Assembly: GCA_003669585.1 (NCBI GenBank)
Contig: QWOQ01000005.1
Location: forward strand, 458,502-522,501
DNA: 64,000 nt
From: Planctomycetota bacterium
GTDB lineage: Bacteria > Planctomycetota > Planctomycetia > Pirellulales > UBA1268
Reading direction: 5' to 3'
The notes beneath the pieces were generated by a model. That model had not been told where the DNA came from, made no database searches, and was given only the letters and a program-made list of their open reading frames with translations. Position 1 is the stretch's first letter, and each line of letters begins with the position of its first letter. The translations under genes were made by a program, and so were the position numbers. Positions 1-64,000 of this stretch are shown piece by piece.

Positions 1-1364
1 GCGGCCACCCAGATACATGCCCCCATTGCAACAATTTCTATTCCACTTCGAAACATCTTTCGCATCCATCGCCATCCGTATGAATGACTGCGTTCAATTA
101 ATTGCAAAAGTGGGTCTGGCTCTTTTTGACCAGCCCGTATGGCCGTTGCGGCGGCAATCAGAATGCCTGTCGACAAGAATGACAACTGAGTTGAAATTCT
201 AAATAGTTCTGGAGGGTGCCAGAGGACAACGATCACAACTGCGATCGCCAATGAATTAGCCCCCAGGGGTCGGCGACCCAAAAAAGCGCCCAAGCAAGCA
301 ATCCAAACAAGCAGTGTCGCCCGGATCACCGGTGGTTCGGCACCCACCAAGAGCATGTAGGCTCCTGTACAGAGACTCACCGCCGCAAGCGCACCAGTGC
401 GAGGCAAAGCACCCATCTGAAAAAGTCTAAAAAGCGCGCAAGCTAAAATCCCTACATGGAGACCTGAAATCGAAAGAATGTGGATGGTTCCCGTGACGAG
501 AAATACTTCTGTATCCTCTCGCGGAATCGATTCCCTGCTACCGAGCAAGAGGGCCGACGCCAGCGGCGCTCGATCGAGTGCGACATGCTGATTGATGACT
601 GATGTGCCCCATCGGCGAACCTTCTCAAGCATCCCAGCAAGTGTCCAGAACGATGCTGACTGTTTTTCCACAATGCACGATGCGGCGTGACATCGCACAA
701 TTGCCAGACTTCTCTGAGTTCTGGCCCTCTCGCGAAAATTGTATTCGCCTGGATTGAAGACCTCTTGTGGTTGGAGAATCCGACCAAATATCTGAATGAG
801 ACTTCCCACTTCAACAGCAGGTTTTTGCCCATTCACGATGACCGTCGCACGACCTGCCGAGTCGATCCACTGATTTTTGTGCCGGACTTTTATGACCTCT
901 ACGAGCATGTCGCTTGAGTCTCGCATTCCTTCTCCAGAAAGAGGATCGTTCTGGTTTGTCGGCAGATTTCGAGGAGCGGTTCTCACGCGAGCCTCGATCG
1001 CGATAGGAGACGGCGTATCGCTCGCCATCCAACCGATGTCGTTGGTTTCGAACAATCTCCATCGCATCACATCCCATGCGGCCCCCATGCAGCCAATTGA
1101 AACCAGAAGCAAGGCGACCTCGTGGTGATTCCTACGCTGTTGAAAGACTCCGTACCAAAGCCCCAACGCACCGGTTGCCATGAGCCACCACACGCCCCAT
1201 GGCAGCAGCACTATTCGGCCGACAAGCACACCACAGCACAGGGACATCGCAACGACCACCATCGGAATATTCGGGCGATCGCTGTCAGCGACGCGTTCAA
1301 CGTACTGCTGAGAAAATCTCTGCACGTTGCGATAGGCTCGCAGCGCTCTCGAGAAAAACTGCAT
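1..1364 (-). CDS. comEC: ComEC/Rec2-family competence membrane protein, N-terminal ~454 codons. The 3' part runs off the left edge of the window.
   Basis: Hand translation of the minus strand is stop-free from the in-frame TAG at 1413-1415 down to base 3. The first ATG is at 1362-1364. The product is MQFFSRALRAY...MVVVAMSLCCGVLVGRIVLLPWGVWWLMATGALGLWY...TGTIHILSISGLHVGILACALF...EPPVIRATLLVWIACLG...STQLSFLSTGILIAA. It has several TM helices and the ISGLHVGI / QLSF signatures typical of the ComEC competence domain. It is missing from the supplied ORF track because no stop codon lies inside the window. Confidence 0.75.
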   Translation of the reverse strand, partial: MQFFSRALRAYRNVQRFSQQYVERVADSDRPNIPMVVVAMSLCCGVLVGRIVLLPWGVWWLMATGALGLWYGVFQQRRNHHEVALLLVSIGCMGAAWDVMRWRLFETNDIGWMASDTPSPIAIEARVRTAPRNLPTNQNDPLSGEGMRDSSDMLVEVIKVRHKNQWIDSAGRATVIVNGQKPAVEVGSLIQIFGRILQPQEVFNPGEYNFRERARTQRSLAIVRCHAASCIVEKQSASFWTLAGMLEKVRRWGTSVINQHVALDRAPLASALLLGSRESIPREDTEVFLVTGTIHILSISGLHVGILACALFRLFQMGALPRTGALAAVSLCTGAYMLLVGAEPPVIRATLLVWIACLGAFLGRRPLGANSLAIAVVIVVLWHPPELFRISTQLSFLSTGILIAAATAIRAGQKEPDPLLQLIERSHSYGWRWMRKMFRSGIEIVAMGACIWVA

Positions 1365-1548
1365 CTGCTGCTCCGTTGCTTCGATGTAGCTGCGTGAATC
1401 CTTTTTCTTGTCCTACCTTATGTCGCCGATCTTCGCAAAGAGTCGGTATGGAGAGATATTTTTTTCGCGGTTAGTCGAAAAACATCGCACGCTGCACAAC
1501 GGGCCCAAAGAGATTTTTTGGCCACTACCTCTACAACCATCGCAACAC

Positions 1549-2409
1549 TCATTGCATCTGCGCGTGAATGACGCGAGGAATATCTGCAAGATCCAAGAGC
1601 GTTGGATGTCTCTTTAGATGCAAGCATGCATCAACAGCCTGCTCGGATTCCTCCGGAGGACCTATTTCAATGAGAAGCCACCCGCCGCAAAGAAGTCTTG
1701 TGACGGATTCGCGAGCGAGTCTCTCAATCACCTCAACTCCACGAGGCCCGGCGATCAATGCTTCTTTCGGTTCGTGCATTCGCACATCGCGAGGCAAGCC
1801 ATCAAATTCTTCCTCTCGAATATAGGGCGGGTTACTCACAATAAGATCCCATTGCATTTTTAAATCGCATGCATCGAACAGATTGCCGTGAATAAAATCA
1901 ATCCGATCAGCCACGCCATGAAACTCTGCATTGTGCTTTGCAACTGCAAGAGCATCGTTCGAGATGTCGATGGCAGTGATCACGGCAGCAGGCAGATGCT
2001 TGGCCAACGTGATGGCTATATTTCCTGAACCAGTTCCGACATCAACGATTCGCACCTTGCCGCTTTTTCTATAGAGATCAATCGCTCGCACCACCAGTTG
2101 TTCGGTTTCTGGTCTGGGCACAAGAACTGCGGGAGTCACTTTGAATGGAAGAGAGAAGAATTCCCGTTGTCCCGTCAGATAGGCAACCGGGGCACCATCG
2201 GCTCGTCGTCGCAACAGTTCTCGAAAAGCCGTTCGCGGTTCGTCTGCAACCACTTTATCAAACGTCGTGTAGAGTTCAATTCGACTACATGACAAAACAT
2301 GCGACAGCAGCACCTCTGCATCAAGGCGAGGAAACTCACTTCCTCTGGTCGCGAGCCATTCAGCGGTCCAGTGAAGAAGCCGTCCTACGGTCCAAGGCTG
2401 ATCGCTCAT
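1549..2409 (-). CDS. prmC: Release-factor glutamine N5-methyltransferase (PrmC/HemK)
   Basis: 286-aa ORF with the SAM-binding motif [11 protein letters not shown] and the catalytic NPPY motif (IVSNPPYI). Its start overlaps the prfA stop by 4 nt (ATGA at 2406-2409), the classic prfA-prmC arrangement. Confidence 0.92.
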
Positions 2410-3521
2410 GAAGCTCCGTGTTCGGTATGGGATTTTGTTGTGATGGGCTTGCTTGTGGAGGAATCCATGCTGCGTCGACGCTCAACTCGATCAGATTGTT
2501 CAAGCGCATCGAGCACATTACTCAAACGACCTCCCATAATCTGTTCGAGCGGAAAACTTTCACCAATTCGATGATCTGTCAACCGGTTCTGCGGAAAGTT
2601 ATAGGTGCGCACACGCTGCGAGCGGTCTCCAGATCCAACTAGCGTGCGACGCTCGCTCGAACGTTTTTCATGTTCAATGCTGCGATGAAGTTCGTAAAGG
2701 CGAGTTTTCAGAACTCGAAGTGCTTTTGCGAGATTCTTGTGCTGACTTTTTTCATCTTGGCACTGAACAACTAAACCCGACTCCAGATGCGTAAGGCGGA
2801 CGGCGGATGCGGTTTTGTTAACGTGCTGGCCACCCGGTCCGCTGGCGCAGAAAAGATCCTTGCGGTAGTCCTCCGGTGCAATTGAAACCTCCACATCTTC
2901 TGGTTCAGGCAAAACGGCAACCGTCGCTGCCGATGTGTGAATTCGACCTTTTGTTTCCGTATTTGGAACTCGTTGAACTCGATGGCCACCACTTTCAAAC
3001 CTGAGTTTTCGATAGGCACTTTCTCCAACGACGCCAAGCACGATTTCTTTAAAACCACCAAGTTCTGTCGGACTTGCGTCAAGGATCTCAATGTTCCATC
3101 CTGATTCTGCAATGAAGCGGCGGTACATTTCGTACAGGTCGCGGACAAACAGTGCTGCCTCGTCTCCTCCGGTGCCAGCTCGAAGTTCGACAATGCATCG
3201 ACTTCGTTCGGCATCGTCATCCTCCGACATCATGTCTGCAAGTTCGTCCCACTGAGTTTCACGAATCGCTCGCAAGGAAGCCAATTCTCCTTCCATGAGA
3301 TCTCGCAACTCAGGGTCTGATTCTGCGGCCATGTCGACGATTTCGGCAATCTGCCGTTCAACAAGACCAAGCGCGCGAACCCTGATGGCAACTCGTGACA
3401 GCGTGCCGTGCTCACGAGCGACAGCCGCTAAGCTGTGAGAATCTGCAAGAATCGCCGGGTCACACATCTTTCGCTCAAGAGATTCAAAGAGAGCAAGTTT
3501 TGCATCGAGTTCTTCACGCAT
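2406..3521 (-). CDS. prfA: Peptide chain release factor 1
   Basis: 371-aa ORF with the GGQ motif ([19 protein letters not shown]). The RF1-type tripeptide region [26 protein letters not shown] matches E. coli RF1 [26 protein letters not shown]. Confidence 0.95.
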
Positions 3522-3641
3522 GGATTGAACTCAATTCGCTCAACGATTCCACCTGCATGGAGCAAATGGGGCACTCTTAGAAATCTTCCGCGTGTGTTCT
3601 GGGCTAGTACCAAAGATTGGAACGTTTGAAGGCTCCGTGGA

Positions 3642-3896
3642 TTACTCCGCGGCTGCCACCACAGCTACCTTTTTGGGTTTTTTCAGACTGGCATAGCCGG
3701 CACCGGCAAATTTTGTTTTGAACTTTTCAATCCGGCCAGCCGTATCGACAAACTTGAGTTTTCCTGTGAAGAATGGGTGGCAGACATTGCAAATGTCGAC
3801 CTTCAACTCCGGAACAGTGCTGCGGGTTGTGAATGTGTTTCCACAACCACATCGAACGAGAGTTTCGATGTAGTTTGGATGAATGCTGTCTTTCAT
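3642..3896 (-). CDS. rpmE: 50S ribosomal protein L31 (Cys-containing, zinc-type)
   Basis: 84-aa [49 protein letters not shown], the canonical L31 sequence with CxC...CxxC ligands. Confidence 0.95.
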
Positions 3897-4103
3897 AAAA
3901 ATCTTTCTTCGCGTTTCTGGCGTTCGCTATTTTCTAAGGAAGAAGTGTTAGCGATAAAGCGGATCAAGCGGATCAAGTGATTGAGGGATAAAGCAGTTAT
4001 CCGATTGAGGTATCGGCTTTCGATCTCATGACAATTGAGACCCTGCCGATTTTGTTCTCACATCGGAAAAAAATCTTTCTTTGAAGTGTGAAAGGATACT
4101 GTT

Positions 4104-5864
4104 TCAGGTTCCTTTGGGCAACGCAGAGGGGCTAGAATCCGAGACTTTCGGCTCGATGTCAGGAATTTTCCTCAACCGAGCGGCTTCAACTCGGCTTCCA
4201 AATCGCTGCGGTGATTCGTCTGATTCGAGGAGTTGAATCGCCTTTTGGATTCGGCCAGTGGCTTCCATGGCTTGCGCCAACGCGAGACGAGCAGGATCGT
4301 TCCACGGTCCATCTGGCGTCGACTGAAGAGTCATTCGCTCCAAATAATCAATTGCTGCATCAAACTGTTTTTCTTTCAGCGTTAAAATTCCGAGACGATA
4401 GGTAGCATCCTGTTTCATTCGTTCGTAGAGTCGTGAAAATATTTCTGCTTGTTGAGGCGGAACTCGTTGCGCAAAGCTGCGAATCATTTCCTCGGATGGA
4501 CGTGCTAAAAGATAGGCACTTTTAGCACCGGAAGGGCCGTCCAAATCACCACGAAACTCGCGCACGCGAGCTGCAAACAGTGGGCGAATAGTCTTTTGCG
4601 TGCCGCTGCGACTCGGTCTACCACCACGAGAGGCATCAGAAAACCCAAGCGTCATGACCGCCAACTCCGAAGCAACCGTATTGGCAATCACTTCGCCACG
4701 TTCCAACCGGTTTCGCAACACTTCAAATGGAAACAACCACAATCCACCGCGATCGGGCGTTTGTTCACCGGGCAGTGATGCTACTGCCGTATTTGCAACA
4801 AACGAAGCATCAATTGCCAGATCAATCCCCATTCCTCCAGCAAGGTTTGCATCGATTGCCGCCATTCGTCTCGAGAGACTTGCCGGCGTGGCGCATACCA
4901 GAGCCTTCACACTGGAAAGTTCGAGTGCTGTGACTGAATAGGGCCGATCGGAAAGGTCGAGCTGCTGTAGGATTGCTGGATCTTGAAAAGCTTCCCGCGC
5001 GGTTGCAATGCCGTGTCCGAGAGGTCCTGGAATGGGCATGCCGTATGCCGAATCAAAAAGATACGCCTCACCCCCTGAAATCAGCGCGGGAATCCATGGC
5101 TTCGAAAGTCCTTGTCGATCTGACGAAGGCGTGGCAAGCATCACTCCACTGAGTCCTGCATGTCGAAGCAATTCCAGAAAAATCCAGGCCCGCTGTGCTG
5201 GGCTCGCACGTCCCGAAAGCACGATCTCTCCTTGAAGGTACCAACGTGAACCGGGATTCGTTGGAGAGGACTGAAAAGGCGGATCGGTGTCGATTGCCAG
5301 CGAACGAACTGTCCATTCAAAGAGTCTTTTTGCCACATCGAGTTCTTCAATGGCATCCCCTGGAACCGTTGATGCTATATCTGCCAACCATCGTTGATCT
5401 CGCAGTGTCACGACATCTGTAGTGGCGTCGAATGTTGTAAGACCGATCGCCTCTTGGCTGACGAATGACTGTAGACTCTCGGGAAGCGATTCCACGAGCG
5501 GATCTACTTTCCATTGTGGGGCAACCTCACCGGCATGGCTCCACTGGTTAATTCGATCAAATACTTGAGTGTACGCCGCTGATTCATCAAAATCGTCAAG
5601 CCTTCCAAGAACGCTTATTGCCCCTTCGAGCAATTGCTCTCGCACTTGGCTTGAAACAACCCGGTTTCTTTGCGAGCTATTTTCGGCCGGCTCGGGAGTT
5701 TTTGAACAGGATGTGTTGCAGATCGCGAGCATCAAAATAATCTTGCCCGCGGATTGTATTGAAGAGAAAAGCGACTGCACGAATACAGAAACTTTTCGAC
5801 CACTGGTTCTTCCATACAAGCAGACGCTCGCCGGTGAGACACTGCCTATTAAAAAGTATTTCAT
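4104..5864 (-). CDS. Hypothetical exported protein or lipoprotein with C-terminal TPR-like repeats. A cysteine-less transglutaminase-like core is possible.
   Basis: 586-aa ORF whose ATG overlaps the kdsA stop (ATGA at 5861-5864). It has a hydrophobic N-terminus ([13 protein letters not shown]) and a TPR-like C-terminus ([44 protein letters not shown]). The middle segment [21 protein letters not shown] resembles a transglutaminase-like core with the Cys position not conserved; this is a weak, by-eye call. Confidence 0.6.
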
Positions 5865-6727
5865 GAATCACATCCTGCCAATCTCGCTTCATGGATGCGT
5901 AAAACATTTTCCAACACTCGGCGAAATTGATCGAGTGGCACCATGTTCTGTCCATCACTCGGAGACCGGTCTGGATCAGGATGGGTTTCAAAAAATACTC
6001 CATCAATGCCGACTGCTGCAGCCGCTCTCGCCAGAGGTTCAACGAGTGTTCGATCTCCTCCAGTTGCACTTCCAAGGCTTGCCGGCTGCTGAACCGAATG
6101 AGTGGCATCAAAAATAACCGGCACCTTCATCGCTCTCATAACAACAAGTCCAGTAAAATCATTCACGAGCCGACCATACCCAAAGAACGTACCTCGTTCA
6201 CACAAAAACGGATCCTGGCATCCGTTGGCAGTCAGCTTATCGACGACGTGCTGCATGTCTGCCGGCGCAACAAACTGCCCCTTTTTTACGTTAACGGCCT
6301 TTCCTGTCAAAGCGGCTGCAATCAACAAATCGGTCTGACGACATAACAGCGCGGGAATCTGAAGGAGATCGCACACCTCGGCAATTTTTTTTGCCTGCTC
6401 TGGAAGATGAACATCGGTCGTTACCGGCAAGCCGGTGCGAATTCGAACGCGGTCAAGCATCGATAGACCTTCGTCAATTCCAGGGCCTCGAAAAGACGCA
6501 CCGCTCGTGCGATTTGCTTTGTCAAACGAGGCCTTGAAGACCATCTGCACGGGAAGACCACGTGCAATCACAGCGAGCGCATCAGCGATCTGCATGAGCA
6601 GCGATTCATTTTCAATGACGCAGGGCCCTGCAATCACCACAAGAGGATGATGAGGGCCACAGCGGTAGGGCCCGAGGTGGGCGGGAATTCGTGCTGACAA
6701 TGTCGACATTACTCCTCTGTGAGACAC
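5861..6727 (-). CDS. kdsA: 3-deoxy-8-phosphooctulonate (KDO8P) synthase
   Basis: 288-aa ORF. Motifs [32 protein letters not shown] and FDATHSVQ are collinear with E. coli KdsA. Confidence 0.93.
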
Positions 6728-7195
6728 GTTGCGTCTCTTTCAAAAACACGAATGAAACGATTTTTACAATGCGACACAAACATCTGATGTCTATCGATCA
6801 CAACAATGAAGTAGGAATTTGTTTGTGCCCAATCTCTCTCTTTTCGCTCTCTCTTTTCGCTCAATCACTTTGTTCCGAGCAGCATACCGAGCAACGACCG
6901 ATTTACTCACTGAGTGACTTGCTAGAACGGGGAAAACGTAGCCAACGATTGGATTGTGATGTATTTTGCCGCACTGTGTTGCAGATTGATGCACTTCAAA
7001 TTCCAAGTCTCTCTTTTGCCTCAAAATCCCATGCGATTGTTTCCTAATGTGCGCGAGGCTTTTTTAATGCTGATTTTAGTACTTCAGGGAATTTATTTAA
7101 AAAAAATAATATTGATTTATTTTTTTGGCACAGGAGGTGCATCCACTTTTAAGAGCGTCAAAGGGATTCCGGCCCTTCGATGCAACGATTTCAAG

Positions 7196-7297
7196 GTGGG
7201 GCCTCTGACGAATTCGAGGGCGCGGTCGCCTTGCCCCTGACCCGCGTTCCTTATGGCAAGATGCACTTGCCGCGTCAGAGGCCCCGCTTTATTTTTT
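7196..7297 (+). ncRNA. Orphan structured element: a long closing helix with two internal hairpins followed by a T-run. It is a candidate 3' end of a small RNA or an intrinsic terminator.
   Basis: GTGGGGCCTCTGACG (7196-7210) pairs with CGTCAGAGGCCCCGC (7273-7287): 13 perfect bp plus G-C and U-G. The enclosed ~62 nt contain sub-hairpins, for example GGCAAG-atgca-CTTGCC. TTTATTTTTT (7288-7297) follows on the + strand only. No convincing + strand CDS lies upstream in the 0.84-kb non-coding region. Confidence 0.35.
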
Positions 7298-7564
7298 CGC
7301 CACATTTTCTTCTGGCGAAAATTTCGCTTCTTTTTTTATAAAAACTGCTGTTGGGCAATTTTTTGAGTTTTTATTTTTAGCCTACGACCTCGCGTCAAAG
7401 CTCTCGTCGTACTTCGATACATTGCGAGCAAGCTGGTTGAGAAGCCTTTTTTAGCTTGAAACCCGTTGAGATTTTGCCGCAATTGATTGAAAATCAAAAT
7501 CTGTCGAGAATCTTGGAATAACACGCGCTCGGCATCCGGTGCGCTTGCGCGGTTTCAATGGATC

Positions 7565-7638
7565 GCCAGCGTAGCTTCAATTGGCAGAGCACCGCATTCG
7601 TAATGCGGGGGTTGTGGGTTCGATTCCCACCGCTGGCT
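7565..7638 (+). tRNA. tRNA-Thr (anticodon CGU)
   Basis: 74-nt cloverleaf folded by hand. Acceptor GCCAGCG/CGCTGGC; D-stem GCTT/GAGC; anticodon stem CCGCA/TGCGG with loop TTCGTAA (CGT at 7599-7601); variable loop GGGTT; T-arm GTGGG-TTCGATT-CCCAC; discriminator T. CCA is not encoded. A T-run follows. Confidence 0.93.
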
Positions 7639-7961
7639 TTTTTCGATGCTCACAAATGAATTGGTTTGGTTGATAAACGAACGGCGAACGGGCAACTAGA
7701 GAACGACACACAAACCTTTTTTGCTCTAAAAAACAGGTTTTCCAAGAAAGGCCTTTGGATCTTGGTCGCTCTGGCCGTACGATACGGACGTTCAAAACAC
7801 AAGCGTACTCAAGCCCGTTCGAAAATTTTTGTAGGATTTGGATTTCGTATCGCTTCGTATGGCATTGGGTATTCACGCTTTATTAAAGATCGAACGAAGA
7901 TCGTCGATCGTCGCAGTAAAATTTTGAACTTTCCTTACCACCTTTTATAGGACTTCGTTTC

Positions 7962-9287
7962 ATGACCTCTGCTGTTGAAGCCGACATTCAATCGATCATC
8001 ACCGGCCACGGACCATTTGGCCCTGCGGAAGTAAAGTCTTTGATCGACTCTGCTGGAACCGACAAAGCGTCGCATCGATCGATTCGCCTCGCGGTGAACG
8101 AACTTGAATCGACCCCCGATCGAAGTCCTGCCACAGCTGTTCGATTGGGTGTGTGCCAGTATTTGCTGGGACGATCCCAGCACGCTCTTGAAACACTCAA
8201 AACTGCAGACGGTGGTGCAATGGCACTCTACTATCAAGGACTTGCCCACCTTGCGACTGAGGGATTTGAGAAAGCCAAAGATGCTTTTTCAGCAGCCGCA
8301 GGGGCTGGGTATGACTCAGTGGCGTGCGTGTTGGGAAAGGCCGAAGCATTGCGTTCCCTCGGCAAGCAGGACGAAGCCAAGCAAGAAATAGAAGCCCTTG
8401 GAACAGACGCTGAATCATCTGCCGACTACTGGTGCCAGCGAGCGTCTTTGCTCGGCAACTCTGTTAGCAAAGCAGCAGAGGTCAACGCTTTTCTTCAAAA
8501 ATCGCTCGCCATCGATTCGGGACATTCAGGCGCACTATTTGCGATGGCTGTTTTTAATGATCGTTTGGGAAATGATGCCGATGCAAAAAATCTCTATCAA
8601 CAATCGCTGAAACGCTATCCGGCATCGATAGGGGCTCTGGTCAATCTGGGCTTACTTTTTGAAGATGCCGACGATTATGCCAACGCACAGCGATGTTATA
8701 AACGTATTCTTGAAACCTATCCCGATCACCCACGAGCGAGGCTCTATCTCAAAGACTCATCCGCATCGAGCGACCTCCTCTTTGACGAGGATCAGCAAAA
8801 GCAGAAGGATCGTCTTGATCAGATTTTGAGCTTGCCGGTGAGTGATTTTGAACTGTCTGTTCGAAGTCGTAACTGTCTTCAAAAGATGGGCCTCATGACA
8901 CTCGGGGATTTGGCCCGCACCAGCGAAAATGAAATTCTGGAAAGTAAGAATTTTGGTGAAACGAGCCTTGTTGAGATCCGGGAAATGCTTGCGTCAAAAG
9001 GTCTCTCTCTTGGGCAACTCGTTGAATCTGTCGCCGAAGTCGAACCGCTTGGAGAAATCATCGAACCGACTGCGGACGAGCAGGAAATTCTTTCTCAGCC
9101 GTTGTCTGAGTTGAACCTGTCGGTTCGAGCAAAGAAATGCACTACGAAGCTCGGCATCCAGACGATTGGAGATTTGGTTCGTCGTACTGGCGATGATTTG
9201 ATGGAATGCAAAAACTTCGGTGTTACGAGCCTCAACGAAGTTCGCGAAAAACTTACCGAACGTGGACTCAAACTTCGCGGCGAGTAG
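7962..9287 (+). CDS. TPR-repeat protein with two C-terminal RNA polymerase alpha-subunit CTD-like (HhH) domains
   Basis: 441-aa ORF. The N-terminal ~270 aa is TPR-like (NLYQQSLKRYPASIGALVNLGLLFEDADDYANAQRCYKRILETYPDHPRARLYL). Residues ~285-352 (nt 8814-9017), LSLPVSDFELSVRSRNCLQKMGLMTLGDLARTSENEILESKNFGETSLVEIREMLASKGLSLG, closely parallel E. coli alpha-CTD [59 protein letters not shown]. A second copy lies at ~376-441 (nt 9087-9284). Confidence 0.85.
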   Translation: MTSAVEADIQSIITGHGPFGPAEVKSLIDSAGTDKASHRSIRLAVNELESTPDRSPATAVRLGVCQYLLGRSQHALETLKTADGGAMALYYQGLAHLATEGFEKAKDAFSAAAGAGYDSVACVLGKAEALRSLGKQDEAKQEIEALGTDAESSADYWCQRASLLGNSVSKAAEVNAFLQKSLAIDSGHSGALFAMAVFNDRLGNDADAKNLYQQSLKRYPASIGALVNLGLLFEDADDYANAQRCYKRILETYPDHPRARLYLKDSSASSDLLFDEDQQKQKDRLDQILSLPVSDFELSVRSRNCLQKMGLMTLGDLARTSENEILESKNFGETSLVEIREMLASKGLSLGQLVESVAEVEPLGEIIEPTADEQEILSQPLSELNLSVRAKKCTTKLGIQTIGDLVRRTGDDLMECKNFGVTSLNEVREKLTERGLKLRGE

Positions 9288-9661
9288 GGCAATTCGCCTT
9301 GCGTTGCTTCCCGGATCAAAAACGATGCCAGCTGTTCAAATCTTTGAATGATTCTCGAAGTTTTGACGCTGAAAAGACTTGCGCACGCAAGAACCGGCTC
9401 CTGTGAGGGGTCTGTTCATTGTGTTTTCCACAGGCTGCAGGTACGATGGCTTCTGTTTCCAACAGTTTTCATTTCTCTTGCGTTCAATTTTTTCCAATTT
9501 GTTTTCGGCATGATGCTGAAATCTGGGTGTAACAAGCGTTTGTTGAGGGAAAAACGACCTGTACACCGTCAAAAAGGCTGTTTCTACGATATACATGGAT
9601 TGATCTTACACGGCTCGGCGGACGAGCTGTTGACCGATTATTTTCCGGAGTCGAGACTGTC

Positions 9662-10813
9662 ATGGCGATCGCAAATCTCAAAGAAAAGCCTGTTCGAGTT
9701 CTGGCTCGACTTGCCAAGCAATTTGGAGTTCTTGGCTGGCATTCCATGCGAAAAGATCAACTGATTCGAGCGCTTGTTCGAAAAGCAAAGTCGAGGCCTG
9801 TTGTGGTCGCTGGTAACCTAAGATCACAGGCAGGAAAATCTGGGCTTCGAAACTTGTTTACACCGCTCGATCTCGGGGTTTCCCGGTTAAAAGAATCTCG
9901 TACGGCGGTGACGGTGCGGGACGCGGCAGTGACCGAACGTCTCCAAGAGGCGCGAGATCGACTTTCAAAGGCAAAACTTCTGACGACCCGTCCAGAGAAT
10001 GGGCGATCGCACCGGCAACTTCGAGACAGAATTGTGGTGATGGTGAGGGGTCCTTATTGGCTCCATGCGTTCTGGGAAATCACTCCTCAAAGCGTTTCTC
10101 GGGCCCAAGCAGCCCTTGGTCAGGAGTGGCACGGCGCGAAACCAATTCTTCGATTGATCGGTACCGAACTCGGCGTTCCCGGATCAGCTTCTGAACAGGT
10201 GCTTCGGGATATTGAGGTGCACGGCAGCGTTAAAAACTGGTTTATCGATGTGCGTCACCCGCCACTGAGTTGTCGAGTAGAGGTTGGATATTTGTCTGCA
10301 TCGGGTCGTTTTCATTCGTTGGCTCGCAGCAACTCTGTGTCGACTCCTCCACCGTCGCAGTGCGATACTTTAGATGCTCATTGGGGCGATATCGTGGACG
10401 ATTGTGAAAAAATTTATGCTATGAGCGGTGGATTTTCTTCTGAGAACAACACCACCGAACTCCAGCAACTCTTTGAAGAACGCCTTCGCAGACCGATGGG
10501 ACCTCCAGCGACCCGTCGAGCCGGGGATGAATCGGGGCTTCCACTGAGGCGAGACACTCAGTTTCAGCTTCAAGTTGATGCTGAAATGATGATCTATGGC
10601 GTTACTCAGCCCGGTGCCTACGTGACGCTTCAAGGCTCACCCGTGAAAATTCGTCGCGACGGAACATTCCGGGTTCGACTTGCCATGCCGAACAAACGGC
10701 AGGTAATCCCGATTGTTGCCAGCACGTCCGACGGCGTTGAACAACAGACCGTGGTACTCGCGGTCGAACGAAATACAAAATCAATGGAGCAATCGGGGAA
10801 AGATTCCTGCTAA
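9662..10813 (+). CDS. Hypothetical protein with a Rho-N/SAP-like N-terminal motif and a DUF4912-like body
   Basis: 383-aa ORF. The N-terminus VRVLARLAKQFGVLGWHSMRKDQLIRALV resembles the Rho termination factor N-terminal (SAP-like) helix pair. The segment RIVVMVRGPYWLHAFWEI resembles the start of DUF4912 as I recall it. The family assignment has not been verified by search. Confidence 0.6.
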   Translation: MAIANLKEKPVRVLARLAKQFGVLGWHSMRKDQLIRALVRKAKSRPVVVAGNLRSQAGKSGLRNLFTPLDLGVSRLKESRTAVTVRDAAVTERLQEARDRLSKAKLLTTRPENGRSHRQLRDRIVVMVRGPYWLHAFWEITPQSVSRAQAALGQEWHGAKPILRLIGTELGVPGSASEQVLRDIEVHGSVKNWFIDVRHPPLSCRVEVGYLSASGRFHSLARSNSVSTPPPSQCDTLDAHWGDIVDDCEKIYAMSGGFSSENNTTELQQLFEERLRRPMGPPATRRAGDESGLPLRRDTQFQLQVDAEMMIYGVTQPGAYVTLQGSPVKIRRDGTFRVRLAMPNKRQVIPIVASTSDGVEQQTVVLAVERNTKSMEQSGKDSC

Positions 10814-11267
10814 TATTCGAGAGATTTCTTCAACTTTATTATGCGTTACAGTGTGCCTTTTGATGTCATGGTGAACAGTCACCATCACTAAACACAGGAG
10901 TGTCCGGCGATAAGTTTTCTGTCATGCTCGTGCTGCTGTCGAACCATGTCGGTGAGCTCTTAACGAGGTTCGTAGGGGGCCGATTCATGGATCTGGCCGC
11001 GTGTATAGCCGATGGACCGGCTTTAGCCGGAATTCCACTCGGATCACACGACCCAGAACCTGAGGCACCCCCGTCTTTTTTTAAACGAGCTCTCCGCATA
11101 CCGCGACTCCACGACATTGCGGTGGAAAACTTATCGCCGGCTGCTTCGAACCCGATTTCCGAACGCTTGCCTTTTGAAAAAGCGTTCGTCGTTTGTAAAC
11201 TTTTCCAAACATTTCTTCTGGCACTCGTGTTACACGGCCTTTTTCATATTTTGCGGATCATTTTTTC

Positions 11268-12182
11268 ATGCAGGATACCCTCGATCAGACTGCCCAAAAC
11301 CTCACTCGGCTTGTTGAGATTTTCAATACCTTTCGCGGATGCGTGGTTGCATTTTCGGGAGGCGTAGATAGTGCGGTTGTGGCAAGTATCGCCCATCGAG
11401 TGCTTGGAAATCAGGCTTTGGCTGTTACCGGCGTAAGTCCAAGCCTTGCCGAGAATCAAAAAAATGATGCGATACAAGTGGCTTCGCAGATCGGAATTCG
11501 CCACCGGTTGATTGTAACGCATGAACTTCAGCGTCCTGAATATGTGGCAAACGGATCCGACCGCTGTTTTCACTGCAAATCAGAACTTTATGATGCGCTC
11601 AGTGCGATCTCGCAACAAGAAAACCTCTTCACAATTCTCAATGGATCGAATCAAGACGATCTTGGTGACCATCGTCCTGGACTTCTTGCTGCAGCGTCCG
11701 CCGGAGTACGTAGCCCCTTGTCTGAGGCAGGATTATCCAAAGACTCCGTACGAAGCCTCGCGCTCCACTTGGGACTTTTCATTTGGGACAAACCAGCGAG
11801 CCCATGTCTTTCCAGTCGAATCGCATATGGAGAACCCGTTACCGTTGCTCGACTCCAAGCAATAGAAAAGGCAGAAGCCTTTCTGATGTCGCTCGGATTT
11901 CCGCTCGTACGCGTTCGTTACCATGCTGGTGATATGGCACGAATTGAAATTCCTAGTGATTCCATTTCGCTTCTCACTCGCAGCGAAACACGACTGGCGG
12001 TACTACAAATCCTGCACCGCGCGGGCTTTCGATATATTACGCTCGATCTTGATGGATTTCGATCGGGGAGCCTGAACGAGGTTCTCAGCTTCTCGTGCGA
12101 AACAGCTGGCCCGGATAAATCTGACCGCGACGAACCAGCGACATGCTCGAGAAACCTTCCGCAACTTCCTATTCTTTCCTAA
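11268..12182 (+). CDS. larE: LarE-family PP-loop ATP-dependent sulfur transferase (TIGR00268-type)
   Basis: 304-aa ORF with the PP-loop [13 protein letters not shown]. It is collinear with L. plantarum LarE: DHRPGL vs DYRPGL, ASPCLSSRIAYG vs ASCSVSSRFPYG, LGFPLVRVRYHAGDMARIEIP vs LGFPTVRVRFHNDIARIELP, and GFRYITLDLDGFRSG vs GFRYVTLDLGGFRSG. An extra CFHC pair is present. Confidence 0.85.
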   Translation: MQDTLDQTAQNLTRLVEIFNTFRGCVVAFSGGVDSAVVASIAHRVLGNQALAVTGVSPSLAENQKNDAIQVASQIGIRHRLIVTHELQRPEYVANGSDRCFHCKSELYDALSAISQQENLFTILNGSNQDDLGDHRPGLLAAASAGVRSPLSEAGLSKDSVRSLALHLGLFIWDKPASPCLSSRIAYGEPVTVARLQAIEKAEAFLMSLGFPLVRVRYHAGDMARIEIPSDSISLLTRSETRLAVLQILHRAGFRYITLDLDGFRSGSLNEVLSFSCETAGPDKSDRDEPATCSRNLPQLPILS

Positions 12183-12221
12183 AAGTTCTTCGAGTGAAGG
12201 CGTGTCTCGATTTTTGATCTC

Positions 12222-14303
12222 CTACGATTTTCGACCAAATCTTTTTGCCGTTTTTATTTGCCACGCTTGAAAGAGCGTGGTTGGATTTGATCGAAAAACG
12301 CCTGTAAAAGCGTCCTCGAATGGCTGACCACCGTCAAGATCTTTTGTCATCGCAGCAAGCTTTCCAGGAGTTGATGCAAACGACGAAACAAAGCTCCCCG
12401 AAATAGCCGCTACATCGGCAGGACTTGCTCCACCTTCAAAAAATTCTGTCGGGGAAGAAACATGTATCAAACTCGCAGGCACTGACGCGTCCCACGCTCG
12501 TGCAAGCGATGCCTTAGGAGATATTTTGATCGCAACAGTACGGCCAGCTCCCCTGGAAAACCAATCCGGCGCTCCACGCGCTAAAAGAGAAATGGCTGCA
12601 AGATGTTCCGTAATCATCAACGATGCGTCTTCTTCCTCGTCGGGCACGACGATCGCCGCATAGACCACGTCACCGGAAATACCAACGTGGCCAGTCAGGC
12701 TTTTGGGTCGTTCAGCTCCCATGATATTTTGCCAAAAATTTGAGTAGTCGTACGCCTTCTCAAATACGAATACGACAACACCTCCCTTTACCAGCGGAGC
12801 ATCGCCCAGACCAAGTGACTTTTTCACCAATTCGCTTGAGGATTCCATCATGGAAGCAACCTCTTTTGTCCGCGAAGCACTCATATTTCCAATCACCGTA
12901 ACCTCTTTGATTGTCGATGATTCAGGAGACTCGTCCGGAATGGCTCGCTTCCAGAGCTTTTCAGCGGCTTCACCTCTTACCACAGTAAGCGATTCATGCG
13001 AGAGCCCTTGAGATCGTCCTGCGGCTGCCACTGTTTCAAGTGAATCTTCCGGTTTGAGCAAATCGATGGTCGCTCCCTGATTGATCCATTTCTCGATTTT
13101 TCCAATCAACTCGTCCTCGAGTGGATCCTTTCCCAGAGGCATCCTTTGACCATCAATTCCAATACCTCTCAGTTTTCTGACAAGTAAGCTACCGGCGCCT
13201 TTTCCAGCAATGAAGGTCGGGCCGTTGGTGCCTCCTGCCTGAAGGGTTGAAAGACTCACCATTCGAAGACGAGCTTCGGCGTCGTTGGCATCGTGGCACC
13301 CATCGCAGTGCTCTACCAAAACAGGAGCAATTTCTCTTGAGAATGAAATGTCGCCTGCTTTTAGTGCAGGACGTTTGGGCGTGATAGGAGTCGTCGGTTC
13401 TCCTTTGGTCTTGGATGTGCCAGCGATCATCACTGGCTGAGGGGTTCCAAGCGGCCCTGTCGCGTCAGCACCATCAAAGATGGCTCCCTGATCAATCCAC
13501 TGAGAAATGAACGCTAACTCAGCGGGAGTAACCTTGCCACCACCGCGTGGCATGTCACCCGAAGCGATTACTTCCACCAGACGACTGGCGTTCCCCACAC
13601 CCTTTTGAACCATCTTGCTTTTAATTAAGTCTTCGTAAGAAGCCATCTGAAAATCACCCTTGCGACCCTGCACGTGGCAGGTGCCACACCGCGACGCGAG
13701 GAATGGCCCAATGTGGGTAACAAAGCTAATTCCAGGTGGAGTCATTTGCTTGGTGGGTCTGGCAACAGGATTTGAAGCCGGTCGAGAACTGGATTTTATG
13801 ACTGGGATTTTTAATGCTGTGACATCAATCCCCTCGAGCTCCAATCCATCCTTCAACGTACGAATCCGATCTGCAAGCCCTTTGACACCCGTTGGAATTC
13901 GCTCCATTTCTGAAAGCGTTTCCACTTGTTCAATGGCCTCCTTCAAGATGTTCAATGATCCAGATGTTTTTCCTTTTTTCAAAAGCGTGTCAGCCTCGTC
14001 GATGAGGGCCTTGGCTGTCTTTACCGCTTCAATCGCACTCGCTTTTTCATTTTTTGAATCTTTCGCTTTTGTGGATTCGGTATCTTCATCTGCCGCCCGC
14101 ACCACGCTCGTTCCCGGCATCTGCATGGGCTCTGGAATCAGGCCTGCCCATCCGATAACTCCTGCCAAGACAAGCATTTTTTTGCCTGACCATCGAGTCT
14201 TCGAAAATGCATAACAACCGATTGATACGTACATTGAATAACTCTCCGCGTTTTCAACCTCGACAACAAGAATTTCTAAAATGTGATACTCACGAGATTT
14301 CAT
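12222..14303 (-). CDS. Secreted hypothetical protein with two planctomycete cytochrome-c-like (PSCyt1-type, CxxCH) domains
   Basis: 693-aa ORF. The real start is probably internal (M24 at 14234 or M43), giving a signal-like MLVLAGVIGWAGLIPEP. Two CxxCH segments are present: CGTCHVQGRKGDFQMASYEDL...GDMPRGG...ELAFISQWIDQGA and CDGCHDANDAEARLRM...LQAGGTNGPTFIAGKGAGSLLVRKL...QRMPLG...LIGKIEKWINQGA. Confidence 0.7.
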   Translation of the reverse strand: MKSREYHILEILVVEVENAESYSMYVSIGCYAFSKTRWSGKKMLVLAGVIGWAGLIPEPMQMPGTSVVRAADEDTESTKAKDSKNEKASAIEAVKTAKALIDEADTLLKKGKTSGSLNILKEAIEQVETLSEMERIPTGVKGLADRIRTLKDGLELEGIDVTALKIPVIKSSSRPASNPVARPTKQMTPPGISFVTHIGPFLASRCGTCHVQGRKGDFQMASYEDLIKSKMVQKGVGNASRLVEVIASGDMPRGGGKVTPAELAFISQWIDQGAIFDGADATGPLGTPQPVMIAGTSKTKGEPTTPITPKRPALKAGDISFSREIAPVLVEHCDGCHDANDAEARLRMVSLSTLQAGGTNGPTFIAGKGAGSLLVRKLRGIGIDGQRMPLGKDPLEDELIGKIEKWINQGATIDLLKPEDSLETVAAAGRSQGLSHESLTVVRGEAAEKLWKRAIPDESPESSTIKEVTVIGNMSASRTKEVASMMESSSELVKKSLGLGDAPLVKGGVVVFVFEKAYDYSNFWQNIMGAERPKSLTGHVGISGDVVYAAIVVPDEEEDASLMITEHLAAISLLARGAPDWFSRGAGRTVAIKISPKASLARAWDASVPASLIHVSSPTEFFEGGASPADVAAISGSFVSSFASTPGKLAAMTKDLDGGQPFEDAFTGVFRSNPTTLFQAWQIKTAKRFGRKS

Positions 14304-14501
14304 TCCGTACGAAATAGAACTATTGCTATTTTCTTAGAGCGTCAGTGCTCTCCGGAACCCGCCTGACTCTTTCAAGTGTGCCTCTTGACCTGTCGTAAAC
14401 GCAAGACGAAGACCGCTTGTCCCCTCAATCGACGAAGGACTCTGATTTTATTCAAGGTTCCTCGGCCTGTTACAGATCGATTTTCTGCCCTACTTTGAGA
14501 T

Positions 14502-14867
14502 CTACATGGGGGAACTGCTGAAAATCCAGGCTCCAAGAGCAAAGCCGAGACATGCCACGGCAAAAATCAATCCTCCCTGTAAGTAGATCCATATCCGTGG
14601 AAAGCTGACTTGTCCCTTTGCCGCGACGGGTTCCCCTTTTTGTTCACTCTGCACCGACGGTTTTTCAAACTTTTGCGGAGAAACGAGAAGCGATTCGATT
14701 GATTTTTCAACCGATCTGTCTTCGAATCGCTTCGCAACTCCCTCAGGAGACGCACTCGGCACCATCACGCGCGAGGAGCATTTGGGACAGGCAATCGATG
14801 TCTCTGCCCATCGCGACGGCACATGCAACTTTGCACGACATCCAGTGCATCGAAACTCGATCGGCAT
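14502..14867 (-). CDS. Small zinc-ribbon protein with a C-terminal TM helix (hypothetical)
   Basis: The ORF from the ATG at 14867 reads MPIEFRCTGCRAKLHVPSRWAETSIACPKCSSRV (CxxC...CxxC ribbon). The C-terminal hydrophobic segment is IWIYLQGGLIFAVACLGFALGAWIF. Confidence 0.5.
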   Translation of the reverse strand: MPIEFRCTGCRAKLHVPSRWAETSIACPKCSSRVMVPSASPEGVAKRFEDRSVEKSIESLLVSPQKFEKPSVQSEQKGEPVAAKGQVSFPRIWIYLQGGLIFAVACLGFALGAWIFSSSPM

Positions 14868-14945
14868 GCACGACTCTTTCAACGAACTGGTAGTGCTGCG
14901 TCGCGACGAGCGACTGCTCGAATACCGCAGAGATAATCAATCAAT

Positions 14946-15305
14946 TCATGAATGTGCTGAATCCCGTTCAAGGGATTGATCGCCCTGGAGTGGCAGACCG
15001 GGTGATCGTCTCCGAGTTCGATTGCGGCGGACGGTTCGAATTCGTCGAGGTCGACGAACTCGACGATGCCTTTCAAAAGGATTTACTGCAAGTGCCACAA
15101 TTCCGTTCGTGACCGCAGTCACTACGATCATGCAAACCCATATCACTCCAAGAACAATCGACAGTTTTCCACAGGCTCGGGCTCCAGACTCGTCGCCAAG
15201 ATTTCCCAAAAGCGACGCAAAACCCCCTAAGACCACAAGAACAAGCGGAAGGCCCAAAACTGCTACAACGGCACATGCCAGAATACGGCGAATCAATCTC
15301 TGCAT
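14946..15305 (-). CDS. Hypothetical two-TM membrane protein. The 3' end and reading frame are uncertain.
   Basis: From the internal ATG (15303-15305): MQRLIRRILACAVVAVLGLPLVLVVLGGFASLLG...LSIVLGVIWVCMIVVTAVTNGIVALAV. The last ~45 codons are an Arg-run tail that overlaps a more protein-like alternative frame (see findings). Confidence 0.4.
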   Translation of the reverse strand: MQRLIRRILACAVVAVLGLPLVLVVLGGFASLLGNLGDESGARACGKLSIVLGVIWVCMIVVTAVTNGIVALAVNPFERHRRVRRPRRIRTVRRNRTRRRSPGLPLQGDQSLERDSAHS

Positions 15306-15519
15306 GGCGGGGGCTTTTCTTCTTTTGCGATGACGGGGACTGCCGAAATTGTGAATCACCCGCGATGGTGAGTCAAATAAATGTTCCAAACTGTGCCGAA
15401 TCGATCTTTTCGCAATCTTTTTATCCACGTCTAGGCGACTGGATTGGCCTCCCAACCAATCGCAAAACGTCGATAGAATGAGCCTTCTCGGGTTTTCGAC
15501 CTGATAATTTCACCGCTGT

Positions 15520-17961
15520 ATGCAGGCGATGAAATTCTCATTTTTCCTTCACTTTTGTTTCACAGTTAGCATGATTATGTGGTCACTTCTTGCATTGAGC
15601 CATCGACTGCGATGTACACATTGGCAGCTCATCGTTGTTTTTCTCTGTTTCTTTTTTTTGGCATGCGCGAGACTTCAGGCAGATCAGGTTGAACTCAAAG
15701 ACGGTCGAATCCTTGAGGGAAAATTTGCTCAGATTTCAGGAGTGGCAATCGACCCAATTGCGCAGGCGCGATCGAGCGACACTGCAGGCACTCCCATTCT
15801 TATGTGTGACGACGAACTCACCCGCACCATGGTCTCTCAACGAAACGTTCAACGCGTAGAGCCCGGGGCGGTTGGAATTGGCATGGAACGTATTCCAATT
15901 CCTCAGAAAATTGCCGAAAACGGCCGTCGACTTGCTTCTGTGGGTGTGATTTTAGAGACAACTCCGTTCGATAATTTTGGCCGACGGATTTTTTCAGTCG
16001 GCAGTGCTGCTGGAAGAATCGATATGGTTCAAGGCATCACAATGATCACACCGCTGTGGACCAGCATCGAAGGATTGGCAACTGAAAAATCATTGATCCT
16101 CGACATGCGTCTGGCCACTTCATCAATTCCACGAGATGTGTTGCGCAGAGTCATCGACCAAAATATCGATCGAACAAATCCTGACCATCGGCTTCGTGTC
16201 GTCAGACTGTATCTGCAATCTGATCGATACGAGGATGCCAAGAGCGAATTAGACGAGGTGCTTTCCGACTTTCCAGATCTCGCTGATTTGGCCGTTGAGC
16301 GACGGTCATTATCACAACTAGCGGCCAAAACAATCATTGATGAAATTCTTCTCCGTTCATCCTCGGGTCAGGATCGGATGGCAATGTCGATGCTTGAAAA
16401 CTTTCCTTCTGACGATATTGACGGTGAGGTTCTAGAAATAGTTCGCGAAAAACGTGACGAGTATCGGAACCGTCGGGATGAAGGGCGCGATCTGGTTGCA
16501 GCGATCTCTGCTCGCGCCGCTGAGCTTGAGGATGAGGATCAACGCCAATCGGTTCTGGAAATGAGTGGTGAAATTGCCCGAGAACTTTCCTTTTCCTCGT
16601 TGGATCGCTTGGAATCCTTCAAGCAACTCGGTTTGAAGGAGGATCTTTCGGCTGATCGCGCGACTGCACTGGCTGTCAGTGGTTGGCTGCTTGGATCAGA
16701 CAACGCTTCAGACAACCTCATCATTGCTCTTTCAAGCCTGCGCGTGCGCCACATGCTGTGCGAATATATGACCTCCGTGGATAAGCCGAGCCGAGCCTCG
16801 CTTTTGGCACGTCTGCGGGAAGAGGAGACATTTGATGCCGCCACCGTCGCACTTCTTGCATCGAACATGAAACCGCCCCAGCCATTACCGCCTCAGAAGG
16901 ATCGGGGGCTTTATGAAATTATGGTGCAGGGCATTCAAGGAGATCCCCCTGTTCGCTGCCTGGTTCAACTCCCCCCAGAATACGATCCGCTGCGAAAATA
17001 TCCGACGGTTGTAACTTTACATGCAGCCTGGTCGACTCCACTGAATCAAATTGAATGGTGGGCAGGCATGCCGGGGAACGATGGATCCAGACTGGGACAA
17101 GCATCCAGAAGGGGATACATCGTGGTAGCGCCCTTCTGGGGACAGGAACACCAGACCTCGTACGAGTATTCAGCTCGCGAACATGCTGCAGTACTTGGAA
17201 GCCTTCGCGAAGCGAATCGGCATTTTTCGATTGACTCCGACCGCGTCTTTTTATCTGGACATTCTATGGGAGGCGACGCAGCGTGGGACGTGGCGCTTTC
17301 TCATCCGGATTTATGGGCTGGACTCGTCGGGATCGTGCCGACTTCTGCACGGTATGTAAATCATTACTGGAAAAATGCACATCGACTACCAATGTATCTG
17401 GTTGGTGGCGAACTTGACAGCGATCGACTTGTTCGCAACGCCATGGACCTCGATCGTTACTTTCAAAAAGGCTTTGATGCCACCTACGTTGAATATCTCG
17501 GACGAGGCCACGAACATTTCTCTGATGATATTCATCGGATCTTCGATTGGATGGGACGAAAAACGAGATCCTTTTTTCCAAATTCAGTCGAAGCTGTTTC
17601 GATGCGACCATGGGACAGTTTTTTCTGGTGGATAGAAATGTCGCGGGCACCCGTTCGCACAATCGTACTTCCAGCCCAGTGGCCTCCGTCTTCAGGCGTA
17701 CGGGCACTGGAGATCAGTGCCAAAACCACCCCGGGGAACTCGATATCGGTTCGATGCGGAGCGGAAAAAGTGACGGTCTGGCTTTCGCCAGATATGATTG
17801 ACTTCTCAAAGCCGCTCAGCGTGACAATTGATGGCCAGCGTCGCTGGAATGGTGATTTTTCAGCCGACTTGGAGGTCATGCTTGAAGATTTGCGAACCCG
17901 CGGTGATCGACAGCATCCGTTCTGGGCAAAGATCGAATCAGTTACTCGAAAAAGTCAGTGA
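15520..17961 (+). CDS. Large exported protein with a C-terminal alpha/beta-hydrolase (esterase/peptidase-like) domain
   Basis: 813-aa ORF with an N-terminal hydrophobic region and a TPR/helical middle. The C-terminal domain carries the GxSxG nucleophile elbow (VFLSGHSMGGDAAWDV) and a downstream GRGHEHF (His candidate). Confidence 0.7.
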   Translation: MQAMKFSFFLHFCFTVSMIMWSLLALSHRLRCTHWQLIVVFLCFFFLACARLQADQVELKDGRILEGKFAQISGVAIDPIAQARSSDTAGTPILMCDDELTRTMVSQRNVQRVEPGAVGIGMERIPIPQKIAENGRRLASVGVILETTPFDNFGRRIFSVGSAAGRIDMVQGITMITPLWTSIEGLATEKSLILDMRLATSSIPRDVLRRVIDQNIDRTNPDHRLRVVRLYLQSDRYEDAKSELDEVLSDFPDLADLAVERRSLSQLAAKTIIDEILLRSSSGQDRMAMSMLENFPSDDIDGEVLEIVREKRDEYRNRRDEGRDLVAAISARAAELEDEDQRQSVLEMSGEIARELSFSSLDRLESFKQLGLKEDLSADRATALAVSGWLLGSDNASDNLIIALSSLRVRHMLCEYMTSVDKPSRASLLARLREEETFDAATVALLASNMKPPQPLPPQKDRGLYEIMVQGIQGDPPVRCLVQLPPEYDPLRKYPTVVTLHAAWSTPLNQIEWWAGMPGNDGSRLGQASRRGYIVVAPFWGQEHQTSYEYSAREHAAVLGSLREANRHFSIDSDRVFLSGHSMGGDAAWDVALSHPDLWAGLVGIVPTSARYVNHYWKNAHRLPMYLVGGELDSDRLVRNAMDLDRYFQKGFDATYVEYLGRGHEHFSDDIHRIFDWMGRKTRSFFPNSVEAVSMRPWDSFFWWIEMSRAPVRTIVLPAQWPPSSGVRALEISAKTTPGNSISVRCGAEKVTVWLSPDMIDFSKPLSVTIDGQRRWNGDFSADLEVMLEDLRTRGDRQHPFWAKIESVTRKSQ

Positions 17962-17982
17962 TGCTCTTTTTACGAACGCTGG

Positions 17983-20043
17983 TCAGCGTTCGATGAGCGT
18001 CACCGGACTTCTCGCGACTTCCGGTTCTTCAAGCGATTTTGGAAGACCGAAACCGGAGACATACCATCCCTCCGGTAGCGACTGCATGGAGATGCCAGCA
18101 GATCCAAAATAACGTCGCACCATATCGAACTCGGGAAGCAAACTTCCATCAATTTTTTGCGTTCGAACGCTTCCTTCCTTGCCGTCTCCAAGAATGACAT
18201 TAAGCAACTGCGCGGTAACACTCTTTGATTTTGGCATTAAGCCTTTTCGTAACAGTTCGTACGTAGGACGAATCGTCTTTTCGGATCGACTGAAGGAGAT
18301 CATCGCCTTTGGCGACGACATGATTCGAGTGAGTTCTGTATTGGCGATTTCAAAATCCGTAACCCCAGCGAGGGCTTCAGGCCCACCGTTGGTTGAAAGC
18401 ACTCGCTCTAAAAAATCGCGGTGCGAGGCGATCAGGAGATGCCCATGGGCTACGGTTACAGCAGAATGCGGCAGGAGCCGTTCATCCTTCTCTCGAAGGC
18501 GATGATGTCCTTTGTTCTTCTTGTCTTCGGCATGATCCTCATGCTCAATCACACCTCCAGGAGTCTCTACTACTAAAATTGGCATTTCGTGTGAACGATC
18601 GATTAACTCCCAGACCACGTGCCCAGCAATGTCGATCTTTTGCATGTCAGGATCGGTCAACATGCTTTTGGCAACAGTCTCTGCAACGGTTTCTGGATCG
18701 ATTGTTTCGATAGCAAAAAGCAATCTTTCGCTATCAGTTCCCATCGGCTCTGCATAATCGCTGATCACTGTTACTCGAGTCCCGAGTCGTTCTACAAGAT
18801 CCTTCTCCACGTCGATCTGAGGACCGTCCGGATCTTCTTTGAGGCTTGCAATAACATCATCAAAGACACCCTTTTCACCAACAACATCATCGATAAGCGA
18901 TTCGGCTGAAGCGAATGCGGTCTTCATATCCCACTCCACGCTTGACCAGCTCGAAACATCTTGAGGAATCCATGGAAATGGATTGATCGCTTCCTGGTTA
19001 GGAAATCTCAGCATTCGTGCCGCCATGTCAAATCGATCGATTGCGTCTGACTCTCGGCCTGGCAGCGGTGGCGCATACACCATGGTTCGGTGTCTTACCT
19101 CATAGATTCCGTCGTCAAAGCTGACAAGACCGCCAGCAGCCTTGAGTACATCGAATCCCTGCCGCTTGAGAATAGCCGTGTAATCCGGACCTTTCCGTTT
19201 TTCGCGCGACGCATTCATTTTTTGAACGATTGTCAGATAGGAAAATGGATCAACAAACCATCGCAGATGCGCCGGCGTTTGAATGTTGTCATTTTTGCAC
19301 TGCTTCATGACGGCTTTGAATGACTCGAGAGTCTCGAGCGAATCCTTTCGGCCTGTCGCGAGCACTGAGAATGTCTGACTGACCGTTATGGGATCGTCGC
19401 CAACAAGAAGGATCGACGGGCCTGTTGCAAACGCTACTCGGCGCACTTTCGGCATTTTTTCAGCGGTATCGGGCGCCACTTCAAAGGCCGTAACTCCTGG
19501 CGGGGTTCCCAAAAGACGTTTTGCTCCGCGTGCGATCATGCGTTCCATAATGCCATCAACTACGGCCTTTGCCTCGGCTTCGTGACTGGTCGTATCAACC
19601 ATGAGCACCATCGCAAGTGTTCCAGGCTGCGACTCAATGAGCGCCAGAGCCATTTCTCCCCCCGGCACTTGCTCAAGATCCTCAAGTGTCAATTCAATCT
19701 TTCCAAGTCGTTCGTTTCCACTTTTTCGCAACTGATCGCGAAAACTATCCAAGAACGGTTTCATCACCGGGTCGAGAAGAAGTTGGCCGTATTGAGTTTT
19801 ATTGAAACTTTCCTTCAACGCTTCGGTACTTGGCACGCTGATCCACGCGCGGGTGGTCGTCGGAAAAACTCTTTCGCTTGGTTGAACACCAGCGGCCTCT
19901 GTGACGGCAATCGCGGCAAATGCACTCGTGAGAATCATGCATCCCAAAGACCATCTCATCGGTATCCGATTTTTCGGAAGATGCCTGTTTTTTTCAAACC
20001 GAATACTTTTTGCGACCACGATATGCTCCTTCAAAACCGACAC
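17983..20043 (-). CDS. Hypothetical secreted protein
   Basis: 686-aa ORF. The likely start is M29 (19959), giving the signal peptide MRWSLGCMILTSAFAAIAVTEAAG. I recognise no catalytic motifs. Confidence 0.6.
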   Translation of the reverse strand: MSVLKEHIVVAKSIRFEKNRHLPKNRIPMRWSLGCMILTSAFAAIAVTEAAGVQPSERVFPTTTRAWISVPSTEALKESFNKTQYGQLLLDPVMKPFLDSFRDQLRKSGNERLGKIELTLEDLEQVPGGEMALALIESQPGTLAMVLMVDTTSHEAEAKAVVDGIMERMIARGAKRLLGTPPGVTAFEVAPDTAEKMPKVRRVAFATGPSILLVGDDPITVSQTFSVLATGRKDSLETLESFKAVMKQCKNDNIQTPAHLRWFVDPFSYLTIVQKMNASREKRKGPDYTAILKRQGFDVLKAAGGLVSFDDGIYEVRHRTMVYAPPLPGRESDAIDRFDMAARMLRFPNQEAINPFPWIPQDVSSWSSVEWDMKTAFASAESLIDDVVGEKGVFDDVIASLKEDPDGPQIDVEKDLVERLGTRVTVISDYAEPMGTDSERLLFAIETIDPETVAETVAKSMLTDPDMQKIDIAGHVVWELIDRSHEMPILVVETPGGVIEHEDHAEDKKNKGHHRLREKDERLLPHSAVTVAHGHLLIASHRDFLERVLSTNGGPEALAGVTDFEIANTELTRIMSSPKAMISFSRSEKTIRPTYELLRKGLMPKSKSVTAQLLNVILGDGKEGSVRTQKIDGSLLPEFDMVRRYFGSAGISMQSLPEGWYVSGFGLPKSLEEPEVARSPVTLIER

Positions 20044-20338
20044 TTTTTTACGACTTATGCGTTTCTGAATTGTAGAGAACGTGCTTTACGCAACTCGTGA
20101 TGTCAGAAACACGTTTTCTATGCTTACGAAATAACTTATGAATTCTATCGATTCAATCGATGCCCCTTCGTGACACGAAGGTTCTCGTTGGTATCACTTT
20201 TCTCACACTCTGTTCACGAATCCAGCGAAGCTAAGAAAGATAGGCGAGTGTGGCATTTTTGGTCGATTCTCTCAAATCAAGAATCTTTCCTTTGCTCATT
20301 GGACTTCAAAACCAAAGGCAGCAGCTCGCGAAAGCCTT

Positions 20339-21697
20339 CTAGAATCGAATCCTGCAAAGTGTAACTACGCAGAAACTAGCAAAGAGCAGACCTGCGAAGG
20401 TGGTTTCCTGTCGAATGCCCATCATTGCGGCTCGATCGGCAACCCAGCCACACACCGCCGCTTCTGCAACAAGCAACACGGCAAACAGCAAGGCAAGCCC
20501 CTGTTGGGGATCGGTTGCTTTGAGGAACGCAAAAAGCAACAAGGGCCAGGTAACAATGGCCGCCGAGAGGATCGCCGTTCTCATACGCCACGAAGAACGC
20601 CTGATCACTCGTTGTTTCAATAAATTTCCAGAATTTTTTATTCCCTCTCGTGGTGCTAATCCCCATTTCGACACGTGCATTCGTGGCCAATCCTGAAATG
20701 AATGGGTCTGAAGCGTTACCAACGGGCCTACGACTGAGAACAGCACAAGCGACGATGCGACGCCGTAACGTTCCACTTGATGGGAATCAAGAAACAACCA
20801 CATTGACATTGCAATCAGTGCGGAAATCATGACAAGTCGATTCAGGCCAACACGCGCTGAGGATTCTGAAATTCCTCGTGCTTGTTCGATTTGTTCGCTC
20901 TGAACAGGCGACTCGATCCTTCCAAAAGAATGTCTCGCTTCATTCAGTGCGTCACTGTCAACAGTTTCTTCTCGTCGCTTTTGAAACAGTCTCGCTTGCC
21001 ACACACCAACCAACAGAAGAACCGTCACGCAGACAACCGATACAAAAAAACTTTCTGTAGGAATTACAGGGTTTGCAACATTCGTAAAAATGTGCGGCGC
21101 ATACGCAGTCGCAAGTGCCCCGAGCATTGCCATGCTCTTGATATCGGCAAGCGCAATTCCAAGACAGCGTCCTACGATCACGTAACTATTGGTAAGAATC
21201 AGAGCAACTGAGAAAAGTACAATCGCTCCAAGACTCTCCCTGGGCGAACTGTTTGTGAACACGGGTGTTATAAAAAATATTCCCCATACACATCCAATCG
21301 GCCAGAGCATTCTCTCGATCGACCAGATCGCTATCGTTTTCCAGTTGAATCGCGTTCTTAATGAGCCACGATGATTTTCAGAATATTGAGTATGCAGGGG
21401 CAGCGGGAGGCTCCCGAGTGATATCAGGCCCGCCCACGATCCGGCGATCCAGAAAAAACCGCTCGTGTTCAAAACTATTTCAGCTGCTTTGTCCCCAACG
21501 ATTGCATGAAACCACCATGCAAGACCTGCCACCATGAATGCCATTGCTACTGCCAGCCACGACGATACTCGCCGCGAATCGATGCGTACAAGAAGAACCC
21601 ACAGAAGAAAATATTCTCTCGGCAGACTTCGATCCGACCGCGACTGCGTCTTTCCATCAACACGATCGATTCTCGCAAAGGCGGATCTGTGTCGCAT
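20339..21697 (-). CDS. Hypothetical polytopic membrane protein
   Basis: 452-aa ORF with about 10 hydrophobic segments, for example FMVAGLAWWFHAIV, FFWIAGSWAGLISLGSL and AIVLFSVALILTNSYVIV. No recognisable family. Confidence 0.6.
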   Translation of the reverse strand: MRHRSAFARIDRVDGKTQSRSDRSLPREYFLLWVLLVRIDSRRVSSWLAVAMAFMVAGLAWWFHAIVGDKAAEIVLNTSGFFWIAGSWAGLISLGSLPLPLHTQYSENHRGSLRTRFNWKTIAIWSIERMLWPIGCVWGIFFITPVFTNSSPRESLGAIVLFSVALILTNSYVIVGRCLGIALADIKSMAMLGALATAYAPHIFTNVANPVIPTESFFVSVVCVTVLLLVGVWQARLFQKRREETVDSDALNEARHSFGRIESPVQSEQIEQARGISESSARVGLNRLVMISALIAMSMWLFLDSHQVERYGVASSLVLFSVVGPLVTLQTHSFQDWPRMHVSKWGLAPREGIKNSGNLLKQRVIRRSSWRMRTAILSAAIVTWPLLLFAFLKATDPQQGLALLFAVLLVAEAAVCGWVADRAAMMGIRQETTFAGLLFASFCVVTLCRIRF

Positions 21698-21745
21698 AAA
21701 AGTTCTGCGGTGCGTCAGAAACAGTGTTCATCGATCACTGCACGT

Positions 21746-22978
21746 CTATTGGGGTTCTCGTGGGGATCTCGGTCGCAAAGCCCCTTGAACCCGCAGCGGA
21801 AGTCCCAGGATCCGAAGGAATCCTTCTGCGTCACTCTGATCGTATGAACCCCCTCCTTCCATGGAAGCAATCGCAGCGTCATAAAGACTCATGGGGCTCG
21901 AACGACTTTTCACCATGATGTTTCCTTTGTACAGATTGAGTTCGACAGTCCCGGTTACCGGCTGTTGAGCTTGCCGAATGAATGAGAACAACGCATCCAT
22001 TTTTGCGCAAAACCAAAATCCGTAATAGACTGACTCAGCGACTTCACCTGAGAGCCGGTCTCGAAGATGCACGAGATCTCTGTCGAGCGTTATCTGTTCA
22101 ATCAATCGGTGCGCCTCGTAAAGAATCGTCATTCCGGGGGCCTCGTAGACACCTCGGCTTTTCATTCCGACGAGACGATTTTCAACAATATCGGATCGCC
22201 CAATACCGTTGCGGCCTCCAATAGTGTTGAGCGCGAGCACTATTTCATGCGCTGAGGCCTTGTTGCCATTCACTGCCACAGGTATGCCCGATTCAAAATG
22301 GATCGTTACCGTTTCCATTCGGTCAGGTGCCTCTTGGGGAGAAACGGTCATGCCGAAATCAACCAATGCAAAACCATCGGTGTTTAAGTCTTCGAGTTGT
22401 CCTGCTTCGTAGCTGGTATGGAGGCAGTTCTCGTCGGAACTGTACGGCTTGCTGTGCGAAGCCTTTACCGCGATATGATGCCGCTCACAAAATGCAAGCA
22501 TTTCGGTTCGGCCTGGAAACAGATCGCGAAATTCCTTCATTCTCCAAGGAGCAAGCACCGAAATTGAAGGGTCAATCGCCTCAGCTGCTAGTTGAAATCG
22601 ACATTGATCATTTCCCTTTCCCGTCGCGCCATGAGCAAAGACTGTGGCTCCCTCCCGGTGCGCTCTATCAACACAGATTTTGCTAATCAGCGGCCTGGCA
22701 ATCGAGGTTCCAAGAAGGTATGTGTTTTCGTAACGAGCCTGCCACTGCATGACTGGAAACGCATAGTCGCGACAAAGCTCCTCACGAGCATCAACGAGTT
22801 CTGCTGATATCGCGCCGCAGGACAACGCCTTCGCAAGAATTGCTTCGCGGTCTTCGCAGGGCTGACCGAGATCAACATAGACCGCAATGATTTCATAGCC
22901 CTTTTCGATGAGCCATCCAAGAATCACAGAGGTATCCAAACCACCCGAGTACGCGAGCACGCATTTCGTCATAACCAT
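21746..22978 (-). CDS. argG: Argininosuccinate synthase
   Basis: 410-aa ORF with the N-terminal ATP-binding motif VLAYSGGLDTSV, plus GATGKGNDQCRF and the conserved ENRLVGMKSRGVYE. Confidence 0.95.
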   Translation of the reverse strand: MVMTKCVLAYSGGLDTSVILGWLIEKGYEIIAVYVDLGQPCEDREAILAKALSCGAISAELVDAREELCRDYAFPVMQWQARYENTYLLGTSIARPLISKICVDRAHREGATVFAHGATGKGNDQCRFQLAAEAIDPSISVLAPWRMKEFRDLFPGRTEMLAFCERHHIAVKASHSKPYSSDENCLHTSYEAGQLEDLNTDGFALVDFGMTVSPQEAPDRMETVTIHFESGIPVAVNGNKASAHEIVLALNTIGGRNGIGRSDIVENRLVGMKSRGVYEAPGMTILYEAHRLIEQITLDRDLVHLRDRLSGEVAESVYYGFWFCAKMDALFSFIRQAQQPVTGTVELNLYKGNIMVKSRSSPMSLYDAAIASMEGGGSYDQSDAEGFLRILGLPLRVQGALRPRSPREPQ

Positions 22979-23026
22979 CCACTCCCGCTCTGTTTCTGTT
23001 TTTTTGACTCGATTTGTTTCACGCGA

Positions 23027-24499
23027 TCATACCTCGTGCACAAGCGCCATGTTGTGCCCACCGGTTCCAAATCCAATACCCGCGACGAGGAGAATACGGT
23101 CGCCTCGCGTCAGGCGTCCTTCTCGAAGCCCCCACGAACTCACGTAATTGAGCAGCTGGTTCGCGTCGAGTGAATCGACTCCGGCCAACGGCGTGACTCC
23201 CCAATAGAGTGCCATTTGTCGAAGGGTTGTAACATTATCACTGACTCCGATTGTGGGTACGCCGCTTCTTAACTTTGAGAGCGACTGTGCAGTGATGCCG
23301 CTTCGACTCGCAACCACAATTAATCGGGCGTCAAGTTCTCTTGCAATTTTGCTTGCACCATCGACCACCGCCTGCGTGATCGGATGAAGCCCTTCAACGA
23401 GTACCTCAGGGGATGTGGAGCCACCTGCAGAGCGGCTCGAGAGATATTGAGCTTCGGTTGCCATCGCAATGCGACGCATCATTTCCACCGTCAGTCGGGG
23501 GTGCTCTCCGATCGCAGTTTCTCCAGAAAGCATGCAGGCATCACAACCGTCGAGGATTGCGTTGGCAACGTCTGTTGCTTCAGCTCGTGTTGGTCGGCGC
23601 GAGTGCTGCATGCTGTCGAGCATCTGCGTCGCAACAATCACTGGTTTTTGATAACGCTGACACATTGTCACCACTTTTTTCTGAAGCATCGGCATGACTG
23701 CGACATCGACTTCAACTCCGAGATCACCTCTTGCTACCATCACAACATCGGCCGCATCAACGATCGAGGAAAGATTGTCGATTGCTTCTCGTTTCTCAAT
23801 TTTCGCAACAACGCGCGCTCTTGACCCATGAGTACGAAGGAGTTCTTTCAGAAGTCTCACTTCAACAGCGGTTCGAACAAACGAGAGGCTCACGAAATCT
23901 GCCTGCACTGTTGCCGCCCATTCGGCATGCTGCCAGTCGACCGGGCTCATCGCCTGCACTGAGAGTTTGGCTCCTGGAAGATTCACTCCCTGCCGACTGC
24001 GCACCGTGCCAGACTGAATAACTCTGCATGTTGCTTCAGTGGTGGATCGGCTCTCGACAACAAGGCTGATCGTGCCATCAGCAAGCATGACCGAATCACC
24101 CACTGAGAGTTCATCGACGAGTCGCTCGTAGGTCGTGACAAACTCTTCCGGTGAGTTCGAGCAAGTTCCTCTTACAAATCGCTTCAGATCCCCCTCGATG
24201 CACTCCACCGCGCCATTCGGCAACTCACCAAGTCGAATCTTTGGTCCTGCAAGATCCACCAGTACGCCGACTGGACGGAACAAACTTTCAGAAATTCCGC
24301 GAATGCGTGTGAGCGATTCTTCGTGCTCTGCAATCGAACCATGCGCCATATTAATTCGGAAAACGTCGACACCCGCACGGATGAGTTCCTCAATCATATG
24401 TTCGCTGCGGCACGCAGGACCGACAGTAGCGACGATTTTGGTGCGAACAATCGAGGCGGCTGATTCAGAAAAAGAAACAAGGGGGGATCGATTCGTCAT
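23027..24499 (-). CDS. pyk: Pyruvate kinase
   Basis: Motifs TKIVATVGPA, VFRINMAHG, KIEKREAIDNL, MVARGDLGVE and ATQMLDSM. The start is taken at the ATG at 24497-24499; the track ORF extends to a GTG at 24565. Confidence 0.93.
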   Translation of the reverse strand: MTNRSPLVSFSESAASIVRTKIVATVGPACRSEHMIEELIRAGVDVFRINMAHGSIAEHEESLTRIRGISESLFRPVGVLVDLAGPKIRLGELPNGAVECIEGDLKRFVRGTCSNSPEEFVTTYERLVDELSVGDSVMLADGTISLVVESRSTTEATCRVIQSGTVRSRQGVNLPGAKLSVQAMSPVDWQHAEWAATVQADFVSLSFVRTAVEVRLLKELLRTHGSRARVVAKIEKREAIDNLSSIVDAADVVMVARGDLGVEVDVAVMPMLQKKVVTMCQRYQKPVIVATQMLDSMQHSRRPTRAEATDVANAILDGCDACMLSGETAIGEHPRLTVEMMRRIAMATEAQYLSSRSAGGSTSPEVLVEGLHPITQAVVDGASKIARELDARLIVVASRSGITAQSLSKLRSGVPTIGVSDNVTTLRQMALYWGVTPLAGVDSLDANQLLNYVSSWGLREGRLTRGDRILLVAGIGFGTGGHNMALVHEV

Positions 24500-24739
24500 A
24501 AGTGGTCGATTTTCTTTGGGTCGAAAGCAAGCAGGGGGGCGATTGGAGTGTGGCGGGATTGTCACGCTGCGGTATTTGATTTCGATTGTGGCACGTTGAA
24601 CCGTAGCGTAACGATCTCTTACGATTTATTGGAAGAGCCTCACGTTGATCGGTACACTTTGCCCGACATACGTTGAATTCATTTCTGCTTCGGGCGGTCC
24701 AATCACAATGAACAGAGTGATCCATCGTGCGAACTGAGT

Positions 24740-25600
24740 GTGACTGATTTTTTCATGACAGGATTACCAATGTGGAAAGATCGCTCTGTGCTGATTGCCG
24801 GCGGCACCGGTGGATTTGGCCTCGTTCTCTCGCAGGTTCTCGCGGCGAGAGGATGCGTTCTCACCATTGTCGGCCGATCTCCAGAGCGCCTTCTCGCCGC
24901 TTGTGAGAAAATTCGTTCACTTCATCCCGGATCGCAAGTCGTTGGATTGTCTGGTGACCTATCACAGGAAGCAGACTGTCAGCGCATCGTTGACGCGTGC
25001 CGCACGGCTCAGGGACGAATCGACGATGTGTTCATGTGCACCGGCCGCTCGGGTCGAGGTCTTTTGCTCAATGCCGGGGTCATGGAGATCAGCCAGTCGC
25101 TGGTGGACAATCTTCATCCAGCTCTTCACATCACCAGACAAACCGCAACAGACTTGATGAGCAGCCGAGGTCATCTTGTCTATATGGGATCGCTTTCTGG
25201 AAAACTCGTCACACCTTTCATGGGCGTCTACTGTGTCGCCAAGTCGGCACTTGCTGCCTACGTTGACGGAGTGCGATTGGAACTCGGACCTCGTGGCATC
25301 CATGTTCTTTTAGTTTCTTGCGGACCGATTCAGCGATTCGATGCGATTGATGGCAAAAGCCGCTATGACCTATCGGTAAGCAAGGAAGGGCTTCCCGTCG
25401 ATGCGGCTCTGGCGGGAGGAGGAGTGCGTCTTGCCGCGATCAATCCGGACTGGCTTGCTGAAAAAATACTCGATGCATGTCGCGACCGAAAAATAGAACT
25501 GGTCGTGCCACGGCAAGCAGCGTGGCTTGCAGGGCTGATCGAATTATTTCCTTCGCTCGGACGTGCAATTCTTTTTCGTAAGACTCGAAAACGGAGCTAG
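24740..25600 (+). CDS. Short-chain dehydrogenase/reductase (SDR) family oxidoreductase
   Basis: Cofactor motif IAGGTGGFGLVL (TGxxxGxG) and catalytic YCVAKSA (YxxxK). The start could be the GTG at 24740 or the ATG at 24755. Confidence 0.8.
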   Translation: MTDFFMTGLPMWKDRSVLIAGGTGGFGLVLSQVLAARGCVLTIVGRSPERLLAACEKIRSLHPGSQVVGLSGDLSQEADCQRIVDACRTAQGRIDDVFMCTGRSGRGLLLNAGVMEISQSLVDNLHPALHITRQTATDLMSSRGHLVYMGSLSGKLVTPFMGVYCVAKSALAAYVDGVRLELGPRGIHVLLVSCGPIQRFDAIDGKSRYDLSVSKEGLPVDAALAGGGVRLAAINPDWLAEKILDACRDRKIELVVPRQAAWLAGLIELFPSLGRAILFRKTRKRS

Positions 25601-25727
25601 ATTTTGACAGTCTCATGCATTGTCGCACGGCTCGGTGTATAAAATTCGCCGTGTGCGTCAGCACCCAGACTCCAGTCGCACTCTCTCAAGAAACTTTTTC
25701 AGAATTATTTTAGTCACGGAGAACTTT

Positions 25728-27050
25728 ATGGCGGAAGTGAAAGAAGCGTTTCCAGAGATCGGCCCAATTCGTTACGAGGGCCCTTCAAGCAAGAACATGC
25801 TCGCATTTCACCACTACAATGCCGACGCGCTCGTTGAGGGTGTAACGATGCGAGATCATCTTCGCTTCGCAGTTGCCTACTGGCACACGTTTCGCGGTAC
25901 TGGCAGCGATCCGTTCGGATCTCCAACCATGATCCGTCCTTGGGAAACCGCCGGCGATCCGCTGACCGTGGCCCTCAACCGCACGCATGTCGCGTTCGAG
26001 TTCATGGAAAAACTCGGTGTGGGCTTCTACTGTTTTCACGATCGCGACGTTGCTCCAGAGGGGCGCACGCTTGCCGAAAGCAACTCAAACCTCGACGCTG
26101 TTGCCGACCTTCTCGAGTCGCATCAAAAACGTTCTGGTATTCGTTTGCTCTGGGGGACTGCCAATCTCTTTAGTCATCCTCGTTACGTTCATGGTGCCGC
26201 CACCAGTCCAAACGTGGAATCTTTTGCTTATGCAGCAGCTCAAGTGCGAAAAGCAATTGAAGTCACGCACAGGCTCAACGGTGCCGGCTACACGTTTTGG
26301 GGTGGCCGAGAAGGGTATCAATGCCTCTGGAACACCGACATGAAACGTGAGGTCGATCATCTCGCTCGCTTCATGCACATGGCTGTTGATTACGCAAAGC
26401 AGATTGGTTTCACCGGACAATTCTATTTCGAACCAAAGCCGCGGGAACCTACGAAGCATCAGTACGATTTTGATGCAGCCACCTGCATTAACTTTCTTCG
26501 AACGTACGGTCTTGAAAAGCACATCAAGATGAACTTGGAAACCAATCATGCCACGCTGGCTGGGCACGAGATGCAGCACGAACTCGAGTATGCCGGCATG
26601 CAAGGCTTTTTGGGTTCTATCGATGCCAACACGGGCGACACACTGGTGGGATGGGACACCGATCAATTCCCAACGAGCCTCTATCTGTCGACTCAGATCA
26701 TGTATACAGTCTTAAAATACGGTGGACTTACGCCCGGGGGTGTAAACTTCGATGCGAAGGTTCGTCGCGAAAGTTTTGAGCCAATCGATCTTTTTCATGC
26801 ACATATCGGCGGCATGGATGCTTTTGCCAGAGGACTCACTATCGCGGCGGCAATGCGGGCCGACGGCGCAGTTCAGAAGTTGCTTGACGAGCGTTACGCT
26901 TCGTGGTCATCCTCCATGGGCAAAGGTATTGAAGATGGTTCGGAGTCATTTGTGTCTCTGGAAAAGCAGATGCTGAAGAGTGGAGATGCCACGCCATGTT
27001 CAAGCGGTCGACAGGAACTCTTCGAAAATCTGATCAACACCTATCTTTGA
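25728..27050 (+). CDS. xylA: Xylose isomerase
   Basis: 440 aa from the ATG at 25728 ([18 protein letters not shown]). Motifs [33 protein letters not shown] and NHATLAGH are typical of XylA. The upstream 36 codons of the track ORF are judged non-coding. Confidence 0.93.
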
Positions 27051-28561
27051 ACTGCTCCCAGAGCACAGGTCGAGAAGATTTTGACGGACTCCAATACATT
27101 TTTACTACGCCTCACCAAAGCAGACTGATTCTGCAGGCTGTCTGCATTCTTGTATGCCTTTGGGGCTGGCTCTCGGGAACAGTTTCTGGCCAGACCGAAG
27201 CGCTCTCGGCAGCGGCATGGAAGCTTGAAACAATTGAATTCACTGACGGCAGAAAACTCTATGGACTTCTTGAAGAGCGCGAGGATGGGGGAACTCTCTT
27301 CACTCAAGTCGTGCGGCCGGCCGGAAAGCCGATGTATCTGATTTCGTGGACTCAACTTGATCCCTCACGAATCGAGTCTGCCTCAAAGCTATCACCGGAA
27401 GACCACGCTGTTTTAGTTCGACGCGTAGAGACTTTTCGAGCACACCGCGACGTTCAGCGGGCTGCTGAAATGGAAGTGGATCTCGAGCGCACGGGTGAAG
27501 ATGGGCCTTGGATCTATCGCGGTTCATGGTTTGTGATGCAAAGTTCTGCTGATGTCCCTCTTACCCGAGAGGCTGTTGTTCGTCTCACTCAAGTTTTTGG
27601 AGCCCTTGAAAGCCTGATTCCACCCCGGCAGTTTCCTTCCGAGGTGCTCACTGTAAAGCTTTGCGGATCTGCTGCCCAATATCGGCGCGAACAGGATACG
27701 CTCGGGCTGGTCATCGATAATCCAGCTTTCTTCTCTCCAGCGCGTCATCTATTAGTTGCAGGAAGTGACGTGCCGGCATTGGTCCAGCACTATCACACTG
27801 CGCAAGAAAGCTTGGCGTCTTCACGACGGGCCTACGAGCAACTCGGACGCCAACTCGACGAACGATTGCGGGAACTTACACAGGATCTTGAGCGGCAGGG
27901 CGTTCCCAGTGCGCAGCGTTCCGAGATTGTTCGTCGTACCCGCAATCGCTCGCAACGAGAACAGTCCGAAGCCTTCACAAAACTTGACTCTGCAGAAAAC
28001 GAGAATCGACTGAGTCTTGAGTCTGCAAAAAAACGGTTTTTCTCTCGGCTCTACCATGAAGTCTGGCATGCGTACGCGGCAAGACACCTCACCGGAACAG
28101 CAGTGCAAGGATTGCCTCGCTGGCTCGACGAAGGACTCGCGCAGGTATTTGAGACCGCTCAATTAGAGTCGGGAGAGCTTCGTCTTGATGCTCCCGATTC
28201 GGTACGACTCAAAGCGTTGAAAGCAGATCTTGCTTCACCGCAACCACTTTGGTTGGCAAACGTGCTCTCTGCAGACGGATCACGATTTTTGGTCGGCCAT
28301 GCAGACTCCAAGTCCACAAGCGACCGTTTCTATCTATACTCGTGGGGATTAGCGCTTCACGTGGCCCTCCTTGATCCTATTCTCTCCGGAGAAAAACTGG
28401 CGGATCTCAGCGACCCGAAGTCTCGTCTTCCGGGTATCGTACGGTTTGAAAAACTCGTTGGAATGCCGCTTCAGGATTTTGAACGTTTGTGGAGAACGTC
28501 GATTACAAACCTCTCGGCTGGAAGCTCTCTCAGGCAGCCGGCTGTCGAGAACACTCCGTAA
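26996..28561 (+). CDS. Secreted DUF1570-like putative zinc metallopeptidase (HExxH)
   Basis: 521-aa ORF with a signal-like [22 protein letters not shown]. It carries the HExxH motif and downstream acid ([14 protein letters not shown]...[11 protein letters not shown]), as in the peptidase-MA/DUF1570 group. The ATG at 26996 overlaps the xylA 3' end by 55 nt, and an in-frame TTG near 27047 is an alternative, so the start is uncertain. Confidence 0.65.
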
Positions 28562-28607
28562 TATTTTGACTACATGCTCGACAATGAGCCTTCGTGTCTT
28601 TGTTCAT

Positions 28608-31268
28608 TCACGCATCTTCCAATGAATCTTCGGCAATAATTCGTTCGAGTGATTGCCGAAGCTGATTGAGTTTTACAGGATCTATGACTTTGCTATTGAG
28701 TGTGTCGGTGACGTGGAATGCATCCACCACCTGATCGAGATACGTTCCAATTTTAGCGGCACGCACCGAAAGACCGGCCTCATAAATTGCCAGTGCAATG
28801 CGATAGAGCAGGCCGAGCGAATCGTGGGCAAAGACCTCAACAATTGTCGAGTGATCAGAACTTTCTTCATCAATCTTCACTCGCGGTGGAAGTCGATTTT
28901 GTGTGAGGTTCGGCGGCGTTAAAGCTTTCCACTGCTTTGGAAACGTGGGTGGTTTCTTGGACTCAAGCGAATTAAAAATCGCTTCCCGAATTGTTTCACA
29001 CCGTTCTGCGGAAGGCTGCCCTGAGAAATCTGGATCTTGAACCACAAAATGATCTAACACAAATCCATTTTTGAGTGTGTGAATATCTGCTGATAAAATT
29101 TCCAGTCGCTGACTTGTCAGTGCTCCAGTAAGCCTATGGAAAATACCTGTCGCAACGTTCTCTCGAGTGCCAACGGTAATTTTAAGCGTTGAGTTATCGA
29201 CATCCCACGACGTGGTGACAAATGATTTCGACTCAGCCAACCCTGCAAGCGCTTTGAGTTCTGCTACTAATCGTTCTGGCGCAGTGTCATGTAAATATGA
29301 GAGCGGAAGATTCTCAGACATCCTGAGCACCACTTGATCCGGTGGATCCTTCACAAGAAGATCTTCCACGACCTGTCGATTTCGCTGAGCCTTTCCAAAC
29401 GGGCTCTCTCCATCGAGGTATCCGAGTGCGCGAAAATAAAGTTCAGCCAAAAGATCGCTTTTCCAACGGTTCCATGTTCCTGGCCCGACCGCTGAAACAT
29501 CTGCAACCGTGAGAAGAGTCATCATCCGAAGAATCTCCGGTGAACCCACTTCAACGGCAAAACGAATGACCAAGCTGTCGTCGCCGGTATCACGACGAAA
29601 TGCCAGATGCGCCATAGCAAGATGCTTATGCACTAAATATTCAACAATCTCCTGCTCCGCAGCGGGGACGTGCAGTCGCGAGCAGACATCTCCCGCAATG
29701 CGAAGTCCCACCTCACTGTGATCCTCAATAAATCCCTTTCCGAGATCATGAATCAAAAGCGCTATCAAAAGTGGACGCTTTCGTTTTAATTCTCGCCACA
29801 CATCGCCGAGCCATCCCGGATCAGTCGCGCATTCAATTGCTTTTTCAACGGCGTGAATGCAATGTTCGTCTACGGTGTATTTGTGATAATTATTAAACTG
29901 CAGCAGATGTCTTGCATGTTCAAACTGTGGAATGATTATCTGTAAAAGTCCAATTTCATGCATTTTCCGAAGCGTATCGGCAAGCCTGTTCGATCCTCTC
30001 ATCAGTGAGAGAAACCGATCCGCCGATTGATCGTCGAGACGGCATGGCAGACTCGATACGGTAGATCGAATCGTTCTCCAAAGCATTCCATCGACAGGAC
30101 GATCGTAGATCAACGATAGTTCGAGTAGACGCAGAATTGACTGCAGACTCCCGGCGACTTGTGAGATCTGTCCAACGGCTGCCGCAATCCGATCTGGTCC
30201 AACGCAATAAATCCGTTCAACGCGATGCCCCACAATGGGAGTCAACCATCCCATAATTCTTCCTGACGGAAGACTGCGTTCGAGAAAGTATTCCAACACT
30301 TGCATCACATGCCGCGTGTGCAGGAAGTATTCCTGCATGAATCTCTCCACTCCTAATAATCCAGCCCGCGATGTAATACCTCTCTGCTGCGCGATGCGCA
30401 CCTGTTCCCCACGCGTCAGAACATCATTCGAACGGCCGGCCGACAGGTGAAGATCGATCCGTAAGGATGAGAGAAATTCATCCGCCGCGCGAAGCAGATC
30501 GGCATCTGATTTTGAAATGGCTCCTGAGAAAACAAGTTCCTCCATGGTCGACTCACCGAAGATCACAGCGCCAATCCAATGCACTAACTGAATATCGCGA
30601 AGAGCCCCCGGCGATCGTTTGATATTTGGCTCAAGGAGCGAGACTGTCTCACCAAATTGCATTCGCTCTTCAGTTCGTGCATGAATGATCTTCTGGGCGA
30701 GCATTCGCCGTCGACGACTTATCATCCTTGCATGCCGCTGCATAAGCCGCTCAAAGAGAACGGCATTGCCAGCGAGAAGACGGGCATCGAGCACACTACT
30801 GAGAATCGTTGCATCGCAAATCGACAAACGACATGCCTCTGACGACGTTCGCACGCTTTGACCAACCTGCAGTCCAGCATCAAAAAGATCTTGCACAAGC
30901 CGACGGGCAACTGTCGGCACAACATCCCCGCAAGCGCCATCGTGCAACACCATCAGATCGATGTCAGAAAAGGGCGCCATTTCTCGACGGCCGTAGCCAC
31001 CAAGAGCTACCAACGCGACTCGACCTTCGAGCAAATGCAACTGATACAGAGGAAGTTCATTGGTAATCGCTTTGTACACCGAGAGCACAATGCCATCGAT
31101 TAAATCGCTTTGGAGAGCAAACGTCTGCAACCCCTTGGCACCTGAGGCCGTTTGTGACGCGATTGTCTTGCGCGCTTCGGAAAGTTTGTCGGCTGCCAGC
31201 GTTATTCGATGCCTCGAATGAACGGCATTATCCTCGGAGGCCAGATGAGCGCTCGGGTCGGAAATCAT
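28608..31268 (-). CDS. glnD: [Protein-PII] uridylyltransferase / uridylyl-removing enzyme
   Basis: 886-aa ORF with the nucleotidyltransferase motif ALGGYGRREMAPFSDIDLMVL and the HD domain LIALLIHDLGKG. Two C-terminal ACT-like segments are present (TSWDVDNSTLKITVGTREN..., STIVEVFAHDSLGLLYRIALAIYEAGLSVRAAKI). Confidence 0.9.
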   Translation of the reverse strand: MISDPSAHLASEDNAVHSRHRITLAADKLSEARKTIASQTASGAKGLQTFALQSDLIDGIVLSVYKAITNELPLYQLHLLEGRVALVALGGYGRREMAPFSDIDLMVLHDGACGDVVPTVARRLVQDLFDAGLQVGQSVRTSSEACRLSICDATILSSVLDARLLAGNAVLFERLMQRHARMISRRRRMLAQKIIHARTEERMQFGETVSLLEPNIKRSPGALRDIQLVHWIGAVIFGESTMEELVFSGAISKSDADLLRAADEFLSSLRIDLHLSAGRSNDVLTRGEQVRIAQQRGITSRAGLLGVERFMQEYFLHTRHVMQVLEYFLERSLPSGRIMGWLTPIVGHRVERIYCVGPDRIAAAVGQISQVAGSLQSILRLLELSLIYDRPVDGMLWRTIRSTVSSLPCRLDDQSADRFLSLMRGSNRLADTLRKMHEIGLLQIIIPQFEHARHLLQFNNYHKYTVDEHCIHAVEKAIECATDPGWLGDVWRELKRKRPLLIALLIHDLGKGFIEDHSEVGLRIAGDVCSRLHVPAAEQEIVEYLVHKHLAMAHLAFRRDTGDDSLVIRFAVEVGSPEILRMMTLLTVADVSAVGPGTWNRWKSDLLAELYFRALGYLDGESPFGKAQRNRQVVEDLLVKDPPDQVVLRMSENLPLSYLHDTAPERLVAELKALAGLAESKSFVTTSWDVDNSTLKITVGTRENVATGIFHRLTGALTSQRLEILSADIHTLKNGFVLDHFVVQDPDFSGQPSAERCETIREAIFNSLESKKPPTFPKQWKALTPPNLTQNRLPPRVKIDEESSDHSTIVEVFAHDSLGLLYRIALAIYEAGLSVRAAKIGTYLDQVVDAFHVTDTLNSKVIDPVKLNQLRQSLERIIAEDSLEDA

Positions 31269-31329
31269 GTGGAACGTTGGCCCTTCACAAAGGATCGCCT
31301 TTGCTATTCAAGCGACTTACCTCCATCGG

Positions 31330-31869
31330 TCACGACGGATGCCATTGGTCGTCTGCGACACTGAAATCCTTATTTGTAAATCTGGCGAGCACAAAAAGAA
31401 GATCTCCCAGTCGATTGAGATATTCGATTGCACTCAATGGAATCGTGGTATGCGACTGAGATGCAAGTGTCACCACACGACGTTCCGCTCGGCGACAGAC
31501 CGTTCGAGCAACGTGCAACGAAGCAGCCGCCAGAGTTCCCGCAGGAAGAATAAAACAGTCCAGTGGAGAGAGACCGGATTCGTGCAGATCAATTGCTTTT
31601 TCAAGTGCCGTAATATGGCGACGTTCTATTCGCTCACTTTTTGAATCGGGCGTTGCCAACTGCGCACCAAGGTCAAACAGTTCGCACTGAATACGTCTCA
31701 GCAGGGCATCACAATCCTTCGGCAAGGAGTATGTTCTTACAAGCCCCAGATGACTATTGAGTTCATCCACAGTTCCGAAGGCTTCGATCCTTGCATGATC
31801 TTTTCGAACCCGCGGGCCGCCGAAAAGTCCCGTATCACCGGTATCTCCTGTTTTTGTGTAGATTTTCAT
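31330..31869 (-). CDS. ATP:cob(I)alamin adenosyltransferase, PduO/MMAB type
   Basis: 179-aa ORF starting MKIYTKTGDTGDTGLFGGPRVRKDHARIEAFGTVDELNSHLG, the hallmark N-terminus of PduO-type adenosyltransferases. Confidence 0.9.
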   Translation of the reverse strand: MKIYTKTGDTGDTGLFGGPRVRKDHARIEAFGTVDELNSHLGLVRTYSLPKDCDALLRRIQCELFDLGAQLATPDSKSERIERRHITALEKAIDLHESGLSPLDCFILPAGTLAAASLHVARTVCRRAERRVVTLASQSHTTIPLSAIEYLNRLGDLLFVLARFTNKDFSVADDQWHPS

Positions 31870-32182
31870 ACTTCAATTATCCCCAGAAAATTCGCACAAG
31901 GACCACGCCGGCTCGTCTTAGTCTTATACACTTTCATTGCGTTTCCCATCGTTCACCGGTACTCGCCCAGACTTCTCGAACAATTACTTTTTTCAAGTTC
32001 CTGTGGTTCGAGCCACTTCAGTTCAAAAGCGATTCATCCTATTTGCAAAAAAACCGTCTGCCTGCAAAAACATTGAACATTCCGACGAGGGTACCAATTT
32101 CGTGACTCCCTCAATTTATATCCGACACACGGTTGCTCTCTCTTTTCAAGAATTTTTACGCTCTCTTGTCAATCTGATTCCC

Positions 32183-33364
32183 ATGAAAAAAACAACACAT
32201 AGAACTCCGACTCGAAGTGATCGATCGATTGTCCAACTCGTCGCTCACTGTGCGTGCATTCTGGCGATCGTCTTGATCACGTCGAGGGGTGTTCTTGAAG
32301 CCGCAGATGATCAAAAACAGTCTGAGCTTGAGGCCAGTTACTTTTCGCCACCCATTCAAGTCACACAGGGTCTCACCAAAGCTGGTGAGGGGTATTTCTC
32401 ACCAGACTCTACGCGCATCTGCTATCAGGGAGTTCCTCAAGGATATCCGTTTTATCAAATTTTTACACAGCCATTTGACATGCAATCGCCGCAGCCCACT
32501 TCGGCGCAGCGAATCAGTCCGGGCCGTGGACGAACCACATGCAGCTTCTTTTCTCCAGACAATCAAAAACTTCTTTTTGCCTCAAGTCACCTCGATCCGA
32601 ATATGCAACAGACAGAAGACGCTGCAATCAAACAGGCGAAAGAGGATGCGCAGTCAGGTCGTCGCAGAAGATACCAATGGGATTTCGATCCTTACTCTGA
32701 TATTTTTGCATTTGACTTTGATTCCAAATCTTTGACGCGTCTCACAAACGCTCCAGGTTATGACGCTGAATGCTCTTTTTCCGCAGATGGAAAGACCATT
32801 GTGTTTGTCAGCGATCGCGATGGCGATCCAGACATCTTCTTGATGAATGCCGACGGCTCTGGCGTTCGACAGCTAACCAATGTGCCGGGATACGATGGAG
32901 GTCCTTTTTTCTCGCCTAACGGAAAATGGATTACGTTTCGCTCTGATCGAATTGAAAAAGATATGCTGCACATCCATGTCATGCGATCCGACGGGGAAGG
33001 GGATCAAGCCCTCACTGATGGAAAATCAGTTCAGTGGGCTCCCTTCTGGCATCCTACAAAGCCGTGGATGATCTGGACCGGTGCGGATCACTCCGATCCT
33101 GAAAAACGTCCCAACTACGATCTTTATCTCATGCGGTATTCTGTGGATGGTGACAATTTCATTCCAGGGCCCACGATCCGCATGACGGATCACCCCGGAG
33201 CCGACGTGTTACCGGTGTTTTCTCCCGATGGAAATCACTTGATGTGGACTGCTAGCCGCAGCAGTGAGCGAGTTAGCCAACTCTGGTTCTCGACAATAAA
33301 TCTTGATGCCCTTGAACTCTCTCTCAACCGAGCAGCCGCTTTATCGCTCCCCCAGCAACAATGA
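32183..33364 (+). CDS. Exported TolB-like beta-propeller (PD40 repeat) protein
   Basis: 393 aa from the ATG at 32183, with a signal/anchor (LVAHCACILAIVLITSRGVLEA). PD40-type motifs repeat: YFSPDSTRICY, FFSPDNQKLLFAS, SFSADGKTIVFVSDRDGDPDIFLMNADGSGVRQLT, FFSPNGKWITFRSDR, VFSPDGNHLMWTASR. Confidence 0.8.
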   Translation: MKKTTHRTPTRSDRSIVQLVAHCACILAIVLITSRGVLEAADDQKQSELEASYFSPPIQVTQGLTKAGEGYFSPDSTRICYQGVPQGYPFYQIFTQPFDMQSPQPTSAQRISPGRGRTTCSFFSPDNQKLLFASSHLDPNMQQTEDAAIKQAKEDAQSGRRRRYQWDFDPYSDIFAFDFDSKSLTRLTNAPGYDAECSFSADGKTIVFVSDRDGDPDIFLMNADGSGVRQLTNVPGYDGGPFFSPNGKWITFRSDRIEKDMLHIHVMRSDGEGDQALTDGKSVQWAPFWHPTKPWMIWTGADHSDPEKRPNYDLYLMRYSVDGDNFIPGPTIRMTDHPGADVLPVFSPDGNHLMWTASRSSERVSQLWFSTINLDALELSLNRAAALSLPQQQ

Positions 33365-33556
33365 TTTCTTCAACGTCTCCATCGTTTGTTTGTATTTGTT
33401 CTCTGCGAGAGACACAACTCTCAATTTGCATTCGTACCAGAACGCCTCTAGTCTTCGCAGATCCTTCGATAACTCTGTTTGATGTTTGCCGACGGTGAGT
33501 CGATTGTTTTCCACCTGTTAAAAAAGTTTGTTTGATTGCGCGAGGCCCATCTTGTT

Positions 33557-34387
33557 ATGACCAGCAGACATCTCAAAATTGGTTTTCTAGGCGGTGGCCA
33601 GATGGCAATGGCACTCGCGGAGGGATTTTGCCGTTCCGGTCTTGTCCGTTCCGAGCAAATCATTGCTTATGATCCTCAGCCTGTCGCAACCACACGACTT
33701 GCGGAGAGAATTCCAGGAATCCGCATCGCTGACAACAACCTTTCGGCAATTCAAGGAGTCGACCTTGCCTTTCTTGCCGTCAAGCCGCAGCAGGCCTCTG
33801 TTGCGTGCAGTGATGTATTCGGAACGCTCGGTGAAGGATGCACGCTTGTTTCGATTGTGGCAGGCCTTTCAATCGCCTCGCTTGAAAAACTTTCTGGCTC
33901 TCCTCGAGTGGTGAGAGTCATGCCCAACACTCCTTGTCTTGTCGGCAAAGGGACGACCGTCGTGTGCCGCAGCAATGCTGTTACGAACGAAACACTTACA
34001 ACTGTTAACGACTTACTCCGTTCGGTCGGAACCGTCCATGAGGCTGCAGAAAGCCTGCTCGATGCGGTTACAGGGCTTTCCGGATCGGGCCCCGGATTTC
34101 TTGCGATCATCGTGGAGGCCTTGGCCGACGGAGGTGTTCGAGCAGGTCTACCCCGCGAACTTGCATGGTCACTTGCGATTGAGACGTTTGAGGGCACAGC
34201 TGCTTTCTTAAGAATCACCGGCGAGCACCCTGCACAACTCAAAGACCGTGTAGCAAGTCCTGGTGGAACCACAATCACAGGGCTGGCAGTTCTCGAACAG
34301 GCCGGAGTTCGTGGAGCCATCATGGATGCGGTCACGTCGGCTGCTCGGCGATCTGCCGAACTTGGACAGGCTGCAACTCGTTCTTAG
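33557..34387 (+). CDS. proC: Pyrroline-5-carboxylate reductase
   Basis: 276 aa from the ATG at 33557. NADP motif IGFLGGGQMA, plus RVMPNTPCLVG and SPGGTTI. Confidence 0.92.
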   Translation: MTSRHLKIGFLGGGQMAMALAEGFCRSGLVRSEQIIAYDPQPVATTRLAERIPGIRIADNNLSAIQGVDLAFLAVKPQQASVACSDVFGTLGEGCTLVSIVAGLSIASLEKLSGSPRVVRVMPNTPCLVGKGTTVVCRSNAVTNETLTTVNDLLRSVGTVHEAAESLLDAVTGLSGSGPGFLAIIVEALADGGVRAGLPRELAWSLAIETFEGTAAFLRITGEHPAQLKDRVASPGGTTITGLAVLEQAGVRGAIMDAVTSAARRSAELGQAATRS

Positions 34388-34454
34388 ATCCTCGTTGTCC
34401 TGAATAATCAACTCTTTCAAAGATCAGAATTCAACCGAAACAGGAGCATGCACG

Positions 34455-34946
34455 ATGACACTTTTTGAAGATTCCCATTTTAAGTGGAGAGAAACCTACT
34501 TCGTCGCCTTTGATCAAAAGCGACGGCCAACGGTTGAACAGATGCGATGCGCCCTCGAAGCTGTCGACGAACATTTTTTAATAGATCATGTCCACGGAGA
34601 CGCCGACGGGAGATTTGAATCACTCACATGCCGTTCACCGTCAGATCATGCGGCATTGGATATTTCATACGAGGATGACTCGGATATCCGTGAACAGAAT
34701 GCGCAAATCGCGATTGAGATTGGATCGACCATTTCCACCACAGAGGATCGGAAAAAAATTGATCTGCTTGGAAAGCTCGACGCTCGTTTCGACGTTCTGC
34801 ACTTCGAGGAGATCGAAGTAGAATCAGACGAAGAGGAATCGACCGATGAAATACTCGACCCAACTGCATTGATTGCGGTACTCGAGCAACTCGTAAAACT
34901 CACCGGGGGAATAGGCGTTGACCCCCAGTCCGGAACGATTGTCTGA
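34455..34946 (+). CDS. Acidic hypothetical protein
   Basis: 163-aa ORF with ordinary composition and an acidic C-terminal half (EEIEVESDEEESTDEILDP). No motif recognised. Confidence 0.55.
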   Translation: MTLFEDSHFKWRETYFVAFDQKRRPTVEQMRCALEAVDEHFLIDHVHGDADGRFESLTCRSPSDHAALDISYEDDSDIREQNAQIAIEIGSTISTTEDRKKIDLLGKLDARFDVLHFEEIEVESDEEESTDEILDPTALIAVLEQLVKLTGGIGVDPQSGTIV

Positions 34947-34978
34947 TCGCGGTTGCTGCCTTCGGCTTCAGAGCAGAA

Positions 34979-35251
34979 CTACCGCTTTGATTTTTTTTTG
35001 ACCACAGGGGCTTTGACCACAGGGGCTTTGACCACAGGGGCCGCCTTGACCGCAGGAGCCGCCTTGACCGCAGGAGCCGCCTTGACCGCAGGAGCCTTGA
35101 CCGCAGGAGCCTTGACCGCAGGGGCCTTTGCTTGAGTGAGTGGCTTGCCCGTCTTGGGTTTTGCAGCCGCGGCTTTTTTCTTTGCGCGGCCGAATGCCAT
35201 TTCCCAACCTTCTGAATATTCCTTGTTAGTTCCGACTCGAATAAGGGACAC
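34979..35251 (-). CDS. Small basic histone-H1-like repeat protein (Lys/Ala/Pro-rich)
   Basis: 90 codons from the GVG at 35249-35251... more exactly GTG at 35249-35251, or 73 from the ATG at 35198-35200. The product is SLIRVGTNKEYSEGWEMAFGRAKKKAAAAKPKTGKPLTQA, then KAPAV x3, KAAPAV x2, KAAPVV, KAPVV x2, then KKKSKR. The repeat frame is the only one of the three overlapping track ORFs with a non-repeat, protein-like N-terminus. Confidence 0.65.
   Translation of the reverse strand: MSLIRVGTNKEYSEGWEMAFGRAKKKAAAAKPKTGKPLTQAKAPAVKAPAVKAPAVKAAPAVKAAPAVKAAPVVKAPVVKAPVVKKKSKR
35000..35128. repeat. In-frame tandem repeat of eight 15/18-bp units (5-5-5-6-6-6-5-5 codons) inside the H1-like gene
   Basis: The + strand reads GACCACAGGGGCTTT x3, GACCGCAGGAGCCGCCTT x3-like, then GACCGCAGGAGCCTT x2-3. 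A T9 run follows directly (34991-34999, which is AAA AAA AAA = KKK on the coding strand). Confidence 0.9.
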
Positions 35252-35486
35252 GTCGATTCTCCTTTAAAAAAAACGGGCGATGTTCATCACCATCGGCCAC
35301 TTCCTCTTCCGAAAGAGAAAGATGTGGCAGAGGTACGATATTTGATCCATGCGGCTTGCGCCACGCAGAGAATTGTGCTGCGTCTGCTGCAGTCACACTC
35401 TATTTCTGTGTTGTTCGTAGCGACAAAAGTCCATTGCGTCAAGCGGTGACCTTCTCTCGAGACTCTCAAGGATATGTCTTGCAACG

Positions 35487-35900
35487 TCAACCCGGGAGCG
35501 GAAAACAATCTTTGCCGAATTCATAAATTTCCAGAAAAATTCGCCCCACTTCTGCAGGCAGGTCTTGCCGTGATTGTTTCTTGAATTTTTCCTGCACGGT
35601 GCCCTGATTTTCACCCATATTTGAGCCGCTTGGAACTACCATAAGCTCATTGCGTTCCCGCAGAAAAAGGGTGACATCCTGGCGCCAGACTCCCGGGCCA
35701 CAGGAAAGCAGGCTCAAATCGAAGTTATTGAGAACGACTCTCCGAGGCACCCGGTTTGATTCGATAAGAAAGCTCACTTGATGGCGCGGACCTATTCCGC
35801 TCGGGTTTCCAAATCGTCGTCTCCAGCAGGCGTCTGTTGCCTCGCCCTGTGTAATTCGTTCCCACACTGCATTTAAAGATATTCGATGGACGCCACTCAC
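35487..35900 (-). CDS. Hypothetical small protein with a jelly-roll / galactose-binding-like pattern
   Basis: 137-aa ORF. The pattern W..RF..P...(HQVSFLIES)...RRVVLNNFDL...WRQDVTLFLRERNELMVV...GRIFLEIYE resembles the strand order of sugar-binding jelly-roll domains. This is a by-eye call only. Confidence 0.45.
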   Translation of the reverse strand: MSGVHRISLNAVWERITQGEATDACWRRRFGNPSGIGPRHQVSFLIESNRVPRRVVLNNFDLSLLSCGPGVWRQDVTLFLRERNELMVVPSGSNMGENQGTVQEKFKKQSRQDLPAEVGRIFLEIYEFGKDCFPLPG

Positions 35901-36029
35901 AGAAAAAATCCTCGTACGCGGGGAGCAATGGAAACTCTCATTTGACTTTGTATACTTCGGCGGACAAATTTCGTGAGATTATTTTCGAATTGCGTAGTCC
36001 TTCGTGTCACCCTTCGTTGGAGATGAATA

Positions 36030-36359
36030 ATGGGAAGTGCCCTTGAGTTTACTGATGCCAATTTTCAACAAGAAGTTCTCGATTCACCTGTACCAGTACT
36101 TGTCGATTTCTGGGCTCCTTGGTGTGGCCCGTGTCGCATGATTGGCCCGACCATCGAAGAACTTTGTAATGAAAATCAAGGAACGTTTCGAATTGGCAAA
36201 GTCAATGTTGACGAGAACAACGGTGTAGCCATGAAGTACAACGTCTCAAGCATTCCTACGATTATGATTTTCAACAAGGGGCAGATGGTCAATCAGCTCA
36301 TGGGAGTGCAGCAGAAGGCTCGGCTTCAGTCGGCACTCGATGAAACAAAGTCGGCTTAA
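36030..36359 (+). CDS. trxA: Thioredoxin
   Basis: 109-aa ORF with the active site WAPWCGPCR and a typical thioredoxin length and fold pattern (VLVDFWA...IPTIMIF). Confidence 0.95.
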   Translation: MGSALEFTDANFQQEVLDSPVPVLVDFWAPWCGPCRMIGPTIEELCNENQGTFRIGKVNVDENNGVAMKYNVSSIPTIMIFNKGQMVNQLMGVQQKARLQSALDETKSA

Positions 36360-36458
36360 TTCGGCAGGGCGGTGGCATTGATGTTTTTGCGACTTTGAAA
36401 CATTCATGCCTCAGTCATTCTGATGACCCGAAGCTCTAGAAAAATTGATCTTCTTCGA

Positions 36459-39400
36459 TTATTTCAGATTCGTACGGGCCACACGAAAGCCGTTGAAGAG
36501 GTATTTATCCGTCGGCGCGACGAGGTTGTCCCGGTAGGCACATTGCACAAAATGCGGTAGGCCGTTGAATGAGCCGCCACGCAACACACGGCTATCGTTG
36601 TCGTTTATCGTTTCGGCATCCTCTTGGTCCACTTTTACGGCGGGATTATATTTATTCTGACACCACTCATAGACATTGCCGTGCATGTCAAACAATCCCA
36701 AATCATTTGCTTTTAACGTCCCCACAGGATGACTTTGACTATCTGCGTTACTGACAATCCAACCATACTTGCCGAGCACTTCTTCCGAGTCACCAAATGA
36801 AAAATCGGTGGCGGCATCAGCCCGACAGGCATATTCCCATTCCACTTCGGTCGGCAGACGATAGCCGGTTCTATGAATACAATCCGCAGGTATTGTCATG
36901 CCCTCTGTGTAGAGATCATCCTTATTCGGCTCGTAGCACCACTGCTCTTTCGGTAACCCTTCCTGTTCACTGAGCCAGTTGCAATACTCCACTGCGTCGT
37001 ACCAGCTCACACTTATTATCGGGCAGTCGCCGGTGGGAGCATAGGTTTTGTCGACATTGAAACCCTTCTTGAATTGGGAAAACTGATCCACCGTCACTTC
37101 TTTGGAGGCAATCGCGAAATCCCAGTCGATCCGAACCTGCCGCTTACTATCATTATCTCCAATAAGAAACTCACCCGGCTTGGTGATCACAACCATCGTT
37201 TGCCCTTGTCGATTGAGATACCACTGCCGTTTCTCCTGTATTTGTCCGGTCGCTAATTCCTTATCGATAGCCTTGGTTTTCTCCGACATTTGCCACTGAC
37301 TCAGCAGCCATTCGGCGGCTGAGTGTATCCCCGGATCAGGGTCATCCCGGTAAAGTTGCAACAACAGTTGCAACTGATTCAATCGCAGGTCAGCCGACAG
37401 ACTCCGTAAATCATATTCCCCCAAGCTCAACAAAATCGCTCTTTTTATGGAGACGTCTTGCTCCTTCTGCAGCCTAGCGAGGAAGACTTTTGGATCGACC
37501 CCCATCGGCTGACATCGGTCAATCAAAAAGCTTCGCAGCGTCGGGTCGGGGCTATGCTTGAACAGTAACCACACTTTCTCGGACTGCGTCATCAAAAGAA
37601 GAGCCGTTCCAATAAAGGCACTCTCTTTTGTCAATAGGATCCTACTATTTTTCGACATATCTGGCTCAGTCTTCTGGGTCAACTCAGTCAACCGGTTTTC
37701 CAGTCCGACATAAGCCTCGGGATTGTCGACGGCAAGTTTGCCATAGAGCATGGCAACTACACTTCGTTTCAATACGCTGCGTTTCTCATCCATCAGCATG
37801 TCAGCGAGCGGTGGAAACAAGTAGTCTCTCCCACCCAATAAAGCATCCAACCATTGGAGGACCATATATGACTTCTGCTCGACCAGAATCGCCGCCACGT
37901 CCCCACTGACTTTTTCCCAGCGAGGATCCGAGAGAGCAAACACCGACAACGCGCAGGCCGCACGAAGGCGCTGGTCTTCTTTATTTTCAGATTTTTCCAG
38001 CAATTTCCACAATCGCTCTATCAACTCAGCCTTGTGAGGGAACAACGCCTTTCGAATTACGTCCAATTCTTCTGGCTCGGCCTGAAGCAGTCGCTCATAC
38101 AGATACTCCACCTGTGCAGGATCCACCGGCAACAAGGCAAGGCTTGAGTGTAATTGCTTGCGAGGGTCGTTCTCATTCTTCGATTGGGCATAGTCCTCAT
38201 GTAAAAGAGGATCGACCCACCGGCGAAATGGCGACATGTGTGTGATGATCCCCGGCACGTCGGCGATCGTCGATACCTGCAAGCGATTTCGAAGCTGCAA
38301 ACTCTGCAAGCGACCATGGACTTCCCAACTTCCTAAGCCGATTACGATTAAAATCAAGGCAACGGCCATCCCCCGCATTGCATAATACTTTCTCGCTTTT
38401 CGCATCATCCTCCGCTGCGGCAGTGTCCGGCTCTTTTTTTTCGTGTACCACTTGATCTCGAACCACTGCAAGAGCGAGGGGAGTTGCCGATTTTCAGGAC
38501 GAGCATTCCAGACACCCGATCGATCCTCAAGCAACAATTCGGCACGACCACGATGAGTCTCTTTTTGCTTGCGAGTGAGCCAGTCTCGCAACGACGGCAC
38601 CAGAAAATCGTGCGTGAGTTGATAGTATTTTTTATCTGAAGCTCGCTCGCTTTTTTGATTCTGTTCGTCCACACCATCTGGGTCTGTCGGAGTAATGAGA
38701 CGAATTTCACTATCCAAAATATGAATCAGATCATCAAAATCTTTTGGTTGATCTGCATATCCAGACGCATGGAGCAACTCATCATGAGTCTTCATGTATC
38801 CTTTGATGAGTGTGCCAGACTCTGGAAGGAGCGCACGCAAAACGCTTCGAACTGCTTTCTGGTGATAGCGATGTTCTGGTGGAGCGGTTGGAGCACTGAA
38901 GGTTTCTTCCAGAAACGTAATATCAACACCCTCAGTTCCGCCAACTTCTTTCAGTACTGCAGGCGTCCAGTCTCGACTCTTCATTATCTCTGCAAAAAGA
39001 GCCAGTCGCACCGACATCACTTTTCCTCCTTGCGACAAACCCCGAATCGCCTGTTGAAGAAACTCTTTTTGTTCTTTCGTTTTTTCTCCAGCGTTTTCAG
39101 AAATTGTTCCGAATGCTCGTCCAAATGCAGTCAGCACTTTTGTGGCGTGATGCGTGTCAAAGAGCTCCACTGCCGATGAATTCTGCCCCTCTACAATTTT
39201 TTCTTCCAAGTCTTTCATGAATCTGGTTGCCGCCATCCAGAAATCATCCCGCACCATCACGATACATTGCACATTCCTGCCGTTGCAGTGTCGTAGAACC
39301 TGCACGAGTTCTGTGTTGTGCTCTTCTTTCCTGGCGTGCAGCCACTGCTCGAATTGATCTAAAACGATTAAAAGTTTTCTTCCCGATGGAACGTATTGAC

Positions 39401-39740
39401 CGCGGCGAAGTGCAGACAGCGACTCCTTGAGCGAGAGCGTCTCAGGCAAGGCTGCGCATCGCTTTCGCAGACCACCGAGAAGGCGACGCTCTGTTTGCTC
39501 TGCGGTCGCTTCGATATAGACAATCAGCACATCCTCAGACAAGCGAGGCAATAATCCAGCCTTGACGAGCGATGACTTGCCGCATCCTGAAGGTCCATAC
39601 ATTAAGCCCACTGAAAATGGGTTATTCAGATATGTTTTTTCAATGCGTGACTTCCAGAATCGAACGCTTTCTGGAAGGCCACCACGATCACGAGGACCAG
39701 GTAGCAGTTCTAAAAAAAAAGTCGGCGTCGTGAGCATCAA
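36459..39740 (-). CDS. STAND-like P-loop NTPase / single TM / HEAT-like repeats / FGE-sulfatase (SUMF1-like) domain protein. This is probably the frameshifted 3' part of the upstream kinase gene.
   Basis: 1093-aa ORF. Walker A is GPSGCGKSSLVKAGLLPRL (aa 49-67) and Walker B is KLLIVLDQFEQW (aa 122-133). A TM helix GMAVALILIVIGLGSW lies at aa ~457-472. A helical repeat region follows (DPRKQLHSSLALLP...DQRLRAACALSVFA...). The C-terminal FGE-type domain carries YRLPTEVEWEYACRA, GNVYEWCQN, RVLRGGSF and GFRVAR (aa ~845-1090, nt 36471-37208). The only start candidates (TTG 39740, ATG 39737) lie inside the kinase ORF. Confidence 0.8.
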   Translation of the reverse strand: MMLTTPTFFLELLPGPRDRGGLPESVRFWKSRIEKTYLNNPFSVGLMYGPSGCGKSSLVKAGLLPRLSEDVLIVYIEATAEQTERRLLGGLRKRCAALPETLSLKESLSALRRGQYVPSGRKLLIVLDQFEQWLHARKEEHNTELVQVLRHCNGRNVQCIVMVRDDFWMAATRFMKDLEEKIVEGQNSSAVELFDTHHATKVLTAFGRAFGTISENAGEKTKEQKEFLQQAIRGLSQGGKVMSVRLALFAEIMKSRDWTPAVLKEVGGTEGVDITFLEETFSAPTAPPEHRYHQKAVRSVLRALLPESGTLIKGYMKTHDELLHASGYADQPKDFDDLIHILDSEIRLITPTDPDGVDEQNQKSERASDKKYYQLTHDFLVPSLRDWLTRKQKETHRGRAELLLEDRSGVWNARPENRQLPSLLQWFEIKWYTKKKSRTLPQRRMMRKARKYYAMRGMAVALILIVIGLGSWEVHGRLQSLQLRNRLQVSTIADVPGIITHMSPFRRWVDPLLHEDYAQSKNENDPRKQLHSSLALLPVDPAQVEYLYERLLQAEPEELDVIRKALFPHKAELIERLWKLLEKSENKEDQRLRAACALSVFALSDPRWEKVSGDVAAILVEQKSYMVLQWLDALLGGRDYLFPPLADMLMDEKRSVLKRSVVAMLYGKLAVDNPEAYVGLENRLTELTQKTEPDMSKNSRILLTKESAFIGTALLLMTQSEKVWLLFKHSPDPTLRSFLIDRCQPMGVDPKVFLARLQKEQDVSIKRAILLSLGEYDLRSLSADLRLNQLQLLLQLYRDDPDPGIHSAAEWLLSQWQMSEKTKAIDKELATGQIQEKRQWYLNRQGQTMVVITKPGEFLIGDNDSKRQVRIDWDFAIASKEVTVDQFSQFKKGFNVDKTYAPTGDCPIISVSWYDAVEYCNWLSEQEGLPKEQWCYEPNKDDLYTEGMTIPADCIHRTGYRLPTEVEWEYACRADAATDFSFGDSEEVLGKYGWIVSNADSQSHPVGTLKANDLGLFDMHGNVYEWCQNKYNPAVKVDQEDAETINDNDSRVLRGGSFNGLPHFVQCAYRDNLVAPTDKYLFNGFRVARTNLK

Positions 39741-40800
39741 ATGAACGCAAGCCTTTTGGAACCACCTTGATCGGCTGACTGTCGGAATACGACGACGATG
39801 TTGGAGTGAGATCGCTTGAGATGATCGGTTTTGCTTGCGATTGATTTTGAAGATGCCCTGAGGTGGAGGGATTCGTTGAAAGAGACAGTTCTTCCAAGAT
39901 TAGTCGCAGATCGTCAGCCAAGTCGTGCGCCGTTGAATAACGCTCAGAAGTTCGTTTGGAAATCGCTTTGAGACAGATGCGATCCAGTTCTTTTGGAATG
40001 AGTTCATTGAGTTGGCGAGGTGGCCTCGGTTCGAACGTGCAAATCAATTCAAAAAGTTCAGGTATTGATTTTGATTCAAATGGTTTGCGCCCGGTAAGCA
40101 ATTCATAGAGAACAACTCCCAGACTAAAAATGTCTGATCGAGCATCCACTCGATGTCCTTCGCCACGAGCCTGTTCTGGCGACATATAGGAAGGAGTTCC
40201 GACAAAACACGACTCCTTCGAAACGTTCTGCTCTCGAAGTGCCAAGCCAAAATCGGCCACGAAGGGTTGATTGTTTTTGTCAAGCAAAATATTTGCAGGC
40301 TTAATGTCTCGATGCACCAAACCTTGTTTGTGAGCATAATGAAGTGCCTCAGCCACAGTCGTCACCAATTCAACCGCGTCTCGAACAGTCAATGATGATT
40401 GATTGCTTTTTATAGCAAGGTTGATTCCGTCAATATATTTTGAAACGATGAAGCATGGATATCGTTCCGTCGAACCAACATCGTGTACGGGAACAATATG
40501 AGGATGATCAAGATTGGCAACCATGCGAGCTTCTGCCATATACGCTTTTGCTTGATCCGCGTGAGCGATCAATTCAAAATGCGGAACTTTGATTGCTACA
40601 GGACGCTGCAGCTGATCGTCATAGGCAAGATAGACAAGCCCGTATATTCCCTTATCCAAAACCTTGTCGATTCGATAGCGACCAATCTGCTTGGGATGTT
40701 CGAGGAATTCGCCGGAAGACAAGTCAAGAAGCATCTGGAGCGACGAGGCTCCTTCAGAATTATTTTTATTCTGAGAGGTTGTTGCGTCTGGATCGTTCAT
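39688..40800 (-). CDS. Hanks-type Ser/Thr protein kinase domain protein, truncated by the frameshift at 39712-39720
   Basis: 370 aa from the ATG at 40800; the track ORF extends to a TTG at 40890. Kinase motifs: VAIKVPH (VAIK), HRDIKPANILL (HRD), DFGLA (DFG), SYMSPEQ (APE-like) and DIFSLGVVLYELLTG. The ORF ends ...KGLRSFDAHDADFFFRTATWSS*. Confidence 0.88.
   Translation of the reverse strand: MNDPDATTSQNKNNSEGASSLQMLLDLSSGEFLEHPKQIGRYRIDKVLDKGIYGLVYLAYDDQLQRPVAIKVPHFELIAHADQAKAYMAEARMVANLDHPHIVPVHDVGSTERYPCFIVSKYIDGINLAIKSNQSSLTVRDAVELVTTVAEALHYAHKQGLVHRDIKPANILLDKNNQPFVADFGLALREQNVSKESCFVGTPSYMSPEQARGEGHRVDARSDIFSLGVVLYELLTGRKPFESKSIPELFELICTFEPRPPRQLNELIPKELDRICLKAISKRTSERYSTAHDLADDLRLILEELSLSTNPSTSGHLQNQSQAKPIISSDLTPTSSSYSDSQPIKVVPKGLRSFDAHDADFFFRTATWSS
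39712..39720 (-). other. T9 (A9 on the + strand) homopolymer at the frameshift junction between the kinase ORF and the NTPase ORF
   Basis: The kinase frame reads GAC TTT TTT TTT AGA (D F F F R), and a stop follows 7 codons later. The NTPase frame reads ACT TTT TTT TTA GAA CTG (T F F L E L). Deleting one T fuses ...DAHDADFF to LELLPGPRDRGGLPESVRFWK. Confidence 0.85.
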
Positions 40801-40953
40801 TGATCCGCTCCTATGAATGACGCAAAATTTTAAGTTGGGGTTTTCCAGCCCACAAGAAGGAGCCCTCTGCGGTTCCGGAGACACAGCCAAAGCGAAACCA
40901 CGAGCGGTCTTTCAGCCACAGCCTCTTTCGTTTTGGCTGCTTTTCAGTCTCTT

Positions 40954-41352
40954 TTAAAATTTCTTCTGACCAGATTTGCTCAAAACGCATGGTTTACCAT
41001 CCATCGAGAGTGTAAAAGGGATGCAATCCTGCGGTATTGATAGCGCCCGTACGCGTAGGTCAGCCATACCCAGCCATACGATCCGCTCTACCTGACGGGG
41101 CTCATCGTTCGGAACATGCTGTGTTCGTCGCTGCGTGTTCCGTGAGTGCCCCAACACATTGCATGTTCGGCGTTCGCTCAAGTGATCACGGCCGAGAGCA
41201 GTTCTTGTCTGCTCGACCGCGTATTGCCCCTTCGCCGGGCTCAGAACTTTCCCGAAGCGGCCTCCTGAAACGCCAGAGTCGAGTTCGACGTCGGCCAACC
41301 ACCGCTTGAGTCGGTTGTTCTTCTCGATATCCTTCAGCCGCTTGGCCGGGCT
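40954..41352 (-). mobile_element. Decayed IS3-family transposase remnant (OrfA C-terminus / OrfB N-terminus only; no DDE domain)
   Basis: The minus-strand frame reads AKRLKDIEKNNRLKRWLADVELD...LSPAKGQYAVEQTRTALGRDHLSERRTCNVLGHSRNTQRRTQHVPNDEPRQVERIV. This matches the IS3/IS407-group pattern (A)KRLKxLExENxxLKxLxADxxLD...LxPAxRRxxV...VSERRACRxxGxxRSxxRY...DDxxLRxRI. Upstream to ~41470, out-of-frame traces (DDATFR, EYGGL) and stops are visible. The catalytic domain is absent. Confidence 0.65.
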
Positions 41353-41475
41353 CTATCCTGAGGCCGCCGTACTCTATTCACAAGCACGTCTGCTCCGTCG
41401 TGATTGGTCTCCCCGAAATGTCGCATCGTCACGACCAACGCATCCAACGGCGCGGTGATAAAACATCATCCGCAA

Positions 41476-43188
41476 TCAGAAAATATCGCTTTGGCAATGA
41501 CCTACAAGGGCAACGGAGTCTATTTCTTTATCCTCTTCTTCATGGATTGAAATCTCATCGAGCTTTTGATGATACTCCGCGTTTGTCTTTGCTCTCTTTG
41601 GAACCTCGGCAGGGCGCACGTATTCGGGCACAATACCTTCTACAAATCCTGCCAGATCGAGATGAAATCCGGGATGCCGTAGTTTTTGCACAGCTTTGGC
41701 TTCAATCTGTCGAACCCGTTCACGCGTCACGCTGAAGATTGTGCCGACTTCCTCAAGCGTATAGCTATACCCGTCGGCCAGCCCGAACCGCAGCCGAAGG
41801 ATTTCCCGTTCACGATAACTCAGACCTTCGAGAACTCGGCCGATCGAACACTTTAAAGAGTCTTCGTGGATTGCCTTCAGTGGATCAATCTCGTGCTGAT
41901 CTCGAACGAGTTCTCCGATTCCTGATTCGTCGTTGTCACCCATTGGCTGATCGAGGGATATCGGTTGACGAGACATGCGCCACACGCACTCTGCTTCGGC
42001 CAGAGTGAGCCCAGCCAATTCTGCCATTTCCTCAACAATCGGTTCGCGTCCATGAGTTTGCACAAAATTTCTGGCGATCACTCGCATTTTTGACATCGTG
42101 TCGATCATGTGCACAGGTATGCGAATGGTCCGACTCTGATCAGCGATTGCACGCGTAATTGCCTGACGAATCCACCAAGTGGCATAGGTTGAAAACTTAA
42201 AGCCTCTGGCATGTTCAAACTTGTCCACGGCACGCATTAATCCGGAGTTTCCCTCCTGAATCAGATCGAGAAAACTCATGCCACGGTTTCGGTATCGTTT
42301 TGCGATCGATACAACCAGCCGCAGGTTCCCCGCGGCAAGTTCTCGTTTTGCGGCGTCGTATCGGTTTTGCATTCCGTCGAGTTGTTCGAGTCGTCTTCGA
42401 AGTATCGGCAAGCTCTCGCCAGCTGTTGCAAGAATTTTTCTCCGTTCACTGGAACGCTGTTTTTTAGTGCATCCAGTACAAGCAGTGTTCCGATCCGCAT
42501 CCGGTTCAAAGCGGTCGATCCGAAGAGCCATTTCACGCAAATCTTTGAGCATGGGATAGAGTCGCTGAATGCGAAGGTTCATCTCTTCCACCAGTCGCAC
42601 CGCTTTATTTCTCTGACGCACGAGCTTGTGCCATATTTCACGTCGCTGTTTCATCGGCATTTTTCTTGAGAGCGCAACCCGAAACAGATTGATATTTTCC
42701 TGTTCAATTCTTCGCAGGGTTTCGAGATTTGGTCCAAGCCTCCGCAGCAGACGTTTTTTTTCAGCGGTGTTCGTGACCGAAACCTCAATCGTGCGATCGA
42801 GTCGCACCGTTCCGGCTTGAACACGTCCCAAGAGCGCAATCGCCCCCGAGAGCACCCATTGGTTGGCTAAGAGCGTTCTGCGAAAGAGTCGGCGCCAGTG
42901 TTCAATCTTCTTCGACGAAGAGACTTCCGTTTGACGAGTCAGAAGCGGGATTCCTCCCATCTGAAGCAAATACAGTCTTACTGGATCGTCAATCGGGCCA
43001 TGATTGCTGTTTTTGTCCTTCTTCCGAAGAACACTGGCTGGCGAAACTTTTTTTGAAAAAAAGGATGATTTCGCTCCCTTGCCATTGGCCCCTGGTGCGT
43101 GCCCATTGCTTTGAACCGCTCCGAGTCTGATTGGCTCTATTTTATGAGGAGTTTTTTTCAATTGTAAGGACGCTGCGACTGACTGCAT
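41476..43188 (-). CDS. rpoD: RNA polymerase sigma-70 factor (RpoD/SigA-like, primary-type)
   Basis: 570-aa ORF. Region 2 is [56 protein letters not shown]. Region 3 and region 4.2 are present ([33 protein letters not shown]). About 60 aa follow the usual end of region 4.2. Confidence 0.9.
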
Positions 43189-43316
43189 GAGATAACTCCT
43201 TAAACACTTTCGTGAACTCCGTCAGGCAACAAAGAAGCGTGACGGACGACCTTGAAAGACTCTTGGCGACTGACGTTTCAAGGTGCAGTCCGAGTGCCGT
43301 CGCCAAAATACGGTCG

Positions 43317-43358
43317 AAAAAAAAGAATTCGACCCGATTTTAAGATCTAATCGGGTCG
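43317..43358 (-). terminator. Intrinsic-terminator-like hairpin + T8 on the minus strand, ~130-170 nt upstream of the rpoD start
   Basis: + strand: A8 (43317-43324), GAATT, then CGACCCGATT (43330-43339), TTAAGATCT, AATCGGGTCG (43349-43358). This is a perfect 10-bp stem with a 9-nt loop. On the minus strand it is followed by AATTC TTTTTTTT. Confidence 0.45.
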
Positions 43359-43629
43359 TACGATCTCGTTCTCTCGATCGCGTCGCCCAAAAGCGACAAA
43401 TTGAGGAAACGCCTGCGTTGCCGAAGGGGAACAGCGTCGATAAGAGGCACCGGTCTCGACAATATTCATTTCAAAACTGCTCTCGCAGTCTGCCGGGAGT
43501 GTCTGGGTATACTTCGTGTTTGAGTTGAATTCTCCCTTTGAATAAGCACGTGTCTGATTTTGATCTTTGCTCATTCATGTAGATCGGGACGTTCCGATCT
43601 ACGACTACCTCCTTTCGAGTTCATTCATC

Positions 43630-45222
43630 ATGGGAATGATCCCAATTGCGTTCTTGGTTATTTTTATTCTCGGAGCGATGGTCGCTCTGGGAATCGGACA
43701 CAAGGGCTGGAGTTACGGAACGATTGCCGCAGCATGGCTGCTGCTTCTGGCGAGCATCGGATTTATCGTGCTTGTCGCAATGGTTTCCAATCGTGAACGA
43801 CAGTGGCGTAAAATCGCCCGCGATTATGAACTTGCAATCGCAAAGGAACGCGATGCAATGGCTCCCAACTCTTCTGGAGTTCTCGAAACATTCGGAGAGG
43901 AAGGTACGACGGTATCAAAATCTCTTTCGGAACTTGATCTGCTGCGTACTCAGTGGCAGCGAATTGCTTCGAAAGTCAATTCCTGGAGAGGCCGGCACTG
44001 GGAGAAGGCAACCTTTGAACCGCCACGTGAATTGAATGATGGAACGATCACCATCACAGATTCGGAGAAACCTGCCATTGCTCCAGGTGCCATTCTTTAT
44101 CTTTTCGGCATTCAAGAAACGCAGGCACAGGGCGGAACGTTTCTGGGAGAATTTATCGTTCAAAAAGCGAATGAAAATATATTCGACATTTCTCCTACAT
44201 CCATTCCGAATGACAACGAGAAAAAGTCATGGGACGAGCCATACGAGTCAATCACCGTTTACGAAAATCTTCCATTCGATCGATGGCTCACGTACTACCG
44301 AACCAAAAATCTCGTGTCCCAAAAGGTTCCTCCTGAGGAAGGCACTCTTTCTCCAGACCGACTAAAAGAACTTGAGCAGCATGAGGAGTCGCTCGATCCA
44401 GTGCCCGCCGAGACACCTGGAGAAGAAGAGCCAGAGAATCCCTTAGCGACAGTGTCGCTCGATCCGCCGTTAGGAGTCCGATGGGCAACGGTCACGTTTC
44501 TTGAGCCATGCGCATACACCTGGCCCGACGGAAATCCGGCAAGCTTTGCTCAAGATGAAACTTTTAGCGCCTTTCCGGCTGAACATATAAAACACCTTCG
44601 CGACAGTGGTGCCAGCTTTAAGCACCAGTGGAATTATCCACCTGGGGTTCGCTGGGCGAAGGTTTTGTTCACCGCACCGAAGGTGATTGAACGAACGGAT
44701 GCCGCTGCCAAAGAGAACATGGAAGGAGGAGGAGAACCCTTTCAGTTTGAATCTGGAGCGGAGGCGTTTTTCGATATCGAGACGGCCGAAAAACTGGCTC
44801 AAGAGAATGTCGTTGAAATCAAAGAACGGATTTTTCGTCGACCGCTTGTCGATCCGTTCACAGAGCTTCGCGGAAATGAGAAATTTGGCGTTGAGGGAAT
44901 TCTGCTTTTGCGAAAAGGAATTGAAAATCTGATTGGTGGCACCGAGGCAACACGCGATGCTCTCAAGCAGGCAAACGCCTCGGCTCAAGAGGATATCCTC
45001 ACCCGGAAGGAAGAACGAGAGAAGCTCATGTCTGATAAATCTGGCTGGTCGACTGATGCTCAGACCGCCACAAAAATCGTTGAAAAGTTTCAGTCAAAAG
45101 TCATGGTTGCCGACAAAAATCTCGCCTCCTCGCTGAATGCAATTCAGGATCTGGATTCCGAATTTCGGACGATCTCCCAAACGCTTGAAATCGAAGTCGA
45201 CCGTCGATCGCCTTCGCCATAA
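43630..45222 (+). CDS. Hypothetical membrane-anchored protein with a coiled-coil C-terminus
   Basis: 530 aa from the ATG at 43630; the track ORF starts at a TTG at 43567. There are two N-terminal TM helices (MIPIAFLVIFILGAMVALGIG, AAAWLLLLASIGFIVLVAMV). An internal duplicated motif is present, PPLGVRWATVTFLEP (nt 44461-44505) and PPGVRWAKVLFTAP (44635-44679). The tail is helical. Confidence 0.6.
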   Translation: MGMIPIAFLVIFILGAMVALGIGHKGWSYGTIAAAWLLLLASIGFIVLVAMVSNRERQWRKIARDYELAIAKERDAMAPNSSGVLETFGEEGTTVSKSLSELDLLRTQWQRIASKVNSWRGRHWEKATFEPPRELNDGTITITDSEKPAIAPGAILYLFGIQETQAQGGTFLGEFIVQKANENIFDISPTSIPNDNEKKSWDEPYESITVYENLPFDRWLTYYRTKNLVSQKVPPEEGTLSPDRLKELEQHEESLDPVPAETPGEEEPENPLATVSLDPPLGVRWATVTFLEPCAYTWPDGNPASFAQDETFSAFPAEHIKHLRDSGASFKHQWNYPPGVRWAKVLFTAPKVIERTDAAAKENMEGGGEPFQFESGAEAFFDIETAEKLAQENVVEIKERIFRRPLVDPFTELRGNEKFGVEGILLLRKGIENLIGGTEATRDALKQANASAQEDILTRKEEREKLMSDKSGWSTDAQTATKIVEKFQSKVMVADKNLASSLNAIQDLDSEFRTISQTLEIEVDRRSPSP

Positions 45223-45353
45223 TGAAACGTTTTTTATTGTTTCACATACACGCCAAGCACGCTTTGTAAACAGTGAACCGCGTGCAAGACGCTGTCCACA
45301 TTGTGTTTGGAAGATACATCGTCAGTGTCTGTGTGGATTTGTGTGTGACTGAG

Positions 45354-45911
45354 TCAGTTCACGGTGGGTCCAAAAGGTGAACCCTCTATTCCCAGCATAC
45401 CCAAAAACCACTCGCCTCTCGCTCGCCTGATTGCAAGAGCCCAGAGCATCGGATCTCTTTCAAAGATGTCAGACGGTTCGGCTTTGGCGATCATCCACGA
45501 TCCCGATTTTATTTCTGACTCAAGCTGTCCAGGGCCCCATCCTGCAAACCCAACAAAAAATTGAGCTCGACCATTGCTCTGTGATGCCAGCATCTCCAAA
45601 CGATCTTTTTCTGATGTGAAATAGACACCTCCGAGAACTTCACGATCCGCCACCTCTGGTGATTCGTGCAGACACATCAGCGGTCCTTCCACGGGGCCCC
45701 CGGCGTGCACCGGTCGATCGATCACTGAAGTGGTCTCGCTGAGCTGCTCCCAGATGGTTTCCAATCCAACAGGAAGCATTCGATTCAGAACGACCCCAAA
45801 CGTGCCGTCATCGTCATGTTGAATGAGCAATACCACGGTTCTTGAAAAGTTTCTGTCATCGAGCGACTCTTTTGCAACGATGAGATGACTGGCCAAATGA
45901 TCGCTGTTCAC
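45354..45911 (-). CDS. YqgE/AlgH-family (UPF0301) protein
   Basis: 185-aa ORF. The segment LDDRNFSRTVVLLIQHDDDGTFGVVLNR...GGPV...FFVGFAGWGPGQLESEI is the characteristic YqgE/AlgH pattern. Confidence 0.85.
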   Translation of the reverse strand: MNSDHLASHLIVAKESLDDRNFSRTVVLLIQHDDDGTFGVVLNRMLPVGLETIWEQLSETTSVIDRPVHAGGPVEGPLMCLHESPEVADREVLGGVYFTSEKDRLEMLASQSNGRAQFFVGFAGWGPGQLESEIKSGSWMIAKAEPSDIFERDPMLWALAIRRARGEWFLGMLGIEGSPFGPTVN

Positions 45912-46150
45912 TGTCGCTACATCCTGTAAGTGATTCCTGCATGCTGGAGCAAAGGATTGTATAAACCATCTCCAAACAGTTGTTCAAAATGTCTTTCTCA
46001 TGATCAAATTCTGCAAAGTACGCTCTTTTCTAGGGAGTCTCTCGCACCATGCACAATAATCGCGATAGACTTCGCTTCGGAACCGTTGTCTAAAAGGTTC
46101 TGCCACTGACTTTTTTAATTTTTAACACCAACCCACTCCCCATCGTATCC

Positions 46151-47428
46151 ATGTCGACACTCACTGCTCGTTCAACTCCGCAGTCACACCTACACAAGGC
46201 CGTTCATCACCACAGTATTGCTACAAAGCGGGGCATACTTGAACGGATGTTTACGCTCTGGTTTCAGGGATTCGTCTACAACCAAATCTGGGAAGATCCC
46301 AGAGTAGATGCAGCCGCACTCAATCTGGGAAGCCATTCGAAACTGCTGACCATCTCCAGCGGTGGCTGCAACGTACTGAACTATCTCATCCACCAGCCAC
46401 AAAAAATTGTGGCCGTTGATCTCAACGCCAACCACATGTGCTTAACGCGACTCAAACTTGCGGCCATCAAGTACCTTCCTGACTATGAGTCGTTTTATAA
46501 TTTTTTCGGCTACGGCCAGCATCCCGACAATCTCAAAAACTACACGAAGTACATCCGACATCATCTCGATCCGCTCACGTTATCATTTTGGGAGTCGAGC
46601 GATTGGCCAGGAAAAAAGTTCGGTCCAAAGCGAATCGGTTATTTTCGAAAAGGTTTCTACGAGCAGGCTCGTCTCGGACAATTTTTTAGAGTAATCCATA
46701 CCCTCGCCAGAGTTACTCGCCGCGATCCATCGCGACTTCTTCACGCCAAGACGCTTGATGAACAGAAGCAGATTTTTGAATCGATGTACGAGCCTCTCTT
46801 TCGAAATGCTTTCGTCCGCTGGATGGGTAGACAACCCGTCGCTGTCTACAGCCTTGGTATTCCTCCGAGCCAGCATGCGGCAATGCTCGAAGAATCGGGA
46901 GGATGCGGTAGCAAGCTCTTCGATATGTACCTCGATCGTGTCAAAAGGCTTGCCTGCGGTTTTCCTCTTGATGACAATTATTTCACATGGCAAGCATTCG
47001 GACGTCGCTACGACCATCAAAATCGAAAAGCGATTCCGGATTATCTCAAGCCTGAAAATTTTGACGTGATACGCTCGGTGGTCGATCGAGTAGAGACGCA
47101 CGTCTCATCGCTTGGCGATTATCTTGGAAAAGAACCTCCTGGCGCACTCAACGGTTTTGTATTGCTCGATAGTCAGGATTGGATGCCACCACAGGTTATC
47201 GATGACCTGTGGACTGAAATTGCCCGCGTTGGATCGCATGATGCCAGAGTCATTTTCCGAACAGCAGGCGAACTTTCTCCTGTCGCAAATGCTCTTTCTC
47301 CAAAAAACAGCTCCCTCTTTTTTTATGATCAAGCCCGTTCGCTTGAGTTGCATCGGCAGGATCGTTCAGCGATCTACGGGATGTTTCATCTTTACACAAA
47401 GACCGAAGGTACGGCGGCCTCGACATGA
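46151..47428 (+). CDS. btaA: BtaA-like S-adenosylmethionine:diacylglycerol 3-amino-3-carboxypropyl transferase (DUF3419 family)
   Basis: 425-aa ORF. The segment YNQIWEDPRVDAAALNLGSHSKLLTISSGGCNVLNYLIHQPQKIVAVDLNANHMCLTRLKLAAIKYL matches the conserved BtaA/DUF3419 N-terminal block (xxQxWEDPxxDxxAL...SAGCNxLxYL...AVDLNxxQxxLLELK). Its stop overlaps the next gene's start (ATGA at 47425-47428). Confidence 0.8.
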   Translation: MSTLTARSTPQSHLHKAVHHHSIATKRGILERMFTLWFQGFVYNQIWEDPRVDAAALNLGSHSKLLTISSGGCNVLNYLIHQPQKIVAVDLNANHMCLTRLKLAAIKYLPDYESFYNFFGYGQHPDNLKNYTKYIRHHLDPLTLSFWESSDWPGKKFGPKRIGYFRKGFYEQARLGQFFRVIHTLARVTRRDPSRLLHAKTLDEQKQIFESMYEPLFRNAFVRWMGRQPVAVYSLGIPPSQHAAMLEESGGCGSKLFDMYLDRVKRLACGFPLDDNYFTWQAFGRRYDHQNRKAIPDYLKPENFDVIRSVVDRVETHVSSLGDYLGKEPPGALNGFVLLDSQDWMPPQVIDDLWTEIARVGSHDARVIFRTAGELSPVANALSPKNSSLFFYDQARSLELHRQDRSAIYGMFHLYTKTEGTAAST

Positions 47429-48117
47429 ATTCTCCCGCCAATCCTCTCTCGGGTGGGCCTGTTCGCAATGAGCAGAACTCTCAGGCCCATCGCATGGACA
47501 ATATGTACCGCTTTACGCGGCACATCTATGATCTGACCCGTCGTTACTACCTCTTTGGTCGCGATCGTCTTGTGGATCAAATTGTTACCGATTCAAACAG
47601 CTCGACGCTCGAAGTTGGATGCGGAACGGCTAGAAATTTGATTCGCCTGGCTCGACGAAAGGATCGTGGACTGCTGTTTGGTCTCGACGCTTCGCACGAG
47701 ATGCTTGAAACGGCGGATCTCTCGGTTTCACGAGCACTCGCTGGTCCCATTGTTCTGCGACAAGGATTGGCGGAGGATCTCGATGCCAAACGTATGTTCG
47801 GGAAAGAAGAACCGTTTGACACAATCTTTTTTTCCTACTGTCTTTCAATGATTCCCACCTGGCAGCCGGCCATTGATGCGGCGCTCAACAATCTGCGCAC
47901 AGGAGGCACGCTGTGGATCGTTGACTTCTGGGACCAGAAGACTTTGCCAGCTTGGTTTTCAGCCGGACTGCAGCGATGGCTTGCACTTTTTCATGTAAAG
48001 TATCGACCGGAACTTCACGAGGCGCTTGTCTCCATTGGCACTTCCGGCAAGGCCTTGGTGACTTTTGAAACAGTCGGGAGCCGCTACGCTTATATTGCTA
48101 AAGTCGTGAAGATCTAA
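47425..48117 (+). CDS. btaB: BtaB-like class I SAM-dependent methyltransferase (diacylglycerylhomoserine N-methyltransferase)
   Basis: 230-aa ORF. The segment HRMDNMYRFTRHIYDLTRRYYLFGRDRLV...TLEVGCGTARNL combines a SAM motif I with the BtaB-specific leader (MDxxYRxQRHIYDxTRKYYLLGRD). It is translationally coupled to the btaA-like gene. Confidence 0.8.
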   Translation: MNSPANPLSGGPVRNEQNSQAHRMDNMYRFTRHIYDLTRRYYLFGRDRLVDQIVTDSNSSTLEVGCGTARNLIRLARRKDRGLLFGLDASHEMLETADLSVSRALAGPIVLRQGLAEDLDAKRMFGKEEPFDTIFFSYCLSMIPTWQPAIDAALNNLRTGGTLWIVDFWDQKTLPAWFSAGLQRWLALFHVKYRPELHEALVSIGTSGKALVTFETVGSRYAYIAKVVKI

Positions 48118-48181
48118 CTCGTCACAGATTTATCTGACTCTACTTTCAGAATTCGATCCGCGAGAACGTTTTCCAATCGGT

Positions 48182-48832
48182 TTAGTTCACTGACAACGCC
48201 GACAATGAAAGTTCGATCGCAAATCGGTCGAATGGCTCGCTTTCGCGAATGATCTCGCTGGGTCGAATGAGAGCCCAGGAAAGTGCCTGGTTACTCCATG
48301 TGAGTTGGTAGAGATAGGTGCCAGGCTCGATCGGAGTAACCTGTTCGAGTCCGAATCGGGATTCGAGCAATTCGACAAGCCTCCTCGCATCGCCGGTCCG
48401 ACCAATAAACTCTATCTTCGAGCAGCGTCCCTGAGAGTTGAACCAGTACGTGATCGATCCTGAAAGGTCATCGATGCGAGTGCCACTCACCAGAGGAACC
48501 CGGTAGCCTCGAAGGGATTGTTTGACCAAACCAGTGGTCACACGGGGCCATCGTCCGAGGATACCGGCAGGCGTAATTTCGTAACGAAAAGCCTCCTCCA
48601 TGGCGACTACTGGGATCCGAAGTGTTGCATCAATTGCTGAACTTTTATCATGCGATGATCTCAACGAATCAACAGTTGAATCCTTCTTTCCGTTCACAAC
48701 ATCAGTAAGCCTTGTCCACATCGCTTCTGACTGAACAACCGTTGGCAAGCCTGCCAGATGGGGTGCCATACTCGAAATCGCCATTGGAACGGTAGCCGCT
48801 GCGGCCAGTCCAGCGAAAAAAGACATTCGCAT
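48182..48832 (-). CDS. Hypothetical secreted protein
   Basis: 216-aa ORF with the signal peptide MRMSFFAGLAAAATVPMAISSMA. No recognisable motif. Confidence 0.55.
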   Translation of the reverse strand: MRMSFFAGLAAAATVPMAISSMAPHLAGLPTVVQSEAMWTRLTDVVNGKKDSTVDSLRSSHDKSSAIDATLRIPVVAMEEAFRYEITPAGILGRWPRVTTGLVKQSLRGYRVPLVSGTRIDDLSGSITYWFNSQGRCSKIEFIGRTGDARRLVELLESRFGLEQVTPIEPGTYLYQLTWSNQALSWALIRPSEIIRESEPFDRFAIELSLSALSVN

Positions 48833-49064
48833 TGTCGTCCCCGACTTTTATCCGGTCGATCTTCACGCGGCAGAGAACACGTTGCACGATGATGCCTCAA
48901 CGTGCGGAATCAATTCATAGGTGATTCCTTTAAAAGATCGGCACGACGATGCCGACCTCTTCCCCATCGCTTGTTCGTTCGATACGACCCGCAATCATTC
49001 GCCGGAGAAAAGACCGAACGTAACGATTCCAACGCCGAAGAGGGTGCTGCTGCCCACAAACTCA

Positions 49065-49937
49065 TTACGGTAGGACAAACACAATCCCAGTAATTGTCGC
49101 AGCCTCAATTGCCATGCCGCGCAAACTGATTGGCACCGCAGGAACTGTCCAAGGTGCACAGCTTCCCGGCCGGTAATATCCAACCGGATAGACACACTCC
49201 CACGGCAGTTCCACGCCCATTTTATACGGCAATACCGGAAGCGAGACGAAGAAGTGCGCGGCACTCACAAATGGATCGGCGAGCCATCCACGCGATTGGC
49301 CATACCGTTCAAGATTCGAGTCTTCAAAGTAGAGCGGCTTGTGACAATATCCTGCCGCATACCAGCTCACGGTCGTCTGGCTCCACGATCGAGGCTTAAA
49401 AACTTCTCCCTCAAGTCGGCATTCGCACGGATAGTCGTCACCGGAAATTCCTCCAACTCGGATATCGAGGTTGATCTCTTCGATTCCATCTAAACGAAGC
49501 GCTGTCAGTGCATCTTGACACTGATCAGCTGAGTCTTGGCATGGAGGAACGGCAGGGGCTGCAGCCTCAATCTCCGCTGGCTGAGTGATCGTTCGGGGTT
49601 GTTGACGGTCTCTCTTTTTTGGTTCAGCAGGCACCGTTGCCTTTGGAGGTACAACTTTTTCATCATTCTCAGAAAAGATATTTTCTTCTGTATCAATTAT
49701 TTGTGATCGCTTCGCAAACGAGACCTGATCGCTGAAGTTGAGAGATTTAGGCTTCTCGCTTCGGGAACGCCAAGTCGCAGCAGGAGCATTTGACTGAAAA
49801 AGAATGCATGCAAGAATCGCCATCCATGGGATTATGCATGTCTGCAACGAACAACTTTGTTGCTCGTAAAAACGTCTACGGCTGTCCCTTGTATTCAACG
49901 CTGTAGTTGGGCGCTTCTTGCGTAATAACGATGTCAT
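49065..49937 (-). CDS. Hypothetical exported Cys-containing protein
   Basis: Taking the start at M46 of the track ORF (49937) gives [10 protein letters not shown]...[20 protein letters not shown], which is signal-like. An alternative ATG at 49823 avoids the 62-nt overlap with the guaB 3' end. The C-terminal block [13 protein letters not shown]...[25 protein letters not shown]...[19 protein letters not shown] looks like a folded, conserved domain. Confidence 0.55.
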
Positions 49938-51351
49938 GCGGATGATTCTCACGGATCGTGGCGGCGGAAACCTGTATAAAACGCGCGTCTCTTCGTAACT
50001 CAGAAACTGTCTTTGTGCCGCAATAGCCCATGCCGGCCCGAAGGCCGCCAACAAGCTGATACACGAACACACTCAGTGGCCCCTTAAACGGAACCCTTCC
50101 CTCGACTCCTTCTGGAACAAGCTTGTCTCCTGTTCGATCACCCGTTCGCTGTCTGTATCGCTCACTCGATCCTTGCACCATGGCACCCAGCGATCCCATG
50201 CCGCGGTAACTCTTAAAAGTGCGCCCCTGATAAAGAACCATTTGACCGGGGCTTTCAGCCACTCCCGCCAAAAGTCCTCCGATCATGCACGAGCACGCAC
50301 CCGCAGCAATCGCTTTCGTAATGTCACCCGAGTATCGAATCCCTCCATCGGCGATGATCGGAACACCCTGCTCAGCGGCCTCATTCGCTGCTTCCCAGAT
50401 CGCACTGATCTGTGGAACACCGACACCTGAGATCACTCTAGTAGTACAGATCGACCCGGGACCGATCCCAACTTTGACTCCATCTGCTCCAGCTCGAATC
50501 AAATCTCGACAACCTTCCCGAGTTGCCACGTTCCCCGCAATGACGTCAATATCCCATCGCTTCTTAATTGCCGCAACGGTTTCGATGACATTTGAAGAGT
50601 GACCGTGAGCACTATCGACAACGAGAACATCAACTCCCTTTGAAATCAGGCTCTCTGCTCGCTGGTAATCAAACACCCCGACCGCAGCTCCTACTCGCAG
50701 CCTCCCTTGCCCGTCTTTGCAGGCCTGCGGAAACCGCTTCATCATATCTATATCCTTGATCGTAATGAGGCCTGTCAGCACACCGGATCCGTCGACCAAG
50801 AGCAATTTTTCTACTTTATTTCCCATGAGAATTTGCTCGGCCTGTTCAAGTGTTACGTTTCCAGTCGCGGTTATAAGATTTGTCCGCGTCATGATCCCGC
50901 TGATCGGCGTGTCACCACTTTCTAGAAAACGCAGATCACGACGAGTGATGATGCCCAACAATCGTCGATCGGCACTGGTAATCGGAACTCCGGAAATGTT
51001 GTATTGATCCATCAACTCTCGGGCACGGGAGACGGTGGCCGTTGGTGGAAGCACAACAGGATCAAAAATGATTCCATTGGCACTGCGTTTAACCTTGTCA
51101 ACCTCCTCAGTCTGCCGTTCGATTGACAAATTTTTGTGGATGACTCCGAGGCCACCCTCTTGAGCCAGTGCAATAGCCATCTCACATTCGGTGACCGTGT
51201 CCATTGGAGAACTGACAATCGGGATATTAAGTTTGATGCGACGAGTGAGTTCTGTAGAAACGTCAACCTCGGCTGGCACCACTTCGGAATAGCGTGGAAC
51301 AAGCAGCACATCATCAAAGGTGATCCCGGTTGCGACGATTTTCCCGTCCAT
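49876..51351 (-). CDS. guaB: IMP dehydrogenase
   Basis: 491 aa from the ATG at 51349-51351 ([24 protein letters not shown]). A CBS pair is present, and the catalytic loop is [23 protein letters not shown], followed by GGIRYSGDI. Confidence 0.95.
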
Positions 51352-51577
51352 AAGGGCTTCCTCAATTCTTGATGGAAAACCTCTGATTATGCGGCTCAGA
51401 CCTCCTGTGTGGCAACGACCATCCTTCATTAAAGCCTCAAATCCGTCTCTCACCGACTCAAACGCTCCGCACGGCCTCCGAGTGTGTCCTAGGTTTAAGG
51501 CAGTCGGAAGTCACTGCCTTGAATGGTTTCTTCCATCGAACAATCCTTCCTCTGTCCAAGCCGCGACGAACAGCACT

Positions 51578-52291
51578 ATGACATTTTTAAACGACTTTCT
51601 TGGAAACTCTAAAAATCAGATTACCTCTCGCCCACCGCAGGAGGCTCTGGCACACCCCAATCATGCAATGCTTGAAAACCATCTCGCTCGTCGTCGTTAT
51701 GGACGATTTACCCTAACCAATGCCATTCGACCTGGATACCAACTCGATGTCGTACCGCAAGCAGGTTATCGCCTCGACACCTATGTCGATTCACGAACAC
51801 ACCGGAAGCTCCCAGCAATCATTGCTTCAGCCAGCAGTGAAGTTCTCTTTGAGGTTTTCCTTGCGCTTCTGGAACCGCTTGGAAATACCTGTGATGTCAT
51901 TCTTGAATCGAGCCACCGTGATCATGCCAACCTCGTACATTCCGGCACACGAGAAGGAATTGAACGACTCATTCTCGAAAGCATGCTTTGGGATTTCGAG
52001 GATCTCATCCTTGACGACGGGTGCACTGGCGTTGCTGTGATGCATCCATCGCGGCCGATGGAAGTGCAACTTGATGAGCATAAACTGCTGATTATCTACG
52101 CCACAGATCGCACTCCTTTTGAAGAGATACTTCAATCGTATGGCGTTGATCACGATGAACGGATTCGTTTTATCTCGCAGGGAGAACATCTGCATACATC
52201 CCACTCACGATTTGCAAAACGCTTTGATGACATGCAACATCGACTGGGTGTACATGAAGATTTTGATGAAGACTCCGTTTCGATTGATTGA
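51578..52291 (+). CDS. Hypothetical protein
   Basis: 237 aa from the ATG at 51578. The longer track ORF (from 51320) would overlap guaB head-on. Composition is ordinary and no motif is recognised. Confidence 0.5.
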   Translation: MTFLNDFLGNSKNQITSRPPQEALAHPNHAMLENHLARRRYGRFTLTNAIRPGYQLDVVPQAGYRLDTYVDSRTHRKLPAIIASASSEVLFEVFLALLEPLGNTCDVILESSHRDHANLVHSGTREGIERLILESMLWDFEDLILDDGCTGVAVMHPSRPMEVQLDEHKLLIIYATDRTPFEEILQSYGVDHDERIRFISQGEHLHTSHSRFAKRFDDMQHRLGVHEDFDEDSVSID

Positions 52292-52532
52292 TGGCAGGGG
52301 CTTGGGGCCTATGACGAGTCATTTTTTAGGCGTCATAAGAATGTTCTGTGACTGCCTTGCCTTGTTGAAAAAAAGTATTCGAACGGCACTTTTTTTGCGT
52401 ACTGGGTGATCTGGGGATTTCGCTGCGATTGTGACGGGCTTGAACTGGTCTTGAGTTAGACGCGGTGATCCGCCACTCTTTGCCCCCCGGAGCTTCTTGA
52501 ATTTTTTTTAAATTCAGGGTTCCTCTTGGCAC

Positions 52533-53474
52533 ATGCACCCCATGAGGCATTCCATGCCCGCACATCGCTTTGGGCGTTTTTTTCTGAAACGATTTCGAAA
52601 TCTATTCCTCTCCACGTGGGGCGGGCTCACTGTGTGCTTAGCAGGAATGACTCTCTTTTTCGATTCGCAGCCTCTGCATGCACAAGGGCTGCTCCCGGCA
52701 CCAGCATCAACTCCTGTTCTTCAGGGTCCGCCGATGCCTCTTCCATCCAACGCAGTGAGTGATGGCATGGGCGGATGGTTTATTCCACCATCAACAGCTC
52801 CAGCTCCAACACCCGTGGCGCAAGCTCCTCAGATGCCTCCATCTCGCCCGATTCTACTCCCTCAGATCGATCCCGAAATAATCTGGCCAATCCTTGTGGA
52901 CGTCATTGATGATGATTTTAAAATTCAACGTGAGCAGCGGGTAACGTTTGCCGGAGGGGCGGCCACCGAAGGACGGGTCGACACATATCCGCAGACCGGT
53001 GCGACCTTGCTCGAACCTTGGCGAGGAGATTCAGTCGGTTTTCGTGAGCGACTCGAAAGCACGCTCCAATCGATACGTCGTACAGCAACTGTTCGTCTTT
53101 CACCCGATTCGTCGGGCTGGCGTCTTGAAGTAACTGTGCTCAAGGATCTGGAAAATCTCTCCCGACCAATGAAATCCACTGCAGGCGGTGCTTCGTTTCG
53201 AAACGACGACTCTCTCTATCGCTACGGCTCGCCACTACCAACGCTCGGGCAGCAGGTTGGTGAACAACCGCGTCCTGTTGCCAACCCATCATTCAACGCC
53301 GGTTGGATTCCTCTCGGACGCGATGGCCTGCTCGAACAACGAATCCTGATGAAAACAGTGCAGCGACTCGGAGTATCACCGATCCCGTCGGCAGAACCCT
53401 ACTATCAAGCACCCGAGACACTTCCCGGTCCTGCTGGACTTCCTCCCGTTGGCGTGTTGCCCGCTCCGGGTTAG
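52533..53474 (+). CDS. Hypothetical secreted proline-rich protein
   Basis: 313-aa ORF with a signal/anchor (LSTWGGLTVCLAGMTLFF) and Pro-rich flanks (PAPASTPVLQGPPMPLPS..., LPGPAGLPPVGVLPAPG). Confidence 0.55.
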   Translation: MHPMRHSMPAHRFGRFFLKRFRNLFLSTWGGLTVCLAGMTLFFDSQPLHAQGLLPAPASTPVLQGPPMPLPSNAVSDGMGGWFIPPSTAPAPTPVAQAPQMPPSRPILLPQIDPEIIWPILVDVIDDDFKIQREQRVTFAGGAATEGRVDTYPQTGATLLEPWRGDSVGFRERLESTLQSIRRTATVRLSPDSSGWRLEVTVLKDLENLSRPMKSTAGGASFRNDDSLYRYGSPLPTLGQQVGEQPRPVANPSFNAGWIPLGRDGLLEQRILMKTVQRLGVSPIPSAEPYYQAPETLPGPAGLPPVGVLPAPG

Positions 53475-53539
53475 TTCAGATCCAGGTCGCTCTATTTCAT
53501 CGCTGACGGTTCGGATGCATCTGTCCTTGAAATCGACGC

Positions 53540-55234
53540 TTATCGGTCATTGACTTCATCCGTAACACACCCCACGGATGCCGGCGCAACACATCGCACG
53601 TATTTGCCAAGCACGCCACGGGTCGCCTTCAGCGGGGGGGCTTGCCAGTGAGCCTTACGTTTTGCGAACTCCTCGTCACTGACCTCCGCATCAATGCTCG
53701 CGAGTTCTGCGTCGATCACAATCATGTCCCCACTTTCAACCAGTGCAATCGGACCGCCATCCTGCGCTTCCGGAACAACATGGCCAACAATAAATCCGTG
53801 CGAGCCACCAGAAAATCTGCCGTCGGTAATAAGCGCAACATCGGCTCCGAGACCTGCTCCCACCAGCGCCGAAGTGGGAGTGAGCATCTCCGGCATACCT
53901 GGTCCACCTTTCGGCCCCTCGTAGCGAATAATCACTACATCACCACGCTGAATAACACCCTTCTCGAGTGCAGCAAGCATTGATTCTTCACTATCAAACA
54001 CTCGGGCCGGTCCACGAAAACGATTTCCCTCTTTGCCTGTAATTTTTGCAACCGCACTGTCAGGGGCCAGATTTCCGTGAAGGATCGTAATGTGGCCAGT
54101 CGATTTAATCGGCCTTTCAACTGGATGAATAACCTTCTGCCCCTCAGCAAGTCCCTTTGAGACAATCAGGTTTTCGGCAAGCGTCTTGCCCGTGACCGTC
54201 AGACAGTCGCCCGTGAGAAGTTTTTCGCCTAGCAGATACTTCATCAGACCGCTCGTGCCTCCGATCGAGTGCAAATTTTCCTGCACATATCGGCCACTCG
54301 GCTTGAGATCGGCCAAAAGAGGAACTCGTTTGGCTACCGATTGAAAGTCGGCTGGCGTAAGCGGCACCCCAACGCTCCGTGCCATGGCAATCAGATGCAG
54401 TACCGCATTGGTCGAACCTCCCAAGACCATCACAACGACGATGGCATTTTCAAAAGCCTCTCTCGTCATGATGTCACGCGGTTTGATGTCGCGCTCCAGA
54501 AGCAGACGAATCGCTGCCCCAGCGCGAAGACATTCTTCTTGTTTTCCAACATCCTCTGCTGGTGTCGATGCACTATCGGGAAGCGACATACCCATCGCCT
54601 CAATCGCAGAAGCCATGGTGTTGGCTGTGTACATTCCACCACAGGCACCAGCGCCGGGACAGGAGTGCCGGACAATATCTGCCCGACGTGCATCATCGAT
54701 TCGGCCCGAAACGTATTCTCCGTAACACTGAAACGCTGAAACAATATCAAGCGTGGTTCCATCAAGAAGATGCCCCGGACGAATTGTGCCGCCGTAGACC
54801 ATCAGCGAAGGGCGGTTGAGTCGTCCCATCGCCATCAGACATCCGGGCATATTTTTGTCACACCCTGGAATTGCGACTAAGCCGTCATACCACTGGGCTT
54901 CCATAACCGTCTCGATCGAATCTGCGATCAGATCACGCGAGGGAAGAGAAAAACTCATTCCATCCGTGCCCATCGAAATTCCGTCACTTACTCCGATCGT
55001 ACCGAATCGCATTCCTACCAGTCCTGCAGTCACTACGGATTCTTTGACTTTGATCGCCAGTTTGTCCAGATGCATGTTGCATGTGTTTCCCTCATACCAC
55101 ATGCTCACGATGCCTACTTGCGCCTTGTTGAGGTCGGCAGATGAAAGACCAGTACCCAAAAGCATCGCCTGCGAGGCCCCCTGAGACCGGGGTTGTGTGA
55201 TTCGTGAAGAGTACCGGTTGAGTTGAGTTGTCAT
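53540..55234 (-). CDS. ilvD: Dihydroxy-acid dehydratase
   Basis: 564 aa from the ATG at 55232-55234 ([25 protein letters not shown]). Motifs: [40 protein letters not shown]. Confidence 0.95.
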
Positions 55235-55442
55235 AGATTCTCCCGAATGTGTTCTGCTCTTTTCGTACGCACTGACGCAATGCAGTGGACGAAAACCGCT
55301 TTGAAGAATAGGTTCTCGCAAACAAAGAAAAAAGCTGCTGCCTCTTTTTCTCACACCATGCAACTGCTTTGACGCCTGACGGGAGCGAACCTGCTGGGTA
55401 CGCGATGGAGCACGCCTTTCCTATTTTGAGAACTCTTTCACT

Positions 55443-56066
55443 ATGAATTCACCAGAATATATCTTTCTTGATCTCGGAAATGTGATCGTTCACTTCGACC
55501 ATAAAAAAGCTGTCGAGCAGATCTCCTCTCTCAGTGGTATTCCTGCTGAAACAGTGCGTTCAACTCTTTGGTCCACCGATCTGCAAACACAACTTGAACG
55601 TGGTACGACTGATTGGCCGACCGCGTGCAACCTATTTCGAGAGGCCACTGGTGCAACTTCCGACAACGATCAACTGGCGAGAGCAGCCAGCACAATCTTT
55701 GAAATCAATCATTCAATGATTCCTGTGATCGCAGGACTTCAGCGATCAGGCTGTCGTCTTGGGATTCTTTCAAATACCTGCGCCCCCCACTGGGACTTTC
55801 TTCTATCCTCCGGATATGCGGTGATGCCCGGCCGCTTCGATCTGATTGTCTGCAGTCATCTTGTGAATCTCGCCAAGCCAGATCCGGCAATCTTTGAGCG
55901 AGCTCAACAACTCGCCAGCGTCTCGGCAGACAAAATATTTTTTACCGACGATATCGTTGCGAATGTTCTCGCTGCACAACAAGCTGGATGGGATGCAGTT
56001 CCATTTACTTCTGCTGCGGCGCTGATTTCTGCACTCTGGCACCGCGGAGTGCGAGTAGGGCTGTAA
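55443..56066 (+). CDS. HAD-superfamily hydrolase
   Basis: 207-aa ORF. Motif I-like FLDLGNVIV, motif II ILSNT, and motif III/IV K...FFTDD. Confidence 0.7.
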   Translation: MNSPEYIFLDLGNVIVHFDHKKAVEQISSLSGIPAETVRSTLWSTDLQTQLERGTTDWPTACNLFREATGATSDNDQLARAASTIFEINHSMIPVIAGLQRSGCRLGILSNTCAPHWDFLLSSGYAVMPGRFDLIVCSHLVNLAKPDPAIFERAQQLASVSADKIFFTDDIVANVLAAQQAGWDAVPFTSAAALISALWHRGVRVGL

Positions 56067-56160
56067 AACAATTTCGTACATCGGATCAACACACGGGGGC
56101 ATTGGTCGCAGCTTACAACCTCTCCGTAGCCGAATGGTTTTTATTTATGGAGACAATTCT

Positions 56161-56385
56161 CTAATGTTCGGCAAGGACTCTTCTTACGTTACTCTCATCG
56201 ATTCGACCTTCTAAAACTGATTGGCCGTCGATCTCGATGACTGGCACTCGATGCCCATACTGTGCGATGAGCTCTGGATCGGAATCGACATCAACCACTT
56301 CGCTATCGTCCCTGAATGACTGCACCAGATCGATTGCGTGTTCACACAAGTGACAGCCCTGACGAGAATAGATTCGGATTTTCAT
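56161..56385 (-). CDS. Glutaredoxin-like small redox protein (DUF836-type)
   Basis: 74-aa ORF MKIRIYSRQGCHLCEHAIDLV...VPVIEIDG, with a CxxC motif in a thioredoxin-fold context. Confidence 0.75.
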   Translation of the reverse strand: MKIRIYSRQGCHLCEHAIDLVQSFRDDSEVVDVDSDPELIAQYGHRVPVIEIDGQSVLEGRIDESNVRRVLAEH

Positions 56386-56624
56386 GACATCACGATTCTT
56401 TCAACAATATCGGGTTTCATGGGATTTCTATTTTTGACTCTCTCAAATGCTTTCCCGTGATGCGATCAAGTCTTTCGACTGCATAATGACAGGCGAATCG
56501 TCCAGAGAGTATGATTTTTCGAATTCATCCTCTGATGGTATTCTCTCATACGCAGCTCATTTTTTTGTCACCTTCATGTGACACATTTTTTCCTTTCTGC
56601 TTTTCACATTTTCTATTGCCCCGC

Positions 56625-58295
56625 ATGAGCCACTCGAAAGAACAGACCCTGAGTGATTTCCTCTCCGTGGTTCACTCCAGTGGACTCGTCAGCAAGGAGT
56701 CACTTGCAGGTGCGATTGGGCCGTGGACAGATCGGCATGGACCAGTTCCCGAGGAATTGCTCGAGCATCTCATCAAAGAAGAACTTCTGACTTCGTGGCA
56801 GATCAACAAACTGCGAAAAGGGCAGCACAAAGGATTTATTCTTGACAAATATAAACTCCTTCGACTTCTGGGCTCTGGCGGCATGAGCAGCGTTTATCTG
56901 GCAGAACATGCGACACTCAAGCACAAAGTGGCAATCAAAGTTTTGCCGCCTAAACATGTTGCGAAAACCTCTTATAAAAAACGCTTTGAACGAGAGGCTC
57001 GGGCTGCTGCCCAACTGCAACACCCGCATATCGTTCGAGCCACTGACTCAGGGGCAGTCGGTGACATTCATTACATCGTGATGGAATATATTCAAGGAGG
57101 CGATCTCCACGAGAAGGTAAAAGCTGAAGGCCCGATCGATATCCGAAATGCCGCAGATTACATTCGTCAAGCAGCGCTTGGGCTCCACTATGCGCACGAG
57201 GAAGGATTTGTGCACCGCGACATCAAGCCGGCGAACCTGATCCTCGACACTCACGGAGTTGTCAAAATACTCGATCTTGGATTGGCACGACCAAGCGATG
57301 AAGACGATGAGAGTGCAGGACTCACTGGTGAATTCAACGAAAAAATTCTTGGTACGGCCGACTATCTGGCACCTGAACAGGCCACCGACAGCCATAAGGC
57401 TGATCGCCGCTCCGACATTTACAGTCTGGGATGTGCTTTTTATTACCTGCTGATTGGAAAAGGGCCGTTTGCCAAAGGAACTCTTGGCGAGCGAATTCGA
57501 TCGCAGATCAACGATCCACCACCCAACATTCTCGACCTTCGGCCCGACACCCCTGTAACTCTGGTGGTTCTCTACTTGCAAATGCTCGAAAAGAATCCTG
57601 ATGCGCGCCCACAAACAGCCAATGAGGTTGCCGAAACCATCAGAATCTGGTTAGAAGCCACAAAGGTTGACTACACACCGCGTCCTTTTTCTCCTCCCCC
57701 GCGCCGAACACCAGCACAACAAAGTCCTGTCGAACATTTACCTTCTGATTTATCCGCCAGCCCCGGGCCAGTGAGTCAGTTGTCCACTCAAAGCAGTCTG
57801 CCCTTCGATCCTTTTCCAATCACTGGCGACTCCACGAACGCTCCGAATGAACCCGCTCTTTTATCTCTTTCATTTTCTCCACCGACAGTCGACGGAATAC
57901 AGTCGATCAACACTCTCTCGTCGGCAGACCCGAAAAGATCATCCGGAAAAGTCGCAATTCCAAAAAGTCACTCCAAAGAAGGCAACCGCCGGGTTCTACG
58001 AAGTATCATGTTTGCCGGTCAACCACTGAGCCTGTGGCTGATTATTCTGGGAATTATCTTGGTCCTTGGTGTGATGGTGGGAACCCTCATTCTTCGGCCT
58101 GATAAGACCACGCCAAAGAAAACAGGCCCCGGCAAAGCGCCCACTTCTTCTTCGAAATCGAATGAAAAGGCTCCTGCGTCAACGAAGAAGCCTTCCATCA
58201 AAAAAGAAAAACCGCAATCCATGGAAGAATCTTCTGGTCCAAGTGTTTTGGATAATCTTGAAAATTTAAAGCCTGCGAATGAAGCTGCACAATAA
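56625..58295 (+). CDS. Hanks-type Ser/Thr protein kinase with a C-terminal TM helix and a Lys/Pro/Ser-rich tail
   Basis: 556 aa from the ATG at 56625. Motifs: GSGGMSSVY (G-loop), VAIKVL, HRDIKPANLIL, DLGLA, DYLAPEQ. The TM helix is LSLWLIILGIILVLGVMVGTLIL. Confidence 0.88.
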   Translation: MSHSKEQTLSDFLSVVHSSGLVSKESLAGAIGPWTDRHGPVPEELLEHLIKEELLTSWQINKLRKGQHKGFILDKYKLLRLLGSGGMSSVYLAEHATLKHKVAIKVLPPKHVAKTSYKKRFEREARAAAQLQHPHIVRATDSGAVGDIHYIVMEYIQGGDLHEKVKAEGPIDIRNAADYIRQAALGLHYAHEEGFVHRDIKPANLILDTHGVVKILDLGLARPSDEDDESAGLTGEFNEKILGTADYLAPEQATDSHKADRRSDIYSLGCAFYYLLIGKGPFAKGTLGERIRSQINDPPPNILDLRPDTPVTLVVLYLQMLEKNPDARPQTANEVAETIRIWLEATKVDYTPRPFSPPPRRTPAQQSPVEHLPSDLSASPGPVSQLSTQSSLPFDPFPITGDSTNAPNEPALLSLSFSPPTVDGIQSINTLSSADPKRSSGKVAIPKSHSKEGNRRVLRSIMFAGQPLSLWLIILGIILVLGVMVGTLILRPDKTTPKKTGPGKAPTSSSKSNEKAPASTKKPSIKKEKPQSMEESSGPSVLDNLENLKPANEAAQ

Positions 58296-58326
58296 TTTCA
58301 GCTCCATCGCAATATTTGCATCACAA

Positions 58327-59094
58327 TCATGACTGTGGCATGGTCCAGTCTCTTTTTGCAAGTGATTCAATCGATATTGTATCCGTGAGATCAAACTGCA
58401 ACGGGGTCAACGTCATGCATCCTGATCGAAGCGCTGAGACGTCTGTTTCTCTCAGCGATGGTGCAGGAGGCGGATCGTTTGTGGCCCAAAAATAGGGTCG
58501 CCCTCGCGGATCGATCCGTTTTTCAAACTCCTCCCCATATCGAACCACACTCATTGGAACAACTCGCAATTTCGGCGAACCAGTGAGAGCGGCCGTTGGA
58601 ATATTTAAATTGTAGAGGCTTCCTGATGGGGAAGAGAATCTCAAGAGTTCGCGGATGACCGGTATCGCTAGTTCTGCGGCGCGATCAAAATGAGCATGCT
58701 CGTTATATTCAAGCGAGACCGCGATACTGGTGATACCAAAAAATGCACCTTCTATTGCTGCTGCAACCGTTCCAGAATAGAGCACGTTAATTCCGGCATT
58801 GAGCCCACCGTTGATACCACTGATGACGAGATCCGGCTTTCGTGGACAAAATTGTGAGATGGCGAGTTTCACCGCATCTGCCGGTGATCCATCCACTGCC
58901 CATCCTCGCCGTACCTTGCCATCAAATATTTCCTTGGCCGTCAGGGGTGTGAGAAATGTGATCGCATGACCGACTCCGCTCTGTTCGGTCGCAGGTGCAA
59001 CTACACACACCTCTCCCAACTGACGCAGGGCAACTGCCATTGCAGCAAGCCCGGGTGCAAAAATTCCATCATCATTTGTTAGAAGCGTAAGCAT
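58327..59094 (-). CDS. surE: 5'/3'-nucleotidase SurE
   Basis: 255 aa from the ATG at 59092-59094. MLTLLTNDDGIFAPGL, plus GINGGLNAGINVLYSGTVAAAIEG, is the canonical SurE pattern. The 119 upstream codons of the track ORF are judged non-coding. Confidence 0.92.
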   Translation of the reverse strand: MLTLLTNDDGIFAPGLAAMAVALRQLGEVCVVAPATEQSGVGHAITFLTPLTAKEIFDGKVRRGWAVDGSPADAVKLAISQFCPRKPDLVISGINGGLNAGINVLYSGTVAAAIEGAFFGITSIAVSLEYNEHAHFDRAAELAIPVIRELLRFSSPSGSLYNLNIPTAALTGSPKLRVVPMSVVRYGEEFEKRIDPRGRPYFWATNDPPPAPSLRETDVSALRSGCMTLTPLQFDLTDTISIESLAKRDWTMPQS

Positions 59095-59307
59095 GAGAAA
59101 ATATTCTCTTCGTACAGGGTGATCAAACGTCTGGACTTTTTCGAAAATCGATCGAGACACAAAGCCAAAGAACACTATAAGGATCTCTCGTAGAACGCAC
59201 AGCCAGCGAGTGAATGCCACAATAATGCCGCCACACACGCATTCAATCGCGTGATCATGATTTCCTTCGTATACTTCGTCACTTTTCCGCCACTTCGGAA
59301 AAGTAGT

Positions 59308-60888
59308 ATGAGCCTCCAACAATCTGATTCGTCGATCTCTCTTTCTGCAGCCCGCGAGCGAGTTCTGGTTCTCGATTTTGGTTCCCAGTACGCGCAGCTC
59401 ATCGCCCGGCGAGTGCGAGAGCAAAATGTCTACTGCGAGATCGTTCGTCACTCGCTTTCACTCTCTCGCATCATCGAAATGGCACCGAAAGGCCTGATCC
59501 TTTCGGGTGGCCCTGCGAGTGTCTACGCCGACGGTGCTCCAAAGTGTGATCCGGCCATATTTACCTGCGGCATTCCTATCCTCGGAATCTGCTACGGCAT
59601 GCAGCTTTTATGCGACGCTCTTGGAGGACATGTTGGACAAGCACATTCTCGGGAATACGGACGCGCCTCCTGCGAAATTCTCCAGCACAACTCTCTGTTT
59701 GCAGACATTCCACAACAGACTGAAGTCTGGATGAGTCACGGGGATCAGGTCGACAGAGTTTCCGAAGATTTTATCACGCTTGCTCGCACCGACACCTGCC
59801 CGCTGGCGGCGGTCGGTCATCGTACGCTTCCTCTTTACGGCATGCAGTTTCATCCTGAGGTAACCCATACACAACGGGGCGGGCAGATTCTCGCAAACTT
59901 TCTTCGAAAGGCCTGCGGATGTTCGGGAGACTGGAAGCTGGAAGACTTTGCTGCTGGCGAAATCGAGCGTCTACGAACATCGATTGGGAGTGCTCGAGTG
60001 ATTTGCGGACTCTCCGGAGGCGTCGACTCAGCAGTTGTGGCGGCCCTTTTGAGCCGTGCTATCGGCACACAACTTTCCTGCATTCTCGTTGACAATGGAT
60101 TGCTGCGAACCAACGAGGCGGAAGCCGTTATTGTAGAGTTCACCAATCACTTTAAAACTGACTTGCACGTCGTAAAAGCTGAGTCAGAATTTCTCGATGC
60201 ACTTCGCGGTGTGACGGAGCCTCAGGAGAAACGTAAGCGGATCGGCAAGGCCTTTGTCGATTGTTTTACTGCGGAATCTGCAAAAATTAACGGTGCCCGA
60301 TTTCTTGCGCAGGGCACACTCTATCCGGACGTTATTGAAAGCGGTGCCGCTCCCGACGGCCCAGCCTCTACCATCAAACTCCACCACAATGTGGGCGGCT
60401 TGCCAAAAGATTTGAAATTTGAACTGATCGAACCGCTGCGCGATCTTTTTAAGGATGAGGTTCGTCGATTAGGACTTCAACTGGGTTTGCCTGAAAAAAT
60501 AGTCTGGCGACATCCATTTCCTGGCCCTGGTTTGGCGGTGCGGTGCCTCGGTGAGATCACTCGACCACGATTAGAGCGATTGCGACACGCTGACAAAATA
60601 GTGCTCGATGAAATAGAGAACGCAGGGCTTACACGACAGGTGTCACAGGCGTTCGCAGTTCTCCTGCCTGTGAAGAGCGTTGGAGTGATGGGCGATGAGC
60701 GTACCTACGACGATGTCTTGGCTGTTCGCGCAGTCGAAACCGAAGACTTTATGACCGCAGACTGGTGTCATCTTCCCTACGATGTGCTGGCAAAAATTTC
60801 AAATCGTGTGATTAACGAGGTTCGCGGCATCAACCGGGTGGTTTACGATATTTCGTCAAAACCGCCGGCCACCATCGAGTGGGAATAA
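59308..60888 (+). CDS. guaA: GMP synthase (glutamine-hydrolysing)
   Basis: 526 aa from the ATG at 59308. The GATase domain carries GICYGMQ...HPE, the PP-loop is [10 protein letters not shown], and the conserved C-terminus is KPPATIEWE. Confidence 0.95.
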
Positions 60889-60930
60889 TTTTTTTGCGAA
60901 TGCATCGCACTGGTAATCGCACCGTTTCTA

Positions 60931-62868
60931 CTATGAGACGACTTCCATTTCCCCAAGTTTTGCGATCGTAACTCGTGCATTTTCACAATCATAGTCTCGA
61001 AGCGATGATCCCAGTTTGACAACACTGCGACACCGGCGAACTACCTTCACAGCATGCGTTTTTCCCAGTTCCTTTTCTGCTTGTTTTTCATAGAAGTCAA
61101 TCCAAAATGGAACGACCGATACCCGTGAAACATTCTGGTTGACAAGCTCGATCACTTCGCTGAGTCGATCCACAGAACAGACCCATGCCACGTCTTTTGG
61201 CTTCATGCCCCACGGCGGTCGTATCATGCCACAATCGTTCGAACTCTTGGGAGATTTCGCGTTATAAAAAATGACGTAGCGATCAATCGCTGCCTCAATG
61301 AGCATTCGGTCGAGTGCACTTTCAGCAGATCCAACCACCACCAGAGCCCCCGTGGAGGGGACATTTTCAAGCCCCGACACTCGCAGTCGCCTACGCTGCC
61401 GCGAAGTGATCCAGCCAAAAGCTCGTCTGGGAAGATCATTTCGCAACCACAGAAGCACCGCCATACATAGTGCAGCGAGAACCGTAGAACAAAGAAAGAG
61501 TCGGTTGGTGATTGTAAGGCGATCAATCCCCTCGTTCTCAAGACCAAATCCGCAAACAATTGTTGCCAGCGGAAAGATGAGCACCGCGCCTAGGCCGCCA
61601 GTCACATTCAATAGGTTGCTCGTCGCCACGAGACTGCCCTTGGAGTCTTTCGGCGCACGCAACTGCAAGAGTGTGTAGAGCGGAACGATATAGATTCCGC
61701 CAGCAAGGCCTACTGCAACAAGTGCCGGCGGAACAATCCAGGGCAGGCGTCCTCCACAAGACAAAAGACCCATCAACACTGCGATAGCTGTGCCGCCAAT
61801 AGGAACCATTGCCAGTTCGACGCGATTGCCAGCGAGCACTCCAGAGAGCCAGCACCCCAGCCCGATGCCCAAGCCCAACATGGCAATTCGCAAAGCCACT
61901 CTTAATTCAGCTCGCTGCGCATTCGAGGCGCCAGGCGCTGCGTCATCGACAGCAAGATCATCGAGCGTTGCTTCAAAGTCACGATCGCTGTGGGCTATGG
62001 CGACCGTAGATTCCTTATGCGACTCACCCTCTAAAAAAAGCGTTTGCCGAAGAAAGAGCGTTGTGCAGATAAAAAATGCAATTCCCGTGGTCGCAAGCAG
62101 CAGTGTTCTGGAGCCAAGAATTAGTCTCATACTGTTTCGCAGTGGCACGAATGAACTCCAACGGGACGAAGATTCGGCATTGGCCGCGGGTACTCGTTCG
62201 ATCATCCATGCCGCTGCATATCCCGCGATAGAAATTACAAGCAGCACGATTGCGATGAGCCACTCGCGTCCAGGAAAAAACTCTCCTCCCTCGCCAAGCG
62301 TCCCTTTCAAATAAAAGTAGAGGTAGCCGCCGAACGCCGTGCCGAGAATCTGCGCCACAAAACTCGAACCTTCAAGCAATCCATTTCCTTTGGATAGCAC
62401 CGAAGTATCTAGAATTTCAGGCATAATTCCATATTTTGCAGGTACAAAAAAAGTGCTGTGAGTCCCCATGAAAAAAACAACCGCGACCAAAAGCCATGCG
62501 CTTGTTCGCAGCGACATCGGGCTTGCACCAACGAAATGCGGTAGAAGAAATGCTCCGAGAGAAACGGCCATGAACAGAACCTCGGCCCCCTTCCAAAACA
62601 AAAGCACATCCCGCTTACTTTTACGATCAGCGATGGCACCGGCTATTGGAGAGAACAAGAGGAATGGAATGATAAAGCTTGCCGTTACGATCGTGATCAC
62701 GCCGGTTTCGTCAAACCATCGAGAACGCAACCCCCGTACAAGTACGTCGGCGGCGTAGAACGTCGCTACAACCTGAATCGTGTGATCGTTAAACGCGGCT
62801 GCAAACTGCGCAAGCAGCAATCCGATAAATGAACGATTGGTCAAACGACGAGAGCAGATCGATTCCAT
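60931..62868 (-). CDS. LplT-like MFS transporter fused to a C-terminal acyltransferase-related domain lacking the HX4D histidine
   Basis: 645-aa ORF. The N-terminus NRSFIGLLLAQFAAAFNDHTIQV and about 12 TM segments are typical of lysophospholipid-transporter-type MFS proteins. The C-terminal ~170 aa begin LRVSGLENVPSTGALVVVGSAESALD, which aligns by eye to the PlsC block (G...xxNHxSxxD) with NH replaced. Confidence 0.7.
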   Translation of the reverse strand: MESICSRRLTNRSFIGLLLAQFAAAFNDHTIQVVATFYAADVLVRGLRSRWFDETGVITIVTASFIIPFLLFSPIAGAIADRKSKRDVLLFWKGAEVLFMAVSLGAFLLPHFVGASPMSLRTSAWLLVAVVFFMGTHSTFFVPAKYGIMPEILDTSVLSKGNGLLEGSSFVAQILGTAFGGYLYFYLKGTLGEGGEFFPGREWLIAIVLLVISIAGYAAAWMIERVPAANAESSSRWSSFVPLRNSMRLILGSRTLLLATTGIAFFICTTLFLRQTLFLEGESHKESTVAIAHSDRDFEATLDDLAVDDAAPGASNAQRAELRVALRIAMLGLGIGLGCWLSGVLAGNRVELAMVPIGGTAIAVLMGLLSCGGRLPWIVPPALVAVGLAGGIYIVPLYTLLQLRAPKDSKGSLVATSNLLNVTGGLGAVLIFPLATIVCGFGLENEGIDRLTITNRLFLCSTVLAALCMAVLLWLRNDLPRRAFGWITSRQRRRLRVSGLENVPSTGALVVVGSAESALDRMLIEAAIDRYVIFYNAKSPKSSNDCGMIRPPWGMKPKDVAWVCSVDRLSEVIELVNQNVSRVSVVPFWIDFYEKQAEKELGKTHAVKVVRRCRSVVKLGSSLRDYDCENARVTIAKLGEMEVVS

Positions 62869-63048
62869 GAACTATTGTCGGCACCATCGGGATCAGGCAC
62901 AACGGCCGCGAATCATTGCGGCTGTGGAAGTCAGAATGTGAAACCGTAACCCTATCGTTGCTGTGCCCATCGACAATCCTGACGCGCCACACTCGGCTTC
63001 TAGGAGGTTTGCGCCTCTTCAACGAGCGCGCCTCTTCATCAAACAATG

Positions 63049-64000
63049 TCAGTCCATACCAGCAGCCAAGATATGCTCTGTATCAAGTACACACATGCTT
63101 GATATGTGCATGGTTCGCGGCGTCATCCGACCCCAACCAACCAACTCGATTGGATGAATTCCCACAACGTGAGACTCATCAATCCATGAAAGAAGATTTT
63201 CTCGGGTTGTATGGTCAATCAAACGTACGCCTTCGCCAAAGTGCAGCCGAATCGTGTTCGCTTCTGCAGGAACTGACTCCAGGGCTCTTGAAAAAGCGAG
63301 CACATTAAAACAACACAAGGGCCCTTCGGCATACACATGAAAGATGCGATCTTGAAGTTCAACTTTTGAAATAGGATCTTGGAAAAGTGAACTGATGGAA
63401 ACAAGCCATGAACGATTCGATTGTAACTGTCTTTCAATGGACACAACGTTCCACGCTGTGACAAGATATTTTGCAAAGATACCCGCAAAGATACCTACAA
63501 GGAGGTCGGTAAAAATCGTCACCACAGCAGTCACTGAAAAAACAGCCAATTGTTCAGGACCAATCTTATACATGTGTATCCAGATGCTCGGCTTACAAAG
63601 TTTATAGCCTGTAAAAATCAACACTGCCGCCAAAACAGGATACGGAAAGAGGTTAATGATGTCTCTTAAAAACAGAAGCATTCCCAAGAGAAAACAAGCA
63701 TTATAGAAGTTTGCCCATTGCGTCTTGCCACCCGCCATAATATTGGCAGTGCTCTTAACACCTCCGGGAATAATTGTCAGACCTCCCGCTAAGCTCGAGG
63801 CAATATTTGAAACGCCCATTGCCAAGAGTGTTCGATTAGGATTCGATCGGCGTTTGTATGGATCGATCTTGTCAATTGCGGCAATGGTCGCCAGTGACTC
63901 AACACCATCAATCATCGTCAGCGTGAGGACTAATGTTGCACAAGACAGCCAGAGTGAACTGTCTTGAAATATTGTTTTGAAATCAGGTGTCACTATCCCA
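63049..64000 (-). CDS. SulP-family anion transporter (C-terminal TM half + STAS domain). The 5' part lies beyond the right edge of the window.
   Basis: The frame is open to base 64000. The segment LAMGVSNIASSLAGGLTIIPGGVKSTANIMAGGKTQWANF is a typical SulP core, followed by a STAS-like tail (IFHVYAEGPLCCFNVLAFSRALESVPAEANTIRLHFGEGVRLIDHTT). Confidence 0.8.
   Translation of the reverse strand, partial: GIVTPDFKTIFQDSSLWLSCATLVLTLTMIDGVESLATIAAIDKIDPYKRRSNPNRTLLAMGVSNIASSLAGGLTIIPGGVKSTANIMAGGKTQWANFYNACFLLGMLLFLRDIINLFPYPVLAAVLIFTGYKLCKPSIWIHMYKIGPEQLAVFSVTAVVTIFTDLLVGIFAGIFAKYLVTAWNVVSIERQLQSNRSWLVSISSLFQDPISKVELQDRIFHVYAEGPLCCFNVLAFSRALESVPAEANTIRLHFGEGVRLIDHTTRENLLSWIDESHVVGIHPIELVGWGRMTPRTMHISSMCVLDTEHILAAGMD

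What the first reader, a model, noticed from the sequence alone, without database searches (positions are those of the whole stretch)
7962..9287. Free-standing TPR protein with two tandem RNA polymerase alpha-CTD copies
The last ~160 residues contain two copies of the alpha-subunit C-terminal domain. Similarity to E. coli alpha-CTD is striking, including the DNA/UP-element contact region (ELSVRSRNCL vs [10 protein letters not shown]) and the C-terminal ASKGLSLG vs ASRGLSLG.

These copies are attached to a ~270-aa TPR scaffold rather than to an alpha-NTD. Such a protein could do one of three things:
- bind UP-like DNA;
- titrate activators that normally dock on alpha-CTD (a decoy);
- tether TPR-bound partners to promoters.

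Its function is, as far as I know, untested.
Basis: partly seen in the sequence, partly recalled or inferred. Interest (0 to 1): 0.6.

Follow-up and report, generated by a model that had tools for sequence, protein, structure and literature searches.

The report
TPR protein carrying two alpha-CTD domains
This is a real, widely conserved but untested planctomycete protein that joins a TPR scaffold to two copies of the DNA- and activator-binding head of RNA polymerase's alpha subunit; it is nearly always encoded directly behind a tRNA-Thr gene, and it most likely tethers a partner protein to DNA.

Summary
ORF 7962..9287 (+, 441 aa) has two RNA_pol_A_CTD domains (PF03118, E=2e-40). They follow a TPR superhelix of about 250 aa and a 33-residue helix, with no alpha-NTD.

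It is not a mis-split rpoA. It belongs to a large family with a fixed architecture: at least 356 clusters at 50% identity and at least 599 species genomes, in Pirellulales and Phycisphaerae. Databases already name it "alpha C-terminal domain-containing protein". I found no functional study.

Both CTDs are as similar to genuine alpha-CTDs (35-50%) as genuine alpha-CTDs of different phyla are to each other (40-56%). Both keep the R265, N294, G296, S299 and E302 equivalents almost invariantly. Both replace K298 with Thr and A267 with Arg.

New here: tRNA-Thr(CGU) lies 29-323 nt upstream on the same strand in 66 of 75 related loci. Terminators in the gap are rare, so the gene is probably co-transcribed with the tRNA.

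Best reading (about 0.4): a housekeeping adaptor whose two alpha-CTD heads bind DNA while the acidic TPR holds a partner. Decoy, RNAP-accessory and RNA-binding readings remain open.

A covarying RNA of about 105 nt, not in Rfam, lies upstream at 7191-7309.

The parts
7962..9287 (+). CDS, 441 aa: TPR scaffold, long helix and two alpha-CTD domains
   Evidence: ORF. Pfam. A 100%-identity database protein P0001 is named 'alpha C-terminal domain-containing protein'. Full-length homologues start at the same Met.
7962..8729 (+). aa 1-256: N-terminal helices plus TPR superhelix (about 8 helical hairpins), acidic
   Evidence: AF2 helices H2-14 to H239-252 at pLDDT mostly above 90. TPR Pfam matches. Foldseek best hits are CTPR, OGT and APC/C TPR superhelices. 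Family median net charge is -11.
8730..8831 (+). aa 257-290: single 33-residue helix joining the TPR to CTD1, with conserved R258, A259, D265 and a Y/F-D-E motif
   Evidence: AF2 helix H257-289. Column conservation.
8832..9017 (+). aa 291-352: alpha-CTD copy 1, the near-canonical copy
   Evidence: PF03118. It is 50% identical to the E. coli alpha-CTD core. The R265, N268, C269, N294, G296, S299, D259 and E261 equivalents are kept; K298 is Thr and A267 is Arg.
9018..9086 (+). aa 353-375: disordered, acidic, length-variable linker between the CTDs
   Evidence: pLDDT below 50 for aa 356-368. Length is 17-33 aa and median charge is -4 (window -8). Conservation is low.
9087..9275 (+). aa 376-438: alpha-CTD copy 2, the basic variant
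   Evidence: PF03118 best stretch at aa 371-433. It is 40% identical to the E. coli core and 47% to CTD1. The R265, N294, G296 and S299 equivalents are kept; N268 is K/R and K298 is Thr. Median pI is 9.1.
7565..7638 (+). tRNA-Thr(CGU), the conserved upstream partner and probably the first gene of the same transcript
   Evidence: ARAGORN and Rfam. The same tRNA lies 29-279 nt upstream on the same strand in 66 of 75 related loci. A terminator-like site occurs in 7 of 70 gaps.
7466..7494 (+). Sigma-70-like promoter match (TTGAGA-17-GAAAAT) upstream of the tRNA; candidate promoter for the tRNA-Thr plus CDS unit
   Evidence: It is the only + strand promoter-like site between kdsA and the CDS. TTGAC-N17-TAnnnT motifs sit at the same relative place in many related loci. 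This is a consensus match only and is not above shuffle expectation.

Best explanation
The protein is a cytoplasmic, housekeeping DNA-tethering adaptor that is ancestral to Planctomycetota.

Its two alpha-CTD-type helix-hairpin-helix heads sit on flexible tethers. They bind double-stranded DNA through the same face that RNAP alpha uses on UP elements. That face is remodelled: the R265 equivalent is kept, K298 is lost, and Arg or Lys is gained at positions 267 and 268.

The acidic TPR superhelix of eight hairpins holds a protein partner, or mediates self-association. The partner is thereby brought to DNA.

In Pirellulales the gene is transcribed from the promoter of the upstream tRNA-Thr(CGU), so its level would follow stable-RNA synthesis.

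Shown here: the domain identities, the conservation pattern, the constant architecture and the tRNA linkage. Inferred: DNA binding, partner binding by the TPR, and co-transcription.
For: - Domains and fold: PF03118 twice at E=2e-40 plus TPRs; AF2 pLDDT 87 with separate, flexibly linked modules.
- Selection is strongest on the CTDs. Mean top-residue frequency is 0.94 (CTD1) and 0.90 (CTD2), against 0.77 for the TPR, in 119 homologues.
- The purely functional DNA-contact residue R265 is 42/42 and 54/54 in CTD1, and 41/42 and 53/54 in CTD2. N294, G296, S299 and E302 are likewise invariant or nearly so.
- Extra positive charge sits on the DNA-facing helix (A267 to R in both copies, N268 to K/R in CTD2). 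CTD2 is basic, with median pI 9.1, against 6.8 for the E. coli core.
- Both CTDs fall in or at the edge of the range of divergence among genuine alpha-CTDs: 35-50% against 40-56% between phyla.
- The family is a core, vertically inherited gene. It gives at least 599 species-genome matches, spans Pirellulales and Phycisphaerae, has housekeeping neighbours, and has no full-length match on plasmids or phages.
- tRNA-Thr(CGU) lies 29-323 nt upstream in 67 of 76 loci, window included. In 22 loci the gap is at most 60 nt, with Shine-Dalgarno-like sequences but no room for a terminator plus promoter. Only 7 of 70 gaps have a terminator-like site.
Against: - K298 is Lys in all six genuine alpha-CTDs compared, but Thr in 38/42 (CTD1) and 35/42 (CTD2) family sequences. 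By prior knowledge K298 matters for UP-element binding in E. coli. Canonical UP binding may therefore be weakened or changed.
- CTD1 is roughly neutral, and the TPR and inter-CTD linker are acidic.
- The same conserved surfaces could serve protein partners rather than DNA. CTD1 also keeps D259/E261, the sigma-contact determinant.
- No partner is indicated by gene context. The only conserved neighbours are a tRNA and housekeeping genes.
- Promoter and terminator scans are at chance level in the window. The window's own gap of 323 nt is long enough for a separate promoter.
- There are no experimental data.
Confidence: 0.4

Rival explanations
1. Alpha-CTD mimic or decoy. The two heads bind proteins that normally dock on RNAP alpha-CTD, such as sigma region 4, activators or NusA-type HhH domains. 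This would titrate them, or hand them to a TPR-bound partner, without DNA binding being the main activity.
For: CTD1 keeps the D259 and E261 equivalents (D 33/42, E 39/42) and is conserved over its whole surface, not only the DNA face. K298, a DNA-backbone contact, is lost in both copies. CTD1 is within the divergence range of genuine alpha-CTDs.
Against: R265 has no known structural role, yet it is invariant in both copies. CTD2 has lost E261 (E 17, N 11 of 42) and N268, but has gained basic residues. No activator or sigma gene is a conserved neighbour.
Confidence: 0.2
2. Trans-acting RNAP accessory. The TPR docks on core RNAP or sigma and supplies two extra alpha-CTD heads, or competes with RNAP's own alpha-CTDs at upstream promoter DNA. 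Because it would be made from a tRNA promoter, this would give growth-rate-coupled feedback on stable-RNA promoters.
For: Near-canonical alpha-CTD heads on flexible linkers resemble the alpha-subunit design. The linkage to a tRNA transcription unit is conserved. TPR-fold matches include RNA-polymerase-associated scaffolds such as Ctr9, but these are generic TPR hits.
Against: Nothing links the TPR to RNAP; the TPR hits are generic. A/T-rich UP-like tracts are not evident upstream of the -35 motifs of the tRNA promoters inspected. The tRNA linkage is absent in the two distant loci L084 and L085.
Confidence: 0.15
3. RNA- or tRNA-directed function. The HhH heads bind structured RNA, and the protein acts in processing or handling of tRNA or another RNA.
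For: The most conserved neighbours are tRNA-Thr upstream and, in 33 of 68 loci, tgt (tRNA-guanine transglycosylase) downstream. A conserved structured RNA lies upstream in 27 related loci and in the window.
Against: tgt belongs to the widespread tgt-yajC-secDF operon and does not act on tRNA-Thr (prior knowledge). Alpha-CTD is a double-stranded-DNA minor-groove binder in all characterised cases. The neighbours are not retained in distant members.
Confidence: 0.07
4. Annotation artefact: a mis-split, duplicated or decaying rpoA fragment.
For: Some pipelines name homologues 'DNA-directed RNA polymerase subunit alpha'.
Against: It is a single intact ORF with a TPR region in frame. The architecture and length are constant over at least 356 50%-identity clusters. 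Purifying selection is strong. NCBIfam rpoA scores (133.9 and 121.6 bits) are far below the cut-offs (302 and 227.8). There is no alpha-NTD nearby. The context is not the rpoA operon.
Confidence: 0.01

Closest known systems
C-terminal domain of bacterial RNAP alpha subunit (RpoA alpha-CTD, PF03118; e.g. PDB 1COO, 1LB2)
   Same: Same domain family and predicted four-helix HhH fold. Identity to genuine alpha-CTD cores is 35-50%, which is in or at the edge of the inter-phylum range of genuine ones. The R265, N294, G296, S299 and E302 equivalents are kept in both copies, and N268, C269, D259 and E261 in CTD1. The domains sit on flexible linkers.
   Different: There is no alpha-NTD, so it cannot assemble into RNAP as alpha does. 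There are two copies in tandem on one chain. K298 is Thr and A267 is Arg in both. The gene is not in the rpsD-rpoA-rplQ operon.
NusA C-terminal acidic repeats AR1-AR2 (tandem HhH domains; AR2 binds alpha-CTD)
   Same: Two tandem HhH-type modules of about 70 aa at the C-terminus of a larger transcription-related protein, joined by flexible linkers. This resemblance is from prior knowledge and was not tested here.
   Different: AR1 and AR2 are acidic and are protein or autoinhibitory modules of a different Pfam family. Here the modules score as PF03118 and are neutral to basic.
RRNPP-type and other TPR-containing transcription regulators (PlcR, Rap/NprR, AimR; SARP-TPR AfsR)
   Same: The general logic is shared: a TPR ligand- or partner-binding module joined to a DNA-binding module (prior knowledge; AfsR and AimR papers surfaced).
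   Different: Those use HTH or winged-helix DNA-binding domains at the N-terminus and are accessory, often peptide-sensing. This family uses alpha-CTD heads at the C-terminus and behaves as a core gene. No peptide gene is adjacent.
Small stand-alone alpha-CTD-like proteins (NCBIfam NF005841/PRK07758, ~95 aa), and alpha-CTD-like segments in BREX PglW and some beta' models
   Same: The alpha-CTD-type module occurs outside RpoA. Weak matches were seen here: NF005841 at E=7e-12, PglW at 2.5e-5 and PRK14906 at 6.5e-7.
   Different: All of these scores are far below the models' cut-offs. None has a TPR scaffold or two copies. Their functions are also unknown, or unrelated.
E. coli thrU-tyrU-glyT-thrT-tufB operon (protein gene co-transcribed behind tRNA genes)
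   Same: A housekeeping protein gene lies directly downstream of a tRNA-Thr gene with a short spacer and no terminator (the E. coli case is prior knowledge).
   Different: There is a single tRNA here, and the product is an uncharacterised alpha-CTD protein rather than EF-Tu. Co-transcription is inferred, not shown.

Membership tests
RNA_pol_A_CTD domain (Pfam PF03118) | Profile match above the curated gathering score | tested here: met
   136.7 bits against a cut-off of 23.8, in two stretches (aa ~276-352 and 371-433). All ten variant homologues tested also have two stretches.
RNA_pol_A_CTD domain (Pfam PF03118) | Compact four-helix helix-hairpin-helix fold of about 65 aa | tested here: met
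   The AF2 model gives helices 300-308, 314-318, 322-326 and 333-345 (CTD1), and 388-396, 402-406, 410-414 and 421-433 (CTD2), at pLDDT ~82-91. This is a prediction only.
RNA_pol_A_CTD domain (Pfam PF03118) | DNA-binding '265 determinant' (R265, N268, C269, G296, K298, S299 of E. coli) | tested here: inconclusive
   CTD1 keeps 5 of 6 and CTD2 keeps 4 of 6. K298 is Thr in both, and N268 is K/R in CTD2. K298 is Lys in 6 of 6 genuine alpha-CTDs compared. DNA binding itself is not testable here.
RNAP alpha subunit, RpoA (TIGR02027 / NF003513 equivalogs) | Alpha-NTD (PF01000/PF01193) for dimerisation and beta/beta' assembly | tested here: not met
   No such Pfam match in the protein. tblastn with the E. 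coli NTD finds nothing in the window or in the 85 related loci then held.
RNAP alpha subunit, RpoA (TIGR02027 / NF003513 equivalogs) | Whole-protein score above the NCBIfam equivalog cut-off | tested here: not met
   133.9 bits against 302 (NF003513), and 121.6 against 227.8 (TIGR02027).
RNAP alpha subunit, RpoA (TIGR02027 / NF003513 equivalogs) | Location in the rpsK/rpsD-rpoA-rplQ cluster | tested here: not met
   The neighbours are tRNA-Thr, kdsA, Rho_N/DUF4912 or tgt-yajC-secDF. Four annotated genuine rpoA genes show the ribosomal context.
Tetratricopeptide-repeat (TPR) proteins | TPR profile matches above cut-off and a superhelical stack of helical hairpins | tested here: met
   TPR_6, TPR_2, TPR_14, TPR_19, TPR_16 and others are above their cut-offs. 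AF2 gives helical hairpins over aa 1-252. Foldseek top hits are CTPR, OGT and APC/C TPR superhelices.
RRNPP-type TPR regulators | N-terminal HTH DNA-binding domain and a cognate signalling peptide bound in the TPR groove | tested here: not met
   There is no HTH domain. No small peptide gene is conserved next to it. Peptide binding is not testable here.

The most novel reading that the evidence does not exclude
The protein is a trans-acting supplier of, or competitor for, RNA polymerase's alpha-CTD function. It would be made from a tRNA promoter in proportion to stable-RNA synthesis. Its two alpha-CTD heads would occupy upstream promoter DNA or alpha-CTD-docking partners, while the TPR docks on RNAP or sigma. 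This would be a phylum-specific feedback or architectural layer of transcription initiation with no described counterpart.
Probability: 0.15. Interest if true: 0.8.

Novelty: new variant of a known kind. Interest (0 to 1): 0.5.

Why it matters
Alpha-CTD is the classic docking head through which bacterial RNA polymerase reads UP elements and receives activators. Here two nearly canonical copies of that head sit in a separate, strongly conserved protein. The protein appears to be core in a whole order of Planctomycetota and reaches into a second class, a phylum whose transcription machinery is almost unstudied.

If the heads bind DNA or alpha-CTD partners away from RNAP, promoter-upstream recognition in these bacteria involves a player that the E. 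coli and Bacillus paradigms lack.

The tight linkage to a tRNA gene gives a concrete, testable expression model, and the residue pattern gives ready-made mutants: R301 and R389 are kept, and Thr334 and Thr422 stand in place of K298.

The case is also practical. Some pipelines label these proteins 'RNA polymerase subunit alpha', and PF03118 is used as a single-copy marker (PMC3663571). That could miscount in Planctomycetota.

Tried and rejected
1. Locating the organism's genuine rpoA. It is not in the window or in any held locus. No Planctomycete RpoA seed was available for the word-indexed protein search, so the third search was left unused. As a substitute I compared six genuine alpha-CTDs from other phyla.

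2. Gene context as a guide to function.
- Rho_N+DUF4912 is adjacent only in the window's clade plus two other loci (19 of 82 non-self loci).
- kdsA/DAGK and tgt-yajC-secDF are housekeeping genes.
- No defence, mobile or regulator neighbour was found, so context gives no partner.

3. Extra domains in longer or shorter homologues. There are none, only TPR plus two CTDs.

4. Fold search of the model. It returned generic TPR superhelices only and no full-length analogue. The afdb50 library was unavailable.

5. PDB sequence search of the TPR half. It returned designed or generic TPRs only.

6. Phage and plasmid collections. They returned only genuine rpoA in misfiled or chromid records, with no family member.

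7. Promoter and terminator scan of the window. It was at shuffle level, so it is not used as evidence beyond the position of one site.

8. Literature. Seven searches found no paper on a TPR plus alpha-CTD protein. The only relevant DUF4912 mention is PMC13613805.

9. Rfam for the upstream conserved RNA. There was no credible family.

10. Genomic-island reading of the tRNA adjacency. Rejected, because the flanks are housekeeping genes and the arrangement is stable across the order.
Full report
**1. The observation**

The window has an ORF at 7962..9287 on the + strand encoding 441 aa. Pfam reports RNA_pol_A_CTD (PF03118) at E=2.1e-40 (136.7 bits, cut-off 23.8) in two stretches, plus a series of TPR families above their cut-offs.

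BLASTP against E. coli RpoA aligns aa 279-356 to Eco 243-320 at 46% identity (E=2e-19). It aligns aa 365-438 to Eco 241-314 at 39% identity (E=1e-12). All 43 PDB sequence matches of CTD1 are RNAP alpha chains.

An AlphaFold2 model built on 54 homologues has mean pLDDT 87.2 and pTM 0.62. It shows:
- helical hairpins from residue 2 to 252;
- one long helix at 257-289;
- a four-helix CTD1 at 291-352;
- a disordered stretch at 353-370;
- a four-helix CTD2 at 371-435.

**2. It is not RpoA and not a fragment of it**

- No alpha-NTD family matches the protein.
- NCBIfam rpoA equivalogs score 122-134 bits against cut-offs of 228-302.
- tblastn with the E. coli NTD finds nothing in the window or in any of the 85 related loci then held.
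- Four annotated genuine rpoA genes (Comamonas, Sphingomonas, Tsukamurella, Clostridioides) all sit between rpsK/rpsD and rplQ. This gene sits between a tRNA-Thr gene and a Rho_N/DUF4912 gene.

I could not fetch the organism's own rpoA. Its existence rests on the established universality of rpoA.

**3. How big and how old the family is**

The word-indexed search returned 7996 proteins at E<=1e-5. The best 120 are nearly all 439-469 aa and 59-67% identical; one is a 346-aa fragment. They come from Planctomycetota and Pirellulales MAGs. One, P0001, is reported at 100% identity and is named 'DNA-directed RNA polymerase subunit alpha C-terminal domain-containing protein'.

The exhaustive search of 50%-identity representatives gives 356 clusters at E<=1e-30. 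Nearly all of the best 150 align end to end in one stretch at about 440 aa.

These include cultured Lacipirellula limnantheis I41 and Aeoliella sp. SH292, MAGs labelled Bremerella and Pirellula staleyi, and Thermoguttaceae. A search from a 30%-identical member reaches MAGs named Phycisphaerae.

Ten longer or shorter variants carry nothing but TPRs and two CTDs. The family has no full-length match in the plasmid or phage collections. The window's own copy is found in MAG GCA_037128605.1.

So this is a core-like, vertically inherited family. It is already named by domain, and no functional study turned up in seven full-text searches.

**4. What selection preserves**

In 119 close homologues the mean frequency of the commonest residue is:

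| Region | Mean frequency |
|---|---|
| CTD1 | 0.94 |
| CTD2 | 0.90 |
| TPR | 0.77 |
| Inter-CTD linker | 0.67 |

I mapped the family onto E. coli numbering, using a 42-sequence and a 54-sequence diverse alignment:
- The R265 equivalent is 42/42 and 54/54 in CTD1, and 41/42 and 53/54 in CTD2.
- N294, G296, S299 and E302 are invariant or nearly so in both copies.
- N268 and C269 are kept in CTD1. In CTD2, N268 is Lys or Arg.
- D259 and E261 are kept in CTD1.
- K298 is Thr in both copies (38/42 and 35/42).
- A267 is Arg in both copies.

I also compared a panel of six genuine alpha-CTDs, from gamma-, beta- and alpha-proteobacteria, an actinobacterium and two Firmicutes:
- K298 is Lys in all six.
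- Identities between phyla over the 62-residue core are 40-56%.
- CTD1 is 35-50% identical to the six, and CTD2 is 39-44%.
- CTD1 and CTD2 are 47% identical to each other.

Both copies therefore lie in or at the edge of the divergence range of true alpha-CTDs. They share one family-specific remodelling of the DNA-facing surface.

Charge is partitioned between the parts:

| Part | Median net charge or pI |
|---|---|
| TPR | -11 |
| Inter-CTD linker | -4 (window -8) |
| CTD1 | +1 |
| CTD2 | +2.5, pI 9.1 |
| E. coli alpha-CTD core | 0, pI 6.8 |

**5. Surroundings**

Protein-coding context is not stable.
- The Rho_N+DUF4912 gene downstream (9662..10813) is adjacent in 19 of 82 non-self loci. All of these are in the window's clade except L074 and L043, and in L043 it lies upstream.
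- In other Pirellulales the downstream genes are tgt-yajC-secDF (33 of 68 loci with enough sequence).
- A divergent kdsA, often with a YegS/DAGK-like kinase gene, is upstream in 20 of 60 loci. It is also upstream in a Phycisphaerae MAG.

None of this points to a partner.

The stable neighbour is an RNA gene. tRNA-Thr(CGU) lies on the same strand 29-279 nt upstream of the start codon in 66 of 75 related loci, with a median gap of about 80 nt. The window's gap is 323 nt, the longest.

Twenty-two gaps are at most 60 nt. They contain Shine-Dalgarno-like GGAG motifs but have no room for a terminator plus promoter. Only 7 of 70 gaps have a hairpin plus T-run.

TTGAC-N17-TAnnnT motifs lie 50-90 nt upstream of the tRNA in many loci. 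In the window the only + strand promoter-like site before the CDS is at 7466-7494.

I infer that the gene is usually co-transcribed with the tRNA, as tufB is with thrT in E. coli (prior knowledge). The linkage is absent in the two most distant loci examined, L084 and L085.

**6. Mechanism**

Best-supported reading (confidence about 0.4): a housekeeping adaptor whose two flexibly tethered alpha-CTD heads bind DNA through the R265 face. That face is remodelled by K298T, A267R and N268K/R. The acidic TPR superhelix binds a partner or self-associates.

- Shown: domains, architecture, conservation pattern, charge distribution, tRNA linkage.
- Inferred: DNA binding, TPR-mediated partner binding, co-transcription.

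The main argument for DNA binding is the invariance of R265 in both copies together with the gained basic residues. The main argument against canonical UP binding is the loss of K298.

Rivals:
- A decoy for alpha-CTD-docking proteins (0.2). It is favoured by the retention of D259/E261 and by the whole-surface conservation of CTD1.
- A trans-acting RNAP accessory or competitor coupled to stable-RNA synthesis (0.15).
- An RNA- or tRNA-directed role (0.07).
- An rpoA artefact (0.01).

These are not all exclusive, and none can be separated without experiments.

**7. Comparison with what is known**

The protein contains alpha-CTD domains, and it fails every defining test of RpoA: NTD, equivalog score and operon. 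It works most like a TPR-plus-DNA-binding-domain regulator in overall logic, but it has no HTH and no peptide partner.

The tandem HhH arrangement recalls NusA AR1-AR2, but those repeats are acidic and belong to another family. Small stand-alone alpha-CTD-like proteins (NF005841) and alpha-CTD-like segments in PglW or beta' give only sub-threshold matches.

I rate it a new variant of a known kind: a known module in an uncharacterised, conserved architecture. It is not categorically new, and as a sequence it is already in the databases.

**8. Side finding**

Between kdsA and the tRNA lies a conserved structured RNA on the + strand at 7191-7309.
- It has a long closing stem (GUGGGGCCUC...GAGGCCCCAC), an inner stem, two hairpins, an invariant unpaired CCUUGCCCCUGAC, and a 3' U-tract.
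- RNAalifold on 23 loci gives 22 pairs, 14 of them with compensatory changes.
- A covariance model finds it on the + strand in the window and in 27 related loci. It is always upstream of the tRNA-Thr, and it occurs in the loci that keep kdsA or the DAGK-like gene upstream wherever enough upstream sequence is held.
- Rfam 15 has no credible match.
- The promoter-like motifs for the tRNA lie downstream of it, so it looks like a separate small RNA gene.

**9. Verdict**

The finding is real and correctly described. It is not an artefact. It is also not rare or unannotated, and its function remains open.

Interest is 0.5. The most novel reading not excluded is a trans-acting alpha-CTD layer of transcription control tied to tRNA expression. 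I put its probability at about 0.15 and its interest, if true, at 0.8.

Noticed in passing
window 7565-7638 (+), and the same position in 66 of 75 related loci: tRNA-Thr(CGU) lies directly upstream of the TPR/alpha-CTD gene on the same strand, with gaps of 29-323 nt and a median of about 80 nt. It is the most conserved neighbour by far. Few gaps have terminator-like sites, which suggests a tRNA-mRNA co-transcript.
   Followed up: yes
window 7191-7309 (+): A conserved structured RNA candidate of about 105 nt. It has a long closing stem, two hairpins, an invariant unpaired CCUUGCCCCUGAC and a 3' U-tract. Fourteen of 22 pairs show compensatory changes across 23 loci. A covariance model finds it in the window and 27 related loci, always upstream of the tRNA-Thr. 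Rfam 15 has no credible match.
   Followed up: partly
window 9662-10813 (+): The downstream gene encodes a Rho_N (Rho N-terminal helical) domain followed by DUF4912. A 2026 paper (PMC13613805) calls this kind of protein 'Rho-like' in Cyanobacteria, function unknown. It is adjacent to the TPR/alpha-CTD gene in 19 of 82 non-self loci, once in the opposite order (L043).
   Followed up: partly
window 5861-6727 (-); L037 3086-5048; L084 6135-7894: A divergently oriented kdsA (DAHP_synth_1), often with a YegS/DAGK-like kinase gene, is upstream of the family gene in 20 of 60 loci. It is also upstream in a Phycisphaerae MAG. This looks like very old synteny or a shared divergent control region.
   Followed up: partly
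L020 7390-12913 and 32 other loci: In most Pirellulales outside the window's clade, the gene is followed on the same strand by tgt-yajC-secDF. It sits where queA sits in the E. coli queA-tgt-yajC-secDF operon.
   Followed up: partly
window 7639-7961: The spacer between the tRNA and the start codon is 323 nt here, the longest of 67 measured. It has no ORF, Rfam match or + strand promoter-like site that would explain the extra length.
   Followed up: no
window 4104-5864 (-): A 586-aa protein with a C-terminal TPR_19 region lies immediately downstream of kdsA, overlapping its start codon region by 4 nt. The kdsA-TPR pair recurs in 27 of the held loci (three are same-species copies). The rest of the protein has no Pfam match.
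   Followed up: no
proteins P0315-P0317 (about 312 aa): Short family members have only about 3-4 TPRs before the two CTDs, and some are on long contigs (up to 256 kb). The scaffold length is therefore not strictly fixed.
   Followed up: no
phage collection records OR844994.1 (L090), AFYI01000003.1, AGRM01000003.1, CAKLQH020000003.1: Records filed as phages carry ordinary bacterial rpoA, and several are whole bacterial contigs of 150-580 kb. Several 'plasmid' records are chromosomes or chromids with the rpsD-rpoA-rplQ cluster. These look like database mislabelling rather than biology.
   Followed up: no

Follow-up and report, generated by a model that had tools for sequence, protein, structure and literature searches.

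A predicted STAND-gated transmembrane receptor kinase of Planctomycetota interrupted by a single-nucleotide frameshift

Gene organization and genomic context

The window analysed is a stretch of 64,000 nucleotides from a Planctomycetota bacterium, in which two overlapping minus-strand ORFs (39688-40890 and 36459-39740) meet on a T9 homopolymer (Table 1), as the preliminary description had reported. Once one T is removed, the reading frame runs without interruption for 1,446 aa; it starts at the ATG at 40800 behind an AGGAG Shine-Dalgarno (SD) sequence, while the TTG at 40890 is only the opening of the ORF. Full-length homologs of the repaired protein were found at 55-62% identity and 97-100% coverage. 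In the present allele, the upstream ORF ends as a kinase product that was called with an identical sequence on 22 contigs, and its end overlaps by about 50 nt the downstream ORF, which contains the NTPase, the transmembrane (TM) helix, the solenoid and the FGE-like domain.

The trxA gene, the sigma-70 gene and the IS remnant described earlier as neighbours were all confirmed, the last being a decayed IS3 fragment (NF033516, E=3.4e-5, model positions 59-190 of 369 in a frame-stitched translation), which is missing from sister strain L091. Housekeeping genes lie nearby, namely proC, trxA, the sigma-70 gene, IMPDH and a glnD-like gene. The placement between trxA and rpoD, noted earlier, is incidental, because each neighbour is conserved in just one of 79 loci. 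The neighbourhood survey of homologs that had been proposed as a check also revealed no recurrent partner gene in these 79 loci.

Table 1. Features of the receptor kinase gene and its surroundings (window coordinates)
Feature	Position	Strand	Remarks
Whole gene, 1,446 aa after removal of one T	36459..40800	-	ATG at 40800, stop 36459-36461
Upstream ORF, present allele	39688..40800	-	370-aa soluble kinase, C-terminus ...DADFFFRTATWSS*
Downstream ORF, present allele	36459..39737	-	About 1,092 aa (gene callers), own ATG 39737
Hanks-type Ser/Thr kinase domain	39925..40677	-	Pfam Pkinase; VAIK, HRDIKPAN, DFG, SPE intact
T9 homopolymer (A9 on + strand), cause of the frameshift	39712..39720	-	Inside near-invariant DFFLELLPGPRD motif
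nSTAND1 NTPase module	38556..39605	-	Pfam nSTAND1; then helical and winged-helix parts
Walker A GPSGCGKSS	39570-39596	-	Motif search; at least 90% conserved in homologs
Walker B LLIVLDQFEQ	39345-39374	-	Motif search; at least 90% conserved in homologs
Sensor-like MVRDDF	39240-39257	-	Within nSTAND1 module
Single transmembrane helix MRGMAVALILIVIGLGSWEV (predicted)	38319..38378	-	Hydropathy, conservation; K/R-rich juxtamembrane stretch ahead
Alpha-solenoid, HEAT/ARM-like repeats, ~19 helices	37254..38267	-	Predicted extracytoplasmic; AlphaFold model
FGE-sulfatase-fold domain (C-type-lectin-like, TvpA-like), without catalytic Cys pair	36474..37193	-	Pfam, Foldseek
trxA	36030-36359		Neighbour, confirmed
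Sigma-70 gene	41476-43188		Neighbour, confirmed
Decayed IS3-family transposase fragment	40905..41395	-	Several reading frames; between sigma-70 gene and gene start

Kinase and NTPase modules

The N-terminal domain is a Hanks-type Ser/Thr kinase by profile (Pkinase, 1.1e-45, 156.6 bits against a Pfam gathering score of 31.7) and by motif, since the VAIK lysine, the HRD loop, DFG and the APE/SPE element are present as VAIKV, HRDIKPAN, DFG and SPEQ, at least 90% conserved in 99 homologs. It scored best against a PknB-type model, but under the cutoff of that model. The next module matched nSTAND1 (PF20703, 8.6e-18, 65.5 bits against a cutoff of 27.1, model positions 37-358 of 379) and has intact Walker A and Walker B motifs, as members of this clade do; a conserved motif at its N-terminus is severed by the frameshift and is back in the repaired protein. 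The structure model of this module (pLDDT 83.1) has the nucleotide-binding (NBD), helical and winged-helix parts of the tripartite STAND fold, with Orc/Cdc6 and NB-ARC kin. Its fold matches were Orc1/Cdc6 (2.6e-9), the archaeal PF01637-type ATPases 2qen and 2fna, and the plant NLR resistosomes Sr35, NRC4 and G10, with TM-scores of only 0.3-0.5, which back the fold class and not the fine clade. The domain order and nSTAND assignment proposed in the preliminary description were upheld by the Pfam profile search of the repaired 1,446-aa protein, and the motifs listed there were all found, including Walker A, Walker B and the FGE motifs at 36474-36860.

Membrane helix and solenoid

The single TM helix noted earlier holds on hydropathy, conservation and domain logic: it spans residues 808-827 (Kyte-Doolittle 1.85, with a short uncharged core of about 16 residues), and exactly one hydrophobic peak occurs in 93 of 100 aligned family members, with a peak at the TM position in 96 of 100. 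In the structure model, it is a portion of one long helix. The 30 residues before it contain 11 K/R and those after it 3, which is a positive-inside bias. Together with this bias, paralogs carrying typically extracytoplasmic modules after the helix (PA14, Laminin_G_3, BTRD1 and DsbH-like thioredoxin) are consistent with the N-in/C-out topology first suggested, in which the kinase and NTPase would lie inside, because both need cytoplasmic ATP, and the solenoid and FGE-like domain outside.

The helical, HEAT-like repeats reported after the TM helix are weak by sequence (HEAT_2, E=0.0085 in Pfam) and clear in the AlphaFold model covering them (pLDDT 93.7, about 19 helices), for which Foldseek returned CAP-G, the PP2A A subunit, importins and beta-catenin. 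Outside the cytoplasm, solenoids of the HEAT type are unusual, which counts against the proposed topology, as does the shortness of the uncharged core of the TM helix.

C-terminal FGE-fold domain

The C-terminal domain had been described as a complete FGE/SUMF1-type domain; the fold stands, by Pfam (PF03781, 1.5e-41, above the gathering score), by the structure model and by Foldseek, while the catalytic completeness does not. Treponema denticola TvpA (2y3c) was both the top PDB sequence match (9e-20) and the closest fold (Foldseek E=5e-12, TMt 0.70), whereas true FGEs ranked under TvpA, PvdO, ToxD and PorK in the PDB sequence search and were not among the top 50 fold matches. The catalytic, Cu-binding Cys pair of human FGE, Cys336/Cys341, lies within GGSYMCHRSYCYRYR; the counterpart in the window reads GGSFNGLPHFVQCAYRD and holds a single Cys, which in a pairwise alignment to the verified human FGE pairs with Cys341, leaving the Cys336 position without one. 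In the family alignment, the column at this only Cys reads S73/T8/A8/C7, and no conserved Cys was found in the segment, the consensus of which is RGGSF-x7-RSAxR. The retention of the Cys pair, which the preliminary description had proposed to check, is thus refuted by structure and alignment. An FGE enzyme was rejected on the missing pair and on TvpA being the closest structure, and the domain is presumed to be a non-catalytic, ligand-binding sensor.

It is extremely improbable that the domain is a genuine FGE or an EgtB/PvdO-like oxidase in the periplasm, for instance one maturing planctomycete sulfatases under kinase and NTPase control. Planctomycetes are sulfatase-rich, the Pfam FGE-sulfatase match is strong and homologs are named 'SUMF1/EgtB/PvdO family nonheme iron enzyme' at NCBI, which would fit such an enzyme; however, besides the cysteine and ranking results above, the NCBIfam equivalogs EgtB, PvdO, SenA, OvoA and GldK/J gave at best 46-76 bits against cutoffs of 350-544. 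Without the catalytic cysteines, the NCBI label is very unlikely to be right, and the Cys-pair analysis corrects a widespread database annotation.

A non-catalytic or non-FGE use of the FGE-sulfatase fold in the periplasm is shared with the T9SS lipoproteins PorK/GldK and GldJ and with PvdO; those proteins are structural or biosynthetic and have no signalling domains, and their models score far below cutoff here. TvpA has the same kind of ligand-binding C-type-lectin/FGE fold, and the variable positions of the present family, rich in N/D/Y/S/F/G, coincide with its variable region at the C-terminal binding site. TvpA, the variable protein of a diversity-generating retroelement (DGR), is itself a small lipoprotein, whereas the domain here is predicted to sit at the tip of a receptor of 1,446 aa and has no strain-level hypervariation.

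The frameshift and its history

The intact allele is T8 (GAC TTT TTT TTA). In consensus assemblies, where minority T8 subpopulations would not show, T9 was present in the window and in all 10 contigs fetched at 99.9-100% identity (drawn from the 22 carrying the identical truncated kinase), while T8 was present in two sister strains, which are 98.9% and 97.8% identical, and at no closer relationship. The exact repaired protein was absent from a collection of 15 billion sequences, and the longest T-run at the DFFLELLPGPRD motif among 70 homologs was 6. The frameshift had been considered possibly switchable, and a phase-variable locus should have both lengths in one clonal background and a tract conserved among relatives; here, instead, a single clonal lineage is fixed for T9, T8 is confined to diverged sisters and the tract is unconserved. 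The frameshift is real, and looks fixed in the lineage rather than phase-variable.

A replication slip from T8 to T9 in the conserved FFL codons would have split the gene, leaving a free kinase of 370 aa and an NTPase-sensor ORF of 1,092 aa whose ribosome-binding site is poor, and sequence inspection found no convincing SD sequence ahead of the ATG at 39737. Non-synonymous and synonymous changes downstream of the slip stand at 11:3 on the window branch versus 9:10 on the intact branch, which is a hint of relaxed constraint but is not significant (p=0.087). Loss or strong attenuation of the gene in the present lineage, as an early pseudogene, is the most likely outcome, although some full-length protein, as a minor product, could still arise by transcriptional slippage on the 9-U run. 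The gene at this locus being probably inactive, its individual importance would be limited, while the intact T8 and broken T9 alleles in close lake strains may constitute a natural experiment.

The split allele might instead be a working system, either as a free kinase and an NTPase-TM-sensor protein, both made and cooperating in trans, or as a programmed frameshift in which T9/U9 slippage fixes the ratio of the short kinase to the full-length receptor. We regard this as improbable, since the tract is unique to the species, with the in-frame T8 found in the closest strains, whereas a programmed device should be conserved; moreover, the slip ruins an almost invariant motif, and 99 of 99 aligned full-length homologs are single polypeptides. 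The poor translation start and the hint of relaxed constraint point the same way. In its favour, 9T runs are prone to transcriptional slippage, which some genes exploit (PMC1088944), the downstream ORF has its own ATG and was called as a gene, the repaired reading frame has no further disabling mutations downstream of the slip, and the T9 lineage is successful, with its 22 contigs coming from many samples. Because the split allele is abundant and widespread, its halves might still function as separate polypeptides.

A family of putative receptor kinases

The architecture is not rare: full-length homologs with the same Pfam set number in the thousands across Planctomycetota. There are about 8,000 sequence matches to the family, 4,843 representatives at 50% identity of the TM-solenoid part alone, and 2-3 loci per genome in many metagenome-assembled genomes (MAGs). 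Among the large-protein families of the phylum, it ranks with the most abundant. The locus probably represents a member of a very large, Planctomycetota-specific family of single-gene transmembrane receptor kinases, and the reading we favour, with some reserve, is an outside-in, STAND-gated receptor kinase, which in the present lineage has been attenuated or pseudogenised.

For such a receptor we infer the ligand, NTPase activity, oligomerisation and kinase substrates as follows. The outer solenoid and lectin module would bind an extracytoplasmic ligand, most plausibly a glycan or an envelope or surface polymer, since paralogs have additional PA14, ConA-like and BTRD1 modules at the same position. 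Binding would be signalled through the long TM/stalk helix and release the STAND module to an NTP-bound, oligomerising state, which would bring the N-terminal kinases together for trans-autophosphorylation and substrate phosphorylation. Paralogs that differ at the positions equivalent to the TvpA binding site would read different ligands.

As the preliminary description also stated, no experimentally characterised member of this architecture was found in the searched literature. Mycobacterium tuberculosis PknK, which is soluble or membrane-associated, has a MalT-type ATPase and C-terminal repeats but no TM helix, extracytoplasmic sensor or FGE fold. It likewise fuses an N-terminal Hanks kinase to a STAND-type ATPase in one polypeptide, and is the only experimentally studied kinase-STAND fusion that we could cite (PMC9045387). 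PknB/Stk1 (PASTA) and PknD share the single-pass plan of an inner kinase and an outer ligand-binding domain, but join the kinase directly to the TM helix, whereas here a STAND NTPase of about 440 aa lies between kinase and membrane. STAND/NLR switches are understood as cytoplasmic sensors, and this paradigm would be extended if, in this family, a STAND module does connect a kinase to a lectin-fold sensor that faces outwards. To our knowledge, the large kinase repertoires of Planctomycetota are unexplained, and the favoured reading, if true, would offer a concrete way into the signalling and immunity of this phylum, both of which have hardly been explored.

The link to Aravind-group work on nSTAND and FGE domains made at the outset was correct: Kaur, Iyer, Burroughs and Aravind (eLife, 2021) named nSTAND1, counted S/T/Y kinases and TIR among the N-terminal effectors of STAND-FGS proteins and put FGS forward as the sensor (PMC8195603). 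The family is best read as a version, spanning the membrane, of the kinase-nSTAND1-FGS proteins that were predicted there, with which it shares the NTPase clade, the order of effector, STAND and C-terminal FGS/C-type-lectin fold, and several paralogs per genome. In the published model, the proteins sense invaders inside the cell, are often DGR-linked and are centred on cyanobacteria and proteobacteria (PMC8195603), whereas here the TM helix and a solenoid of about 340 aa are predicted to put the FGS domain outside the cytoplasm, the window holds no DGR or template repeat, EAD partner genes are missing, and conservation is strong in a family specific to planctomycetes.

A receptor for immunity or conflict of the Kaur/Aravind type, one of the two kinds of system first suggested, is possible but unlikely at this locus. 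Here, the lectin-like domain would detect an invader, which may be a predator, a non-self surface, or a phage particle or tail component encountered at the envelope; the STAND module would oligomerise, and the kinase, or TIR in paralogs, would trigger growth arrest or death, with the paralogs acting like an NLR repertoire. Its case draws on the context in which nSTAND1 was defined, on FGE-like sensors found among defence-associated STANDs (PMC12803255), on family variants with TIR between kinase and NTPase, and on the several paralogs per genome; the published model, however, is one of intracellular sensing. The overlap of the variable positions with the TvpA/DGR variable region fits it as well, but a search of the window for another copy of the 3' 440 nt, as a DGR template repeat, found none. 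The strain-level pN/pS of the gene is raised (0.52 versus 0.17 in neighbours, p=0.007), yet the sensor domain is near-invariant between strains, with no differing codons past residue 1390 and only 1-2 past residue 900, and the non-synonymous excess lies in the kinase/NTPase half; window search and strain comparison thus do not identify a DGR-diversified C-type-lectin target. The 55-62% full-length identity across Planctomycetota families likewise argues for strong purifying selection. Costly immune genes are commonly lost by frameshift, which would suit the present allele. Against an immune receptor, the neighbours are housekeeping rather than defence genes and include no recurrent partner, and in PADLOC-DB the NTPase-sensor ORF matched no family and the kinase only the generic kinase models PD-T4-6 and mad6, so that no core component of a known anti-phage defence system was identified.

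We propose with still more caution that the family is a prokaryotic 'receptor-NLR', in which extracytoplasmic lectin-like recognition, a STAND switch and kinase/TIR outputs reside in one polypeptide. If this doubtful proposal were true, the paralogs would form a surface-surveillance repertoire for immunity or allorecognition, sensing phage, predators and neighbours before cell entry, and would join two functions that plants divide between receptor-like kinases and NLRs. The frameshifted allele would in that case represent a loss of function that segregates naturally in lake populations. The nSTAND1 clade and the kinase-TIR-nSTAND1 variants suggest an immune-type role over ordinary signalling, which counts against the favoured reading.

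Domain architecture of the repaired protein

The gene occupies the minus strand of the window (36459-40800) as two ORFs whose overlap contains a run of nine T (T9). The upstream ORF stops 11 codons past the T run, with DADFFFRTATWSS as its C-terminal end, and the downstream ORF contains an ATG of its own (39737) that no convincing SD sequence precedes. Removal of one T (T9 to T8) fuses both frames into a single protein of 1,446 aa, the length reconstructed in the preliminary description. The repaired protein starts at the ATG at 40800, with AGGAG ahead of it, while the TTG at 40890 is an ORF opening only and not a start.

Coordinates of the two ORFs, the T tract and conserved-looking flanking ORFs in the window
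Feature	Position	Strand	Remarks
Upstream ORF	39688-40890	minus	from the ORF listing of the window
Downstream ORF	36459-39740	minus	from the ORF listing of the window
T9 tract	39712-39720	minus	minus strand reads GAC TTTTTTTTT AGA; in the overlap of both ORFs
Conserved-looking flanking ORF	35487-35900	minus	137 aa, no Pfam match
Conserved-looking flanking ORF	34455-34946	plus	163 aa, no Pfam match; called in sister-strain contigs too
Conserved-looking flanking ORF	43567-45222	plus	551 aa, no Pfam match; called in sister-strain contigs too

Pfam searches of the repaired protein upheld the kinase, NTPase and FGE-fold architecture proposed earlier, with matches over the curated thresholds for Pkinase (1.1e-45), nSTAND1 (8.6e-18; 65.5 bits vs a cutoff of 27.1) and FGE-sulfatase (1.5e-41); HEAT_2 was weak by sequence (E=0.0085). 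The structure model of residues 800-1446, built with 60 homologs, is very confident (pLDDT 93.7, pTM 0.87) and runs from a 42-residue helix (TM and stalk) through about 19 alpha-solenoid helices to an alpha/beta domain. In Foldseek searches against the PDB, its top match was TvpA of Treponema denticola (2y3c; E=5e-12, TMt 0.70), followed by ToxD and CalU17 and, further down, by many HEAT/ARM proteins (CAP-G, PP2A A subunit, importins, beta-catenin), and no true FGE was among the top 50 matches. The model of the NTPase region (pLDDT 83.1) resembles Orc1/Cdc6, archaeal PF01637-type ATPases and the NB-ARC of the plant resistosomes Sr35, NRC4 and G10, and this region is predicted to have the NBD-helical-winged-helix arrangement of STAND/ORC-type switches. 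Moreover, conservation among homologs reaches 90% or more for VAIK, HRD, DFG, SPE, Walker A, Walker B and MVRDDF, which points to active enzymes; on average, homologs share 61% identity with the window protein over the kinase, 67% over nSTAND1 and about 51% over the outer domains. The window encodes another Hanks-type Ser/Thr kinase at 56511-58295 (+; 594 aa, Pkinase 2.8e-51), which shares 35% identity with the gene product over the kinase domain and is without an NTPase or FGE domain.

The FGE-like domain

The closest solved protein by sequence is TvpA (9e-20), followed by PvdO, ToxD and PorK/GldK, and real FGEs rank after these in the PDB sequence search, at about 1e-10. The C-terminal sequence of human FGE was checked against PDB chains and then aligned pairwise to the window protein. 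The human segment GGSYMCHRSYCYRYR carries the catalytic residues Cys336 and Cys341. The window-protein segment GGSFNGLPHFVQCAYRD contains one Cys only, which pairs with Cys341, the Cys336 position being without Cys; therefore, at most one of the two catalytic residues is matched. In the 100-sequence family alignment, the column at this Cys reads S73/T8/A8/C7 within the consensus RGGSF-x7-RSAxR, and no other conserved Cys is present in this segment. The domain was previously described as a complete FGE domain, a reading that does not survive the absence of the Cys pair and of any conserved Cys in the family. In addition, the NCBIfam equivalogs EgtB, PvdO, SenA, OvoA and GldK/J all scored far under their cutoffs, and the cysteines together with these profile cutoffs rule out a catalytic FGE, EgtB or PvdO role. 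For the same reasons, the name under which homologs appear in databases, 'SUMF1/EgtB/PvdO family nonheme iron enzyme', is very probably wrong for the family.

Over roughly the last 35 residues, the conserved scaffold is interspersed with positions that differ between paralogs and are rich in N/D/Y/S/F/G. TvpA and other targets of diversity-generating retroelements (DGRs) bind ligands via the equivalent region, and by this analogy we take the variable region to be a putative specificity-determining pocket. The N/D/Y/S-rich positions prompted a search for a DGR; however, no template repeat was present in the window, and this, together with the lack of strain-level variation in the FGE-like domain, led us to reject the DGR hypothesis for this locus.

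Membrane topology

The sole outstanding hydrophobic segment is at residues 808-827 (MRGMAVALILIVIGLGSWEV; Kyte-Doolittle 1.85), flanked by 11 K/R in the preceding 30 residues and 3 in the following 30. When the repaired protein was aligned with 99 full-length homologs, a hydrophobic peak of at least 1.6 was found at the same position in 96 of the 100 sequences, and 93 had one such peak and no more, which bears out the single TM helix noted earlier. As the kinase and NTPase require ATP, both should be cytoplasmic, and if the chain crosses the membrane once, the last 620 residues would therefore lie outside. Family variants carry PA14, ConA-like Laminin_G_3, BTRD1, TPR and DsbH-like thioredoxin modules inserted after the TM helix; such modules characterise extracytoplasmic proteins, which often bind carbohydrates, and lend independent support to an outside C-terminus. 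Across the family, the predicted extracytoplasmic half is modular, with insertions around the HEAT and FGE-like domains (homologous proteins P0026, P0066, P0113, P0136, P0139 and P0166) and the thioredoxin at the C-terminus. We thus infer, with good support, an N-inside/C-outside single-pass topology; hydropathy, conservation and family insertions sustain the earlier placement of the FGE-like domain outside as an inference, but not as a demonstration.

Family distribution and possible function

A word-indexed sequence search returned about 8,000 matches, and the best 120 of these are nearly all 1,400-1,600 aa long (53-63% identity, 97-100% query coverage), have the Pfam set of the window protein and originate from Planctomycetia, Gemmataceae and Thermoguttaceae. 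Among GTDB species representatives, a scan revealed 399 encoding stretches, and the 79 loci kept belong to Gemmataceae, Planctomycetaceae, Pirellulales and Isosphaeraceae, several genomes contributing 2-3 loci. The source genome is absent from these representatives, where the best locus is 62% identical, and its lineage is known from uncultured freshwater Planctomycetota MAGs. The family-specific juxtamembrane-TM-solenoid segment alone gave 4,843 matches among representatives at 50% identity (1,096 at E<=1e-30), of which short ones may be metagenomic fragments and were not used to infer truncated architectures. The original observation is sound and its structural interpretation largely right, but the architecture is a common one: the locus is not a singular system and belongs, as a frameshifted copy, to a very abundant, conserved, stand-alone, Planctomycetota-specific family. 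The family would gain in significance from a test of the receptor-NLR idea, and this broken copy is of less importance by itself.

The term nSTAND1 was coined by Kaur et al. 2021 (PMC8195603). In the effector-STAND-FGS proteins that they described, the effectors include S/T/Y kinase, TIR and caspase, among others, and the FGE-sulfatase-fold (FGS) domain is proposed to sense invaders, in agreement with the preliminary description. In later work, FGE-like/CLec domains are regarded as STAND sensors, often DGR-diversified, and are described as experimentally uncharacterised (PMC10907252; PMC12803255). In these models sensing is intracellular, whereas in the planctomycete form the TM helix and solenoid would place the sensor outside, and no description of this membrane-spanning form of the predicted kinase-nSTAND1-FGS class was found in the literature that could be searched. 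What appears new is the topology, namely a TM helix and a predicted extracytoplasmic solenoid that would put a lectin-like sensor outside.

The generic mechanism that we favour, and consider somewhat more probable than all others together, is an outside-in receptor kinase that would be gated by the STAND module. Its main rival, a distinctly less probable one, is that these proteins form an immune repertoire in biological conflict. Membership of the nSTAND1 clade, the paralog multiplicity (2-3 loci in several genomes) and the kinase-TIR-nSTAND1 variants, in which TIR_2 lies between kinase and nSTAND1 (homologs P0039 and P0016; kinase-TIR-nSTAND1-...-FGE, 1,571-1,610 aa), are in keeping with a repertoire, as is a strain-level pN/pS of 0.52 vs 0.17 in pooled neighbours (34:19 vs 15:27; Fisher p=0.007). 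However, this excess sits in the cytoplasmic half: between the window and the strain locus L080, non-synonymous changes are concentrated in residues 1-800 (kinase, linker, NTPase) and residues 900-1446 are nearly invariant, the reverse of what would be expected for a fast-evolving sensor. At this locus, a classical defence role is further weakened by neighbours that are housekeeping genes, by the lack of a template repeat in the window and by PADLOC defence models, which gave only generic kinase matches and none for the NTPase-sensor part. On balance of this evidence, the receptor kinase is preferred and the immune repertoire is kept as the main rival.

The T9 and T8 alleles

Both split and intact forms are present in the 90%-identity cluster of the window protein. 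The exact 370-aa truncated kinase was called on 22 contigs in many ENA and Logan assemblies, and T9 was found in all 10 contigs fetched (MEGAHIT-style k141 ENA assemblies, scaffolds and Logan contigs), each with 99.9-100% identity to the window across 5-12 kb. T8 with an intact gene (1,450 or 1,485 aa) was found in other samples, on two contigs that share 98.9% and 97.8% identity with the window. The frameshift reported earlier is therefore real and sequencing error is ruled out as its cause; T9 characterises a single near-clonal lineage, and sister strains carry the intact allele.

The suggestion that the frameshift is switchable fared less well. A collection of 15 billion sequences does not contain the exact repaired protein, and no T8 occurs in the clonal background (99.9-100% identical) among the 10 fetched contigs. 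Moreover, the slip site lies within a near-invariant motif, DFFLELLPGPRD, and T-runs there are at most 6 in 70 homologs, which use TTC-rich codons; the T8 tract is an accident of codon choice in this species and not a conserved device. These findings speak against phase variation. With substitutions polarised by a second strain, the window branch has 11 non-synonymous to 3 synonymous changes downstream of the slip, against 9:10 on the intact branch, a hint of relaxed constraint after the slip that does not reach significance (p=0.087). In many bacteria, transcription tends to slip on runs of 9 T (PMC1088944), so that the T9 allele could still yield some full-length protein. In this lineage, the gene is probably attenuated or dying.

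Genomic context

The presence of trxA, a sigma-70 gene and proC near the gene was confirmed; however, the earlier placement between trxA and rpoD is incidental, since of the 79 loci only 1 has a trxA homolog beside the family member, and likewise only 1 a sigma-factor homolog, which rules out conserved synteny with either. De novo clustering of all neighbouring ORFs in the 79 loci revealed no recurrent partner gene, as apparent recurrent clusters were shadow ORFs within the gene and real neighbour families reached at most 6 of 79 loci. The gene is a stand-alone module.

The IS remnant noted earlier was also recovered: the stretch at 40.9-41.4 kb is a decayed IS3 fragment, whose single-frame ORFs had no Pfam match and of which only a frame-stitched translation weakly matched NF033516 (E=3.4e-5, model positions 59-190 of 369). 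The remnant is polymorphic, the sister strain L091 being without a stretch of ~590 bp and having ~71 unrelated bp instead (window ~40803-41396 vs L091 1-170). The insertion lies some 100 bp ahead of the start codon of the gene, whose native promoter it may have displaced.

Downstream of the gene, a 90-aa ORF (34979-35251, -) with no Pfam match encodes K/A/P-rich 'KA(A)PAV' tandem repeats of histone H1-like low complexity at ~35000-35200. BLAST alignments of the window with the near-identical strain loci L081 and L082 break and overlap exactly at these repeats, which suggests that their copy number is polymorphic between clones. The window has one more T run of 9 nt, at 34991-34999.

Follow-up and report, generated by a model that had tools for sequence, protein, structure and literature searches.

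A recent one-base insertion in a coding T run very probably splits a kinase-nSTAND1-FGE gene in a freshwater planctomycete lineage

Our analysis describes a planctomycete gene that is divided into two overlapping reading frames by a single extra T. Within the window, by which we mean the whole 64-kb stretch of Planctomycetota DNA that was analysed, a Ser/Thr kinase frame ends shortly after a run of nine T, while a long frame encoding an nSTAND1 NTPase and a C-terminal FGE-sulfatase domain continues one base out of phase. We conclude that this arrangement is very probably a genuine, recent and lineage-specific change from T8 to T9 in a coding homopolymer, and that it acts as an ordinary frameshift. 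One-base insertions in homopolymers arise by replication slippage, and this is the most likely origin of the additional T. Comparison of the available sequences shows the difference in tract length to be limited to one shallow, near-clonal clade of freshwater planctomycetes. The homopolymer frameshift is a well-known kind of event, and in biological terms this is a modest case, in which one member of a very large, redundant paralogous family has probably been lost or attenuated recently.

The sequence around the run, on the minus strand, reads GAT GCT CAC GAC GCC GAC TTTTTTTTT AGA ACT GCT ACC TGG TCC TCG TGA (Table 1). The translated kinase frame closes with ...DAHDADFFFRTATWSS (in a longer stretch, ...KGLRSFDAHDADFFFRTATWSS) before its stop codon, and its last eight residues, FRTATWSS, are out-of-frame read-through past T9; the downstream frame, one base out of phase, translates as ...TTPTFFLELLPGPRDRGGLPESVRFWK.... 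At the broken junction motif the kinase frame of the window reads FDAHDADFFFRTATW, such that standard decoding of T9 gives the junction peptide SFDAHDADFFFR, as against SFDAHDADFFLELLPGPR from T8 or from a rescued frame. No other homopolymer within the long ORFs of the window reaches a length of nine. The run, the two same-strand ORFs and the extent of their overlap are all as given in the preliminary description of this DNA, and its repair could be reproduced: once one T is deleted, a single frame stays open for 1476 codons from the TTG, or for 1446 from the ATG, at which the two forms of the kinase ORF begin. The same description held that the downstream ORF has no start outside the kinase tail; this stands for the region outside the tail, but within the tail lies an ATG in the downstream frame at 39737 (MLTTPTFFLELL...), 50 nt before the kinase stop. 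That the two frames overlap results from the frameshift and does not represent a coupled stop/start junction. Elsewhere in the window, same-strand ORFs overlap in two more places (25620/26996 and 49065/49876), but these are unrelated genes and not split genes.

Table 1. Features of the split locus, in window coordinates.
Feature	Position	Strand	Remarks
T9 homopolymer (A9 on the plus strand)	39712-39720	-	One-base insertion site; read from sequence
Ser/Thr kinase ORF	39688-40890	-	400 codons from TTG at 40890
Ser/Thr kinase ORF, ATG form	39688-40800	-	370 aa from ATG at 40800
Kinase domain	~39925-40677	-	Pkinase PF00069, E 8.5e-46, residues 42-292 of the 370-aa ORF
Downstream nSTAND1-TM-FGE ORF	36459-39740	-	1093 codons from TTG at 39740
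Downstream ORF, ATG form	36459-39737	-	1092 aa; public annotation starts here
Overlap of the two frames	39688-39740	-	53 nt
Junction motif FDAHDADFF/LELLPG	39696-39741	-	Near-invariant in the family; broken here by the extra T
nSTAND1 NTPase (PF20703)	~38556-39605	-	Pfam, E 8.6e-18
Predicted TM helix YYAMRGMAVALILIVIGLGSW	38325-38387	-	Single strongly hydrophobic segment, between the NTPase and the C-terminal part
Helical-repeat region		-	In the downstream ORF
FGE-sulfatase / C-type-lectin-fold domain (PF03781), C-terminal	~36474-37193	-	Pfam, E 1.5e-41

The proposal that one gene has been interrupted at a homopolymer, parting the kinase from its STAND-NTPase/FGE body, is borne out by the homologues, which are single polypeptides. 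The repaired 1446-aa query matches more than 100 proteins of ~1390-1600 aa from Planctomycetia, Gemmataceae and Thermoguttaceae, with 54-63% identity and 97-100% query coverage, and all of these combine PF00069, PF20703 and PF03781 in one chain. Since the repaired protein aligns end to end with so many single-chain homologues, the pairing of the two ORFs is not a matter of chance. The fused N-terminal kinase is missing from none of the top 120 homologues, with the exception of P0001, a scaffold-gap artefact that is dealt with below. When one genome per species was scanned, at least 556 loci were recovered, the closest match having 68% identity among the matches listed; with this number of loci among species representatives, and several copies in single MAGs, the family is very large and paralogous. 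Eighty of these loci were examined, from diverse Planctomycetota including the chromosome of Limnoglobus roseus PX52, and in 77 of the 80 (from the total of at least 556) the motif FDAHDADFFLELLPG, with minor substitutions only, is found within one continuous ORF. This ORF typically extends at least ~340 codons upstream of the motif, fewer at contig ends or in interrupted frames, and up to ~1200 codons downstream. The longest T run at the motif in the examined loci is between two and seven, and never eight or nine. Given that the motif is near-invariant and lies inside one ORF, the frameshift cuts through a short stretch that ranks with the best conserved in the family, and does not fall in a domain linker or at a gene boundary. 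An alternative placement of the frameshift within the Pfam nSTAND1 domain was dropped because the Pfam match begins at profile position 33, ~30 residues past the junction; the conserved motif is used as the point of reference instead.

Much closer relatives carry the shorter tract in frame. All five of those identified (L001 and L012-L015, 95.5-99.2% nucleotide identity) have T8, read as the codons TTT TTT TTA (Phe-Phe-Leu). The nearest, L001, is 99.2% identical and reads GAC-T8-AGA; its product P0001, the top protein match (99% identity, 1101 aa), starts MVPKGLRSFDAHDADFFLELLPGP..., which is the repaired reading. The apparent truncation of the L001 gene stems solely from a scaffold gap directly upstream, which is 100 N long and comes with a duplicated overlap of 55 nt; collapsing this overlap restores an intact 1446-codon ORF. 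The gene of L012 (98.4% identical over the gene and 99.0% over the 8.7-kb locus) encodes P0134, intact at 1450 aa, and the only other indel between it and the window is an in-frame 12-nt insertion in a Ser/Thr/Pro-rich linker; L013 (97.8%) encodes P0131, intact at 1485 aa. The frame is thus whole across the gene in three of the five T8 relatives (L001 once joined, L012 and L013). The remaining two, L014 and L015, were recovered from JGI metagenome contigs with a search pattern open to tracts of T7-T11, and are ~95.5% identical to the window. From the presence of T8 in all five it follows that T8 has been stable across at least 4.5% nucleotide divergence, and that T9 occurs only where identity to the window is ~99.7% or higher. 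The comparison with orthologous loci, for tract length and for one ORF or two, therefore gives T8 and a single frame in close relatives and one ORF in 77 of the 80 distant loci, and shows the ancestral state to be T8 in a fused single gene.

The first explanation that the preliminary description had put forward was a homopolymer error of sequencing or assembly, in which case the true genome would carry T8 and an intact gene. Homopolymers are classic sites of such errors, and the related scaffold L001 has its assembly gap ~25 nt upstream of the run. The public record of the T9 form leads us to reject this explanation as scarcely credible. The 370-aa kinase with its frameshifted tail is identical to NCBI RLS32746.1 ('MAG: serine/threonine protein kinase [Planctomycetota bacterium]'), and the 1092-aa product begun at ATG 39737 is likewise present in public collections. 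Twenty-three contigs, some of which may share overlapping read sets, encode precisely this 370-aa protein, and T9 was found in all ten of the contigs that were fetched from among them (L002-L011). These ten comprise MEGAHIT-style k141 contigs from two ENA analyses, METAG-scaffold assemblies with the study codes MEHR18-2 and KAVA23-1, three Logan run-level assemblies and the NCBI assembly GCA_947470275.1, and thus represent three kinds of assembler as well as different samples and studies. Over the gene they share 99.66-100% identity with the window. One of them, L005, differs from the window by 11 SNPs clustered in a ~190-nt tract, which looks like a recombinant segment, and it retains T9 on this slightly different background. 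Against an error stands also the fact that the METAG-scaffold pipeline, of SPAdes type, which produced T9 in one set of samples, yields T8 in the sister strains L001, L012 and L013. As a control, seven other homopolymers of seven or more in the shared 8.7 kb were compared; they are of equal length wherever their flanks could be matched, and the T9 tract is the only homopolymer in the 8.7 kb that differs in length between strains. T9 is a real allele, and the genuine indel that had been listed as a further option is supported by its recurrence together with the intact T8 relatives. On the side of method, this case highlights that public metagenome assemblies can tell real homopolymer alleles from artefacts without recourse to reads.

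A real allele might nonetheless be a reversible one. In a phase-variable contingency locus, the tract would alternate reversibly and at high frequency within populations between T8, the ON state with the full receptor, and T9, which is OFF or makes the kinase alone; tracts of eight or nine T are mutable, heterogeneity of such tracts in bacterial populations has been noted (PMC1088944), and both lengths do occur among strains that are 98-99% identical. The distribution of the two alleles makes this very unlikely. Tract length follows the haplotype without exception, with T9 in every sequence that matches the window at ~99.7% or better and T8 in the five more distant ones; T8 is unchanged over at least 4.5% divergence; and the contigs pass through the tract unbroken. 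Exact matching against ~15 billion proteins of the window haplotype with T8 (1446 aa), with T7 (362 aa, ending at an immediate TAG) or with T10 (363 aa) returned none, as against the 23 contigs with T9. The phase-variable indel entertained at the outset thus finds no support: length co-segregates with the SNP background, and among the proteins searched the window haplotype occurs with T9 but not with T7, T8 or T10. These observations argue against frequent switching; they compare assembled sequences, beneath which switching at low frequency may still take place.

The domain content suggests what the insertion would do to the protein. The ancestral gene encoded a single, predicted transmembrane kinase-nSTAND1-FGE protein of ~1446 aa. 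A Walker A motif, GPSGCGKS, is visible in the translation of the downstream ORF, and with a single TM segment placed between the NTPase and the C-terminal part the intact protein looks like a one-pass receptor, whose predicted topology would have the kinase and NTPase inside and the repeat region and FGE/lectin-fold domain outside. The N-terminal Ser/Thr kinase, the central nSTAND1 domain and the C-terminal FGE-sulfatase domain that characterize the planctomycete family are all present at the locus, but the window allele does not carry them in one uninterrupted polypeptide through FDAHDADFFLELLPG; judged by its sequence, the window carries a disrupted allele of a Pkinase-nSTAND1-FGE-sulfatase family member. 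The extra T ends the kinase eight codons past the run and leaves the remaining ~1090 codons in the +1 frame. Standard decoding would then produce a free, soluble kinase of 41 kDa and 370 aa, cut off from the NTPase, the membrane anchor and the sensor, while any product begun at ATG 39737 would have the conserved GLRSFDAHDADFF segment replaced by MLTTPTFF. With a sensor-free kinase on the one hand and an NTPase-sensor product without GLRSFDAHDADFF on the other, receptor function would be lost or strongly reduced.

This last product lies at the heart of another possibility, that of an adaptive fission, in which kinase and NTPase-sensor are made as two separately translated proteins, the second from ATG 39737. 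The position of this in-frame ATG, 50 nt ahead of the kinase stop, would permit translational coupling, and neither ORF has further lesions. We consider fission highly improbable nevertheless. The ATG exists in T8 alleles as well, out of frame, and is therefore fortuitous; its use would exchange the near-invariant GLRSFDAHDADFF for MLTTPTFF; the kinase is fused in all of the top 120 homologues bar the scaffold-gap artefact P0001; and the split is too young to show selection. The downstream frame of 1092 codons without secondary stop or frameshift, and the ATG at 39737 itself, are the points that can be held against a simple frameshift. Counted to gauge selection on the downstream half, substitutions specific to the T9 lineage number only eight (five non-synonymous and three synonymous, in ratios like those of T8-versus-T8 comparisons and without statistical power), and with so few of them a lesion-free downstream ORF says little either way. 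Both halves may still be in use.

Reaching the downstream frame from the kinase requires a +1 ribosomal shift or transcripts with U8 or U11, and the allele might accordingly be read as evolved recoding, with T9 serving as a programmed transcriptional-slippage or +1 frameshift site that sets the ratio of kinase-only to full-length product, as in Shigella mxiE and Citrobacter tssM. Nine T is a proven slippage length (PMC1088944), a gene interrupted by a frameshift can need both of its products (PMC4256274), and the T9 allele seems to be fixed, with the downstream frame still intact. Even so, we regard evolved recoding as extremely unlikely, given that the two-ORF layout and T9 occur only in one near-clonal lineage, that at 95-99% identity the relatives carry T8 in a single ORF, and that runs of two to seven are found in 77 of the 80 distant loci examined among at least 556. 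The conserved slippery run with a two-ORF layout that is typical of programmed slippage (mxiE, dnaX, IS elements, tssM) is absent here, as is the combination of slippery P-site, slow A-site codon and stimulator found in programmed +1 ribosomal frameshifting of the prfB or antizyme type. Predicted RNA structure over 150 nt around and downstream of the run is no better than that of shuffled sequences (z = -1.37), and no Shine-Dalgarno-like stimulator is evident in the sequence upstream of the run. The AGA codon that follows the run in the kinase frame was considered as a 'hungry codon' for +1 frameshifting and discarded; it is not rare, at 7.9 per 1000 codons and ~11% of Arg codons.

An ordinary frameshift may still be leaky. 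Runs of 9T/9A are known sites of RNA-polymerase slippage, and transcripts with eight or eleven U would restore the frame, so that some full-length protein may persist, and by analogy with the slippage precedents at A/T runs a fraction of full-length protein is plausible; any such leakiness would probably be incidental and not evolved. A stronger version holds that the T9 allele is a selected 'pseudo-pseudogene', in which slippage on U9 gives a fixed mix of soluble kinase and a minority of full-length receptor, a dosage that has swept through the population. We think this very unlikely. The apparent fixation of T9 across samples with several study codes fits neutrality, hitch-hiking and selection equally. 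Were it true, the selected T9 would be a wild, non-pathogen case of slippage-tuned expression of a STAND-type sensor, and rescue by slippage in itself would make the locus a natural, population-fixed 8-to-9 'pseudo-pseudogene' in an environmental bacterium.

The surroundings of the locus are unremarkable, the annotated neighbours being housekeeping genes (a sigma-70 factor, thioredoxin, P5C reductase, GlnD and IMPDH). No adjacent defence island or diversity-generating retroelement was noticed, and there is no reverse transcriptase among the long ORFs scanned. PADLOC returned a generic kinase domain match only and assigned no system, and NCBIfam gave generic kinase and FGE matches with all scores below their cut-offs. 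The immediate consequence of our analysis is for annotation: RLS32746.1 and its partner, which were deposited separately, are the halves of one kinase-nSTAND1-FGE gene, and their records should mark a frameshifted allele instead of presenting an independent kinase and an orphan NTPase/FGE protein.

Phase-variable contingency loci are exemplified by the poly-G/C tracts of Campylobacter and Neisseria. As in these, a change in the length of a coding homopolymer toggles the frame at the window locus; unlike these, the window tract is stable within clades and no variation within a haplotype was seen. To our knowledge, no member of the planctomycete Pkinase-nSTAND1-FGE family has a tested function. 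The locus shares domains, domain order and the junction motif with these planctomycete Pkinase-nSTAND1-FGE-sulfatase proteins, at 54-63% full-length identity, and differs from them in that its polypeptide is interrupted. Earlier work has considered the architecture of nSTAND1 with a C-terminal FGE/CLec domain as a possible conflict or 'antigen-sensor' system (Kaur et al., 2021, PMC8195603; Doré et al., 2024, PMC10907252).

Among genes interrupted at A/T runs, functional precedents are Citrobacter rodentium tssM1, which is rescued by transcriptional slippage at A11 (PMC4256274), and Shigella mxiE, whose long product is reported to depend on slippage at a U run (Penno et al., 2005, as cited in PMC1088944). 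In both, as here, two overlapping same-strand ORFs meet at an A/T homopolymer; the short product comes from the templated transcript and the long, fused one from slipped transcripts, and by analogy the window locus may behave in parallel. The difference is that their arrangement is functionally required, and that the tssM arrangement is found in Yersinia pseudotuberculosis too, whereas the split gene of the window belongs to one shallow lineage whose relatives are in frame.

More broadly, selection against A/T runs, taken as a sign of transcriptional slippage, typically sets in at nine nucleotides and shows at this length in a large share of the bacterial genomes surveyed (PMC1088944), and the same study defines 'pseudo pseudogenes' as cases in which a frameshift lengthens a non-slippery 8-mer to a slippery 9-mer (e.g. 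8A to 9A) with some normal product still being made (Baranov, Hammer, Zhou, Gesteland and Atkins, 2005, Genome Biol 6:R25; PMC1088944). The locus resembles this class: an insertion from eight to nine splits the ORF, relatives keep the 8-mer and homologues are single ORFs, with the frameshift at a 9-mer in the window and L002-L011 and the 8-mer, single-ORF form in L001 and L012-L015. It departs from the class in that slippage and a full-length product are putative here, that the run consists of T on the sense strand, with rescue by -1 or +2 nt, and that the RNA polymerase concerned is that of an uncultured planctomycete.

The apparent split between kinase and NTPase on contig L001, which carries the T8 form of the run and encodes the top protein match (P0001), is a scaffolding artefact. 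A gap of 100 N, flanked by a 55-nt duplicated overlap, lies about 25 nt from the T run on its upstream side, and as a result gene callers report a truncated product of 1101 aa with a GTG start; the gene beneath the gap is intact. The 90%-identity cluster of P0001 brings together full-length proteins of 1450 and 1485 aa, a 370-aa kinase, C-terminal fragments and an unrelated 59-aa upstream ORF, and thus its count of 63 members describes mixed items rather than 63 equivalent proteins. The 59-aa ORF P0123, which public gene finders call on 44 contigs, shares DNA in a different frame with the N-terminal stretch that the TTG start adds to the kinase. It gave no Pfam match and probably represents a spurious prediction within the 5' leader.

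The linker between the kinase and the junction motif, the conserved segment that holds the T run, is the most variable stretch of the kinase–nSTAND1–FGE gene. Here two T8 relatives (L012 and L013) carry an in-frame 12-nt insertion in Ser/Thr/Pro-rich sequence. Within the T9 lineage, GCA_947470275.1 (L005) has approximately 11 clustered SNPs, with seven synonymous and three non-synonymous codon changes, some common to L012 and some unique. This cluster looks like a short homologous-recombination tract, which left T9 unrepaired: the frameshift is still present 1 kb upstream.

The sole further 9-mer homopolymer of the window, also a T9, lies approximately 45 nt past the stop of a 163-aa ORF, and is therefore probably intergenic or terminator-associated. 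The alignment of the window with L012 is interrupted close to this run, which suggests a variable intergenic stretch.

Coordinates of features in and around the interrupted gene and the second T9 run
Feature	Window position	Strand	Detail
P0123, 59-aa ORF	~40811-40990	-	starts MRFEQIWSEEILKE...; upstream of kinase ATG
12-nt insertion site	~39807		linker, kinase to junction motif; ...DLTPPITPTSSPYSD vs ...DLTPTSSSYSD
L001 gap	~39737-39791		L001 5875-5974
L005 SNP cluster	~38480-38665		codons 712-773 of repaired gene
Second T9 run	34991-34999	+	
163-aa ORF	34455-34946	+	
L012 alignment break	~35042-35124		

Genes of the kinase–nSTAND1–FGE type form a highly paralogous family, with at least 556 loci among species representatives; among the matches listed, one Gemmataceae MAG (DATGZX01) holds five copies (L038, L046, L049, L053 and L071) and the Pirellula MAG JANMHA01 holds four. 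Several family-carrying contigs among these matches are labelled 'Candidatus Kuenenia' or 'Alcaligenaceae', and the second of these labels, if not the first, seems to reflect an error in binning or labelling. Unusually short open frames surround the junction motif at a number of the distant planctomycete loci (L019, L022, L041, L055, L064, L083 and others), for example 507-727 codons in total; at some of these loci the frames are bounded by contig ends, and others may have interruptions of their own elsewhere in the gene.
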